A stretch of DNA of 64,000 nucleotides from Microbotryum violaceum. Taxonomy: Eukaryota. Location: contig CDLV01000008.1 of the NCBI GenBank assembly GCA_001244265.2, positions 434,001 to 498,000 on the forward strand, read 5' to 3'. Made by a program: the position numbers and the translations under genes. The notes beneath the pieces are model-generated. The model was not told the DNA's origin and did not search any database. It was given only the letters and a program-made list of their open reading frames with translations. This document shows, piece by piece, positions 1 through 64,000 of the stretch. Each line of letters opens with the position of its first letter. The first letter of the stretch is position 1.

Positions 1-1228
1 CTGCTCCAAGTATCCGATGATTCGGAATGATGAGCTTGCCAGAGCTCCGATCGACCTATGCAACAGATAGCACGATGCGTTAGACTGTTGATCTTCTTTC
101 AAAAGCACAGACTCCTCCTAGCCTTACCCGACGGAACAACCAAAACGCTCGTTGACTTTTTGGCTGATAGGAGGCGTCTGACACTCGCCTCGTATTCCTC
201 TGTCGCTCGCGGTAGGTGATGCCAAGGTATGCAAGGATTCCGATAATAAGACTGTCACCAGAAAATCGAGATAAGAAGAACATACAAGTGAGGTCAGCCT
301 CCGCGTCCGTCTCCTAGAAGAAGCACCCGAGAGCACGCAGTGTGAAATCCCGCCACTGAGCCGAACTAACACTACATTGAGCACGGCTAGGGTAATCATC
401 CTAGCCTTGAACCCTTTCGAAGGGATTCGATATACCTCCGTGTTGATGAAGGAGATCATAAGATCATAGGGTGTCGCTTTTGACGATCTATTGCCCGCCG
501 GCGAGGCCATGGTTGCTCGTGCTCGCCACCTCTTTTACACGCGAAAGGACTCGAGTCTCGACCGCGCCTACAGGGCGGCCGGAGGGTTGGTTCCACCGTT
601 GCCGAGGCTCCTGGCAGGTGATTTGGATTCTGCAGAGTGCTGATACGGTCGCGGAAATGCACTTGGGTGTTTGGAGTAGGACCGTGACCCCTGTTGTGAG
701 TCAGTACGAGCACACGGAAGAGAAGCAAGCATGGAGCAAGGCTGCTTCCCAGGCACCAGCAGGCTGCCAAGCTTGAGCGCTTTTAAGCTCTCTGTTGCGC
801 GCACCCGCGCGAGGCCGGGAGCGATCGATCGGGGAGCCTGGTGAATTGGAGCCCCACCGAAGTTCGACGGTAGCCGTCGAGCGAGACCCTTCCGTGGGGG
901 TCCAACACCCGATGCCGAATGGCGGCGAAAGAGCGGGTTAGCTCAAGCTCTGAAGCTTTGACCTGGCAAGTAATCCGGAGTCGGTGAATGTAGCCGTGAC
1001 TTATTCAATTCACGAAGCTCGACGGCGTGGCAAGAGGGTCACGGTGACCGTACGTGGTTGTCAGCTCCTGTACTTCAAGGGGTTTGCTACCCGCCCGTGA
1101 CCTCCTGATTCATGGTCCCGAGTATATTATTAGAGACATCGCAATGTAACTACTGAAACCACTGAAACCAGCTCGAAGTTCCAATAAAGGGCAATCGAGG
1201 TTGTAATTAAAAAAAGGTAGGTAAGGCA

Positions 1229-1300
1229 CCTTATAAGTAACGGGGGCCTTATAAGTAACGGGGGCCTTATAAGTAACGGGGGCCTTATAAGTAACGGGGG
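1229..1300. repeat. Perfect 18-bp tandem repeat x4 (CCTTATAAGTAACGGGGG)
   Basis: Four identical head-to-tail units read directly at 1229, 1247, 1265 and 1283. Confidence 0.95.
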
Positions 1301-1823
1301 CACGCCGGGACATGCTTTGCACGGCCCCCATAGGCTGCAAGTCGCCTTTTAGCGTCGGGACGTCGGGAGCCTGCCCCCGACGTTCTTAGGCTCCTGTCCC
1401 GCGTACATCGAAAGGTTTACCGTGTTCCTGCGCTAAGGTAACACACGCTCCATCTCTTATCAAGAGCCTACAATAGCACTCCATGGCTCACCATACCGAG
1501 ATGCTCCGCGCGAATCGGACCACCTCGACGATGCATGTCTCAAATTCAATCTCTAGAGGCTGGCCCTTTTGCAAAGCTTGAGCAGCGCCCGGTAGTGCCT
1601 AGCCCTTCCTCCCTCCCGCTGTGCGAGCTGACGACGGACTTAGCGCAGCTGCGAATCCGCCTGTGGTCTCGAACTCGAAATCATCATTCGTTGACCACAG
1701 CCCTCTTCGACAGAAATGGTCCGTGTCTCTACATCTTCGCATCCTACTTGGTTCGATGCACGCTGAACGGCTTCTTTGCTTTCCCCCCACCCACAGGTTC
1801 AAGGATCACGCCATGATGATGCC

Positions 1824-3426
1824 ATGGCAGCCATGGTCGACTCGAGCCCTCGCAGTCGCAATGACGACTGGCCAGGCTTCACCGACGTCTTCCCCAGCAG
1901 CAAGTTCGGACCTACGCCTGTCGTCGTGATGGATGGAGGAATGGGAACGACGCTTCAAGCGCCACCTTTCTCGCAGAACATCGACTCTGCTTTGTGGTCG
2001 TCCGAGTTGCTCGCGACGAGCGAAGGTCGGGAAACGCTCGCTCGGCTGCACGCGACATGGGTCGAGGCTGGGGCTGAATGCATTGGGTCCAACAGGCGAG
2101 TTGAAAGTAGTGATTCATCTTGGGCTGTAGGGCCCAGCCCTGGTTTGTATCGTCATGCGGTATCCTCGCCTCTTTCGCAAGCGAGCCGCACAAGCGCAGC
2201 TCACGTGACTGACTCCTATGATGTCCGTCCAATTCTTTCCCAGCTACCAATCTTTCCTGCCGCTCTTCTTGCCCAGAACATCAACCCACAACTGTACCCA
2301 GGAGGCACACGAGACGATGCTTTCCGCATTAAAATGCATCACTTCGACCTCGCCCGAGGTCAGATCGACTTCATCATTCTCGTCGACGAGTCGCGGTCAT
2401 TTCCCCGTTCTTTCGCTCGGACCCTTTGGCGCGGTCTGTTACCCAGGCCAAGAATACGCAGGCTTATACCCCTCCCCTTTCGGATCCCGAGGAACACCCG
2501 CCAATATCGCCTACGACGTCGAAGCCATCACTCTCCCTTCGGTACCTGTCACCCATGATCCAGAGGAGGACAATTTGACGGCATTCCACCTTCGACGGTT
2601 GAACGATTTCGTCGAGGCGAAGGAATGGAACCGTATGAAATTGATCGCGTTCGAGACGATCCCTGTGATTAAAGAAGCGAGGGCGACTCGAAGGGCGATG
2701 CAGATTTTCAATGGACGGATTGCGGGGAACGATGGAAGGAGTAAGGCAAGATTACCATTCTACATTTCTTTCGTGTTCCCTCTGGATGGACAAGGTCGGA
2801 TACGATACCCCGACGCAGGGATGGTGGGATCGTCGCTGGATGAACAAATGGAACTACTGGTCGAGGCTGTGTTTGGTGATAGAGAAGGGGAAGAAGTAGC
2901 CGATGGGTTTGGTATCAACTGCTCGAACCCGACGAGGATCGAAGAGGTGCTGCAAAGCTTGCACAAGGCCATGAAGGCCTCGAGTGACGTCGCGAAAAGG
3001 ACTGAGAAGCCGTGGTTGGTGCTGTGTCAGTATTGAGTTGAATGTTTAGCTTTCTTGTACGGCAGCTGATAAGTGTCTTATTTTGGATCCTCAGATCCCG
3101 ATGGTGGAGCAGTCTACGATGGTAAGCCTGTATCTGAAGAACCACGAGGCTTCTTCCTTGACTTGAAGTGACAGTGCCCCTCTTCTTTCCTAGTCTTTAC
3201 CAAAACGTGGTCAAACCCTCTTGGCCTTACAGTCGAGCAATGGGCCTCCCTCCTAGTCGAGAACGTCGAGTCGTCCCTCGCGATCCAATCCAAGAGAATG
3301 GGGAGTCGGGGCGATGAAGCGTTGTGGGGCGGAGTGATCGCCGGTGGGTGTTGCAAAGCGGGTCCGGAGGCCATTCGAGCGCTTGGGAAGGAGCTGGCTG
3401 CGCGGAAGTTGACGACGCTGGCTTAG
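1824..3426 (+). CDS. Homocysteine S-methyltransferase family protein (Mht1/Sam4-like), multi-exon
   Basis: Motifs VMDGGMGTTL, LWSSELL, SYQ, LIAFETIP, GINC and the C-terminal GGCC Zn-binding motif (IAGGCCKAGPEAIRAL). Stop TAG at 3424-3426. The start codon is uncertain. Confidence 0.88.
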
Positions 3427-3612
3427 ATGCCAAAACGCGTGAAGGTTCTTGTTGTAAGGTGGAAGTGGACATCCAAGGCCCCAACTTCAACAACGTCCAG
3501 TAGCTTGCTTCCCATGATCAATGATTGGAAGACGCGCCAATGACTTGACGAGGCCCGAGCGATAACGGCAACGTTCTCAGATTCGCGGGTTCGAAGTCGC
3601 TTCGATGGCTGC

Positions 3613-4170
3613 TCAAGACTTCATAAGCGAGGCCATTCGCTTCCACTGTCCCAGATCGAGGTTTTCGACATGACTGATGAGATAAGCCTGAAGGACCTGG
3701 GTTTTGTCGATCTGTTTCGGAGACGAAAAGGGTTTCCGAGGTTCGGGAGGAGAAACTTGACCAGCCTGAAGTTCGTGCGCGACAAGTACAATCGAGTCAG
3801 CACTTCGCAATCAGGTAAATACGGAATGCGTAGAAAAGAGTTAATGACCTGAGGTGCGACGAGTATGCCGATCACTTGAATGAGGTCCTTGATCGCTGGT
3901 GAGTAGGAAGCCACCTTGTCGCCGATGCTGTCGGAGTAGTCAACGAGTAGCCCATGGCTTTCATCGACGACGAGTGCGACGCGGTTCTTGACGTCCAAAG
4001 AGACGACCCTGGTAGAAGAAGCAGTGTTAAGCATTTTGTGTTTCAAATTTGCGGGGCTCGGGTAGGAATCCACCTCACCTCGCGACGAGGCGCACGCGTC
4101 GTGGTGGTTCAGCGAGTTCGGGCAGCGCGTCGAGGAGCACTATCTGAGCTACGGGGGGTGGATTGGACAT
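3613..4170 (-). CDS. TEN1: Telomere-capping CST complex subunit Ten1-like small OB-fold protein, multi-exon
   Basis: Spliced reading MSNPPP...RRVRLVARVDSY...GLLVDYS...LIQVIGIL...LQAYLISHVENLDLGQWK matches the fungal Ten1 pattern (VRl.g.V..Y / lVD / vnViGyl / lDl). Recognised by eye only. Confidence 0.6.
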
Positions 4171-4409
4171 AGCCTGGGTCGGATGAGGCGGGGCAGTCGA
4201 GGTCGAGGCCGATCGACTGGTGTTTGACGCTGGCGTGGGGCTGAAGGTCATCAGACGCGGAGGCGTGCTACGCAACTGAGGCGACACGCGCACGGACCGC
4301 TTGCCGGCTTTTTGAAGTGAGACACCGGCCCCAAGCGACCAGAGCACAGTCGGAAAATGCGCGGCTCATCTAACGCTCATCTTCCGGCCGTCGGGCAGCC
4401 TCTGGCACG

Positions 4410-7400
4410 ATGTCTCGGAAGAAGGGGGTGCCCAACAATCGACACCAGGCCCAGCAGGTGCCAGCCCGGTCGCAGCATGATGGAACGCAGCAACAGGTAG
4501 GAGCAGCAGCCACAGCACCGGTCACGACACCACCTCCACTGCAGTCGCCGCGAGGGCACGCCAAGCTGCAGCAACAGCCTCAGCAATGCACATCTTCAGC
4601 AGCAGCAGCCGGCACCCACGCAAGCCTGCGAACGGTGACTGAGCCGACCCCACTTTGGGCCGTGCCATCGCCTCCTAGGCCCCCACCTTCGTACGATGTT
4701 GGCCCTCACAACAACACCCACAAGATATCGAACATGGCTTACAACATGCCCAGGTCGATGATGATGCCGCTGCCCATGGCCATGCCGATGCACGCCGTGC
4801 TCCGACCACCACAGCCCGTGCCGACGGCGTACAACCCGCACGTGAACTCACTCCCTGGCGCACACCCTGTCCCCCCACCGCACCATCAGAGCCCGTACGT
4901 GCTCAGCCCGACCACCTCCAACTCATCTCGACCTCATCCCGCCGCAACGGCTACGACAACGATGCTCTACGCGACCTCTCCCCCGCCCCCGCAGGTCGCC
5001 GCGACCCAGGTCCGACCTCCTTTGAAGGCGCCCCTATTCCCACCAGGCCTTGATCGATACGCCCAGTGCTACGTCCCACAATGGCAAAAGGACGTCAATG
5101 AAGCCACCCAAGTCTACTTCATACCCCAGCTACCACCCGATAGCCACCGAAATTTGTACAACTGGGACGATCTCTTCCCGAGAAAGCTTCTCGCCGACTT
5201 GGATGCGCTCGAAGCAAAACATCGAGCCGGCATCATTAGCTCGTTGCCTCCGATCAACTTTGGCGGGACTCCACCACCTCTTGACGCGCCACTTGTGGTA
5301 CAGTCATCCCGTATTGTCCCCGTGAGACCTGGGGCACCTCGCCAACCGGTCGCCCCACCCCCACCCCCACCTCCCCCTCGCGTTCCGCTCACCGTACCGG
5401 CCATCTCCCTCGAGGAAGAACTGAGGAACAAGATACCCAAACTCGCACCCGATACGTATGCGCAGTATTGGATACCACTGCAGCATGTCGAGGTCGAAGG
5501 TCACTCGTTTCGCAGAATCACAGTGCCCCACGAGCCAATGTTTACTGTGCATCACTTATGTTGTATCTTTACAGCTCGGATAAAGCAACTCCACGATGCT
5601 CGAATGTACGCCGTCCCTATCACTAGGGCACCTCTCCCTCCATCTGGTTCCGTTGCCCCTCAATCGCCGCGACTCTACGTTCTCCAAGCTCCCTCAATCC
5701 GTGAAGGCTGGCCACCGGTAGAGCTCGGTGACTCGCTCGAGTTGCGACAATTGCGACCTCAGCAGCGGTTCGTCGATGGGCAAACGACCTCGAGTGGGAC
5801 TTGGCAAAGCTTTGTCTTTGAAGCGACAATCGCGAGTGTGAATCGAGCCAAAGGGGAGGTGCTGCTGCGGTGCGATGGACTCGCCAATCATGAAGAGTCA
5901 ATGATCTTCAACGTGGTCTGGAGGGTGCAAGGTGGGTCTTTACAGTCTGTTTTTTTCCCCATGACTGCTGACCGGTGTTTGCGCGGGGGCTTGCAGCTCG
6001 AGTGTTTGAGCACTGGCGAAGAGCTACCGAGAGAATCTCTATGGCAATGATTAGTAGTAAACACACCAAGGACAAAGCACGGTCGGTCGCACAGAGTTGG
6101 CTCTTCCCCGAAGTGGACGACTACAGGCAAGAGGATGACAATACCGAACCCGTAGTCTTCCGGGGCATCGACGGGAGTCTGAACAAAGAGCAGAGGGTAT
6201 GTGTACAAGCGCAGTCTTAATGTTCTGTCCTTGCACTCATTCGGACTTCTTTTTCCATACAGGATGCCGTCACTTCGATCTTGTGGGCAAAACACAAGGT
6301 GCCGTTTCTCATCAGCGGTCCTCCGGGAACTGGAAAGACAAAAACGCTGGTGGAAGCGGTTCTACAGCTACTGCGAAGTAAGCAAACAGCGCTGTGCACT
6401 CCTGTGGAGTGATTCTCTATAGACAGCGATTGAAGTCGCGTTTCCGTCTTGGCAGAACATCCGACAACGCATATCCTTGTCTGCGGTGCTTCGGGCCCTT
6501 CGGCTGACACACTATGTATGCGCCTGAGGAGCCTCAAACCGACCGAGGTAATAAAGCCTCTCTCTCACTCCTCTATTATGCGTTGCACTGAGGGCTGACG
6601 TAACCTATAGTTCAGCTCTTCCGAATGAATGCCCCTAGTCGGCCATTCGCAGAAGTACGGGGCGAGCTCCTACCTTTCTGTCACGTGGAAGACGGCAACT
6701 TTGCCCTCCCACCCCTGCCCGAACTCCTGGCGAAGCGCGTCATTGTCTGCTCACTCATCGATGCAGCCATGCTGCTTGACGCCCGTTGCTCGAATCACGA
6801 CCTCAACGAGCTCCTACTTTACACAAACAAGACCGTCCGTCCTCTTCAGCCAGTTGAGAATCCTTCGCCCCACTTCGGCTTCCTCTTGGTCGATGAAGCT
6901 GCACAAGCGAGTGAACCCGATCTCGCGTGTGCGCTCTCCGTCGTCGTTGTTGATCCACTGCGGTCCAATGGACGACCGCACGTGACGATCTGTGGTGATT
7001 CCAAGCAGTTAGGCTCGGTCATCGTGTCCCAAGAAGCCAGATCGCACGGCTTGGACGTCAGTCTTGTGGAACGATTGGCGCAGCGGGGCCTGTACGCTCA
7101 ACATCCCTTCGCTCGGAAAAGGAGACAAGAGAATCCGCACGCGGCGTGGACCTTGGGAACCCCCTTTGTCGACTTGGTCAAGAACTACCGCTCCGCTGTC
7201 CCGATCTTGATGCTTCCTTCGACCCTGTACTACAACGAAACGCTCGAGCCCTGCGCGGCCCCCACTGTGCAAAACAGCCCGCTCCACAAATGGATAGGAC
7301 TGCCACGTCGCGGATGGCCTATCGTCTTCCGCGGTATCGTGGGCCGTGACGAACCGATCGATGAAGGCGCCTCATTTTACAACCAAGAAGAAGTTGATCA

Positions 7401-8031
7401 AGTCGTTTTCTACATCACCGCGCTCGTGCGCTCCGACGCTAACTCTGATCATGGTCCCGTTCATGCGCGAGAGATTTCCGTCATCTCACCTTACCGTGAA
7501 CAAGTATGGAAGATTCGTCTTGCCCTTCGTTCGCTCGGCCTCCACGAAGTCGATGTCGGGAACGTTGAAGCTCTCCAAGGTGCAGAAAATAGGATCGTCA
7601 TCATCTCAAGCGTAAGATCCGATCGAAGATGGATGGCCGCCGATCGTGCACACGCGAGAGGTCTGATTCACGAACCGAAACGATTCAACGTCGCCATGAC
7701 CCGAGCAAAGGAGTTACTCATTGTCATTGGGAACCCGAATACGCTACTCGTCGACTCGGATTGGGCCGCGTTCTATCAGTTCTGTCGCCGCAACGACGCT
7801 TATGTCGGTGTACCGATCGAGGGGCATTCGAGGATCGATGATATCGCTGCGAGTGCCCAGGCGGTGTCAAAGCTTGAACAGCAATGGCATGCTACACATC
7901 AGAATGGCTCGACACCCGTACGGAACGGGTCGTATGCGGATGCGAATGGGGAAAAGGTTGAAGAGGATCAGTTCCGGCATATCGATCTTCTGGTCGGTCG
8001 GATGGCGAGTGTGACGTTGGAGAGGGAGTGA
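4410..8031 (+). CDS. Upf1-like SF1 RNA helicase, MOV10/SDE3/Armitage type, with Pro/Gln-rich N-terminus; multi-exon
   Basis: Walker A PFLISGPPGTGKTKTLVEAVLQL, DEAAQ, GDSKQLG, LVKNYRS, VISPYREQV, VEALQGAE and RFNVAMTRAKELLIVIG. Confidence 0.85.
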
Positions 8032-8173
8032 TGAGCTTTGTCGTATGCTTCTTGCTTCAACTCGATGAATTATCCCTGCCCCATTATCATATCGCAAACC
8101 CGCGAGACAGCGTATTCGTGAAGACCAAAGTGTTATTTCAGGTATTTCTATACATCAGACCCCTCTCCTACTC

Positions 8174-11100
8174 CTACCTCTCCAACAATCTCGCCACTAC
8201 GAACATCTTCAACACCTTCATCATCTCCCCACTCGTGCCGGCTCCTTCCTTAGCCCCTTTCACCCCTCCCAGAGTAGAGGTCGATCTAGCCCCTGCCCGA
8301 TCCAGTATCCCCCCTAGATCGGTCGCCAACTCGCCCGAGATCTCTCTTCGCATCGCGATTGACGCTCGGGTAGGTGAAGGATCCGGTTTGCTCAACCACA
8401 ATGCCAATTGAGACGTCGAGAGCAGCAAGACGCCTTCGAGAGTTTGTGCGGTCGAACTTTGCATCGTTCGCCAGAAGTAAGGCATCAAAGGCGTGATTGA
8501 GCTAGTGGAAGTCGTCGATGACGCGGCGGGTGGCGATTGGCGTAATGTGTCGAGGCAGAATGATGCGAGGTCGAACAGTGTGCCGATCGAGGCTTTCTCG
8601 TTCGAGCTCACCGTAGCGGTCTAAGCGGACGAAACCAGCAAGATTGAATGAGTCTAGCCTCAATTCGGTCATGCAGCGCGGCTGAAACTCACAGGAATGA
8701 CAATCGCTCGATCCGTTCTCCATTCCGTCGGATCCGTCGATAAAACCTTGAAAGCGTTCGTATGCGCGACCAAAGCATCAACAACTCCCCTCGCCAATTG
8801 CAACAAAGCAAGCGTCACGGTCGCTACAACGGGTCGTTTACTCAGGTCCCCATTCGGGTCCACCGACGTCGAAGCATCCTTCTCGATCCAACTTCGTTCT
8901 TCGGGATTGGTGGGCTCGATGAGGTTCGAGAGATGGTTAGGGTGTAGGATCGCGTAAACGATGTGTTGGAGGAGATGGAGGGATTGTTCGGCAAAGATGG
9001 TGGCGAGGGCTTCGATCCCGATTGAACCTTCACGGAGGGATGCGGGCCCTCTCGACCCTTTTTGAGAATCGGCGAGGAACGCAGCTCGTTGGATAACACC
9101 GTGCATCAACGCTGTCGAAATTGCAAGCTCCTCTAATCCTGGAAGACTGATGACCGAATCGGCGTTCCAGCTCATCGCGCAGGCGATCTGTTGGCCATGC
9201 AGACGCACGAAACCCGTGACTTCGACTTCGAAGAATTGAGTCGAATCGCCGAGAGCAGCGATGAGTGCGACGACGAGTTTGAGCATTGAAGTCCACATCT
9301 CGTGTTCGTATGATCGTTGCGAGGAGCCATCACGAGCGGTGATCGAGATCGTGCCTGCTTCGGCTGCAGAGCTGAGGGCGTTATTCGTCAAGGCCGTCAT
9401 CAAACCTTCGAGAGCCATCTGTTCGGCCGCTCGAGCTGACGAAGTGGCTATGGCGAGACAAAGGTCGAGCACATGCTGTGCATACAACGGCCGACCATCG
9501 ATCTGATCCATATGTACAAAGACATCGAAAGCGGCGCGGAAGAAATCGACCTCCTGGCAATGGGCGAGCCATACGCCCGCATGAGGGATGAAGGACGAAT
9601 GTACGAGTTGGGAAAGCACCGCACTCGCAAGCGCGACATCCTGCTCGAGATCGGGATCTTGCGAAGCTCGCGCGATGACGAATAAATCATGCGCGGCAGT
9701 GATCATTGACCTCAGGACGATTTCGGTCGCTCCCGCGATCGTCGATTGTTGTTCCGCCGAAAAGCTCGCTCGATCGGCTCCAGCCAGTTTGCGATAAGCG
9801 AAATAGGCGATACGGAATAAGGTCTGATGGAACATCGGTACATTTCGACGAAGCACAGATTCGAGGGGTTCGAGCGTTTCACTCGAGAAAATCCGACCGA
9901 TCCCATGGATGAGCTTGACAAGCTGTCCCCGAACCTGGTCCAGCTCGAGTCCTTGCAGGACCTCGATCATGATCAAGAGGATCGACAGGCGCTCATCCTG
10001 CACTGTCAAAACGATCTGACCGCCTCGATCCTCTTCGGCAATCGAGCTGGTGACGAGGTCGGCCGCGACGTCCAACACCGTCATTGATGCGGCTCGGTCG
10101 TTGCTGATCAACGGTAATGCCAATTCGAGCAACTGTCTCCATGATCGAGTGTGCGAAATTTGCGCATCAACGAGCGAGAAGTTGAGGTTAAGCTTCCCCG
10201 TCTGCTCAATCACATCACTGAACGCCTCGGGACCCAAATTCGCCGCATTGGCTTCGGACATGAAACCATCCAACCGACGGCGCAAGATCGAAAGCGAGTA
10301 GAGGTACGTCGCGCCGTATTCCCGCGATCCTTCGAGTGGGTGCGATTGAGCGGGCATTCGCAGGGTCTCGATATCGATTTCGGGGAACGACTCGCGCAAC
10401 AAGTCGAAAACGCCACTTTGCAATTGCGGAGCGCACGACGAGTCCATCGCCGTCTGTAGGGCGTTCGATAATTGGGTCTTGTCCGATAGGGCTTTGATTA
10501 ACGCCTTGGCACTCGTCGCAGAAGCGGGTGAAGGTCGTTCGAGGACGACGCCGATATCGAGAGCTAGTACTCGAACGGCATGGGCTTTGGCCATGACTCG
10601 ATGACAGTAATCCCTGACTCCTTGATCATCATCCGGTTCCGACTCGCCAAGACTCTTGAACGCAATTTTGACAAATGCGTTCCATGGTGCAGGTCGACCC
10701 CTGAAGTCATCCAAGGCGTCTCCATAATCGACGAGATGCTGGAAGACGAAATCAAAGAAACGCAACACGCTCGCGAGTAGATCAGGTTGATCAGTCCACG
10801 TCTCGTTCCAAATGCCGATCGTTTCCAGGGCAACGCCCAGAGCCGTGCGAGGTAGAGGTTTGATCGCCGGTGGAGCCAAGGATTTGTACAACGCTCGGGC
10901 GTCTTCTTCGGCCGCCGTCAAGGCCTTGTTCTCTTTGCCTGCGTCGGCTGATTCGAGGAGTTTCGCTTGGTCGCCCTCGATGAAGAAAGGGAAGTGCCGA
11001 CCTGTGACGATGAGAATCGCCAAGCTAGGTTGCGTTTCTACGATCGAAGAGATCTGTAATTAAAACAAGGGCTCGACCTCGGGATCAGCCTCGAGACACT

Positions 11101-14100
11101 CGACATCACTGAAGAAATTCTCAACTCACCATATCCCAAACAGCAACCTGCAACGTCTCCGTCCCCATGGGATTCGCCGCAATCTGCAGCACCTTGTTTA
11201 CCCATTCCTGACTCCTTGTCGCTCCCCCAAGTAAAGCCGTCAAACTCGGTGGTCTCGGCGTCGCGTTTACCGAGCCCAAACACAACAACGTCATCACCTT
11301 TGCTGCTTCGATCGACACCTTGTGATTCAAGGGCGAAACGATGAATTGCGCTAGACATTCGACCCATTCGACTCGGGTGGATTTGGTGGTGCTCCCGCTG
11401 CCGAAAGCGAGGTTCGAAGCTGCTGCGATGGAAAGTCCATCGGTACTGGAAGGCGAAAGGACGAGTTTCTCGAACAATGACGTCGACATCCCTCGGATGC
11501 GTTGGCGGATTCTCAATAGTTTCCGAATGAGGGAGAGTGAGGCAAGGATTAAATCCTCCGAGCCTTGTGCTTCATGGAATCGAATCGCTTTGCGCAAGTT
11601 GATGATGTGGTCCGGACCATTCGAAATGGTCGTGATGAGAGGCATCAACTGCCCGACCGTAGCTCTAAGTAACAACGCATCCAAGACGATCGTCGCGACG
11701 GGTGGGAACTGTCCTTGACTCGCTCCCGACGCCAGTTCACCTTCTTCCAATACGAGCGTGTAGAGTTGCACGATCCTTCGAGCGACCTCGTACTTCTCAC
11801 TAAGGTTCACGAACCTCCAACTCGCATACGAAGGCCACACCTCGTCGCGAACCCAAGCCAATGCGCGGACCAAGACGTCGATTTTGATCTCCTCGAAATC
11901 GGCGCTGATGGCGGCGGAGGTGACCTGTTCCTCGAGAACGAGCGCTCGAACGAGGGACAGCAATGCCAAAGTGATGGGATACTTTCCAGGCAGCCTTTCG
12001 TTCACCAAAATTGAATGCCGTCCTGCTCCAGACCCATCACGGTTCCAGGTGCCACTCGTTGCGGAGCTCGCTTTTGAAGTGGAAGGGAAGAGCAGATCGG
12101 ACCCTCGAAGAAGCGTCCAGCATACCCCAGGGTAGGAGGGCAAGAGCGCAGCGATCAAGCCGAGCAACGAGCTGACCAAACGTGTCGAGACGTCCGATCG
12201 CGAAGGGGTCGACATGACCCGATCAAGGATGCGAAACAAGACCTCGACGAGGTCGTACCTCGGTGCATCGTTCTCTTCATCTGACATCGTGTTTGCCGAT
12301 TGCGGAACGGTGAGATGTTCGACCAGTGTCGTTCCGAGCGACGGATCGTTCTTGAGCATCGCTCGAAAGATGTCCAATACGACGACGACGTCCTCTTCTT
12401 GAGCCTGCTCGTCCTCCCATTCGATCGGTAACGTGTGAGCCGACCTTGTCGCGGAATCATCGCCAAAGACGTCCTCGATCGCCCCGCCGTCCTTTTTCTT
12501 GGGTTGCTGTCGACCCTTCGCTGGGCTCGACTGTCGACGACCCCCCGCAAAGTTTTCGAGGACATCCCCAAACAACCTCCAAGCGGACCATTTGAGATCC
12601 CACTGCACGACGACTGGCTTTTGCCCCTGTTGGCTTACCAACTTGCCCATCACACCCACGGGGATCGATAAACTCCGCGAAAGGACGATCGGTCGAATCG
12701 ATCGATACGTCACGGTGGGGTAAACGGCCACTTCGTAGGGTAAAGGTGTCATCGACGGTGCGGAAGGGACGATGCAAGTCAACGAGTCCAACGCGGCGAG
12801 CCACTCGAAGGCGGTGGCGGCGCATTTGGAAGCCAGTTCTTCGGCCTCTATTGTCGCGCTCGACGTCGCATCGTCTAAAGTGTCGGGTAGCAAGCCCGAG
12901 ACTCCAACGCAGAGCGCTCTGACGATCGAAGCGAAACCCGTGAACTGCACGGGGAACCGGGCTTGGGCTATCGAAATGGTCTCCAGTTCTCCGAGCATCT
13001 GCGTCGTGCGTTCGTCGAAGGTCATCATCATCGACGCATCGGCCGAGGCGTCAAACGCGGAGCGCAGCAATTCGACGCCTTGATCTTGCCAGAATTGAAC
13101 GCAGAGGATCGAAGCAGCGCGGTTTTCGAAGAGCGAGCTGAAGACTTTGAAGTGGGCCGAGAGTTGTTCCGAGGTGAGGAAGGACAGTCGTATCAAGAGC
13201 GGGAGACAGGTGACGAGACCTCGCAGGACGGAAAGATAGCCCACGGCGTTGGGCTCGACCAAATTCGAGGTCGAGGTTGATGAGCCGCCCAGTAAGGACG
13301 AATGGAGGATCGCGAGCAAAGCGGTGAAGAAGCCGGAGCTTGGAGAGAGGGCGTGGGTGGCGTAGAGCTGGAACAAGGGCTGTGCACTCGACGAGGAGGA
13401 GGTGGAAGGTGCTTCGACGCGCAAGGACTGGGATGCAAAGTCGTGGTACGCCTCGGGAACACCTCGGTCGATCAGGAACGCCGTCACTTTGGAGAGCAGG
13501 AACGCCCAGCCCAGCAGAATCGGAGAGGCCCTCTCGGTATCGACCTGTACGAGCGTTTCGACGGCTGCGTTGATGCTCTTGAGGTTGTCGGCGTGGTAGA
13601 TGCTCGTCGTTGGCAAGGGTTTTTCGCCCGGCGCAGGTATCGGAGAGGGAACCTCGATCGCTAGTTCAAGATTGAGCGCTTCAATCGCCAAGATGGTCCA
13701 CAGGTAACCAATCTCGGCGACGATAACGGCCGCCTCCTTGTCAAAGTACCCGAACAAGCTTTGCCGTTGCCCCCACTGCGTCTCGGCGATAGTCTCGAGC
13801 ACGAGCAAGAATATCGGACCGTTGGGAGGTAGGGGCGAGTAAAAGATAAGAAAGACGATCTCGAGCAGCGCTTTCTGTTCGCGCAAGAGTTGCTTTGCCC
13901 AGAACAGGGAGTGGGTCGGGGACGTTCGAACGGCGTCGGGCAGCGCATCGCGTGTCCGCTGGACAAAGGCTCGGAGTATGGACACGGCAAAGTCGGCGGT
14001 GAGGATCGAAGGCAGGAGCCGGGTCGAGAGCTGGTGGACGGCGTTATCGGTATCTGGGTCGTCCTCTGTAGTGTGGGAAGGAAGGAGTCAGCGACCGCGC

Positions 14101-14768
14101 TGGTGCACCTAGATAGCTTACCGGGCACTGACGGGCTCTGAGCAGGAGTGCGACGATGCCGAGAATGGCCATACGCTCTTCAAAGACGTAGGCGGTGATG
14201 CGATCCCAGTGGTCCTCCGAGAGTGGTTCGTCGTTGGCGGTGCGCTCGTCGTCGTACACACTCTGTAATACGATGCGAGCGCTGTGTTGGTCGATCTGGA
14301 ATCGGTGCGCGAGATCATCCACGACGTGCGACTGCTTGCGCTTGCTGCTGTTGTTGGCGGGTACGAGGGCACGGGTAAGCTTGCGAGAGCGTGTGAAGGG
14401 CTCGTACGGCTTGACGAGTTGGGACAAGTTGCGTTCGAGGAAGGCTTGGACGTTGTCGAGCGCGGTGGAGGATGAGCTCGAGCTCGAGGAGACCGACGAC
14501 GCCGACTCGAGCAGGTGCAATGCGGTCGCAAATGGCCTGTGGAGGGGAGTGAGAGGTGTGTGTGTGTGAGCTCGTTGAAGCAGGGACTGTACTGTGTTTC
14601 GACTTGCATGTTATGACCGCCCTGGTCGTTGTCATCATCGCTGGGCAACCGAGAAGGACCGGCCGAAGAAGTGCTGGCACTCGCACTCGCACTCGCACTC
14701 GCACTCGTACTGAGCGTGTTGTGGTCGGACTGACCCAATGGGCTCGGACGACCAAAGGAGGGTGCCAT
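8174..14768 (-). CDS. NUP188: Large alpha-solenoid nucleoporin, Nup188-like (about 2000 aa), multi-exon
   Basis: Long Leu-rich helical ORFs of 954 and 784 aa plus flanking exons joined by GT-AG introns. N-terminal segments YVFEERMAILGIV and WAKQLLREQKALLEIVFLIFY resemble Nup188. Confidence 0.68.
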
Positions 14769-15187
14769 GCGCCTGTCTTGGGCCGATGATGTGTGTGTGC
14801 GAGTGGTCGTGCAGAGAAACCAGAAGCACAAGTAGAAGCTCACCTTCTCGGAAGCGCAACTTCTCGCGACCTTCACCTTGGTATCGACCCCGAGGCGCGC
14901 GTGCACAATTCGACAATTCGTGAATAGAGACGATTTCGCCGACTCTAATCCGAATTGTGATATCGTTCGCTGGGCTTGGCTCGCGTTGGCCCCCGACGTC
15001 GACGACGCCGACCCCACACGATTTGGTTGCGCCGCTTGCTTCCACTCCCTCACCTCGCCATCACCCTCGCCTCGGGACGTGCCCCACCTCTCGCCCATCC
15101 TCTCGGTCAGCGTCACGCCTGGAAGCCACCGTCCTCTCCAAGCTCTTGAGCCCCACTTGCCTCCCCCCCACCCCCCACTGGAACACG

Positions 15188-16836
15188 ATGTCGACTCGAG
15201 CAGCTCCGTCGCAGCAGGCGGTGCCGATGCTGGCTCGCTTCATCCCGGCCCGCTTTGCGCAACGTTCGTCCCTGCGACCGGCGGTCATGTTGATTGCCTT
15301 CTTTGGCGCAGGTGAGTCGTGCGAGCTTATCTGGTCTCGGTGACTGCGTCTGGCAAGTGGGGCGTTGGGGTCGAGCCATTCATGTTCGGGCGTGGCGAAC
15401 GGATCGATCGGTCGCCAGCAATGATCAAACCCCCTATCCAAACTGACTATCTCTTTTCTCTTCGACCCACGCACACGCACACGCACACGCACACGCACAC
15501 GCTCCAGCCTACTCTCTGTTCGCGACCGCATCGCTCGTTCGGCGTCGCAATGACCAAGACAGTCAGTTGCACTCTCTGCCAGCTCGAGCAACTCGACTCG
15601 GGCGCCAGCCACGTCACGACCCTCGGCTCACCGTGAAGCTGACCTCGCATCCGACCTCCCGCAGCCTCGTCCAAACTGCACACCATGTACCTCGTGCTGA
15701 TCATACTCTACGCCCTGACCGCCGCCGTGGAGGCGTTTGGGGTCGTAGCGTAAGTGTTTGCGAACGCGCGCCGCTCGCTTCGGACAAGTTGGGACTCGGA
15801 GGCGCGACCCCATTCGGCACTCGGATTCGGATTCGGATTCGGATTTGCATTCGGGCGCCTTCCGCTGCCTTCCGCGACACGCGCGCCTTCCATTTCCAGC
15901 CAGCCAGCCAGCCAGCTAGCTTTTTCTATCCTCTTCCCATGCGCCACGCTCGCACCCGCACCGCATCGCTACTCGTATCATCTCCCATCCCTGACCCCCT
16001 CGTTCTGACTTTGCATCTGCTACAGCGTCTACCGTTCCTCAATCGGACTCGTCAAGGCCTACTTCCTCGCCAGCGTCGCCGTCGCCTTGGTTGTCACCGG
16101 AGCAGAATGTACTCGCCTCGCGCTCCACTTTACCGACAAGGTGCGCTCCACGTCCGTTCACCCACCGTGCACGAGCACGAGCACGAGCTCAAACTCATCT
16201 CTTTCTCTCCTCTTTTCTCAGAGCGCCATCATCTCGGCGTGTGTGTCCACTGAAACCCTCATTGACTCGATTGCCGGAACGCCCTCCACCTCGGACATTG
16301 ATGATATCGACAACTATTGTCGCGCCTTGTGGCAACGCAACGTCTACTGGGACTTCGGCCTTCTCGTATTCTCCCTTCTCCTCTCTGTCCTCTTCGCCTC
16401 GACCGTAGCGACCTATCTCCAACAATTGCTCAACCCCGCCTTGACGCGCCAACACCACGTCCAAGTGCAAAACTTCAACACCGCCGGTTCATCGCAATAC
16501 AATTACCCCGGTGGAATCTACCCCGGTGGGATCTACCCCGGTGGTATCTACCCCGCGGGCGCCTACCCCCCTAACCCTTACGGACAACCTTCCGCTCCTC
16601 CCTTGTATCAACCCGGTTTCGTACCCGCTTATGAACCGAATGCGTTCGTCGCAAATAATCCAGATGGAGAAAAGGGGGAGGCTGCGAATCCTTTTGGTGA
16701 TCGACAGCGTCTGACGACCGAGCAGAGGGAACAGATGGAACATGATCGCGAAGTGGAGGCCGAACGAAGGAGAACGAATGCGAGTACAGAAACGGTGACG
16801 TTGGAACCGAGGAGGGGGAATGAGGCCAGAGTTTAA
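15188..16836 (+). CDS. Uncharacterised multi-pass (about 4 TM) membrane protein with Pro/Tyr/Gly-rich C-terminal tail
   Basis: Several short exons encoding hydrophobic helices (AVMLIAFFGA; MYLVLIILYALTAAVEAFGVV; YFLASVAVALVVTG; FGLLVFSLLLSVLFAS), a Cys pair in the loop and YPGGI repeats. Confidence 0.65.
16504..16560 (+). repeat. Coding 15-bp tandem repeat (YPGGI x3 plus YPAG)
   Basis: TACCCCGGTGGnATC repeated three times, varying only at the wobble base. Confidence 0.9.
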
Positions 16837-17156
16837 GCGAGCGACGACGCCGATTCGAAGCTGCAGGGGCGGCCTCTTCTTCTTCTCTTCCTTGTGTAGA
16901 CCTTCTTACTAGATCACTTACACTTTCTTTTCGTCTTTCTCTCTACGCGTATCAGTTCCATGATCATGTCAACAACTAGGCTCTCACACACGAAACAACA
17001 CAACGGCTCAGCAGACATATAAAATTTTCAGCACCAGCAGAAGGTAACAGAGAGCAGGCACAAAGGCCAATTAGTTCAGAATCGAGTGCAGGAACTCCAG
17101 AACACGCCACGCGCCCCAGCGAGAAGAACTAGTAGATCAAGACCCCCTCAACCTCC

Positions 17157-20100
17157 TCATTTCCCACTAAACATCTTTGAAAAGAACCCACTCTTCTTCG
17201 GCGAGGCCGTCCCATCGGGTGAATCCTCCCCCACCCCTCTCGAAAGCCGGCGGTTCTTGGACAACTTGCTGTGCGTTCGACCGTGTTCACCCGAGGTACG
17301 CGAGGGAGAAGCGGGGTCATGGATGCCAACGACGCGGTCCATGACGGAGTCTCTTCGGTCGTCCTGAGTAGAGCACGAGGAAGGAAGAAATCAGCTCCCC
17401 CGAAATGGTGATCCCAAGACGAGTGTGTTCGACTCACATAACCCCCAAAGCCCTGCTCCCCATTGCCCACCCTCGGACTCGCATTCCTCGGGGAGGTCTG
17501 CACAGGGAACTGCGTCCCATCCCCAGGGGCAAAAACATCCCCAAGTGACTTCCTATGCAACTTCTTCCTCCCCGACCCATCCACATGCGTCGCAATCCTC
17601 ATATGAGGTGACTTCTCAACGGGGTGCATGCCCTCGGGGTATTGGTCTTGAAAATGGAGACGTTGGGCATCGCCTGAACGGCGGTCGACGGTGGAGCCTG
17701 ATCCGGCGGTCAAATCGCCACGAGGGGAGTCGGAGTAGGAGTCCCCTTGTTGGCGATAACGGTCGCCTTCAGCTTGTTGGCGGTGATCACCCTCTTGAGG
17801 GTAGCCACCTGGGTGAGGTGATCCACCCTGTTGAAGGTGCTCACCTTGTTGGGGCTGGTAGTATTGGTCCGCGGCCACAGCACCCGCTCCCGCACCAGCA
17901 CCGACGACCGCAGCTTGACGAGGGAAGGAGGGTGACTCAGGCGTCGTCGCTCGTTCTTGCACACCGGGGGTCCCAACAGGCGAGCCCTTCATCGCCCTCG
18001 TCGAGCTAGGCTTGGAAGAAGACTCGGCCCCAGGCAATGAAGACTCGTTGAGCACACGTTGCAGCGAGTTGTTCGTCGTCAGAATAGGCGTCCCTTGTTC
18101 CCCAAGACGGGCGTTGTGATGAGCCAAGGCGGCCGCGCCCAGACCAATACCTCCTGCCCCGACGGCACCCGCTCCGAGCTTTTCGCCCGTCGTCCATCCT
18201 TTTCGATCTTCTTCTTGGGGTGCGACTTCCTCGGGCTGTTGCGAGAGATGCGCGAAATCTTCCCTTGTGGATGACTCGCTTGTAAATCCAGGAACGGTCG
18301 CCGCGGCCGGCGTGACGAGTGACGCGGGATCGACCTTGTCGTGCGAGAAATCTTGACCCAAGGAAGAGTCGTGCGCAACGTAGCGTTGATCCTCGAAGGT
18401 ACCGTGAGCCTCCTCATCTGTATGGACCGTCGGAGCCATGTTTGAGCCCAGGGTCGTGTTGCTGAAACGAGACTTGACTTGTCGATGCTCCGGCTTGAGA
18501 GCCTCGTAGGCGCCAATCGCACCTACACCTCCAAGGGCGGCACCGGCAGCAGCCAATTCGGTCTTGTGAGAGTCATCCTTGGTCGGGTCCTCCTTGATTT
18601 CTCCATCTTGCGCCGCGTCGGCGTTGCTTTCGGCCGTCCTGTCCTCGCCGTTGAGGAGAGTGGTCTTCCCAGGGGTCGCGGCGTCCCGGTCCTCGTCCAT
18701 GACCTTAGGGATGACATAGGACCCAACAGGAGGATCGGCGGGATTGGCGACAGGCAAAGGTGCGGATGAGACCACGGCATCACCGTCTTGCTGGGCAGAG
18801 AATCCGGTAGGGCCCTCGACGCTCGCGACGCCGGTTGAAGTTGAGTCCTTGACGGGAGCAAGAGGCGGTAACGCACTCGCCAGCGGCGGGCCTTGTGGTG
18901 GGGACGGAGATGCCTGTGTGACTGAAGCGATGAGTGAATGAAAACGGTAAGAGGGCATTTTCCGATCGGTGCACTCACCGTTTCGTGATCTTTGACAGCG
19001 GCCGTCGCCAGACCGCCAGCAGCAACTCCTGCTGCACCAGCACCAAGCGCTGCCTTCTCCTTGTCGCTCAGACCTTCTTTAGGCTCCTCGGCGGTTGATG
19101 GATCTTCCCGGATCTCGCGCGAAGTCTCTTGAGAAGAAGGATAATTCGAGGCCACGGTTGCGGGAGTGGACAATTGTTGCACCGGCTGGACAGAACTAGA
19201 GGATTGTCCAGGGCTGGAGAACGCCGCGTAAGTCGGCTCTTGGACGGGCTGAACAGGTTGAATGGGCTTTGCCGCGAATAAGAGCGAGGATTTAGTACAG
19301 GAAGTCCCAAGAACTCGAGTCGGCGAGAGGTGCTAACCATCTTCTCGTGCTGCTTCGCTTCATGGCTGATGGCTGCCGCAGCAAGTCCACCTGCGCCAAC
19401 AACGCCAGCTCCAGCGGCCAGCTTCTCCTTATCCGTCCAGCCTTCCTTGGCTTTCTCGCTGTCTTCTGCCTCCGCATCTTTTACGTCTTGAGCAGTTGCT
19501 TCTGACGACGGTGTGGCCGCAACGGTCGAAGGTGTTTGTTCGTTGAGCGTAAGCGGCTCACTCGTGGTGGCGAGGTCGGGCCTAACGCTGTCAGACTGTG
19601 CAATCGTTCGTCGTTCGGAATGGTCAGACTCGTTCGAATCCTATCGAACTGGAACGCATGCGAACTCACGAAGGCATCGTGGTGCTCGTGCTCGTGCGCA
19701 GCAGCAGCGGCGAGCCCAGCTGCCCCAAGTCCAGCTCCAGCACCGAGAGCAGCCTTTTCACTACTCGAAAGGCCCTCCTCCTTGATCGGCGTGCTCGACG
19801 CTGATTCTTCAGTCTGGACACCGGTCGATATGAGGTTGCTCTTCCAGGCAGGATCGGGGACAACGTTCGACACGGCCGAGTCGCGAGCTTGTTCCGTGAG
19901 GTCGGTTGTGGGTTCTTCGATCTCCTTGTCAACGACGGCGGTACCGGCCGCACCGGCAACCAAGGCCGACAGATCCTGGTGAGCATCTTCTCCACGGAGC
20001 ATTTGCTGAGCCGGAGACGCGGCGAGGGCGGCTTGGGTCTTTTGCTCGGTCACGTCCTCGGGGACCAAAGTCGCCGTGTGCTTAGACGAGGGTGATCCTT

Positions 20101-20485
20101 TGGGAGTCACATCCTGACTCTGAGTCGTACCGAGCTGTTCATTCGGGGTATCGGTGTGGGCGAGCCCTTTCTCCAAGCCTTGCCTCTCGAGCCCGGCCAC
20201 ACCAGCGGCCAAGCCAGCGACGACACCGGCTACGGGACCGCCGAGGAGCAAACCGGCCCCCGTGGCGAGGATGGCAGGAGCAAGGACGTCATGTTCGGCT
20301 CGCATCGGTTCCTCGGTCGTTTCTTCGGAATGAAGGGGACCCATCGACCTTCCGGCTTGCTCAAGGGGCCCTTCGTTTTGAAGGTAGGCATCCGCAGCGG
20401 GAGTCTCGGGCCAGAAGCCTGGTGCGTGCGGGGTGGGCAGTGCATCGACTTCGGCCGGGCTGAGCAGGGCATGGTCTGGCGACAT
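17157..20485 (-). CDS. Large low-complexity hypothetical protein with repeated Gly/Ala-rich motif, multi-exon
   Basis: Same-strand ORFs of 384, 219 and 609 aa separated by GT-AG introns, ending SGFFSKMFSGK*. Confidence 0.7.
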
Positions 20486-20977
20486 GCTGCTTCCTTTTGT
20501 CAAGACGCTCAAAGTCAAGGGAAGGAGGAGGGGGGATGCGGGGAGATGGGATCTGAGGGTCGGAAGATGGAAGGGAGCCCGGGCCTCGAGAGGGTGGCTC
20601 GTCGAGCGTCGCCATCGGAATTCGAGAGCGATCAAACGACGTCACCGATTGCGCTGGGCTAGCACAGGACTCGATCTCCCACCCGCGCCTTCCGAGTCGT
20701 TGCGCATGACGGACCCTCTGCACAGCAACACTTGAGCGTGCGGATAGAACTCTGGCATGACTACTGTGCTTACAGAAACTTGGCCATGAACACTTACCTG
20801 TATGCGAAAACAAATTATGTCTCGCATTTTCAGCAGCCCGAAGTCGATCGGCTCGGTTACCGTTCAGCAGGTGGGGTAGATCGCAAACTGGGTCCGTGCG
20901 CCGCCGGCCCGTTAGGTCGAGCTTCGTATTGGCCGTCCTCTCGGTCCGACTGCGAGCGGAGCTAGTGATTACGCGTG

Positions 20978-22555
20978 ATGGCGCCCCACCTGCTCCTCCC
21001 CTCCTTGCTCAGCAACAGCAAGGACCTCAGCTATAGCTCGAACGCCAGTCCTTTCATCCTCATCACCGACTCGCTCGTGCAGCCTGGCCTGCTGCTGTTG
21101 CAACAGTTCATCTCGTCCGCGCTGTCGAGGTAAGCTCCGTCCTCCTCCTAGGCGTGCTCCAACCAGATATCACGAATGTGCTGACCCATTACATGGTCGT
21201 TTTGAACAGGAATGACGAACATGTCGTCGTTGTCACACTCGAACAATCTCCTTCGCGATTGCTGCCATTCGCCGCCTCGACCGGCGCTTCGCATGCGAAC
21301 TTCCAACTCGTCGATGCCGTCTCGAGCCTATCCAAGACCTATGCTTCGACTTCGGCCACTCCCCTCGGCGACTCCTTTCTCGATCTGCACCAAACAAACG
21401 GAGTCAAACGCCTCGTCAAGGCCGTTGTAACGGCAATCGAGCGCGCTCAGCAAAAGAGCTCAAGCGTGCTCGTCGTCTTGGATTCGGTCGACCGCTTGCA
21501 CGAGCTCGCTGATTTGCATGGTGTGCGCACAACACTACAAGCCGTGTTAAAAGCGCTGTCCACAGTAAAATGTTTGTTCTCTTGGACTTGACTCATCCAT
21601 GCTATGATCCATGCTGACCAAGTAGACTCGGTCGTATCGGAGCAGATTCGACCTCTCGCCTAGTCGCTCTGCATCACCACGCCTTCCCATCTCCAACACC
21701 TACCCCGGCGTCGACCTCTTCCGCCCTTCTTGCTTACTTGCTCTCGCCTTCCCTCTCCTCCTCAACAGTACACCTGACCTTGCACCCCTCCCCCCTCGTC
21801 GAGCTCCTATCTCGCGAATACACCCTCCAAATACCCCTTACGCCTCATTACTCTATCCCAATCGACCTCCGTCTTCCCGAGTTCCTCAGATCCTTCAACG
21901 ATCGTTCCTACGGTGACCCCTTCAGACGACCCCGTTCGACGAGGGACGAGGACGAGCGGATACCCTTGGATCTCTTGGGCTCTTCAGGGAACGATGGTGG
22001 GGCTTGCGTCGTCGAGTGGAGTACGAGGGGCGTCGTCTTGCCTACACAGGTGTTGAGAAACAGTATTGGGGGGATGGTGAATGGCAAGATTGAAAGGAGG
22101 GTCCTGACTAGGGGAGTCGAGGGAGTGATCAAGAAGGATCGAGGGGTTCAGGGGGTCGGGTTGGACCGAGTGCTCAGGAAGGACAGGATGGCCAGTGTGG
22201 TACGTCGCTCGAGTCGTTCAACTCTGTCCATACATCCAGGAAGCTGACTAACGAGCCTGCTGGCCTACAGAATCTTTCGTCCCTCGCTACGCCGTCGACG
22301 ACAGCGACACCGGCCTCATCGAAACCAACAAAATCTTCGCAGCCTACAAACTCGATCGAAGCGCCTTTACCGTTCAACCTCTCTCTCACCTCATCACAAG
22401 AATCTGCCCGATCTTCGGTCCCATTACCCTTCGTAGCAAAAAAAGGTGATGCAGCTATGTATCAAGGTCTTGGTGGAGTTGGTAAAGTTGAGTATGAACC
22501 GGACGAAGGAGATGATATGGACGATGATGATCCGGACGAGGATTTGGAAGTTTAG
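20978..22555 (+). CDS. ELP5: Elongator complex subunit Elp5, multi-exon
   Basis: N-terminal PFILITDSLVQPG, VVLDS and the diagnostic C-terminus LPFNLSLTSSQESARSSVPLPF...YEPDEGDDMDDDDPDEDLEV*. Confidence 0.85.
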
Positions 22556-24256
22556 CCTGTCGTACATCTTGAGGTCTAGGCAGATGCCTTCTACGCGTGC
22601 GAATGAATCTACCGAGACGGTAGTACCCTATGATGGTCTCTTGCCGACGTTGGAAGTCTCGAAAATTCCAGCGCGGGGCCGGAACAGCTGAAACATGCTC
22701 GGGCTTGCTTAAAGTGTAGGCGAGGTCGGGCGCTGGCTGACAAAATGGCATCAGCACATGTCAATGACCGATAAAGGTGCGATTCACCGTTCATTCGGCT
22801 CTATCGAGATGGGTGCTCAGGCCCGGATCCTTTTTAATGTAAGCGGACTCGTTTCAGGGTACCAATGAGGATGCTGATCATTCTTTCCCCGAGGCTGCGG
22901 GGTGCATGCCGTTGCCCCGCCCGCCGCATTGGAGCCCACGACTGCCAGTCTCCTACGCAGCTGAACTACTATCTTCAAAGCTGAAGGGGTCCATTTGATA
23001 CCATTTATTGAAGTGCTCAGGTGGTAAGGTTTTTTGGCTGTGCGATCACGAGGATTTGCTGATCTTTTGACGGCTGATAAGTTGCGGCCCTAAACACCCT
23101 CGAGGCTTTGACTACATCTCTGACTACTCCGGGTTTCACCTGCACCGACCCCCACGCAGGGCTACCGCTACCGTGCTTCACCCGCGGCAAGGCTCAGCTG
23201 TGAACGGCATTTGTTGGCCCCTGGCCAGCACGAGGTACCCATGTTCTGACTCTGTCAAAAACTTTTCGGTACCTACATTACCTCTCCTAACATCCCCTTC
23301 CCGGACCACGTGCATTTTATTTCGGGCCCGCTGTGAGATAAGCGCCGCGTCCTCCCCTGTGTCTTTCACACATCCCGTGTATGCACTCGGCCACTGGGCC
23401 CTGGGGACGGCCTTCTGACAATGACCGCGGAACACTACTACTTGCGCGGTCGCGTGTCCTCTCAATAGAGGTCCTTCACATCATCTTCAATGTGGAACCC
23501 TGCCCTACTATTCCATTGTTGGGGAGTTAACTATGTGGAGCCATGTACGTAGATGCACATGGGAATCAAGGTACGAGAAAGACAGAATGCCGCGGGAAAG
23601 ACGAGACCTCGCCTCGGACTGCAGTGGGCGGTAAGGAAGCGAGCAGATCTAGAAGTGGAGATGAATGACGTCCCGCGCGGCGCGTGCTGATTCTGCCCAC
23701 TGCGCGTGGGCGATCCGAGTCTTTTCCCACCGCCGAAGCTCCACTTTTATTTACGGATAGGGAACATCATGTTTCCCACTACCTCTTTGGCCTCTTGCTG
23801 TACATCGTGTAGTACATGGTGTTGCACCACAGTCCAAAAAAGGCTTGCCTAAGCATGAAGTCGTATACGCTCTACAACTCGTGTAGCAATAGCAACGTTT
23901 GAACCCCCAACCCCAGCGACGACGACAAATAACGCGATGCAAAATGAATTGCGGAGGGTAGCCGTGAAAATTCCGAGTAACCTGTTCTCTTCGGGGTGTT
24001 GCAATCTATTAATGTCATGCGCTTATCACCTATTGCTCTTTTGCGTCCGATCAGAAAATCTCTCCTACCCGTGTCTTGGTCAACCTCGCACCGCGATTTT
24101 AGACCCCTTGCATGATAATTGTGTTCCAACAGACATGAGATCATAGAACACGCCGCTACATGTTGATAGGCTTGATGACTCCGGGTGTTGTAGTCGAAAC
24201 AAGCGGGATCACAACCCTCCTGCGGCTGGGTAAAAGGCACTAACTGCTAGGGCCAC

Positions 24257-25618
24257 TTTTTATTTATTTGATAGACTTCATTAACAGCATAATTCTATTA
24301 ATACCTAGAAATCTTCGGAAAACTCGGAGGGAATGCTGTTACGCACACTGGCAGAAGCCAGTAGTGTAGGACTCATTGACCCTGAACCAGGATAAACCAT
24401 ACCCACTAAAACCCCCTTTGGTGTCTTACAGAGACACTAGGCGACCCTTGGACTCCTGGATAGAGGCTCGAAGCCCCTCGAACTCCGTTTCGGTGATCGG
24501 TTCCAAAAGATCCGACGAGAATCGACGACGGCGACAGAGCTTCCAGATCGAGTGAAAGAAGAGGACTCGTAGTTCGACAAGTCGACGTTCCGAGCGAGAC
24601 ACGACCGGGCATACAAAGTCCACAAAGACTGGGTGGGGGGTCGGGCACAGAGCAGACCAGAGGCGCCGGGCACATGGGCAGCCGACCGCGAGGTGAACCA
24701 GGCACTCGGGTGCTTCCGAGAGGCACATCACACAGGAGGTAGATCGATTGTTGGCATGTGGGCTGGTTGGGGAGGCGACTTGGCTTCCCGGATGGAGGGA
24801 CCCCAGGGAGAGAAGATGGCGGGTATCCTCGGCGTCCGAGTGAACCCGGCGAACCTTGCGCAAAGCCTTCCACCAAGCGTTCCAGCGTTGCTCAGGCAAA
24901 TCGAATACCTTCTGGTGTCCCTTGGGGAAGATAAGGGGGAAGATGAAGACTTGGTGGCGTTTGGACGCGTTCACAAACGAAGACGGGGTCATCACCTCGC
25001 CATCGGGCCCTCGAAAAAGTGTCGGGTTTACCGAGAGTTGTATTCCGTGGCCCGCTGGAAGATGAGTACGTGCGTCGCCCATTGCTCGAGGTTCTGGCTC
25101 TTGGAGAGTTCCGGGGGATTGAGCGTGGTCACCGACGCCCAGGCTTCGAAGTATCGGACCCAACGAGCAGGAAGAAGTTTTGTCGTTTTTCTCACCGCAT
25201 GGTCCCACTTTGGGGGAGGATGGCAAAAGTATGCCCACCAGATCCAAATCCAAGGGCAACGATGCTGGTTGGGGGCCGGTCTGGACAAGGTGAAAGGGGT
25301 TGGCTCGTTTGGTGCCTGGAGGCGGATGCGGATGTCGAAGAGGTGGCGTGTGAAGCAGCCGTCCGGGGCCCGGAGCTCGAAGACCCACTTCGCGTGATCG
25401 ATTGCTAGACGCCGAGGCAGATCAATCAAACCGAAGCCGCCGTGATCAAGAGGGGCGCAGAGGCGCGACCGGGAGACCTTCGGACGTCGCTGAGTACCAT
25501 CCGAAGCTCGACCGTGAATGGCGAGCATGGCGGCCTCCTCGATCTCCTTGACAACGCTCTTGGGGGCGGGAAGGAATCGGCTGTAGTACAAGATCTTTGT
25601 GTAGAAGTAGATGTTGAT
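24257..25618 (-). mobile_element. 5'-truncated non-LTR retrotransposon (LINE) family A, copy 1
   Basis: Post-RT region with GGFGLID and a zf-RVT-type CVMC...HLAVGC zinc knuckle, 3' UTR and A-rich tail. Near-identical to 46886-48248. Flanked by GCCAC at 24252-24256 and 25620-25624 (candidate TSD). Confidence 0.92.
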
Positions 25619-28254
25619 TGCCACCACAGCGCGGTGTGAAAAGACCCCTACTAAGGAAGTGGCCCCTAATCTTGGGGACCTTTTACCATGGTATTTGGGG
25701 CAAGAAGACCCCGATCGCGCTGGGACAGTAGCCCCTCGCACTCCGGCAAGCATGAGCACGACCGAATACTGAAAAGTTGTTTGACAATAACATGATATTT
25801 TCAAAGCATATTTCGGATTTGTATGGATGTGGTACTACTTGGACCGGTCCGAAGCTGATGAGATAAGGCCCACCTGAACAACCTTAAATCGCTGAACTCG
25901 CATACGATCCATGTCCGAGTCTCGGGCAACGTCTTGAAAGCTTGAGGTGGTGGTACAACGAATGTTTACGACAATACTAGATCCAATTGCGGTCCAAAGG
26001 CACAGATAACGAGGATTGGAGTGATGATGATTGACCTAGGGCCGGACAGAGTGGCTCGATGCCCATTCAGGGCCGCCTATTTTGAGTCAGCTCGCTGAGG
26101 TCCCGTTACGCAGTCCGAGTATTCTGAACCCAAGTAAGACTTACCTGATATCAGGGTGACTCGATAACCAGTCCATTGCTCTTGCAATCTCGGCCTCTCT
26201 CCTCGCTTGGATCGCTTCAGGTGTCAGACGAAATCCGGGCGAGTCGATGTCGGCGTTCATCGCGATCGAAGTCGGGAGGGAATCGAGCTCGGCGTATCGA
26301 CTCCGTCGCTCGTCGATCCGCTCAGGTGTCTTGATCCTACTTAAATTTAGAGGAATGTACTGGAAGGGGAGGGACGCGTACGGCGAGGTTGAAGCGCTTG
26401 ACCGCGGCGGCGGAGGACTTGTGAGTTTCAGGCTGGCCGAGCTCAAGCTCGTTGTCGAAGAGGAAGGGGAAGAAGCCGGGTAGCCGGGATTAGAGTCTTG
26501 ACCCAGGTAAGATGACGCAGGGGACGACGGAGTTGAGGCCATGGCAAGTGTAGTCCCGCGGGTTGTGATGAGGGCCAAGGATTCAGAGATAAGAAGGCGT
26601 GGAAGGCGTGGGAAAGAAAAAGGGCATGGGCCGGAGCACACCAGTCCCACTCGCACCTCTTACGATCACCGGAGGGGCTTCGAGGCCTTCGGCGCCGAAT
26701 GCTGAAATAGGCTGACCTCGAGCGCCGTGATTGTCTACGGACCCGACGGTGTTCAGGGCGATCTGTCTTGAATCCTCGACATATTTTTTCGATTCTGGAG
26801 GGCCGCCTCTCCGATACTGCTGCCCCTAGTATATCTTTATATTTTTCGCCCATATACTCGCCCCGCAGGCCCGGAGAAAACGGAACAAATTCCAAAAATT
26901 CACACGGCGCGGCCGTACAGGGATCTGGTACCTGGTTCTGCTAATCAAGATCGGCGGCCGCGCGTGCGCGCCTGGAACATCGTGGAACCTCTTTGCGGCG
27001 GCGCTCGAGCGGTTTGACCACGGAGATCCGTGCTATGGACACATCGTCGTGAAGTTTGTTTTAGGCAAGAATGCTGACTTATAATTATTGGAATATAAGT
27101 ATTATTGAACGACAAAGTGTTAGTGAACGTATGACTGAAGAAGGGGGACCGGTGTGCACAGTAGTCCTATCTACCTACGGCCCTCACAAGCCTCGTTCCC
27201 AGCGATTAGGCATATCCGAGTGTGTAAGGGGTCCCAGTGTGCTCGGCGCGTTTCTGCCCGGGCACACCGGCCCAGCACGGAATGATCATCGCTCTAGCTA
27301 TTTTTCCTTTTTTGACCAAACAAATCGAAGCTTTAAACCCTCGGCAAGACCCCTGACAGCTTCTGAGGGTCAACGAGGCTGGTACAAGGTTCGAAAACGA
27401 AGAATCCCCTTTTGTTCTGATCGAACTCCACTGCAAGTTCGTTAATATGTGACACTCCAACGGCCCCAGGCAAATGAAAAGGGCCCGTGGTCGCCGTGGT
27501 CGTCCCGTGCGCCGAACGCGCTTCTGAAACCGTTGAGCCCCTCAACGTCATCCAGAAATTGGGAATGCAGAGCTGCAGAGCCTTAGCCGCTTTAGAAGCT
27601 TCGCGCCCGAGCTCGCAGGCTTGGCCGTTGACCCTTTGCCATTGAGTGGTGATGAGCCCTCGGTTCACGTGATGGTTCGGTACCAAGCCCCCGTGGATAT
27701 AACGTCGCTTCGCCCAAAGCCGTCTTTTTCACGTGTTTCAACACTCGGGGGTTCCTTGCGGGCTCGGTCGCGGCGCGCTCCGCGCCCGCGTCGACAGGGC
27801 CGTAGTACTAGCACCTGATCACCTCCGCTGTGAAAGATTCCGTGGTGATGAACTGCAAGCAGTCAGGGTGAGCGATTCGGTGTTTTAAGTCGAACATCGT
27901 GTTTCACGCTCGTGCCTCTCAGCGTAGTTCTGCCTCTGCAAACTACATGATGAATGCGCGTCGACTCGGACTCGGAGCTGGCCTTGAATATTGGGGTCCG
28001 CGATGATTGTGACGCACACTAAATCCACAAAGACATGGCTATAAGCATGAAAACATGAAATCACACACGGTCACACGCACTGCGTTGACTCTGTTGCCAC
28101 CCGTCCGAGACCCGCCAGATGAGGTCCGAGCGCGACTGGAGCTTCGCAGGGGACAAATCGACTCCACACCGGTGCGCGGCGCTCGGTCGCCTTGCTACAG
28201 CGCCCGTTGGAGTTCACCCCTGGGCACAGCGCGACACGAAGCAACTCGAGCAGG

Positions 28255-31224
28255 ATGTCATCCTCCGCATACAAATTCTCCAACTTGTGCGGGACGATCT
28301 ACTCCAAGGGCAACGTCGTGTACACGCCCGATGGCAACTCGGTTATTTCGCCCGTCGGTAACCGCGTTTCCGTGTTTGATCTGGTCAAGTGAGTGCGCTG
28401 CCTACGGTGTACAAGTGTTCTGAGATCATTCCGCTCACACCACCACCTCACGCATGAACAGCAACAAGTCGAGGACGCTCTCGTTCGAGAATCGCAAGAA
28501 CATTGCCCGGATCGCGCTCAGCCCGGATGCGACTGTATTGCTCAGCATCGATGAAGGCTAGTCATGGCTTAAAGCATCCATCTCACCTCGGGACTCGACT
28601 GACTCGGTCTGTTCTACATTGGTAGATGGGCGTGCTCTGCTCGTCAACTTCAAACGCTCGACGGTCCTGCACCATTTCAACTTTAAAAAGCCCGTACGCG
28701 ACGTGCAGTTCTCGCCCGATGGAAAGTGAGTATGATCGCAAGCATGTGTCTATTTGAAAATTTTGGGAACTGATCTTGATTCTCGCATTTTGGCAGATTC
28801 ATCGCCGCGACGCATGGGTCCCAGGTTCAGGTTTGGCACACACCGTCTCATCTCGCTCGAGAGTTTGCCCCCTTCAATCTCCACCGCGTCTATACCGGCC
28901 ATTATGACGACGTCTTGTCCATCACGTGGAGTTCAGACTCGAGGTGAGCCATCATCGTCGTGTTGAAGTAATGCGCGAACACTGACTTTCTGTGCAACGA
29001 TTTGGGCAGGTTCTTCCTCACCACCTCAAAGGACATGACCGGTCGTCTGTTCACCTTGTATCCCGTTGAAGGCTACCGGCCCAAGACATTCGCTGGTCAC
29101 CGCGATGCCGTACTCGCGGCCTACTTTTCTGCCGACCACAAGACCATCTACACCGTGTCTCGGGACGGCGCCGTCTTCACATGGAGCGCGAAAGAGTCGG
29201 AAGAAGAGTCGGACAAGGAAGACGAAGAACTGCACGACGGACCTAGAATGATCGCTGCAAACGCCCACGCTTCGACCTCGACTTCAGTGATGGGTGTTGA
29301 CAACACGATCGCCACCACCCGATGGGGACTCAAAGATCGCCACTACTTTATGCAAACGGGGACCAAGGTCACCTCGACGACATTTCACTCTCCTTCGAGC
29401 TTGCTTATTGTCGGCTTTTCGAACGGTGTCTTTGGGCTATGGGAAATGCCTCACTTCACTTCGGTACATACGCTTTCGGTGTCGCAAGAGAAGATCACTT
29501 CGGTCGCTGTGAATGCCACGGGCGAGTGGCTTGCTTTTGGCGCGAGCAAGCTCGGCCAATTGCTGGTATGGGAATGGCAGTCCGAGTCGTACGTGCTCAA
29601 GCAACAAGGCCATTACTTTGACATGAACACATTGTCCTTCTCCCCCGATGCGCAAACGGTGGCGACGGGTGGCGACGATGGCAAGGTCAAGCTGTGGAAT
29701 GCGACGAGTGGGTTCTGCTTCGTCACCTTCTCCGATCATTCGTCGTCAGTCTCGGCGGTAGAGTTCGCCAAACAAGGTCAAGTCGTCTTTTCCGCCTCGC
29801 TTGACGGTACCGTCCGAGCCTACGATCTGATCCGATATCGTAACTTCCGGACATTCACCACACCTTCTCCTGTACAATTCAACTCGCTGGCTGTCGATCC
29901 ATCCGGTGAAGTAGTTTGTGCCGGAGGGACGGGCGACGGTTTCGAGATCTACATGTGGTCGACGCAAACCGGCAAACTGGTTGACGTCCTTGCGGGACAC
30001 GAAGGTCCTGTCTCGGCCTTATCCTATTCACCTCTCGGAGATCGACTCGTCTCGGCCTCGTGGGACAAGTCGATCCGAGTATGGGACGTGTACGGAAGAA
30101 GTTCCGCCGTCGAACCGTTTGCCTTGAAAGCCGATGCTTTGGCATTAGCCTTCCGACCCGATGGGCTGGAAGTGGCCGTCTCGACTTTGGACGGCCAGAT
30201 CGTCTTCTGGGATGTGCGCAACGCTTTGCAACGCACGTTGATTGAAGGGCGCAAGGACATTGCGGGGGGAAGGAAGGTTGACGATCGAGTTACCGCGGTC
30301 AATAACGCGTCAGGCAAAGCTTTCACTTCACTTTCTTACACGGCTGATGGAGCATGCTTACTCGCGGGAGGTAACTCGAAGCATGTCTGCTTGTACGATG
30401 CGCGCGACGGTGTGCTCTTGAAGCGGTTCGAGATTTCGCAAAACCTTTCCTTGGACGGGACGCAAGAATTCCTCGATTCGCGCAATTTGACCGAAGCCGG
30501 ACCGAGGGAGGCGATGGATGATCGAGGCGAGAACTCGGATCTTGAAGATCGCCTCGACAAAACATTACCGGGTGCTCGAGCGGGCGATATGTCGAAACGC
30601 AAGTACCGACCTGAAGCGAGGACGAAATGCGTTCGCTTTTCACCGACGGGAAGAAGTTGGGCCGCGGCGTCGACGGAAGGGTTGTTGGTGTATTCGTTGG
30701 ACGATACGATATCGTTCGATCCTTTCGAATTGGATATCGACATCACACCCGAGACAATCAACGATACGTTGAGATCGGATAGGAATTTCCTCAAGGCGCT
30801 GATCATGGCTTTGCGATTGAACGAACCGGGTCCACTTCGTACGGTGTACGAAGCGATTCCTCCTAATGAGATTTTGTTATTGGCGACACAACTCCCTCCG
30901 CATCATGTAGAGAAGACGCTTGCCTTGATCGCTCGTCAGATGAGCGAGACGCCGCATGTCGAGTACCACTTGCTGTGGGTCAACGGTATGTTTGATGCCC
31001 ATGGGAGATCACTGCAGGCCGGTGCGGGAGCACACGCAGCGACGTTCCGAGCACTCCAAAAGGGCTTGCTGGACGTCCAGGACAACGTCGTGAAGAGCGT
31101 GGAGGAGAATCGCTACACTTTGGCGTACTATCTGGACCAGCTCGAGCGGAGAAGGAAGGAGGAGATGGAAGAGGAAGAGGGAGGAGACATCGGCGAGTAC
31201 GCGACGAGGATGATCGAGGTGTGA
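28255..31224 (+). CDS. PWP2: Periodic tryptophan protein 2 (Utp1), SSU processome WD40 protein, multi-exon
   Basis: YKFSNLCGTIYSKGN, LGQLLVWEWQSESYVLKQQGH, AYDLIRYRNFRTFT and AAASTEGLLVYSLD. Confidence 0.97.
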
Positions 31225-31342
31225 TCAAGTGTTGCTACTATTGCCATGATACTTTGTGAGGAGATTTCAAGATTACAGGAGACGTCTTAAAGAGTAAAAG
31301 TTGGCTAAAACACACAGCAAGGCTTCAATTCGAGATCAAGAA

Positions 31343-34152
31343 TTATGGGTATACGGCCTGAGTTTGGAGCAATTTCAGCTCTCTGTATGACGCACGCAAT
31401 CATGGGCACCAGTCGGCAGAACTCACATCAATTTCCTTCTTGTAGTGCTCGACGATGGGCTTGCGTTGCAACTTCTGCGCAGCCGTAAGCATTCCATTCT
31501 GCGCCGTCCACTCCATTGAGTCGAGCACGATCGTCGACAACAACTCGAGTTGCTTCAGCCCGGCCTTCTTGCCAACGGTGACCAGGTCGTTCAACACGGC
31601 CTTCTTGACTTGTTCGTTGTGAGCGATCGCGGTAAATTCATCCTCTACGTCAATGCCCTGTTGCTTGACGAGAGCCTTAAGGTTCGCCTCGTGACCGTAA
31701 ACGATCGCCATGGGTCGACTCGCGTTCGCATCACCGTATACGACGATGTTGGATACGTACTGCGAGCTCTTGTAGATCGACTCGAGCCGTTCGAGCGCAA
31801 TGTATTCACCTCCCGAAAGCTTAACCAAGTTCTTCTTTCGGTCGATGAGCGACAACGTGCCGTCCGGGTTCCATTGGCCAATGTCACCGGTGTGCATCCA
31901 GCCGTCCTCGTCGATCGTCCTCTTCGTCTCTTCCTCGTTCTTGTAGTAGCCTTTTGTGATCGAAGGCCCTCGAACGCAGATCTCACCCTGGGGAGGTTCG
32001 TTCGTCGCCGAGTAACTCGCCTCTTCGACGTCGACCAACTTGATCTCGACTGAAGGCACGGGCACACCCACGGTGCCGTAGCGGTGAAGTTCAGGAGGTA
32101 GAAGCGCAGCCATGGCCGTCGATTCGGTCATGCCGTAACCTGCGGGATAGGTCAGATTTTAGCAGACTGAGATTCGCGTCCACAAATGAAAAAGTCAAGC
32201 CTACCTTGGATCATTAACACCAAAGCGATCGACAAGAACTCTTGCGTCTCCTTGGAAATGGGTGCTCCACCACTCATCGCGTATTTAAGCTTTCCACCCG
32301 TCCCAGCCGCCACGGCCTTGAACACCACCGCATCGGCGATCGAACCGAGGAAACTACCGATTCCAGCAGCCTTCTTGAGTGCCACAGCGGCCCAGAATAG
32401 GTTCGACTTGATCATCCCCGAGCCATTAACCTTGGCTACGATACCCTTCCTGATCAATTCCCATACTGCCGGGACGCCGACCATAATCGTGGGTTGTAGC
32501 GTTCGGATGTCACCGGCGCAATTGCGCACCGACGCATCCGTGAGCGTCTTGACGGTGGCGTACCCGACTCGAGCACCGACGGCGAACAGACTGAGCTCGA
32601 CTGCCAGCTCCATGATGTGCGCCAAGGGGAGGTACCCAATGTAGGTTTCACCGTGCTTGATGACGTGGGGCAGCAAGAATTCCACGGCGCCGATGCAGGC
32701 GATGATGTTGGTGTGGGTGATCTGCACACCCTTGGGGGCACCCGTCGATCCAGATGTGTACATGATGCACGCGATATCGTCTCCCTTTCCGGGGTTGAAG
32801 TCGCTGCGAGATGGTGGAGACGGCGAAGATTCAGGTGTAGGCCCGAGAATGCAGACCACCGGCCTGAGGTGGACTTACCAAGGGTTCTTCTTGCCCATTT
32901 CGATAAAGTCGTCAAACTTGTGGACCTTGAGCCCGGCCGTTTCCAGGGTCTCGACAGCCCCCTTCTTGACGTCCTTGTCCTCGCCGTCGTAGATCACGAC
33001 CTTGAGCGAAGGGGTCTGGGAAACGACCTTGGCGATCGTGTCGAGCAAGTTGGCGTTGGTGAAAATGCCGTACACCTCGGGTTGGTTAATGGAGTGGGCA
33101 AGCTGTCGGTCCAAGTCGGTAATCTATCAGCTAAGGAGAGCGTAGACCGGGAACGTTCTCAGTCAAGAGCTCGACTCACACCCTCCTCTCCCAACGAGTC
33201 GTACGCTGTCGCAAAGGTGATGCTTTGAGATGCGCAAGCTAGAACCGGCAAAATTACTCATCAGCTGCTCTGTCCAGATCAAACACGGAAGAATCGGGTC
33301 GACGCACCATTCGCCATGACTTGCCACCTTCGACTCGTTGCGCTGTAGATGTTGAAGATGGTGTCCTTAGAGTGGCCGGTGTGCACGAGCGCTTGTCCGG
33401 CGTACTTGATGTACTCTGCGAGCTCCGAGTAGGTCCACCATTTGTAGTCGGAAAGGTGCCAGTAGCTCCACGTTTTCTTCTCGGTCACTCCTTTGCCTCC
33501 GACCTACGGTGAGACTTTGAGACGTTAGGACTACGACAAATATTCATCGAAGGAATTTAACGGAGCAAGCCCTCACTGTCTTCTTGACTTCCTTCTCCTC
33601 GTTGATCATGTCGATCGTGTCACGCCATCCCATCGCCTGGTCATTGGGGTACTTTTCTGCAGCATGACTGATACTGATGGAGTCGTATGTTGAGGAGCGT
33701 CAGCGATCTCACCCGCCGGAAAAGTCAGGAAGGTCTCCTGCGCCGGCCTTCGATGATGTATGCGTGCGTGCACGAGGCCGAGGCTCGAAGCGCAGGGAAG
33801 CTCATGTGGCGCGCAGGCCTAAACCTGATCTGCCTGATCGACCGCTCCGATAGGGCAGAGTACCTGCCGCGTACTCACATATCGGAAAGACATCTGATCT
33901 TCTCCGGTGCTTGTACGAGCGCATCGGCGGACTTGTAGTACCTCCTCGCTCGACCTTCGCCCTTCTTGGCAGGAGGGCCGACCTGAGCAAAATGCAGAAA
34001 GAGAGAGAGCAGCGATGATCGAACCGAGCAGCCGGGAGCAGTTTGGTAGGGAAATGCGATCGCGTGGTGGACAGAAGGGACGAGGTGAGCTCAAGACTCG
34101 TGCGTGACTTGGGATAATGCGTACTGACCTCGACCGAGGCTACGGGTGCCAT
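31343..34152 (-). CDS. Long-chain fatty acyl-CoA synthetase (Faa1/Faa4-like), multi-exon
   Basis: IMYTSGSTGAPKGV, YLPLAHIME, GYGMTES, HTGDIG, IDRKKNLVKLSGGEYIALE; ends AVYP*. Confidence 0.95.
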
Positions 34153-34774
34153 TGCTGAGGGTCTGTGGGTCTGTGGGGCTCTGGGTGGAGGCTGGACTGG
34201 ACTGGGTGCGATCTCGACCCGGTGATGACGACGTCGACGGCGGGGGAGGGTGACAATCCAGCGGGGTGAAATGTCCAGGGAGATTGAGGTGGGTAGCGCA
34301 GATGAGTGCTTGTGGAACAGATGATCTGAAGAAGCGCCGTCAGACTTACCTCGGAGATTTTACGAGCCAAGAAGGTAAGGTATGAGGCAGCTCAGCATCT
34401 GGCTGGCAGTGTCGACCGGCGATCGGCTCGAGGCACTCGATCGAACCCAATCGGATGGCATCAGACATAGAGCAAGCCCCATTCGCGACGAGATCCAATC
34501 TCAAAAACACTCAACAGCAGTCAGAATGGTTTCTCTGTCAATTTTCGCGGGAGAACATAAAACTTCTACAAGAGCCAAGACGAGAACGAAGAGAGGATGG
34601 AAAAGAGTCGGCAAGAAAGAAGATGAGGGAGAGAGGTGGAAGTGACCCGAAAGAAATCAAGTCAATAGAAGCAAGATGACCGTCGTAACCACAAAAGGAG
34701 GAATCAGTTGCAGAATCGTATACCTATATCGCATGTCCAAAACACAGAGAAGAGACAAGGCCTTTTCACAGGCC

Positions 34775-37700
34775 TCAGATCATCGACCTCACCCCACTCG
34801 CACTTCGCCCAACCTCGGTCACACCCGAGACGGCACAGACCGTGCCCGAATACCTCGCGTGATATCGACTGCCCGTGAATGGGTCCTCGACCGCGGCGTC
34901 GTTGGCGTAGATCGGTGTCAAAGAAGCGGGACACACGTCGAATTGAGCATGCAGGTCGTACGCGATCTCGATCGCATCTCGCGGGCTCTTGTTCGCCGTC
35001 GAGAGCACATTCTTGGCCTGCGTCGCCACCGTAGCCGCAGGCTGCAGGTCGAGCAGCTTCTGGGCGAACGTTGCCGCGGTCGGGTAGTTCTTGGCCTTGA
35101 CAAATGTCGCCATTGCCAAACGCAACGCGAGCAGGAGATGTGCTGGCTGGAGTCGGCAGTGCGTGAAGTAGGCGGCCAATTCGAGTTGCCGCTTCGTGTT
35201 CTCTGGCGAGGGGCCGAGCTTCTCGACGCGTCGTCGCTCGATCTCGAGCGCAAGACCGACGAGATATTCGCGGCAGATGACAACAAGTTCTTGCAGCTCC
35301 GCCGCCTCGCCTGGTGTTGATGTCACGACGAAAAGCAACGAGTGCAAGATCGAGCGGAATGCCGCCGCGGACTCGGGGAACTTGGCCTTTTGGAATAGGA
35401 GGTACGCGTTGCGCAACTCGCCCGAGGTGATGCTTTGCAGCGTCAGCGTCGCCGCGGGAAGGACCGAACGAGGCTCGGCGTTGTCAAGGTTTCGTCGCAA
35501 CGGGATCTGCAACGGCGGCAATGACGGCGCTGACGGCAAGTACAGCCTCGAGGATTGGAACAGCGACAAGAACAGCGGCTTGAGCGGCGCAAAGTGAACG
35601 GCGCCAACCTGTCGGTTGAGCAAGCCCATCGCCGTCTCGAACGAACCGGCAGCGACATGGTCGGCCGCAAGGGGCGAGTTGCGCACCCACAGCTCGTCCT
35701 CGGGGATGCCGGGTACAAGTGGTCCAGCCGAGTCGTCGTCGGCGCCACCTGCGGGTGTGAGAACACCCGAGCCGCCCAAAAGGTCCTCGTCTCCGATTAC
35801 GCCATCGTCATCACCGTCCGCGCCATCGAGATCCCATGCTTCTGCTGCTTCCTCGGCCGCAACTCCATCGGTGGCCATGGGTTCAGGCTCGATCTCACCC
35901 GCAGCCCACGAGTCAAGGCCGCGATCACCCGCATCGCCCTCGTAATCGACCGCCGAAGGCTCGCCGTTCGCGGCGGCGGCGAGAGCGCGATCAAAGAAGC
36001 TCTCGGTGACGCCAACCGAAGGCCAGTTGTGCTCGAACGTCGGCACAATGACCGGCGGGGGGCGCAATGTCGAGCGCTTGATCGGTGGGACGACACCGGC
36101 CACATCCTCCTCGGTCAGGCCGGCGGCTGTCAGGACCTCTTGCGCGAGCTCCTCAAGTCCGTTCGTCTTGGCCGTCATGTACGCCAGGGGAAAGAGGCCG
36201 ACTTCGCGGAGAATGGCGATTCGAGCCTCGACGTTGCCGAGGTACAGCGCGTTGTGGAAGCGCGACATTTGGTCGCCACGCATCTCGGCGATCTTGGACA
36301 TCTTGCTGAGTTTCTCGGGGTGGCCCGTGATGAGGTAAAGGAACGACAAGCGATCGAAGTTTTTGGTGCGCTGGTAAGCAATCTCGACGATCTGAGCGAA
36401 CATATGAAGGAGGTAAGGTCAGCATCGACCGCCCTGCAATGATCAGCTTGCAAGCCCACGACAACATACCTTGTGGTGACCCTGCTTGAGTGCTTGTTGG
36501 CCCAACCTGGCCCAAATCTCCTCCCGTTCGAGGGCCTTGGCCATCTCAAGCGCGACGTCGAGGTTGCCGCATTCGATCGCCAAGTCGACCCGTGTCGTCT
36601 TGTCCTGCACAAAGTGCAAGGCGATCTCGGGGAAGCCTTTCTTCTGCAGGTATGCGATGATGCTCTGGCCGACAAGGTTCGACGTGCGGATGATGTGCAG
36701 CACCTCGTCGTAGTTCTTCCTCATCAGCGCGAGCTTGAAGCGGTACTCGGTCGGGTCGATCACGATCGCCCTCGGCTTGGCGTTCCGGTCGAGGCAGTGC
36801 ACGACCTTGCCCTTGACGTGCGTCAAGTAGACGGGTTGTTCCAAGGTCTTGATGATGCCGTTGTCCCCTTGCGGAAGGGCGTACTTGATGTGGTTCAAGG
36901 TCGAGTAAATGAAGATGCCCGAATCGTCCCAGGCACCGGACTTGATGCGGATCGTCTCGTGGACCATCGCCGACTGGCCGAGCGTCTTGTTGGCGATCAT
37001 GATCGTGTGCTTGGACAGGAGTGCGACCATCGTGTTGTCGTTGGACCACACGACGTACTTGACGAGAGGCGTCGCGAGCTCGGCGATGATCTTTTGCTGT
37101 TGGATGTCGAAGAGGACGACGCTGGCTGGGCACGAGAGCAACAACGAGGCCGTTCCTCCAAAGAAGATGTCGTTCGTTTGCACGGGACACTTGATCGTCT
37201 TTGTGATCGAGTTCTCGAGGTCGCGGATCTCGATCGTCTGCGCCGTCTTGTCGAGCACGGCGAGGCGATTGCGAGCTACGAATAACGCCGACGAACCCGT
37301 ACCTCGGCGACCTTCGGAAGCCGAGTCGCGCACTTCACCCGACCCCACATCCTTGGGCAAGTGCACGAGCTCGTAGAGCCCATTGTCGGCAGGACTGGTG
37401 ACGATCACCGCTCGCTCGGCGGGGTTGTAGCTCAGCGTGCGCGGTTGCACGAACTGACTGCCGAGGCGTCGAACGCTGATGACACTGGCATCGGACCCGG
37501 TGGTGAAGTCATGCGCTCGCACGAACTTGTCGCGAACGTAGAACAAGGTGTTGCCGTGCACGCTGAACGCCGGTCGCTCACGGTCGAGCTTGAAGACGAT
37601 CAAACCCGAATCGTGACCGGCGGCGAACAGGTTCAACTCGGGGTGGGCCGTCAGGACCCAGAAGCGATCGTTCTCGCGGCGGAAGGTCTGCACCGCCGTG

Positions 37701-39154
37701 CGCTTGCTCAAGTCCCAAACGCGGATGGTCTTGTCTTCCGAGTCGGAGATGATGAGCTCGTGCTTGGGGTGGAAGAGCGCGACCGAGACGTTGTTGAAGT
37801 GACCACGGCACGTGTCGACCTCCCACGCTTTGGTATCGCTCATTCGCCACAGCTTGATCTGACGATCGTCACCGCACGAAACGATGAGGGGCATTGTGGG
37901 GTGAAAGGTGGCCCAGTTGACACCTCGATCGTGGCCTTCGAGCACGTACTTGACGACAGCGTCGGTGTTGCCGAATAAGTCGGCCTGGCCCGAGTTGGCG
38001 CGCTGGATCTGTTCCTCGAACGAGAGAGGCTGTGCGGTCGTGTTCTTCTTGCGCAGACCTGTAGTTCGCGCAGACGTAGCTCAGATTAATGAGCTTGATC
38101 GCATTACTCAGCGCCTGAGAAGCACCTACCCGAGATATCCCAGACTCGAACAGTTTGATCCATCGAGGCCGAGACGACATAATCCTCCTTGGGGTGGAAT
38201 TGAGCGCACCTGGAGGAAACGTGCCGAAGGGGATAGAGTCAGTAGTTTGCAAGTGGAATTTTTGCCCCGGAAGAGTGCCGAGCGCTTACATGATGTAGTG
38301 GTTGTGGCCGGTCAAGATGGCGATGCATTGACGCGATTGCCAGTTCCAGATGCGAATCGTCTGATCGTCCGAGGCCGAGAGGATCCACGGGTGTTCGTGA
38401 TGGAAGTAGACGGAGCGAACATAGTCCAAGTGGCCGTGCAGGGTAAAGAGACACCGACGGGTCTTGTAGCTGTAGGCGACGGGTGAGGAGGTGATCAGCC
38501 AGGCGGAAGCAGCGCCGGCAGTGCACTACAGTCCGAGACTTACTTCCAGACCTTGATTTTGTAGTCGTCACCTCCCGAGCAGAACAGCGGCTGAGTCGAA
38601 TGGAACGAGATGCCTCGTACTGGTCCTGTTGGAGGTGAGGTGTATTCCGGGGCGTGGGAGGAGGGGGGGAACGAGCCAGAGCCCGCGCGAGACGGGGGGG
38701 AGGGGGCGACAGGTAGACAAAAAAGCAAGGTCAAGCAGGTCAGCCTTCGGTTCGACTAGGAACGAAACAAGGACTAGTGTTCCCAGAGATTCAACCATCT
38801 CGTCGTGGTTCGAGATATGTGGAGGTTTGGCTGAGGAGGTGTGCGCCCAGCAAGGACACGCGTGTTGGAACGCGAGAGCTCCGAGCGTCGAATCGCTTGT
38901 CGGCGTGAACGGTTTGAAAGGAGAACTGACCGTCGTGCTCCTCGAACCTGTCTACGAGCACGCCCATCTGGAAGTTCCATAGCTGGATCGAGCCCGAATG
39001 GAGGGAGGCGGCCAAAAGCGTGAGCCGGGGGTGGAACGCGATGCCCTTGACTCTGTTGGACTTGGACTCGAACTGCGGCACCAAGCAGAGATAGGGTTAG
39101 GACCAGTTCCCATGGACAAAGGTTCTCATGGCTGACCTTTGTGAGCATCTGCAT
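34775..39154 (-). CDS. COP1: Coatomer subunit alpha (alpha-COP), multi-exon
   Basis: [59 protein letters not shown] and [14 protein letters not shown]. Confidence 0.98.
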
Positions 39155-39683
39155 GCTGGGCGAGCTCTAAGTGCGACGTGGGCGTGAACGTAGGCGTGGA
39201 CGTGGACGTGGACGTGGACGGGTGTCGGTGTGACCAACGGCTGGCTGCGACTTTGACGACGTGGCTTGGGCCAGGGGCGGCGCGAACTACAAGCAGACGC
39301 CTGAGCAGTACAGCGGGTTGAGAGCAGTCGGCACTTATCGACGGACCTAGTCGAACCTGGAGAGGTGGTCGAGTGGTGAGTGGGGGAAGGGGGGGAGAGG
39401 AGGGTGCAGGGAGGGGGTTCCAGTAGTGGTGACAGCGTGGTGGGGATCAATGAGGTCTAGTGCAGGCTGGCCTCACGCTGCCTCACGCAGGCCATTTGAG
39501 TGAGCTCGGACCTCTTCTTGATGGGAAAGCGCGTGAGCCACCAGGCGCCCGCACCGCGCTCGCACACACCTTGTACGACCGACCACACACACTCGGGCAC
39601 ACGCATCCCGCTACACCAACACTTACGCACCCGCCCACGCATATTTCATTGGCCCCCCATTCACTACAGCTTACATCGCCATC

Positions 39684-41544
39684 ATGTGAGTACTCGCTCC
39701 ACTTTGCTCGCCCTGAGCTGAGCTCGACAACGAGACCCCTCTCTCGAGGACACCACCGGTGGCGAACAGCACCCCCTCGACCCTTCACAGTCGATCTGAA
39801 CACCGACACTGGTACTAACTCTGAGTTAATCCTCCAACAGGTCGACGATCGTAGACAAGATCAAGCTCATCGAGGATGAGATGGCAAGTTCACTCTTTCG
39901 CTTCCCTTGCAAAGTCTTCGTCCATCGACTAACACCTACATAATCTCGTCCCTCCTCCAACTCAGGCCAAGACGCAGAAGAACAAGGCCACCTCGTTCCA
40001 TCTCGGCCAACTCAAGGCCAAACTCGCCAAGCTCAAGCGAGAACTCTTGACCCCGACCACGGGAGGAGGAGGTGGTGGTGGTGTCGGCTTCGATGTCGCC
40101 AGGACAGGTATCGCATCAGTCGGATTCGTGTAAGTGAACCCCACCTCGTATCATTTGAAGTAGATGATGACGACCTGACCTCCATGCCCAACATCACAGC
40201 GGCTTTCCTTCGGTCGGTAAATCGTCCCTCATGAGTGGGCTCACCGGAACAGAGTCCATCGCCGCCGACTATGAATTCACAACCTTGACTACGTGCGTAC
40301 CTCGCGAATGCTCCCTGTACATGCCGCAATACCTCTGACCCTCGCACCGTACTCAAACAGCGTTCCCGGTACACTGCAAGTCCACGGTGCCCCGATCCAG
40401 ATCCTCGATCTGCCGGGTATTATCGAAGGCGCCAAGGACGGTAAAGGTCGTGGTCGACAGGTCATTGCTGGTAAGCATGACCACAGCCTCTTGGCTACAC
40501 CGTCCGAGTTAGGAGCTCATCATAATCTTCTCCAGTCGCACGAACATGCAATCTCATCTTCATCGTTCTCGACGTGCTCAAACCGCTTGGCGACAAGTCC
40601 ATCATCGAAAACGAACTCGAAGGGTTCGGCATCCGGCTGGGCAAGAAACCTCCCGCGATCACGGTCAAGAAGAAGGAGAAGGGCGGGATCGCCATCTCCA
40701 ATACGGTCCCCTTGACCCACATCGACTCGGACGAGATCAAGGCCGTTTTGGCCGAATACAAAATGTCCAACGCCGACGTCGCGTTAAGGTGTGACCCCAC
40801 CTTGGACGAGTTCATCGATGTCGTCGAAGGTGGGAGGGTTTACATCCCCGTCGTATACGTGTTGAACAAGATCGATGCCATCTCGATCGAAGAACTGGGT
40901 GGGTGCTTCTCTCTGTTGCCCATTATCACTGATCACTTTAGCTGACGCTGGCCCCGCTGTCTTATCTGCAGATTTGCTGTATAAAATTCCCAACTCGGTA
41001 CCCATCTCGGCTAGGGAGTGGCTCAACATTGACGAACTGATCGAGGTACGCCCTGGTCTGGTTGCCTATCTCGTGAGGTGAACATCTTCCCTGATTACTT
41101 CGAGACTCGGTGTGCAGACAATGTGGGAGAAGCTCGACCTCGTGCGGATCTACACCAAGCCCAAGGGCAAGCAACCCGACTATTCTTCCCCCGTCGTTCT
41201 CAAGCGCGCAAGGTGTTCCGTAGAAGGTAGGTCCTCTGATCCTCGTCCTGTAAGGTACGCTGCGATGCGACTGACCGAAGCTCACTTTGCTGGTTTAATC
41301 CGGCACAGATTTCTGCAATTCGATCCACAAAGATATCTCGAAACAACTCAAGTACGCGATGGTCTACGGCAGCTCGGTCAAGCATTCGAGAGGTCAGAGG
41401 TGTGGACTGGATCATATCCTGGCTGTGAGTGAACTCGCATAGCAAAATCTTGTCTGGCTCGATTTGTCGTAAGCGACCTTACTTACGCTTGCTTCTGGGA
41501 ATCTCGAACAGGACGAGGACGTCGTCAGTATCTTCAAGAAGTAG
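39684..41544 (+). CDS. RBG1: Developmentally regulated GTP-binding protein 1 (DRG1/Rbg1), multi-exon
   Basis: [81 protein letters not shown] and a TGS domain ending VVSIFKK*. Confidence 0.96.
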
Positions 41545-41895
41545 ATCAAGGCACCTTGTTGTCTTCCGGTATTTGGTACTACTTTGGCAAGACGAGCAAA
41601 TCTTGTTAAAAAAAACACTATGCATGCCACCAGACCTTCCGGACGCCTTTCCTCCTGAAAAGCCCTCCACACGAAATTATGTCGGATCTGTCGTACCCGT
41701 TCACGGTCCTCCTTTGGATCTGATTCCATTGAGAAGAAGTTTCGATGCAGTAAGATTGACGTACCGCATCTAAAGACCGATCCCAGATGGGCCCCGTGCA
41801 GCACGCCTTATTGGAACCGTTTGTTCGCCAGCCGCCGATCCGCTTTGGCGACCACCATTTGCAGCCCAAACTAGCCCCAGTAGCCCGCAGATGCC

Positions 41896-42734
41896 TCAGA
41901 GTCGTGTTAGAGTACCAGCCATGAACCGACAACCCCAGTTCAGCTTACCTTGACGGCGAGAGCCTTGAACGCTTCTCGTTTCGCTCGTCGGCACTGCTGG
42001 GCCTGATTGCGAAGACTTGAACCCCTTGCTTGTAGATTGGGCGGGGTTGACGGGCGTCGCCGCGAGCTTGTTGATCACGGCGTCTAACTTCCCTTCATAG
42101 GCGAGACCTCCTGCGATGCCGTCCTTAAAGCGTAATATATAATCTTGGACACCAATTTGATGGAAATTCTTCCTCGGCGTATATCCTATGATGCCCGTGA
42201 ATTGCTCAATGCGAAACCCTTGCGGCGGGCAGGGGCGTCCGATTCGGTAGACCAACGTGAGAAGATGAGCTCGAGAATTTTGTCAACGACACCGGACATC
42301 AACATCGTCATGATCCCTGGGACTTCGTTCTCGGTGTCTACAGGATATTGCCTGCGCGTGCCGGCGAGGAGGGATCGTCCGAGCGTGTCGAGCTCCTGTT
42401 CCAGACCGAGCTGCTCGAGGAGCTGTCGTTCCGTTAGCAGCAGGTCCGGGAGGACGTCCTCGTCTTCCATCATTGTCTCAGGTGTAGACGGAGGTACTTC
42501 TTCGGCGCCGGTTCCTTTATGAGGGGAGGTCGAGTTCGATTGCACCTTCCCGGGTTGCGCGTAGAGGTCACCAGGGAACAGCAACTGGTTGGCGGGGTCG
42601 GCAGGCACGTTGGCACGCGCAACAGTGGCTAGCGGGACAGGAAGGTGGTCGAACGTTTTGGCTAGGATGGGGGATATGAAGGTGAACGAGGGTATAAGTT
42701 GTAAGCGATAAGAAGCTGGCTTCCGAGACTTCAC
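41896..42734 (-). pseudogene. Frameshifted coding-like relic of unknown family, possibly transposon-derived
   Basis: Two overlapping same-strand ORFs (182 and 119 aa) with protein-like composition that appear to join through a frameshift near 42230. No motif recognised. Confidence 0.3.
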
Positions 42735-43077
42735 GCTCAGCTACTAGACCGTGTGCCAGAAGTGACTGGCAACGGGCAAAAAAAGGAAGACGGCGCGCCA
42801 TCGTGAGCTGCCGTACTCGAGTCTCTCCTAAGTGTTGCCTCGACTGGTTGCCAAAGGCGACTAATCATCGGGGCCCATGGGCGCGCGTAGCAAGTCGCAA
42901 GGCAAGTGCGATGTCCACCACACTCTTTGTACTAGGACTAGGTAGCTTGGCATGCTCACACCATCCCCTATTGCTGGTAACATCGGGTCCCCACCCATGT
43001 CCATGGAGTTGCCTGCGAAGGAGAAAAAGCAAGAAAGAAGATAGCAAAGACAAAGGAAACATAGAAAACTATGAGGA

Positions 43078-43078
43078 A

Positions 43079-43119
<41 letters not shown>

Positions 43120-43139
43120 AAAAAAGAAAGAAAGAAAAA

Positions 43140-43206
<67 letters not shown>

Positions 43207-43212
43207 GAAAGG
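43078..43212. repeat. (AAAG)n microsatellite / pure polypurine tract, about 135 bp
   Basis: About 30 AAAG units with two AAAA interruptions, read directly. Confidence 0.97.
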
Positions 43213-43714
43213 AAAGCAAGAAGAAAGCAGGGAAAGAACTTGAACTTGAAGGAACGAAGGCAAGACGACACAGGATGTACATGGTCATAATACTTTCTCC
43301 GTTGCATAACTTCCAAATTAAATTTGGTGTTTTGCGATGTAGTCAGCCCACCTACACCAGGAGCATGTAGATATGGATTGCCTAAGCTTGAGAAACAGGA
43401 GGGCGCCGGTCGCACAAGTTGCAGCGGCCTGACTTCAAAGCCTTTTCAAAGCTTGGACAGCAGTGTTGAGAGCAATGTAAAAACAAGCTTCAAAGATGGG
43501 TAGTACAAGAAAAGCCCTGCAGATCACAAGAAGCAACTTTCACAGAAACTATGCGAAGGTCTCACCGTGGTTGGAGCTCCAATTGGCTAGAGAAAGGCCC
43601 TATTTCGGGGGAGGTATAGTATATTTGGGACGCAATCAATAGCGCCATGGACCGTGCAGAGGCGGCACTTGAAGGCCGATGAGCGGAATGATGCTACAAA
43701 GCATGCATAACACG

Positions 43715-46150
43715 TCATTTTGACACCTCTGATGACGAAAGTGCTGACTGAGATACGAGCTTGGCAAGGTTCCAATCGATCAAACACAGGGAGCCGTCAT
43801 CCCGTAGCAAAACATTGTCGCGCCTCAAATCTCCGTGATCGATCCCGAGTCGAGCGAACATTTGAACTGCTTGGCTTTAGGACCCACGCCACACAGACGT
43901 TCAACACCTGTCAATCTGATGTGAGAAGCCGGCGTGAGCTCAGATGCCAGCGCTTTGATCACTCACCGAACTTTATCGTCGAATTCTGGGACGAGATCAG
44001 AATCTCTGATCTGTCGTCCACCATATTCCATCACAAGAGCAATGGACCGAGACGGCCCAGCTTGGAGATAGGTCCCGTAGTACGAGGGGAGGAGCTTCCG
44101 AGCCTCTTTGGGTAGAAGAGGAAAAACGTGCTCGTAGAAGAGAGACTCCCGGATGCCCGCCCCCAGTCCATCGAAGACTTTGATCACCATCGGTGTATCC
44201 GTCGGCATCACCTTATGCTGCGGAATGGGCTCAGACTTGGTCGAATCAAGGCCAGCGAGTAGGCGTGGTGCTATATGCTATACCCGCTTGAACCGACTTG
44301 TTCGAACGTTGAGAGGGGCTGCCGGCGGGTGCCTTCGTACGTAGTTGACCTCCGTAAGCAGAGCCATATCCACCGATAGCGAGGAGTTGCGGTATCCCAA
44401 TCTGCGGTAACGATCGCAAGTCGCACCTATCCAGCACAGAAAGTGATGCTCTAAGAAGTGGTGAGCGCCCTTCATCATCATAAAGCTCGCGGGAGAGATA
44501 TTCTAGCAAAGCGGGAGAAAGGCGTTTCAGGCTAAGCGTTGTTTTGAATTCAGACATGTTCACAGGCGGTTCGTTGGGAATTGATGTTTCGCTGAGCTTG
44601 AACGCGACCGCCTCGAAAGGGTCTAATTGGTCCGACGAATGCTCCCAGACGAAAGCGATCTGTATCTGCGCATGTAGCCGGCGCCCAGCACATGAAGATC
44701 AGTCAGCTAGCAAGCGTTCCGTCGAGTTGGTGGCAGTACGCCGAAAGAATGAGCATCTGCCACTGGATCTTGTAGCATACCGAAGCTACAGACGTGTCCA
44801 GCATCACTTGTACAACGTGACCACCCGTGCGCCAGAAGTCCTCAGCAGTGATGGTGGTGGCTGTGATGTTGCCTTCGCGCCCCGGGTACGCCGTCTTTTT
44901 GCCCGCGGTGAATCAGAAGCTTCCTGTGCATCGACTGCGCACTCAGCTCCGACTGCTCCGACGGTTCGGTCCAGCTCCTGCGGGTCACTTGAATGTGCGA
45001 ACAGTAGTTGAAGCGCTTCGGGTGAGGGGGGCGCTGCTGTTGCGATATGGTCAATACCAGCGGCGAGGAACATAAGCGCGACGGATATGAAATCGAATAG
45101 GAATGGCTCCTGAAGGGGGATTGGGGGGCGTCGTGAGGCGGTGGTGTAGATGCGCGAGTACAAGATCCCCATCTCTTGAGAGTTTTGGGGGTTTACAACT
45201 AGCGTACAGGATCATGCAAGAGGGAATGGCGCGTAAGTTCCTTTTTCTACGCTGCCACGGATTGCCAGTCTAGCTCACCAGCTTCGGCCAAGATGACGAA
45301 ATGAGAGCTGATCATCATGCCGAATCGTACCGGGACTTCCACCTCACCCGTCTTGTCATTTCTTTCATTGGCCGATTCCATGAGAAAAGCCAGCTGTGTT
45401 GGCATTGGTGTCAAACAAGAAAGCTCGGGTTGGCATACAATATAAGCTGTAGTAGGGCATGGTGTGTTCGACGGACCTTGTTCAACATCGCCTGCGCGCC
45501 ATGGCTCCTCTTTCCGAGATCCAGAGGGATCGGACCATTATGATGGAGATGAAACTTGCACTCGTCGTCGCGCGCAAACAAATTCGGTTGAGCACCGTTA
45601 GACATGAAGGACGCGTCCTCCTCAAGGATAATCGAAAAGCGAAACAAGCACGTTCCGTTGCCTCTCATTAGGGCAAGCGTGATCCCGGGTGGATGAGAAC
45701 GTGGTGGAGCCTCGAAGCGAAGGTAGTACGGGCTGTTGGGTCGCTGTCTCGTATTGGAGTCGCCAATTGAATCGTAGTACCGCTTCAACACGAATAGGAG
45801 CAAAGGTGCTAGAACGCGTATGCGCAGGTCGTGGATCGTTGCGGTGCATTCGGGACTGTTGGTGCACACGATCCGACCGCAAGGTCGGTCCGACCGGAGT
45901 AGCCTACCGACCTCGTCGTGCACTTCCTCCATCAATTTGCTCTCGTCGAGAAAGTTCTCGAGTGATCCTCGAAGTCGTGGCTCGAGTGAATCGTCCAGCA
46001 TTGCTGCAACAGGTCGTCGCCAGTTGAAGCCAACGGCGGGGGCTCGAAAGGAAGACCGCCTCCGCGAAGGTCGAAGCAATCTGGCCCGTCACAGGGTGCG
46101 TGGTTGATGTTGTCCTTCTCGAGAAAGAGCCCCAGGTGCGATCGGAACAT
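43715..46150 (-). CDS. Atypical protein-kinase-like protein with C-terminal kinase fold, multi-exon; 5' part possibly disrupted
   Basis: Spliced exons give LAIGGYGSAYGG (Gly loop), VIKVF...RESLFYE, LVMEYGG, IDHGDLRRDNVLL (catalytic loop) and LIDWN (DFG equivalent), then stop at 43715. Upstream ORFs of 122 and 222 aa lie on the same strand. Confidence 0.7.
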
Positions 46151-46166
46151 GTGTCGAGCTCAGTGG

Positions 46167-46219
46167 TGTTGGTATCAACGATGATCCCGAAATGATCAAC
46201 AAAAGAAGAAGAACGACTG
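46167..46219 (-). repeat. 3' fragment (last 53 bp) of the tRNA-bearing LTR, inverted
   Basis: Reverse complement reads CAGTCGTTCTTCTTCTTTTG...ACCAACA, matching the LTR 3' end at 46323-46375. Confidence 0.92.
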
Positions 46220-46256
46220 TGTTGAAGGTGTTAGTAGACCTTGCACTGATATCAGG

Positions 46257-46327
46257 GGCCGGATAGCTTAGTGGTCAAAGCTTTTCCGATTAATGGAAGC
46301 GACCCAGTTTCGACTCCTGGTCCAGCC
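46257..46327 (+). ncRNA. tRNA-like element in the 5' LTR (B box with one substitution)
   Basis: A box TAGCTTAGTGG; B box GTTTCGACTCC versus consensus GGTTCGANTCC; cloverleaf stems; downstream TTTT. Confidence 0.75.
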
Positions 46328-46660
46328 GTTCTTATTCTTTTGTTGATCATTGCGGGATCATCGTTGATTCCAACATGGTAGCGTCTGTCGGTTAATAAGA
46401 GAAAAGGGGCGGCTGTCTCCGAACCATGCTGTAGAGCAAGATGCCAAAGCAAGGTTCTAAGGGGAAGTGTGAGGATCTATTATAGAACCTTTCATGTGAA
46501 TCTTTCCAATGACGCTGCACAAAGTTACCGGAGCTGCCGCAGAAGCTTGACACAGAGTCCAATTTAGACTTAGAGTCGACGCATTGCAATAGCCTGGCAG
46601 CAGTGCAAAGGTCTAAGGGGAAGTGTTGAAGGTGTTAGTAGACCTTGCACTGATATCAGG

Positions 46661-46731
46661 GGCCGGATAGCTTAGTGGTCAAAGCTTTTCCGATTAATGG
46701 AAGCGACCCAGGTTCGACTCCTGGTCCAGTC
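46661..46731 (+). ncRNA. tRNA-like element in the 3' LTR (intact A and B boxes)
   Basis: GGCCGGA-TA-GCTT AGTGGTCA AAGC-T-TTTCC GATTAAT GGAAG-CGAC-CCAGG TTCGACT CCTGG-TCCAGTC folds as a cloverleaf with a non-canonical anticodon loop. Confidence 0.8.
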
Positions 46732-46884
46732 TGTTGGAATCAGCGATGATTCCGAAATGATCAACAAAAGAAGAAGAACGGCTGAACCAGGAGTCGAACC
46801 TGGGTCGCTTCCATTAATCGGAAAAGCTTTGACCACTAAGCTATCCGGCCCCTGATATCAGTGCAAGGTCTACTAACACCTTCA
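46732..46884 (-). repeat. Nearly complete inverted copy of the tRNA-bearing LTR (first 3 nt absent at the LINE junction)
   Basis: Reverse complement of the 46220-46375 LTR with few substitutions. Contains a tRNA-like unit at 46780-46850 (-). Confidence 0.93.
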
Positions 46885-46885
46885 G

Positions 46886-48450
46886 TTTATTATTATTTGA
46901 TAGACTTCATTAACAGCATAATTATATTAATACCTCGAAATCTTCGGAAAAGTCGGAGGGAATGCTGTTACGCACACTGGCAGAAGCCAGTATTGTAGGA
47001 CTCATTGACCCTGAACCAGGATCAACCATACCCACTAAAACCCCCTTTGGTGTCTTACAGAGACACTAGGCGACCCTTGGACTCCTGGATAGAGGCTCGA
47101 AGCCCCTCGAACTCCGTTTCGGTGATCGGTTCCAAAAGATCCGACGAGAATCGACGACGGCGACACAGCTTCCAGATCGAGTGAAAGAAGAGGACTCGTA
47201 GTTCGACAAGTCGACGTTCCGAGCGAGACACGACCGGGCATACAAAGTCCACAAAGACTGGGTGGGGGGTCGGGCACAGAGCAGACCAGAGGCGCCGGGC
47301 AAATGGGCAGCCGACCGCGAGGTGAACCAGGCACTCGGGTGCTTCCGAGAGGCACATCACACAGGAGGTAGATCGATTGTTGGCATGTGGGCTGGTTGGG
47401 GAGGCGACTTGGCTTCCCGGATGGAGGGACCCCAGGGAGAGAAGATGGCCCGTATCCTCGGTGTCCGAGTGAACCCGGCGAACCTTGCGCAAAGCCTTCC
47501 ACCAAGCGTTCCAGCGTTGCTCAGGCAGATCGAATACCTTCTGGTGTCCCTTGGGGAAGATAGGGGGGAAGATGAAGACTTGGTGGCGTTTGGACGCGTT
47601 CACAAACGAAGACGGGGTCATCACCTCGCCATCGGGCCCTCGAAAAAGCGTCGGGTTTACCGAGAGTTGTATTCCGTGGCCCGCTGGAAGATAGAGTACG
47701 TGCGTCGCCCATTGCTCGAGGTTCTGGCTCTTGGAGAGTTCCGGGGATTGAGCGTGGTCACCGACGCCCAGGCTTCGAAGTATCGGACCCAACGAGCAGG
47801 AAGAAGTTTTGTCGTTTTTCTCACCGCATGGTCCCACTTTGGGGGAGGATGGCAAAAGTACGCCCACCAGATCCAAATCCAAGGGCAACCATGCTGGTTG
47901 GGGGCCGGTCTGGACAAGGTGAAAGGGGTTGGTTCGTTTGGTGCCTGGAGGCGGATGCGGATGTCGAAGAGGTGGCGTGTGAAGCAGCCGTCCGGGGCCC
48001 GGAGCTGGAAGACCCACTTCGCGTGATCGATTACTAGACGCCGAGGCATATCAATCAAACCGAAGCCGCCGTGATCAAGAGGGGCGCAGAGGCGCGACCG
48101 GGAGACCTTCGGACGTCGCTGAGTACCATCCGAAGCTCGACCGTGAATGGCGAGCATGGCGGCCTCCTCGATCTCCTTGACAACGCTCTTGGGGGCGGGA
48201 AGGAATCGGCTGTAGTACAAGATCTTTGTGTAGCAGTAGATGTTGATGATCGAACACTTGGCTGCATATGGGAGATCGTACATCGGAATTGAGCGTATCC
48301 GAGCGATGGTCGAGGCCTTGACATCTTCCCAGCCCGCATCCTCGGCGATCTCCACCCCGACCTGAATACCAAGGTAGCGAAACTGCGAATCGCTGAGACG
48401 CCAGGTCCCGAGATCTGGGGCGAAAAGTGGAGGACGGTATGACCGAATAG
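46886..48450 (-). mobile_element. 5'-truncated LINE family A, copy 2
   Basis: End of RT (QFRYLGIQ), GGFGLID, CVMC...HLAVGC, the same 3' UTR as 24257-25618, and a (TAA)n-like tail. Confidence 0.92.
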
Positions 48451-49181
48451 CTAACTGTATGCGCGTGCCAATACAACTTGCTCAGCATGGATCGGCCATA
48501 CACCATCCGTCGCGTCCGCCGAGTCTTGAATGCAAAGGCCTTCACCAACACGATCAGTTTCAGGGACTCGCTGCAGCCCGACGATATCAAGGAATTCTGG
48601 AAGGGGGTCACCTCGAAGGCATTGACGGCGAGGGAACGCGAGGTGTGGTTCAAGCTCGTCAGAAACTTCACCCCGACTCGGAGTCTGTAGTTTCATCAAA
48701 AGCACGACGACTCGCCCGCGTGCCTCGTCTGTGGAGCGCCCAAGGACGATCGGGAGCACTACTTCTTCGACTGAGTTGACTCTGGGAACGTTTGGATCGC
48801 GGCAAGGAGCGTGATCTGCGACGCACTGGGGCTCGACACGATCGACAACACGCATCACACGGCTGTTCAACGCATGTTCGGACTTCCGAAGCTCAAGGCC
48901 AGTCTGCGCGATCAAGAAGGAGCGGGGAGGACGATCGAAACGTTCACCGGGCTGGTCTTGGAGATGATCAGCAGCGGGAGGTGGGGGATGCAGAAGTGGG
49001 GGACGAGGATGGAGGGTGTTGGGAGGAGGAGGATCATCTTGGAGGAGAGGTTGAAGCTGAGGGCGGGAGGAGCTTGGGGGAGGAGAGGGCAGTAGAGGCT
49101 GGGTTCGACTTTCCCCCCACCACCACCACACACACACACCAAATTCTCGTGACATCATTTTCTCCTACTGTACAATAAATA
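48451..49181 (+). mobile_element. Degenerate 3' fragment of a second LINE family (B)
   Basis: One frame reads FWKGVTSKALTAREREVWFKLVRNFTPTRSL*...CLVCGAPKDDREHYFFD*...VW, a zf-RVT region with two in-frame stops. It ends near AATAAATA. Confidence 0.78.
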
Positions 49182-50130
49182 GATCGCTTTCATCTTTCAT
49201 TTGTTACAGGTTCACCGATGCGGATTATGGACCATCTCGCGATTTGGCGTCGACTCGGTGTGGCTCGCGCTCTTCGGCTTCGGGGTTCTGAGTCAAGGGA
49301 GGGACCAGCGGACACAGGCAGAAAGTCGGCTTTGAGGGGCCAGGGACTGCCGATGGGGAGGTCTTGAGGGACCTTCACCGCGTCTTGTTGTGACTGAGCA
49401 GAGACTTGGAGCGTCGAGGGTCGTGGTGGTTGCGCAGTCGTGCTCTTGTCTTCGTCTCGACCGAGTGGGAAGTGGCTGTGGGGTGGGCCTTCTGTCGTTA
49501 GTACATTTCTTTTCTTTCTTTTTATCTTCATCTCTCTTTCTCTCTCTCATTAGTCTCCTGGGGGGGAGCAACCGCTTGGCTAGGGCATTTGAATCCGAAT
49601 CTCGGATTGGTGGACTTGGCTCGTTTCTCGCACTTTTGCGGGCGGTTTGTGTTATCATCGTAGTCTTCCATCTAGTTTTCCGTAGGCCAAAACAGGGGGA
49701 ACAGGAACTGGGGGCAATATGATGAACGTTTTCTACAAAAATAAACGTGCCGACGTCGTCAAGGCAAGAGGCGCGCGCGCCGATCGTGTAAATCCGTCGC
49801 AGCGGCTGTTATGGCTTTGGCAGGACCCCCGAAAGCCCAGCCAGAGGTAAGCTCGACGCCCCTCAACCCGCTTGCAAAGACGTTTCGAGCGAAATCGTCA
49901 GACCCCTCAAGACGCTCTCAGTAGTCTGTTGGAGAACAAGTCAAAATGATGCAGTCAGACACCGCTTGAACCGGCATCTCGTAGTAGTGCATGACATCAG
50001 ACACTCCCGTCAAGTTATACATACATCTGTCGGAAAATCTGTGCCAACACGCTGAGTGCCGCTGAGATCCACCAAAATGGGCCGAGTTCCCTCTGAACCT
50101 GCCATCAAGTGGAGGTATTATGCGAGAATA

Positions 50131-51281
50131 TTATGTTTCAATTTGTGAATCGGCAAACGTCGCTAGCCGTCGCTCGATAGATAACTGCCTCCTGTGGGAA
50201 CGAATCACTTTCCAATTCTCGCTCCCAGAATCAACAATACGACCAACGCCGGTGGTGCCAAAAAGGTTGTGGCGGCTCGAGTCGAGTCGATCCCGGAGGT
50301 CTGGTCGGCCGCGAGCTTGAGAAGGTATAGAGACGAGCCTGAAGGAGAAGATATCTCCTGTCAGCTACTTACCAATAATCTGGGACGTAGCTATACGCGC
50401 GTCATACCTTGAGCTCCGAACCAGATGGTTGAACTGAGCATCGACGAGAGGACAAAATCAGCAGTCCGGTCCGTTCGAACTTAGGGGCCCGGGGCGGCAA
50501 GCAACTCGAGATCGTGTGTAAGGGACTCACCGGAGCAGGGAAACAATCTTCGAATTCCCAAAGATATAGACGGGGTTGTATATCAACCTCAGAACAACGC
50601 TAGAAGGAGATGGCAGTCAGCTGCTGGGTATCACGAGCTGGCAGAACTCAGACTCGACAGTGACTGACTATAGGACGGCAATTTGATTCAACTTCTCCGT
50701 CGATACCGAATCCCAATTGGCGGAAAGCTGAGGGATAAAGATTGACAGATGAACGCCCGTTGTAATGTGTGGAAGGAGAGGGAGAAAACGTGACGTACGA
50801 TCGCGCCGACGAAGAGTGAAAGGTTCTCCAACCCGTTCGTGTGAGCCGCCGAGGCTGCGATGGACGAAGCCGTGTGAACATCCAGGTGTCTGATAACATT
50901 ATTAAGGGTTTCTCGCCTACCTCGTTTGAATTGAGCCAGCTTGTGCGCTGGCAATCTCGCCGAGGCGGCATCGACGTTGCCCCTATCCAGGATCCGACCG
51001 CCTCAGACACTAGTTGAAGGATCAACAGAGTATTGTCTTTGGAGTCCGAAGACGACTGACCTTGGTGATGCATTACTCCATTTTCCTACGGTCAAGATCA
51101 TGGCAATCTACGTGTCATAAGGATCAGTCGGAGATCTCCGGAACGTCGACCCGAGCTGGAAAATTTACGGACCTGGGAGCAGGGCCAAGATGTAGGCGAG
51201 TGGAATCGCATAGAGGGAGATGTTGACTTTGGTCAGATCGAGAGAAAGGTGCTGTTGCGCTTGCGAGGTGATGGACTCCAT
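50131..51281 (-). CDS. MAPEG-family membrane protein, many short exons
   Basis: Manual splicing gives NISLYAIPLAYILALLP / KWSNASPR / GNVD...KLAQFKR / ASAAHTNGLENLSLFVGAI / VLRLIYNPVYIFG...LLR / STIWFG. RAxxAHxNxxEN is the MAPEG signature. The last exon and stop are less certain. Confidence 0.8.
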
Positions 51282-51882
51282 TTGTGGGTTAAGTGGGTCG
51301 GAGTGGTTTTCACGTGGTCCGAGTCAAAGCTCAGAGCGCTCAAGAGCACCCGGGCGGTCATTCGCTGGTCAATGGTCACTAATGACTGAAGTTGCAATAG
51401 TCGTACTTACTACTGACTTTGTCGGATGGTTCAGGGGTTAAGCCTTTCGGTCAGTCCTGATCAGAATCAAGCGACAAGTGGGGGCGATGAGTGCAAGACA
51501 CGAGGAGAGAGAAAGAGATGTCATGTGCCAAAGGCAGTTGAAGCTGCCAGCGTCATCAGTGCAGCGTCAACTCGCCGATGGCTCGTCTCGGCGATGCGGG
51601 CATTAGCGCATTAGCGCATTAGCGGCGCGGCGGGCGGTGGGCGGCGGCTGGTACCGGCTGGTGCTCACGCGCTCAATTACAGTCTTGCCAAAGCTCGCCA
51701 AAGTCCCAGCCGAGCCAGGCCGAGCCTGCGCAGCCGAGCCCAGCCGCCGCCGCCCTTCTCGGCTTCTGTTTGACAACCCCGCGCCAGGTGTAGACTGCCC
51801 ACCGACCCGTACACGACTCTTCACAGATTCTCGTCTCGAGACTGTGGGTGATTGTCTCGCCAGGAGAGGGTAGTTGGATTGG

Positions 51883-54800
51883 ATGCTGGTTCAGCGGGAC
51901 CATGCGTCCGAGCTTCTTCGTTCTTCATCGCTGAACTTGGACGTGCACCACCCTGTCCACCCAGCGCCGCCGTTCGAATCGCCGCCGTCGCTCGCAGTCG
52001 CAACACCACTGGACACCTCTTTGGCTCGGCAGACTCGCACGGGCTCGGCCTCGCACGGCATTGAACTGGGTCCTTTAAACGTCGGCAACAGCAATAGTAG
52101 CAACAGCAAGAAGAGGAACGACGACGACGACGACGAGACCGACGACGAGGAAGCCCAGGTCAACCCTCTGTTCGCCATCTCGCAACGCGTACAGGCCGGC
52201 AGTCTCGAGTCGGTGCACGTCATTGACGATCGCTCCGTCGTCTCGGGCCATCCCACGCCTTCTCTGCTGCATCCGAGTACCTGGTCCGCTCCTTCGATAC
52301 CTCGACACCACAAGAACAACCACAACACTAATAACAACAGCAACCAGAATTCGGGCAAGGACAGTCCCGCGGCCATGGTCCACCTCAATGGCGCTCCTAC
52401 CTCGTCCGAGTACGGCAAGGGCGCCATCGCACGAACGACCAGTGCGCTCTCAACCTCGTCCTCGTCGGCCGGCGCATCCTTCACGAACGGCAAGAGCCAC
52501 GTCTCCAAGCTCAGCCAGCGCGAGAAAGAGCGGGAACGGGCCATGAGTGGATCTTCGCAACACTCGGGTCATTCGGGGCGCTTCGTAATGCACGGCGAGG
52601 GCAACGACGATCCCGCGCCGGACGAGCATACCGTATGCCATCTGCGAGAGTACGACGTGCATTCGTCAAAGCGAGAAGCGTGGAAGATGAAGGCCTCGGA
52701 CTGGAAGATCGGTATGAGGGAGCGCATGCACAGCGGCGACTCGAGCTCGTACCATCAAGCCGACCACCACCACTGCGACGACCCAAGCATCTCGAGCCAG
52801 CTCAGCCGGTCACTGCACTCCCAGCCGTCACATCTCGATTCGCACGAGCGACCGGTGATTATCAGTCTGAACGAGTTCACGAACGAACCCGTTTCGATGG
52901 TCCTTCCCGAGAGCGATACGCCGACGCGGTCGGAATTGCCAGTATCGATGATCGCTTCGACCTCGAGTCCACCTGGGCTGAACGGGACACCGAGCAACAC
53001 CATCGCCGGTCCTTCCGGCGCCTCGGTTCTCCAGGGCGCCCCGATACTTTCCCCGATATCCCAAGTGACGTCCTCTCCTCGCTCCGCAATCCCCGTCCTC
53101 AATGCGCCGGGTTACCTCGTCACCAATTCCCGCATTCCACCCGTACCGACCGTGGCCAACGGTGTCTCCACGTCTGATCCGTCAATGAATGGTCATGGCT
53201 CTCCCGCACAGCGACTGGTCCCAATCGATTCTCTCACTCGCCCTCTCCTACCAGGCGACATCGCACTCACGACCGTCACCTCCGCGTTCTCGGGCGATCC
53301 CTCGTCCGTTTCATCCTCGAGCCGAAACCGACGCAGTCACTCGTCAGCAGAAACGACTTGTCCGGGGTACGTATCACCTCCCACGGCGACCACAAGCCTT
53401 CTTCCGCCGCTCCAAGTATCGCACCGAACCATGAACGCTTCAATGGTCACCTCGCCAGAGTCGACCGCGGCACCTTACGACGAGGTCGAGTCATCGATCG
53501 CGGCCCAGGCCGAAGTGATCCGAAAGAAGCGACAAGAGAAACGGGCGGAGAAAGAAACAGGCGGGGACAACTACGGCACCTCGAGCAACGAGGATAGGTC
53601 GGGGAGACCGGGGGCTCCGATGATCAAGCGGAGAAGTACGCGCTTGGGCAGCGGGGACGGCCCGGGGACAGGTGTGCTCGTTGGGAATCTGATCGGGCAG
53701 GACCATGCCAACTATGTCCTGATGTACAACATGTTGACGGGAATTCGAATTGGAGTGAGTGACCGCGTAGAAATGGACCGAGTTGGGAGCGAGCCTCTTG
53801 CTAATGGCTTGCGCTTTCCCAACCTAGGTCTCGAGGTGTCAAGCAAAACTGAAACGTCCGCTTACCGATGCCGACTATACGGCACGCCACAAGTTCTCAT
53901 TTGATATGTGAGTACTAGGCAATGAGGAAGAATGGTGAGCTTGTCCACTGACGTTTCGTGTCATGTGCTGCGCACAGCGTTGGGAACGAGTTGACCCCTT
54001 CGGTCAAGTACGACTTCAAGTTCAAGGACTACGCACCATGGGTGTTCCGAGAACTGCGCGAATACTTTTATCTCGACCCTTCGGATTACCTCGTATCACT
54101 GACGGCCAAGTACATCCTCTCCGAACTGGGCTCACCGGGCAAGTCGGGTTCCTTCTTCTACTTTTCCCGCGACTATCGGTTCATCATCAAGACGATCCGC
54201 CACGCCGAGCACAAATTTCTACGATCGATCCTCAAGCAATACCACGAGTATATCAAGGAGAACCCGCATACCTTGCTTTCTCGGTTCTACGGCCTGCATC
54301 GCGTCAAGCTCCCCCGCGGGAGAAAGATCCATTTCGTTATCATGAACAACCTTTTCCCTCCTCATCGCGACATTCACGAGACGTACGACCTCAAAGGCTC
54401 GGCGATTGGGAGGAAGACGCCGGACGAGAAGGTGCAGGAAAGCTCGCATGCCATTTTAAAGGACCTAAATTGGATAGAGAGGGGAAGGCAGTTGGATCTC
54501 GGGCCGGAGAAAAAGGCTCTGTTCGAGGAGCAGCTGAGAAGGGACACGGAGTTGATGCAGAAGCTGCGCATCATGGATTACTCGCTATTGACGGGCATTC
54601 ACAACGTTCGAAGGGGGAATCAGGACAATCTCAGGGACAACATGCTTACCGTCTTCCAGGTTAGTTGCGTTTTTTGTGGTCGCTCATTCTGTGCGAGTGC
54701 TCACGCAATGCCTGTGAACTGCTCCGCGTTGCCAGCCCGACACCTTCAAGACCCCGCGGCGCAAGCTTACCGATGCGAAGCGCGACTTTGATGCCGCGGC

Positions 54801-55334
54801 CGTTCGCAAAGCCGTACAGCAATCCGATCCTAAAGCGCTGTCGGAAACGAACAAGCTTCCCGACCAGGACACGTCGGAGCGGCGCATGTTCTTGTTCTAC
54901 CAGGACGAAGGCGGGATTCGCGCCACAGGTGATTGCAACGAGGACCTCGGCGTCATATATTACCTTGTAAGTTGGTATGCGCCGTGTCATCACCAGATCG
55001 ACGAAAGCTGATCGCAACTTTGCTTATCAGGGTATCATCGACATTCTCACCCCTTACACGTTCGTCAAGAAGGTCGAGCATTACTGGAAGTCGTTCAAGC
55101 ACAATGGGGTACGCGCTTCGGATCCACTATGCTCCTTTGGTCTCCTGCTGATTTGAGCTACTCTATCCACACCAGCACATGATTTCCGCGGTGCCTCCGG
55201 AAGAGTACGGCGATCGTTTCATGGCGTTCATCTACTCCCTTATTCGGGGAAATGATACCTCGAAGCGACCGAAGATGTACGAGCACGATCCACCGCCGCC
55301 ATCTACAGCCGCTACAAAGCCAAAGACAGAGTAG
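51883..55334 (+). CDS. MSS4: Phosphatidylinositol-4-phosphate 5-kinase with long disordered N-terminus, multi-exon
   Basis: [66 protein letters not shown] and GIIDILTPY. Confidence 0.96.
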
Positions 55335-56284
55335 TTTCAGACCCTATACCATACCCCTCGTCTCTGTCGACTATACCTACCTCCCAATTCTCTGGGTCTC
55401 TTTACCTGAGGTATCGCTCTACGCTCGTTTACCCCCATCCCCCTCTGCTAAATCCGAATTCCGTTGATTTGTTCCCCATGTCCGATCACACATTCTTTTT
55501 CTCCTTCTTGTCTAATTCTGGTCGTTTTTGTTTTCTTCGAGTTCCGATGATGTCGATGTGATGTATGATCATTATTTTGAAAAATCCTGGGCGCCGGGGT
55601 GGACGATCTTGTTCGATCACTGAGAGTGGAGTGGGTAAATCCTGCGTCTTGACATTGCATCCGCACTTTGTTTGTTTTTGTGTGCGCTCTCGTCTTCTTC
55701 GTCTTGTACCTGACACAGATTGCAGCCATTTGTCAGTCCAAAGAAGCGGGTCGCGGAAGGGAGTCGACTAACTCTGACTTATTGCGAACGTCCTTATAAC
55801 TCGACCGGTGGGGCAAGTGGTAGTAATCTTGCCTGCCAAGCATTGTCGATTACATAGTATCTTCCCGCACAAGGCCAAGCGATGAGGAAAGAAAATAATG
55901 TCGGCCAATACCTGGCAAACCCAGCTCCATTCCCCCAAATTTCAACACCGGGCAAGCGATCAGTGCGCTCCGGAAGCGGTTCACCTTCGCAAGATAGCAC
56001 AGCCTCCCCAGCCTCCCCCTCCTCTCTATTCACTGTTGATCGCAATACCCAATTCAGAGGCTGTGCCCAGCATGATGCGAGAACGACATAAGAAGAAAGC
56101 GTCCCATACGTGTTTAATTGAGGTATACCATAAGGTCCTTTCCTCCACGGTCGGGCCAAAATGTTTCATCATCTTCGTGACCGTCCGAGCAAATCGCCGC
56201 ACCATCCCGAGACAGAATACAAACGAAGCACTCTTACGCGGAGACCCAAGTATGTTACAACAATGCGCTCCAAAAAAGAACACC

Positions 56285-57637
56285 CTACCCAAAGATGTCA
56301 TCGATCTCATCTTGATCGTCCTGATCCTTCTTGCTCTTCTTCTTCTTCACCTTTCTCGGCTTGGAAAGGTTTTCGGTAGCGAGATCTCGACGTCGTTTCT
56401 TCTTCAAGACTTCGTCGATGGGCGGAGGCAAGGATACCGTTGCCACGTCTTCTTGCTCCGGTGCTGGGGTCTCTTCCTCAGGAACCGGTGCCCCTCTAAT
56501 AGTCTCCTTGTTCGAATCGTCAACCACCTCGACAGTGGCAATCTTCCCTCGAGCCAAACGCATCAACTCCTCCCTACTTATGACGGTGCCCACATCATCT
56601 CCGACTCCACCTTCCGGCCCATTATCCGAGATTACGATTGGCGTGAGGTCTGTCGAGACTTGTTCACTGTTCAATCTTGAGGTCGTTAAAGATGCCAAGG
56701 CCAGGTCGGTCAAATCCAGATTGGGTGCGAATTCGCGTAGCTCAGGCTGCAAGCCTCTGTAATGTCGTCGAGCTTGTTCAACAAGATCCTGAAAAAGAAC
56801 AGGGGACGACTTTTAGTTTATACGCACAAAGCATTTGGTACTCGATCCGCCTCTCGAACTCACCTCGTTCGACTCGACGGAGCGAATCAACTTGGCGACG
56901 ATCTGCGCTGCGTGAGCGAGATCTTGTTGAAGGGCCAAGGTGATGGCGTACAAACGCGCATGGAGGGAGGTCAGAACCAAGGAGAAGGGGAGAAAGGCGC
57001 GGGAATGGACGAGTTGAGAGAGCGTTCTGCGTGAAGAAGAAGTGCGCTCAGTGGGCCAAATTCTCGGACCCTGCCCAGCTTGATACATACTCGGAGGAAG
57101 AGAAGAGGACTTCAATGGCCTACCAAATGGATATCATATTGAGGGTCAGCCCAAATCGTTCAAAGATCAGCAGAGGCACCCTCAACGTACCTTGGTGACG
57201 ACCAGAGAAGCTCGAGGCAATCGCGAGAAAAGGACAAGTAGCGACGAGGGTTCTAGGGTCGCATTCTGGTCCGTCTCGGCACTGTTCATAGGTCAAAAGC
57301 AGACATATGAGCTCTATCCACACGTGTATCCCAAGGTACTGGTGGGCGTCACTGACTCGAGGCCCAAAGCGACGAGCAAGCTTTTCAGCTCATCCGTGAG
57401 CCGGCCAATGACACGATCGACATGTATGATCCTCTTCCACCATGCGTTGGCCTTATGCTGGTTCTTGTTCTTGTAGCAGAATCGACGGAGCAGTGCTGCC
57501 TCCTGTTGCAGCTGCGGCAGCGATCGTTTGAGTGGCCTCAGCGACGAGACCAAGCCTGGCAGGGAGGCGGCGCTGAGGGAGGTCGAGGCGGTCGAGTCCT
57601 GAATCGGCACAGTAGTAGGTAAATGCCGCTTGATCAT
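56285..57637 (-). CDS. RMP1: RNase MRP protein subunit Rmp1-like, multi-exon
   Basis: LRRFCYKNKNQHKANAWWK motif, FLPFSLVLTSLHARL helix and Lys-rich tail ending DEIDDIFG*. Confidence 0.75.
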
Positions 57638-58122
57638 GGCATTGGGGCTTTTTCGAACCTGAGTTTATACGAGACAGCGAACCCAGAGAAGCAACGAGCT
57701 GAGGAGTCCAGAGATGCGTGGTCTGGGGAGGCTGAGTGTATGCGCGCAAAGAGGTAAGGCTGGCTGTGAACCGACACAAACGACTCAATTGACGATTACA
57801 AATGCGCAGCTGGCGTGCGAAGGCGCTGACAGGCGCTGACTCGCGTTGCGCTGCGAAGCTGTCGGGCGGGCTCACTTGGCGAGTCACGCCGATTGCTTCA
57901 CTTCTCCTCCTCCTCCTCCCCTCGTTGCCTGAAACACACGCACGTACACATACGGCCAACAGTCAAGAGCCTTAACGCACTCGGCTAGGATACGCGTCCG
58001 ATATCATCAGGGTTTACCGAATAGGAAACTGCTCGTGAACGTACTCGCTGTCCATCTCCGTCGTTTCGTCAGCCGATCCTCGACGACTTGCAGCTTCTAC
58101 ATCGGCACTTGCATCTCGTATC

Positions 58123-60100
58123 ATGAGCACCAACGCAGCAGGAGTAGTCTATGTGGCACCCGCACAACAGACCGCCTACGTGCTCTGTGCTGGTACGTAC
58201 TTCTCTAAATTCTTCTCGACATCTAGCGCCACAGCCGAGCCGAGCTGAGCTGAGCTGAGCTGAGCTAACCAATATGACTTTCCAAACATGATACGTCAAA
58301 CAGACTGCGGTACACCAATCGAGCCAAACAATGCCAATCTCTGCGTCAACTGCTTGAGGAATGCGTGCGTTACTCCCTTCGAGCCTTTGGTCTCGCCGAA
58401 GATTCGTTCCGACTCCCGAGTGCTGATCTTGCATCCGCGACTTTCCCAATAGCGTCGACATCACCGAAGGCATCCCGAAACAGACGAGCATCAATTTTTG
58501 CAAAGGATGCGACCGGTACCTGTCCCCACCGACGACGTGGACCATTTGCCAGCTCGAATCGAGGGAGTTGCTCGCCATCTGCCTGCGTAAGCTCAAGGGG
58601 CTCAGTAAAGTGCGCCTCATAGACGCCGGCTTCATCTGGACCGAACCCCATTCGAGGCGATTGAGGGTCAAGTTGACCATCCAAAAAGAGGTAATCAACA
58701 TTTCAGCTTTCAGCTCACCATATGAACCCCCCGCTGACCTCATGGCGATCTCACCCCAGGTCTTCACCTCGACGATCCTGCAACAAATCTTCGAGGTCGA
58801 GTACGTCGTACAAGGTGCCCAGTGCCCCGAATGCACCCGACTGGCCGCCAAAAACACCTGGCGTGCCTTGGTCCAGGTTCGACAAAAGGTCGACCACAAG
58901 CGAACCTTCTTGTACCTCGAACAGCTCATCCTCAAGCACAACGCCGACAAGGACACCATCTCGGTCCAAGAGGTCAAGGATGGGCTCAACTTTTTCTACT
59001 CGACCAAGCAACACGCTTTGAAGATGGTCGACTTCCTTGGTGCCATTGCTCCTGTCCGGTAAGTTATGCACCACAGTTATATTCGTGTGGGCCACGCTTT
59101 TGCTGACCCCTCAGAACCGCCTCTCCTCAGAGCCAAGACCTCGGAACAGCTCATCTCGCAAGACATTCAGAATTCGACCACCAACTCGAAATTGACCTAC
59201 TCGGTCGAGATTATTCCCATCTGCAAGGATGACGTTGTGTGCTTGCCTCGCAAAGTCGCCTTGGCCATGTCCAACATCTCGCAACTCGTCGTCTGCCACC
59301 GAGTTGGGAATCAGATCTACCTCATCGACCCTCTGACCTTGACCCTCGGCGATATATCCAGTTCGGTCTACTGGCGAGCGCCATTCAGTCCCCTGGCCGA
59401 TATCACTCAGGCGACCGAGTTCATCGTACTCGACATTGAGCCGACGTCGCACCCACCCAAGACGGCCAAAGGCGGTCGTTTCCTCCTCGCGGATGCCCAA
59501 GTCTCCCCCGTCGGCGGATCGATGAACAGCGACGTCATCTTCCATACCCGAACCCACCTCGGTGCCGTTCTCAAACCGGGAGATACCGTGCTCGGATATA
59601 TGCTCGGATCATCCAACTTCAACAACGACGCATGGGAAACGATGGACCAGTCGAGGGCTCCCGAAGTCATCTTGGTGAGGAAGACGTACCCGAACCGAAG
59701 AAAGAAGTCCAAGGCGCGTGGGTGGAAGCTCAAGTCGATGGTCAAGGAGGTCGGTGGTGCTTCGCTCGAAGGCGCCGACACGATCGGGTTGGGTCGTGAG
59801 AAATCCGAAGGCAGGAAGAGTCGTGGCGCCGGTGCGGCCGAACATGCCAAGGCCGAGGCCGACTACGAGAGGTTCTTGCGCGACATCGAAGAGGACGAGG
59901 AGATGCGTCAGACCTTGCGCTTGTTCAAAGACCCCAAGGCGGTGCAACAGCAGGAGAACGAGATGATTGAAGAGTCGGATTTCGAGGACGCCGAAGACGA
60001 CTTCCCCGAGATCAACGTCGATGACTTGTTGGATGATATGGAAGGCCTCAACATTGAGCCGGACGAAGAGGACGATGCTGGTATGGAACCTGATCAGTAG
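58123..60100 (+). CDS. NMD3: 60S ribosomal export adaptor Nmd3, multi-exon
   Basis: CADCG...CVNC, LESRELLAICLRKLKGL, DAGFIWTEPHSRR, VQVRQKVDHKRTFLYLEQLILKH and an acidic NES tail. Confidence 0.97.
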
Positions 60101-60325
60101 TGCCTCTTCCAGCTTGTGCAATCTCACAGCTGTCATTGCTATGTGAATCTTCATTAAGATCTTGTCTTCGTTTCAAATCCGAATATGTTCATAGCACCGG
60201 GAGAAGGGAAGTACAAATGCAAGAAAGAGGGCTTGATGTCGATGCTATACGTATACAGTGTCGGGAAAGGAACGAGGCAACAACGTCCCGGTCATTCAAG
60301 CGGCCGGTACAACCAGAGCAGTCCA

Positions 60326-62570
60326 TCACTCTGGAATAACATCCGTCGAATTCCTGGCCAGTGATGGAGTACTTGCTGTACCGTTGGCTTGAGAAAATGA
60401 CGGATCTTGATCCCTCGATCCTCGACCAAAGAATGATGTAAAGCTAGGTCTGCGACTCTGCGGTGGCGGACTGCCCAGTTCTGGCAGGATCCTCGATCGA
60501 CCTGGCCCTAATAAAGGCGGTGACAGTCCCGGTGATCCTGGTGAGATGGGGGACGTCATCCCTGGTGGGGAAGACATGCCGTCCACGTTCTTCTTCGGTA
60601 AGGTCGTCGAGGTGGAAGGAGCGGCTTGATTCGCTTCCTTGAGGAGAAACTCGATGAAGAGGTTCGAGAAGCTCTCGTTCTCGCCAAGGCCATCTTCCTC
60701 CTCCTGCGTCGTCGCAGCGGCTTTACCTTTCCCTGTACCTGCTCCTAATGACCGAGCGTGTCCTCTCCCTGTTCGCCCCGAGGAGCCGGCCGCGACCGAG
60801 CGTTGCAGTCCGACTTGTTCGCGCTGGTCGTCCGACCATGACAAGATCGAGGATAAGAGCTGCAGCATTTCGAAGCGTTTCGTGTCGCCCCGGGGAGTGT
60901 TGAGGAAACTGATAAGCACATTCGAGACGAGTCGTCTGGAGAAGCATCATGTTAATAAGGGTCAGCACATGCCGACAATTCAAAACTAGTCACCGCCTAG
61001 AGCTTCTCACCTGTCGACAGAGTTCTCGGACGAGTCTTTCTTAAGCCGCCGCAGAGCCTCCGTAAGATGCTCATTCAGGATTACAGCTGGTGGATCATCT
61101 CGTTTACTGTCAGTCATTCCGTCTCGCAGTGCCATTCCCTGGGGCTGAGAACACGACTCACCTTCATGCCGCAGCTTGCCCGTCAGCAGTGTCTTCTCCT
61201 TCAGCTCCTTGCTGAGCGTGATGACCTTCTCCGAATCGTTTTGCGCGGACGCAAGGTTTGCCTGGACCATGCGGCAATTATGAGATCAATGACAAGTCGG
61301 GCGGCATACTCGACGTGGCTACTCACCTCGGCGGCTATGGCCCTCTGCTTCCATATCCCGATCGAGTCGTAAGCACGGTCGAGTTGTGCTTGCAGGTCCC
61401 CTGTTGTCGACCTAAGTTCCTTCTCTTTGGCTACGAGTATAATAAGCTTGATCAGTATCTTCATTGACACTGGACTCTGTGCCCTCCGCACTTGAGCTCA
61501 CCTGCTTGGAACTCCTCCAAGACGGTTTGCAGATTCGAAGCGCTCTCGGCTTCCCGATCCCTCTCTTCCCTGAACGCATCGCGGTCGGCCTTGCATTGGC
61601 CGAGTTCCATTTCAAGTTGACCTAACCGTGTCGACAACTCCTCCCTCTTGACGCGTTCCCTCATAGCCTCGCCCTCCCACTCGTCGCGATCGATCCGAAT
61701 CCGCTCCGCCTCCTCCTGTGCGTCCCGCAGGGCCATCTCGCGTTCGGCAGCCTCGTCTGACAAACCTTTTTGGGAATCAAAGGCTCTGGCACGTAGGCTC
61801 TCGAGCTCGGTATGCAGTCGCTCCGAATCTTCGTGAGCCTGTATTAGCTCTGCCTTGAGGGTGTCGATCGTCGAGGCGAGGTCGTCGATGTGTAGCCGGA
61901 GCTCATTGATCTCTTGTTCTCGTCGGTCCAATTCATCCTATCGAAGAGAAGAGTGTTCGTTAGTTCTATCTCTGGGGTGAGCTTCCTCGCCATGACTGAA
62001 GCCGCCTCGAGGTTCCCCCCAATGGAATCGTTTGCCCCCCGCTCGTGACGGACGACGAACACGTTGAAAGCGAATGTGACTGACCGCATCCTGCTTGAGC
62101 TTGTCGCCGAGCGTGTTCCTCATCGTGGTCAATTTGCTAAGCAGACCATTGTACTTGTCCTCGAAGGCCTGTTTGTCCTCGCGTGTGCGCTGCAGCTCCC
62201 ACTCGAGCTCGGCGACGCGGTCCGTCCCGTCTAGAATTGGGCCGGCCTCGCCGTGTTCGTGCTCGTGTTCTTCAGGGTGGTGTGCTTCCTCTTCTGTCGG
62301 CGCCTCTTGGGGGTCATGTCCATTGGTGATGGTAGCTGTGTCGTCCCGCGCGTGCTCTTGTGCATGTTCTGGCCCGTGCTGTTCGTGTTCTGTCTCTGTC
62401 TCTGGGCCGTGATCGTGGAGCGGCTGGGGTTGGTGATGCTGCTCCTCGACGTCGGCGTCGGGCGTCGCACGGTCCATCGCCTGCGAGTCGTCCTCGTTCC
62501 CAAACCACGAAGCATCATCCTGCTCAGCATGCTCGAAAGGGTTCGGCGTGTCACCTTCTTCGGCCATCAT
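60326..62570 (-). CDS. RUD3: GRAB-domain coiled-coil golgin (Rud3/GMAP-210-like), multi-exon
   Basis: Long coiled coil, GKLRHE/AVILNEHLTEALRRLK, VDRRLVSNVLISFL...KRFEMLQLLSSILSW and FSNLFIEFLLKE. Confidence 0.85.
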
Positions 62571-64000
62571 CCTGGGCCCGTCAAAATCGCACACCAGCTC
62601 GAGTCGGTCCGCTCAATCGTCGGCTTCGTCGGCTGAGCGCTGAGCACTGCTGGATGGTGGGGAGCCAGGAGCACCAACGGCGGTGTGCCCAGCGCGCCTC
62701 TGGCTAGCTCGGCGATCCCGGTTGCATTACAAGCTTGACCTACCGGCCTATTGTTGTAGTAACACCGAAATCGAACCTTCGCAGCAGGGCAGCGGGTGAG
62801 CAATACTGTGTGGAGACAACTCAGGAGCAAGCTTTCAGAAAAATGTCGCGACGAAAATCAGCGCATCAAGCTTGCACAAAGTACCGCTTGTCTCTGACGT
62901 GGTCCGGCCGCCGGGAAAGACGGACAACCCGGTCAACTTTTCGGACATGCTTCGATTGAAGATATTCAGAAAAAAAGAAAAGCCCGACGATGCGTAGGAA
63001 GATCATTGGGCCGATGCAGTACAGCAGAAAGCGGACTTGTGATCTTCCCACCAGCCTTGGTAGATCGAAAACGTTGCACATCACAACGTGCCAATCGCTC
63101 ACGCACAACTCGCGGCGACGTCAACTGCTGGCCGCCACCGCTGATAGAGGCTCCTAACCCCCGCGCTCTCGGAAAGAGGGGGTGTTTTTGTGCCGTTCGA
63201 GCGGGCCTTGGACCGATGTGATCTGGAGTTTCCTTCTGTGATTCCTGGTTTGAGAATGAGCTAGCTTGCGCACCTCAACAGGACGCTTGCGGCAGCGCTG
63301 GCGTTCGCCAGGAAAGTTGAGCATGTGCAGGTGCAGCCCGGTAGCCGACAGCCTCGTACGCCTCTTGTCCTCGGACTCCCAGAGTGGGAAGAACAGGCAA
63401 TTGAACTACACGTTCTCTCTTTTTCCCCGCAACATCGCCGTACACGCCTATTCACCCGCTCGCTTGCATCAACGGCTGAGGAAAGCTGCGCCCGGCGGGG
63501 ACAGATTGACCGCGGGCCGCGGCCAAAAGCGTGAAAGCCGATTGTGTCTTCACGTCCCTTCGGGGACGCGGATCGACGCCGAACAGGGGTTACTTGGACT
63601 CAGCGCTCCGGAGATCGGAGCCTCGAAACCCTCGATCGCGGTAAAATTGACGCTCTCACGTAAGGGGCCGACCCATTCGTACCGCACGGTGACGAATTAA
63701 AGCATGCAGCAGCACTTGACGGATGCATGTCGTGCGGGGAGACGAGGATGGCTGGATCAGACGCGAACCCCCCAAATCGCTTCTGCTCTCGTCCATCACC
63801 GCAGTTCCCATCTCGCGAGTCCACACTTGCAGATGCGATCCACCATTCTAGCGGACTTGATTCTCCTCCCTCCAACAGCCCCTCATTTGGAAATCCCCTT
63901 TAACCCGACCGTGGCAAAGCCCAATGGGAGTCTCGTTCAATAACCGTCAAAAGAACACGATCTCAACCCAGCCCAGACTCAAAGCGCGGAGTAAGAAGAG

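What the first reader, a model, noticed from the sequence alone, without database searches (positions are those of the whole stretch)
46167..46884. Self-insertion into the tRNA-like acceptor stem plus inversion, recorded by a split 5-bp TSD
The 3' LTR stops at ...CCAGTC (46731) and is joined to the CA end of an inverted LTR. Its missing 3' part lies inverted at 46167-46219, begins with the same CAGTC (GACTG at 46215-46219 on +) and is joined to the TG end of another LTR. Two integrase-type ends therefore meet the same duplicated 5-mer. This fits an opposite-orientation insertion into a sibling LTR followed by a flip between inverted repeats, or an autointegration-like event. It suggests the family may target its own Pol III unit.
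Basis: partly seen in the sequence, partly recalled or inferred. Interest (0 to 1): 0.7.

Follow-up and report, generated by a model that had tools for sequence, protein, structure and literature searches.

The report
Mini-retrotransposon nested in its own sibling
In an anther-smut fungus, one copy of a small tRNA-carrying jumping element landed backwards inside a sister copy and part of the pair later flipped; this is real but looks like an ordinary accident, with no sign that the family aims at its own tRNA-like part.

Summary
A 156-bp LTR is split at positions 104-108, in the acceptor stem of its tRNA-like unit. A CA end and a TG end meet the same duplicated CAGTC, which carries a rare variant (1 of 69 other copies).

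New here: the outer 5-bp duplication AGTGG (46162-46166 and 48426-48430) lies beyond a later LINE. The host is Microbotryum and the family is a Helenus-type TRIM, with an 18-nt iMet primer site, 5-bp TSDs and a Copia partner. The scan already noted Helenus-type LTRs on other DNA of this genome.

Variants best fit this history: a full-length element was hit backwards in its 3' LTR by a copy that became a solo LTR, then about 400 bp inverted between the opposed LTRs.

Self-targeting is not supported. One clear self-insertion (plus one unclear) was found in 72 loci, against 0.01-0.17 expected by chance. No host tRNA was found within 1 kb, and 14 other loci have LTRs broken at scattered positions.

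Four other loci have two like ends inside one TSD, so an origin inside the particle stays possible. Orientation was not checked with long reads.

The parts
46162..46166 (+). Left copy of the outer 5-bp target-site duplication (AGTGG)
   Evidence: single-copy host flank to the left
46167..46219 (-). F: LTR positions 104-156 (3' part of the split LTR), CA end facing the host flank; T107 and private A150
   Evidence: present in 4 of 4 runs
46215..46219 (-). Inner TSD copy 1 (CAGTC on -, GACTG on +), joined to the TG end of A
46220..46375 (+). A: complete 156-bp LTR; tRNA-like unit 46257-46328 (box B carries a private G>T change at LTR 89)
46376..46393 (+). Primer-binding site, 18 nt complementary to the 3' end (with CCA) of the genome's tRNA-Met(CAT) with an initiator-type T loop
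46376..46623 (+). 248-bp non-coding internal region with two polypurine tracts; the first is followed by an alternative LTR start (TGTGAG, 46468) that begins the long solo LTRs elsewhere in the genome
46624..46731 (+). B: LTR positions 1-108, ending in inner TSD copy 2 (CAGTC, 46727-46731)
46732..46884 (-). C: LTR positions 4-156, CA end joined to B; B and C form a near-perfect hairpin with arms of about 103 bp
46885..48423 (-). 5'-truncated LINE-like element (about 98% to other copies; at least 40 in the genome) inserted at LTR position 3/4 of C; LINE label from my reading of the translation and tail, Pfam gave no hit
48426..48430 (+). Right copy of the outer TSD (AGTGG)
48470..49745 (+). Second, independent LINE-like fragment with its own 6-bp TSD (CGTGCC), about 40 bp past the outer TSD

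Best explanation
An untargeted nested insertion plus one recombinational inversion. (1) A full-length Helenus-type TRIM integrated on the minus strand, duplicating AGTGG [shown: outer ends and TSD]. (2) Its 3' LTR acquired C107T [inferred]. (3) A second copy, integrated by a Copia-type integrase, landed in opposite orientation at LTR 104-108 and duplicated CAGTC [shown: two integrase-type ends on one 5-mer]; it was later reduced to a solo LTR, as most family copies are [inferred]. (4) That solo LTR and the 5' LTR of the first element were then 156-bp inverted repeats about 360 bp apart. A crossover, best placed at LTR 115-136, inverted about 400-440 bp (from about 46334-46355 to about 46752-46773) [inferred]. 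(5) A LINE inserted at the outer TG end [shown; order relative to step 4 unknown]. A less parsimonious variant has a solo LTR as target, a full element as incomer, and a flip of the 48-bp loop between B and C. I give the main version about 0.5 and the variant about 0.15.
For: Inner TSD with the shared rare allele. Outer TSD and normal outer ends. With the crossover at 115-136 the two sister LTRs differ only at rare sites (103, 107, 150, possibly 133), and all three common family polymorphisms (115A, 137A, 145C) fall in the incomer. The 115A+145C combination exists in 2 of 67 other copies. The loop-flip variant needs sister LTRs to differ at all three common sites. Solo LTRs are the usual state: 34 short LTRs carry a 5-bp TSD (28 exact, 6 with one mismatch). 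Family copies sit among other repeats, and the LTR is broken in 14 other loci at positions from 31 to 139. Chance expectation of a self-hit is 0.01-0.17 for 60 insertions, under assumed target sizes and an assumed 1-6-fold bias to repeat-rich DNA.
Against: Under uniform insertion one self-hit has a chance of only 1-3%, and L023 is a second LTR-on-LTR inverted junction. A, B and C differ by at most 2 nt over LTR 4-103, while only 5 of 62 other full copies lie within 1 difference of B. A random chromosomal target would usually be less similar, unless conversion homogenised the arms. The allele argument rests on 8 sites, and the crossover was chosen to fit (2 of 9 intervals tried give the clean result). 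L076 has an LTR broken at 105, one base from this site, by non-family DNA. The un-inverted state was not seen in any strain.
Confidence: 0.65

Rival explanations
1. Made in one step inside the particle, with no flip. Two co-packaged TRIM cDNAs pair their ends crosswise. The U3 end of cDNA 1 and the U5 end of cDNA 2 integrate into the 3' LTR of cDNA 1; the two leftover ends then integrate the composite into the chromosome; cDNA 2 later shrinks to a solo LTR (C).
For: It yields exactly the observed order with both TSDs (my derivation). Four other independent loci carry two like ends inside one 5-bp TSD: L023 (U3+U3), L063 and L071 (U3+U3, one end a Copia LTR), and L051 with its duplicate L056 (U5+U5). 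So aberrant cDNAs do integrate in this family. It explains the near identity of A, B and C over 4-103. Ends from separate molecules are documented for the DNA transposons piggyBac and Sleeping Beauty (PMC3952818, passages).
Against: A and B/F would be sister LTRs of one cDNA, yet T107 must already differ at the moment of integration, and 115 differs too. Reverse transcription normally gives identical LTRs (PMC6894440, passages). The L071 junction is internal with 3-nt microhomology, which suggests template switching, not integrase. Searches returned no paper describing such a product.
Confidence: 0.13
2. The nested insertion is real but the inversion is an assembly artefact: the segment between inverted repeats was mis-oriented.
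For: Arms of 103-153 bp at 96-99% identity are hard for short reads. No listed public contig spans them.
Against: The assembly has 20 contigs for 33 Mb and keeps 99.9%-identical duplicates apart, which suggests long reads (inference; the read type is unknown). The allele-preferred switch lies in an identical stretch of only about 20 bp, too short for a typical k-mer mis-join.
Confidence: 0.1
3. Self-targeting: the helper integrase is tethered to the Pol III machinery on the family's own tRNA-like unit and inserts just downstream of box B.
For: The site lies 6-10 bp after box B, in the acceptor stem. One self-hit is unlikely under uniform insertion (1-3%). L023 has a junction at LTR 28, about 10 bp upstream of the tRNA-like unit, and L076 is broken at 105.
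Against: Only 3 of 147 family LTR ends abut family sequence abnormally: 2 here, 1 in L023. Host tRNAs were found in 2 of 72 loci, at 1193 and 3493 bp; 71 of 72 loci had at least 800 bp on each side. A box B motif occurs in 2 of 111 junction flanks: this locus itself and one other that is not a tRNA, against 0.37 expected. Family TSDs are diverse.
Confidence: 0.07
4. Classical autointegration: one cDNA formed an inversion circle by attacking its own 3' LTR at 104-108, and the circle recombined into a genomic solo LTR within the 53-bp segment 104-156.
For: It gives the observed order (my derivation). Inversion circles are abundant for the Arabidopsis element SISYPHUS (PMC7197481, passages).
Against: It needs T107 asymmetry inside one cDNA, an attack only 48 bp from the attacking end (Sleeping Beauty ends rarely hit their own inverted repeats, PMC3952818; an analogy only), and a crossover in the shortest available homology.
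Confidence: 0.05

Closest known systems
Helenus (TRIMp3), fungal families; Kojima 2024, PMC10886601
   Same: Non-coding element under 1 kb; tRNA-like unit with boxes A and B in each LTR; PBS and PPT; 5-bp TSDs; many solo LTRs; the PBS start TGGTAGCG occurs 13 times in the paper's sequence file; Copia dependence.
   Different: The paper reports none in Microbotryum. This family has two PPTs giving short (156 bp) and long (about 311 bp) LTRs, and forms direct chimeras with a Copia element at the shared PBS. The parts I read describe no self-nested or inverted copies.
Tandem-array TRIMs, including two inverted Zma-SMART TRIMs in one TSD; Gao et al. 2016, PMC4717578 section 8
   Same: A composite of same-family TRIM parts, with inverted copies inside one 5-bp TSD, checked by PCR.
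   Different: No split LTR with an inner TSD is described there; those LTRs carry no tRNA-like unit.
Autointegration inversion circles (SISYPHUS and Ty1; PMC7197481 passages)
   Same: A CA end and a TG end joined in opposite orientation to a site within the element.
   Different: Those are extrachromosomal dead-end circles; this structure is chromosomal with intact outer ends and an outer TSD.
Pol III-targeting retrotransposons (Ty1: PMC7459421, listing and start of abstract only; Ty3 recalled)
   Same: One insertion touches a tRNA-like Pol III unit.
   Different: Those insert upstream of host tRNA genes; this family shows no association with host tRNA genes and the hit is inside the 3' stem.

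Membership tests
Helenus (TRIMp3) | Two LTRs with TG...CA ends around a short non-coding interior, total under 1000 bp | tested here: met
   156 + 248 + 156 bp; no ORF of 150 aa or more within the element; a second two-LTR copy, with a truncated 5' LTR, in L031
Helenus (TRIMp3) | tRNA-derived sequence in the LTR with box A (TRGCY...YGG) and box B (GGTTC) | tested here: met
   ARAGORN calls in A, B and C; box B at LTR 88; family copies also score as RF00005
Helenus (TRIMp3) | PBS complementary to a host tRNA directly after the 5' LTR | tested here: met
   18 of 18 nt to the 3' end plus CCA of tRNA-Met(CAT) in L141
Helenus (TRIMp3) | PPT directly before the 3' LTR | tested here: met
   AAGGGGAAG before B; 21 LTR 5' ends abut internal sequence in normal orientation
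Helenus (TRIMp3) | 5-bp TSD (fungal families) | tested here: met
   34 short LTRs in 72 loci, 28 exact and 6 with one mismatch, 3 of them sharing one flank; inner and outer TSD here
Helenus (TRIMp3) | tRNA-like unit is not a working tRNA | tested here: inconclusive
   A at position 33 and a mismatch in the acceptor stem; anticodon calls vary among copies (tta, tga, ttg, tgg, tca, atg); no RNA data examined
Helenus (TRIMp3) | Mobilised by a Copia element | tested here: inconclusive
   Chimeras with an RVT_2-encoding element joined at the shared PBS (L078, L079, L071) point to co-packaging; trans-mobilisation not shown
Helenus (TRIMp3) | Transcription by RNA polymerase III | not testable with these tools
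   Also unvalidated in the paper itself
Pol III-targeting retrotransposons (Ty1/Ty3 type) | Most insertions lie next to Pol III genes at a preferred distance | tested here: not met
   No host tRNA within 1 kb in 72 loci; no box B enrichment in 111 junction flanks
Autointegration inversion product | Both element ends are consumed at one internal staggered site | tested here: not met
   One TG and one CA end meet the inner TSD, but a further TG and CA end meet an outer TSD; an extra step is needed

The most novel reading that the evidence does not exclude
Very short TRIM cDNAs often pair ends from two different molecules in one Copia particle, so that one end pair integrates into the sibling cDNA and the other pair carries the composite into the chromosome. 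This locus (U3+U5 crosswise) and L023 (U3+U3) would be fossils of that route, and the other like-ended insertions related by-products. Self-insertion would then be built into the particle, with no need for Pol III targeting.
Probability: 0.13. Interest if true: 0.6.

Novelty: new member of a known kind. Interest (0 to 1): 0.27.

Why it matters
As an ordinary case it is a fully resolved record of nested insertion and inversion, and it warns that these LTRs give false suppressor-tRNA calls. It extends Helenus to Microbotryum and points to its Copia helper through direct chimeras, where the founding paper relied on PBS and internal similarity. If the in-particle route were true, it would show that integrase pairs ends across cDNA molecules in vivo and that such products survive in genomes.

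Tried and rejected
- Functional ochre suppressor tRNA: unlikely; A33, an acceptor-stem mismatch and unstable anticodon calls.
- Source tRNA of the tRNA-like unit: no clear parent among the 37 host-type tRNA calls compared; best scores 52-58 against 121 for a family copy. The RF00005 search scored only 63 of about 950 candidates, so the host set is incomplete and tRNA proximity was judged by ARAGORN on the fetched loci instead.
- A first motif search for the initiator tRNA found a non-tRNA, because an intron splits the anticodon arm; a second motif found it.
- Pre-insertion allele from paralogues of the left flank: only 5 partial matches at 69-78% over about 150 bp, away from the site.
- Public contigs (4 of 22 listed runs): no joint showing an empty site, a LINE-less allele or the other orientation. 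Contigs break at these repeats and most pieces were not displayed, so this is no evidence either way. The joint 46979 to 46732 in two runs is read as another locus (an LTR inside a LINE copy); not verified.
- Pfam gave no family for the LINE ORF pieces, the left-flank ORF or the gag-like ORF of L078.
- An excess of variants in the 3' part (7 in 159 bp against 2 in 306 bp, Fisher p = 0.009) is post hoc and is largely absorbed once common polymorphisms are taken as inherited.
- L077 (a pattern hit with 2 mismatches) had no LTR match and was dropped. Six loci that re-fetched the same places (L014, L015, L016, L017, L028, L029) were dropped before the count of 72.
- Literature searches found no report of a self-nested Helenus or of crosswise cDNA end pairing in LTR retrotransposons; most subscription papers are outside the library.

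Full report
Observation. The window holds four pieces of one 156-bp LTR: A (46220-46375, +, complete), B (46624-46731, +, positions 1-108), C (46732-46884, -, 4-156) and F (46167-46219, -, 104-156). B and F overlap by five bases, CAGTC.

The outer boundary. C lacks its first three bases because a 5'-truncated LINE-like element fills 46885-48423 (about 98% to other copies). Two bases past its end stands AGTGG (48426-48430), the 5-mer that precedes F at 46162-46166. A second LINE-like fragment follows with its own TSD. The LINE labels come from my reading of tails and translations; Pfam gave no hit. So the composite has one normal CA end and one normal TG end on an outer TSD, and another CA and TG end on an inner TSD: two integrase events. 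The left flank is single-copy. Flank plus F is present in 4 of 4 public runs laid, from 4 studies, and one contig runs 28 nt past the F|A junction (4 of 22 listed runs; one may be the source of this assembly).

The family. A window protein matches Microbotryum saponariae at 98%, the next genus at 80%. Patterns found 76 LTR 5' ends (control 1) and 61 3' ends (control 0). All were fetched, giving 72 distinct loci after dropping six re-fetched places and one false hit; five of the 72 share flanks with another, so about 67 are independent. Thirty-four short LTRs have 5-bp TSDs. The PBS pairs over 18 nt with the 3' end of a tRNA-Met(CAT) that has an initiator-type T loop (the T-loop motif is recalled). 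Two PPTs give short and long LTRs. These features match Helenus (PMC10886601; I read parts 1-4 of 6 and searched the supplement), which reports none in Microbotryum. Earlier notes of this scan had reached Helenus for other loci of this genome; I had that reading from then on. An element with an RVT_2 domain shares the PBS and forms chimeras with the TRIM (L078, L079, L071), so it is the likely helper.

Test of self-targeting. Of 147 family LTR ends, 3 abut family sequence abnormally: two here and one in L023. ARAGORN found host tRNAs in 2 of 72 loci, at 1193 and 3493 bp. A box B motif occurs in 2 of 111 junction flanks, this locus and one non-tRNA, against 9 of 2674 background tiles. The LTR is broken in 14 other loci at positions 31-139; where examined the intruders include mitochondrial-like DNA, a MITE-like element, a 7.6-kb insert and a Copia LTR. 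The expected number of self-hits is 0.01-0.03 under uniform insertion and up to 0.17 with an assumed sixfold bias to repeat-rich DNA. One hit is thus uncommon but not extraordinary, and it was picked after the fact. Against this reading: L023 is a second inverted LTR-on-LTR junction (at position 28), and L076 is broken at 105.

Mechanism. A plain nested insertion would leave the incomer's two ends on one element and the target's halves colinear; here they are exchanged, so an inversion or an equivalent step is needed. I compared four histories at the eight variable sites. (i) Target = 3' LTR of a full-length minus-strand element, incomer now solo, inversion between A and C. With the crossover at 115-136, the sister LTRs differ only at rare sites and the common polymorphisms 115A, 137A and 145C all fall in the incomer; 115A with 145C is seen in 2 of 67 other copies. 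T107 simply arose before the second insertion. (ii) Target = solo LTR, incomer = full element, flip of the 48-bp loop between B and C: the sisters differ at all three common sites. (iii) Crosswise pairing of ends from two cDNAs, no flip, and (iv) an autointegration circle recombined into a solo LTR: both need T107 to differ between the two LTRs of one fresh cDNA, which are normally identical (PMC6894440, passages). History (i) is the most economical, but it rests on eight sites and a fitted crossover (2 of 9 intervals tried).

What keeps the rival alive. Four other independent loci carry two like ends within one TSD: L023, L063, L071, and L051 with its duplicate L056. These most simply formed before integration. 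A, B and C are also unusually alike over 4-103 (5 of 62 other copies are as close to B). Inverted TRIMs in one TSD are known from maize (PMC4717578, passages and section 8), inversion circles from Arabidopsis (PMC7197481, passages), and ends from separate molecules from DNA transposons (PMC3952818, passages). Searches found no account of a self-nested Helenus or of crosswise cDNA pairing. Papers from searches not named above were seen only as listings with the start of the abstract.

Verdict. Self-targeting is not supported. The element is a new family of a known kind and the event most likely ordinary. The orientation of the middle segment remains unchecked by long reads.

Noticed in passing
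L023:1466-1656 (G000:C8, near 431221-431401): LTR 1-28 joined to the CA end of a complete inverted LTR; both TG ends face out inside one TSD (ACAAG). Either a cDNA-level inverted junction or a fold-back template switch at the terminal repeats.
   Followed up: partly
L051:1200-3261 and its duplicate L056: Two LTRs with their PPTs back to back (arms of about 180 bp), both CA ends facing out inside one TSD (GGGAC); the centre is filled by about 1.7 kb of other repeat DNA. The locus is duplicated at 99.9% on two contigs.
   Followed up: partly
L071:2630-3088 and L063:1353-2250: Inverted chimeras with a long TRIM LTR start at one end and a Copia 5' LTR at the other, each inside one TSD (CTCGT; GTTGT). 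The L071 junction has 3-nt microhomology.
   Followed up: partly
L078:678-3740 and L079:873-2700 (G000:C12, about 500 kb apart): TRIM LTR + PBS + gag-like sequence, and Copia RT/RNase H + Copia LTR + PBS + TRIM interior + TRIM LTR. The two composites share the flank 5-mer GACCT, which suggests an exchange or inversion between them. They point to the helper Copia.
   Followed up: partly
L046:1540-1690: A 151-bp AT-rich insert at LTR position 34/35 that reads like the start of mitochondrial atp9 (recalled resemblance, not searched).
   Followed up: no
L052:1518-1909 and L064:909-8563: Two different inserts (a 390-bp MITE-like foldback; 7.6 kb) at the same TA in box A, LTR position 51-53.
   Followed up: no
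L076:1527-1577: LTR 105-156 only, preceded by non-family DNA that further on matches the Copia interior; the break is one base from the site in the window.
   Followed up: partly
L033, L035, L036, L052: One old solo LTR with TSD AACTC is carried in four places inside a larger repeat, so it was copied as a passenger.
   Followed up: no
L084, L098, L100 (G000:C2, C8): AT-rich intronless tRNAs that look mitochondrial within nuclear contigs; possible NUMTs.
   Followed up: no
window:44000-46160 (- strand): An uncharacterised gene-like region with five partial paralogues; a possible ATG lies about 14 bp from the outer TSD, so the stack of four insertions may sit in its 5' region.
   Followed up: partly
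L135-L140 (G000:C3:177590-211057): A motif recurs at about 5.8-kb spacing, showing a large tandem repeat array.
   Followed up: no

Follow-up and report, generated by a model that had tools for sequence, protein, structure and literature searches.

TRIMs whose LTRs contain a tRNA-derived sequence are known as Helenus elements, for which insertion of a SINE2 into an LTR has been proposed as the origin (Kojima 2024, PMC10886601). According to the available text of that survey, their fungal families are found in Pucciniales and in a few Agaricomycetes, make 5-bp target duplications, and are often predicted as suppressor tRNAs, being probably not functional tRNAs (PMC10886601). Their transcription by Pol III is described in the same text as not validated, and that of the Cassandra elements is said to begin in the module of the 5' LTR and to finish in that of the 3' LTR (PMC10886601). 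Outside Pucciniales, the available text reports that none were found, "including Microbotryum, Leucosporidium, and Rhodotorula", in a screen that started from similarity to the Helenus consensus sequences then known (PMC10886601); such a similarity-seeded screen could miss a diverged small family. For the host genus, the available portion of the M. lychnidis-dioicae genome paper lists LTR and LINE elements with 0 SINE copies, and the word TRIM is absent from that portion. Across the accessible parts of the Microbotryum literature that we searched, no TRIM, tRNA-bearing or non-autonomous LTR element of such kind is reported.

Here we describe, in a 64-kb window of Microbotryum DNA (the whole stretch that was analysed, with a GC content of ~55%), a short element that we assign to Helenus/TRIMp3 by the published description of this class. 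The locus is best explained, and in our view with good probability, by a Helenus/TRIMp3-type TRIM at 46220-46784 that is nested in an oppositely oriented solo LTR of its own family, and whose last 58 bp are inverted (Table 1). Within its host lineage the element is new and runs counter to the published absence, while its class is already in print, as the preliminary description of this DNA had thought possible.

Table 1. Features of the nested TRIM, its host solo LTR and the adjoining LINE, by position in the window
Feature	Positions	Strand	Evidence or remark
Host solo LTR, distal 53 nt (LTR positions 156-104 on + strand)	46167..46219	-	
5' LTR of nested element, 156 bp, TGTTG...CAACA	46220..46375	+	repeat search, alignment
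tRNA-like module 1	46257..46328	+	ARAGORN; Rfam RF00005 42.2 bits
Interior, 248 bp	46376..46623	+	without long reading frame
PBS-like TGGTAGCGTC	46376-46385	+	directly 3' of 5' LTR
PPT, purine run AAGGGGAAG	46615-46623	+	abuts next LTR copy at 46624
3' LTR of nested element, proximal 103 nt	46624..46726	+	with tRNA-like module 2
tRNA-like module 2	46661-46732	+	intact B box GGTTCGA; Rfam tRNA 45.7 bits
Second target-duplication copy, as CAGTC (reverse complement of GACTG)	46727..46731	.	within inverted 58 bp
3' LTR of nested element, distal 53 nt, inverted relative to its remainder	46732..46784	-	
tRNA-like module 3	46779-46850	-	46779-46784 plus host-LTR part; Rfam tRNA 46.9 bits
Host solo LTR, proximal 100 nt (LTR positions 103-4)	46785..46884	-	
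3' part of predicted non-LTR retrotransposon (LINE, APE-type)	46886..48247	-	A/T-rich tail at 46886; outside the element

The architecture of the locus departs from the intact 512-bp unit (46220-46731), bounded by two 156-bp LTRs with TGTTG/CAACA ends, that had been described previously. These LTR dimensions hold for 46220-46375, whereas the direct repeat on the 3' side covers only 107-109 bp (46623-46731). Two further pieces of the same LTR had also escaped notice when only two copies were counted, namely a third copy, inverted at 46732-46884 and sharing 96% identity with the first across 153 nt, and an inverted piece of 53 bp at 46167-46219. The latter begins with TGTTGG, ends with the target site GACTG (46215-46219) and shares 92% identity with the other two copies of the same LTR part. 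In place of the 512-bp unit, we recognize a nested element of 560 bp, made of two 156-bp LTRs and the 248-bp interior, or of 565 bp when the flipped duplication copy is included. Self-BLAST detected no further copy of the LTR or of the interior elsewhere in the window.

Denoting LTR positions 1-103 as T and positions 104-156 as S', with S and T' as the reverse complements of S' and T, the + strand reads S, T S', interior, T, CAGTC, S, T'. The length bookkeeping is exact, the 718 bp of 46167-46884 being equal to 3 x 156 - 3 + 248 + 5. The last 3 nt of the host solo LTR are absent at its junction with the LINE, and the 5 extra bases are accounted for by GACTG at 46215-46219, whose reverse complement stands at 46727-46731. 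Un-flipping 46727-46784 restores a complete 156-bp 3' LTR followed by GACTG, and hence a direct 5-bp duplication, which is visible only once these 58 bp have been un-flipped and is a single instance, from this locus. At its fourth base, the duplication copy CAGTC bears the T variant of the host LTR, where the LTRs of the nested element have C. Between its 5' and 3' LTRs, the nested element shows differences at 5 of 156 positions, 1 of them in the proximal 103 nt and 4 in the distal 53 nt.

From this arrangement, we propose that a TRIM copy integrated into an opposite-oriented solo LTR of its own family and duplicated GACTG, which would have set inverted LTR arms of 103-108 nt at a distance of 48-58 bp from each other. 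The segment 46727-46784, composed of the 53 bp that end the 3' LTR and of one duplication copy, would then have ended up inverted, either by recombination between the arms or through a short-read assembly unable to orient a 58-bp piece. Were the inversion such an assembly artefact, the real locus would be a simple nested insertion flanked by direct 5-bp duplications. We consider this unlikely, while noting that the 103-nt arms on either side of the piece are 99% complementary, that short reads could not orient this piece, and that none of the contigs compared with the locus spans 46727-46784. No direct evidence counters this artefact, which would alter the history of the locus only and leave the identity of the element untouched. 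The same order of segments, an inverted 5-bp duplication and a 565-bp spacing of the 53-bp segments would also be predicted if a reverse-transcribed copy had integrated with inversion into its own 3' LTR, giving a 565-bp circle that later recombined with a solo LTR via the 53-bp segment. Such a route is highly improbable, as it needs a rare circle and recombination over a mere 53 bp, whereas nested insertion followed by a flip involves ordinary steps only and also accounts for the host variant found in the duplication. The insertion of an inverted copy into the 3' LTR of a direct element was rejected, since it needs a large rearrangement without end repeats.

The host solo LTR displays no duplication of its own, because the LINE abuts it and removes its last 3 bases. 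Searching for this missing end together with the expected duplication returned one 8-nt match at 51474-51481 (ACAAGTGG), which corresponds to the missing last 3 bases of the host LTR plus the 5 bases to the left of the host LTR. This match may lie at the far end of the LINE insertion or be due to chance, its context being unconvincing and its single occurrence being near the chance expectation of ~0.09. Regarding the nested copy, it is probably dead, because the B box of its 5' LTR is mutated and its 3' LTR is rearranged. Separately, the 103-nt inverted arms of 46627-46884, with a spacer of 52 nt between them, form a long hairpin that could yield double-stranded RNA if transcribed.

Each of the three LTR copies contains a tRNA-like module spanning LTR positions 38-109, reported by ARAGORN as a "tRNA-Stop (tta)" gene in all three cases and scored by the Rfam tRNA model at 42.2-46.9 bits, for a gathering score of 29 bits. 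A cloverleaf had previously been drawn at LTR positions 38-108, and its likeness to a tRNA is borne out by these covariance-model scores; the cloverleaf itself rests on the covariance-model alignment and not on the minimum-free-energy folds of the three modules, which gave none (z-scores of -0.4 to -1.1). This alignment contains 2 non-standard pairs in 46257-46328, located in the acceptor and T stems, and 1 non-standard pair, in the acceptor stem, in two copies. The A box TAGCTTAGTGG, at 46264-46274 in the 5' LTR, was correctly identified in the earlier work along with the T-run downstream (TTTT at 46338-46341). It is present in all three window copies, in which TAGCT..TGG agrees with the Helenus box A pattern TRGCY...YGG. 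The B box GGTTCGACTCC proposed at the same time is found in copies 2 and 3 and had to be amended for the 5' LTR, where 46307-46317 reads GTTTCGACTCC, with a mutated GTTTCGA instead of GGTTCGA. Box B GGTTC thus occurs in two of the three window copies, as well as in 10 contigs of a public run (X1, see below). In addition to the TTTT located 10 nt past module 1, a second run is present inside this module at 46282-46285.

At the anticodon position, module 1 carries the triplet TTA within the loop GATTAAT. In tRNAs, U33 is near-universal, and this loop has an A at the corresponding place. Considering these features, a local cluster of three true tRNA genes or pseudogenes of suppressor type (TTA), duplicated and inverted, is very improbable in our view, as is its variant as a foldback element with 53-bp inverted ends around a tRNA gene. 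Rfam scores above the threshold would be expected from tRNA genes, and the 53-bp arms at 46167-46219 and 46323-46375 that flank module 1 would suit a foldback element. The A at the U33 place and the acceptor-stem mismatch nevertheless argue against tRNA genes, as do the fixed TG...CA ends of a repeat unit that reaches 37 nt upstream and 47 nt downstream, and the concentration of the variation between copies in the anticodon arm, which holds 5 of the 13 variable sites listed in the module among contigs. Against a foldback element, a dispersed copy matches 46220-46375 only, and not 46167-46375. Among the same 13 sites, 2 fall in the A box and 3 in the B box, one of the latter being 46308, at which the window copy itself has T and 10 contigs of X1 have G; this hints at a conservation of the promoter boxes among copies. 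From its sequence, the module is therefore a tRNA-derived one with no credible working tRNA in it. At loose thresholds, the Rfam search of the locus returned only the three tRNA matches and sub-threshold matches of microRNA type, the latter because of the long hairpin, and no ribozyme.

The short region between the LTRs conforms to the earlier account in its PBS of initiator-Met type abutting the 5' LTR, in its PPT abutting the 3' LTR, and in its 248 bp without coding capacity, for which no long reading frame was found. The sequence TGGTAGCG(TC) starts at 46376, directly at the end of the 5' LTR, and 46376-46385 is the sole occurrence of TGGTAGCGTC in the window. This putative PBS would pair with a tRNA 3' end ...CGCUACCA, of initiator-Met type. 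An A1:U72 pair is typical of eukaryotic initiator tRNAs, and the U preceding ACCA in this predicted 3' end fits such a pair. The tRNA-like module of the LTR was ruled out as the primer, because no exact complement of at least 6 nt was found between the PBS region and the LTR. The 248-bp interior contains no T4 run, for a chance expectation of only ~0.6. It also repeats the PPT and the LTR start, 46449-46470 being identical to 46605-46626 at 20 of 22 positions; this internal repeat may be what is left of an older LTR boundary, or a second site for plus-strand priming.

From what is established about LTR elements and type-2 Pol III promoters, and from the argument of Kojima, a replication cycle can be outlined for this family. 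The A and B boxes would recruit TFIIIC and Pol III, with transcription starting near LTR position 38, and the transcript would have to run through the 5' LTR and stop within the 3' LTR in order to give a terminal repeat. A tRNA ending with ...CGCUACCA (tRNA-iMet) would prime reverse transcription, and a Copia-type element would copy and integrate the RNA in trans, its integrase making the 5-bp duplication. We infer Pol III transcription, a small tRNA-mimic RNA, a tRNA primer and a Copia-type helper from this general knowledge. The TTTT runs within the module and 10 nt after it would disfavour long Pol III transcripts if T4 terminates here, and the mutated B box of the 5' LTR counts against the use of the 46220-46784 copy by Pol III.

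The neighbouring sequence allows another origin of the tRNA-like unit to be weighed. On the minus strand, the 331-aa frame at 47055-48050 has its matches in the C-terminal portions of 48 Microbotryum proteins, each of at least 581 residues; of these proteins 40 contain RVT_1 (PF00078), 9 of the 40 having the endonuclease domain PF03372 as well. Pfam scans and PDB sequence searches with the LINE frames gave weak zf-RVT matches only. A second copy, 5'-truncated and 98% identical to 46886-48247, lies at 24259-25618 on the minus strand, and the two copies of the window have a common A/T-rich end and differ at the other. LINE copies are typically 5'-truncated. Because the frame matches RVT_1/PF03372 proteins and the copies differ at their 5' end, we identify 46886-48247 as a LINE on its predicted protein and copy structure. 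Over the LINE regions, the summed depth of public contigs amounts to hundreds of times the single-copy depth.

With the 3' end of this LINE located 35 nt from module 3, and with a tRNA-like head bearing A and B boxes, the unit could be taken for a tRNA-derived SINE mobilised by the adjoining LINE, with no LTR element involved. This appears scarcely credible to us, since the unit lacks both an A-rich or LINE-like tail and any similarity to the LINE, and since it displays TG...CA ends, the order LTR-PBS-interior-PPT-LTR and a 5-bp duplication. Moreover, the other LINE copy (24259-25618) has no such unit alongside. The remainder of the window includes ordinary fungal housekeeping genes with long exons, encoding Nup188 (8669-14087), an Utp12-type WD40 protein (28972-31224), coatomer alpha (34775-38080) and NMD3 (59063-60100). 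Within the coatomer gene, the frame at 34775-36418 shows 100% identity to a protein attributed by NCBI to Microbotryum lychnidis-dioicae, a species with which the GC content of the window also agrees. A ~100-nt unit is also repeated in tandem at 43017-43238, with ~75% identity.

To situate this TRIM beyond the window, 45700-47300 was compared with the Logan contigs of four public runs, among which X1, X4 and X12 are DNA runs registered under three organism codes, with unique left-flank depth baselines of 220, 5.8 and 27, respectively. Relative to this left flank, depth over four LTR bins (46186-46401) was 15-48x in X1, 15-33x in X4 and 9-41x in X12, and depth over the interior bins 7.7-26x, 3.5-15x and 6.4-22x, summed contig depth being distinct from copy number and these values being orders of magnitude only. 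Over the interior, the contig depth was uneven and higher across 46456-46563. The LTR family is thus present in runs under three organism codes; in two metagenome scans, the LTR patterns had 0 matches.

Individual contigs revealed how these copies end. One contig of 3839 nt and single-copy depth has a match bounded exactly by 46220 and 46375, in which there are 17 differences and 1 gap. Contigs with unlike flanks leave the LTR at 46375 in X1 (7 contigs), X4 (5) and X12 (5), and more of them leave it at 46167 (3-4 contigs) and at 46732 (4), these three positions being the same LTR end, so that some contigs may have entered more than one count. Contigs of 104-123 nt at 6.4-7.7x single-copy depth contain the end of the interior with 27-29 nt of the 3' LTR, an LTR overlap shorter than the 31 letters required by our bridging rule. 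Two further records, one in X4 and one in X15, do bridge interior and LTR. The latter run, only guessed to be RNA, says nothing on expression, because the depth of the element in it resembles that of low-coverage DNA of a multi-copy family. Altogether, these contigs suggest that the family is small and dispersed, that its LTR ends are fixed, and that it comprises a few full-length copies and more solo LTRs. The structural reading of the locus as a TRIM is strengthened by the 5-bp duplication and by the apparent dispersed copies in public contigs that share the same LTR ends.

These results extend the range of Helenus/TRIMp3 to Microbotryomycetes and correct a negative that the available text of the survey derives from a similarity-seeded search. 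They also indicate that predictions of "suppressor tRNA" in such genomes can be LTR fragments. The element reveals no new mechanism, and the locus stands as a compact and fully accountable case of self-nested insertion with a flip between inverted LTR arms. Taking the observations together, we tentatively envisage, at slightly less than even confidence, a small Pol III-type TRIM lineage of Microbotryum's own, distributed across several anther-smut species, of older or independent origin and subject to hairpin silencing. Either TRIMp3 would be older in Pucciniomycotina than the rust order, for which the available text gives ~130 million years (PMC10886601), or a tRNA-derived module would have been captured independently, in a genome without annotated SINE. 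The 103-nt inverted LTR pair could produce a hairpin RNA that feeds the silencing of the family. If this joint reading is true, Microbotryum would possess its own TRIM lineage where the sole survey of the class, in its available text, reported none.

Compared with known systems, the element resembles tRNA-derived SINEs (SINE2) in its tRNA-like head with A and B boxes and in its short, non-coding sequence. It differs from them by having LTRs, a PBS and a PPT, all three of which are missing from SINE2, which rely on LINEs. Like Cassandra as characterized in the available text, it is a non-autonomous LTR element whose LTR holds an internal Pol III promoter that originates in the gene of a small RNA, a promoter that is predicted here. 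Unlike Cassandra, which has a 5S rRNA module, resides in plants and has demonstrated Pol III transcripts, it has a tRNA module, belongs to a fungus and is known here from sequence. The closest likeness is with Helenus, with which it shares two LTRs enclosing a PBS and a PPT, the 3' LTR being complete only after un-flipping 58 bp, as well as a short non-coding body and a tRNA-derived LTR module with box A and box B. As in fungal Helenus, its target duplication is of 5 bp, in the one instance (GACTG) available here. From the Helenus families described in the available text, it is distinguished by its Microbotryum host, by a family that looks small, and by a copy that is nested and partly inverted.
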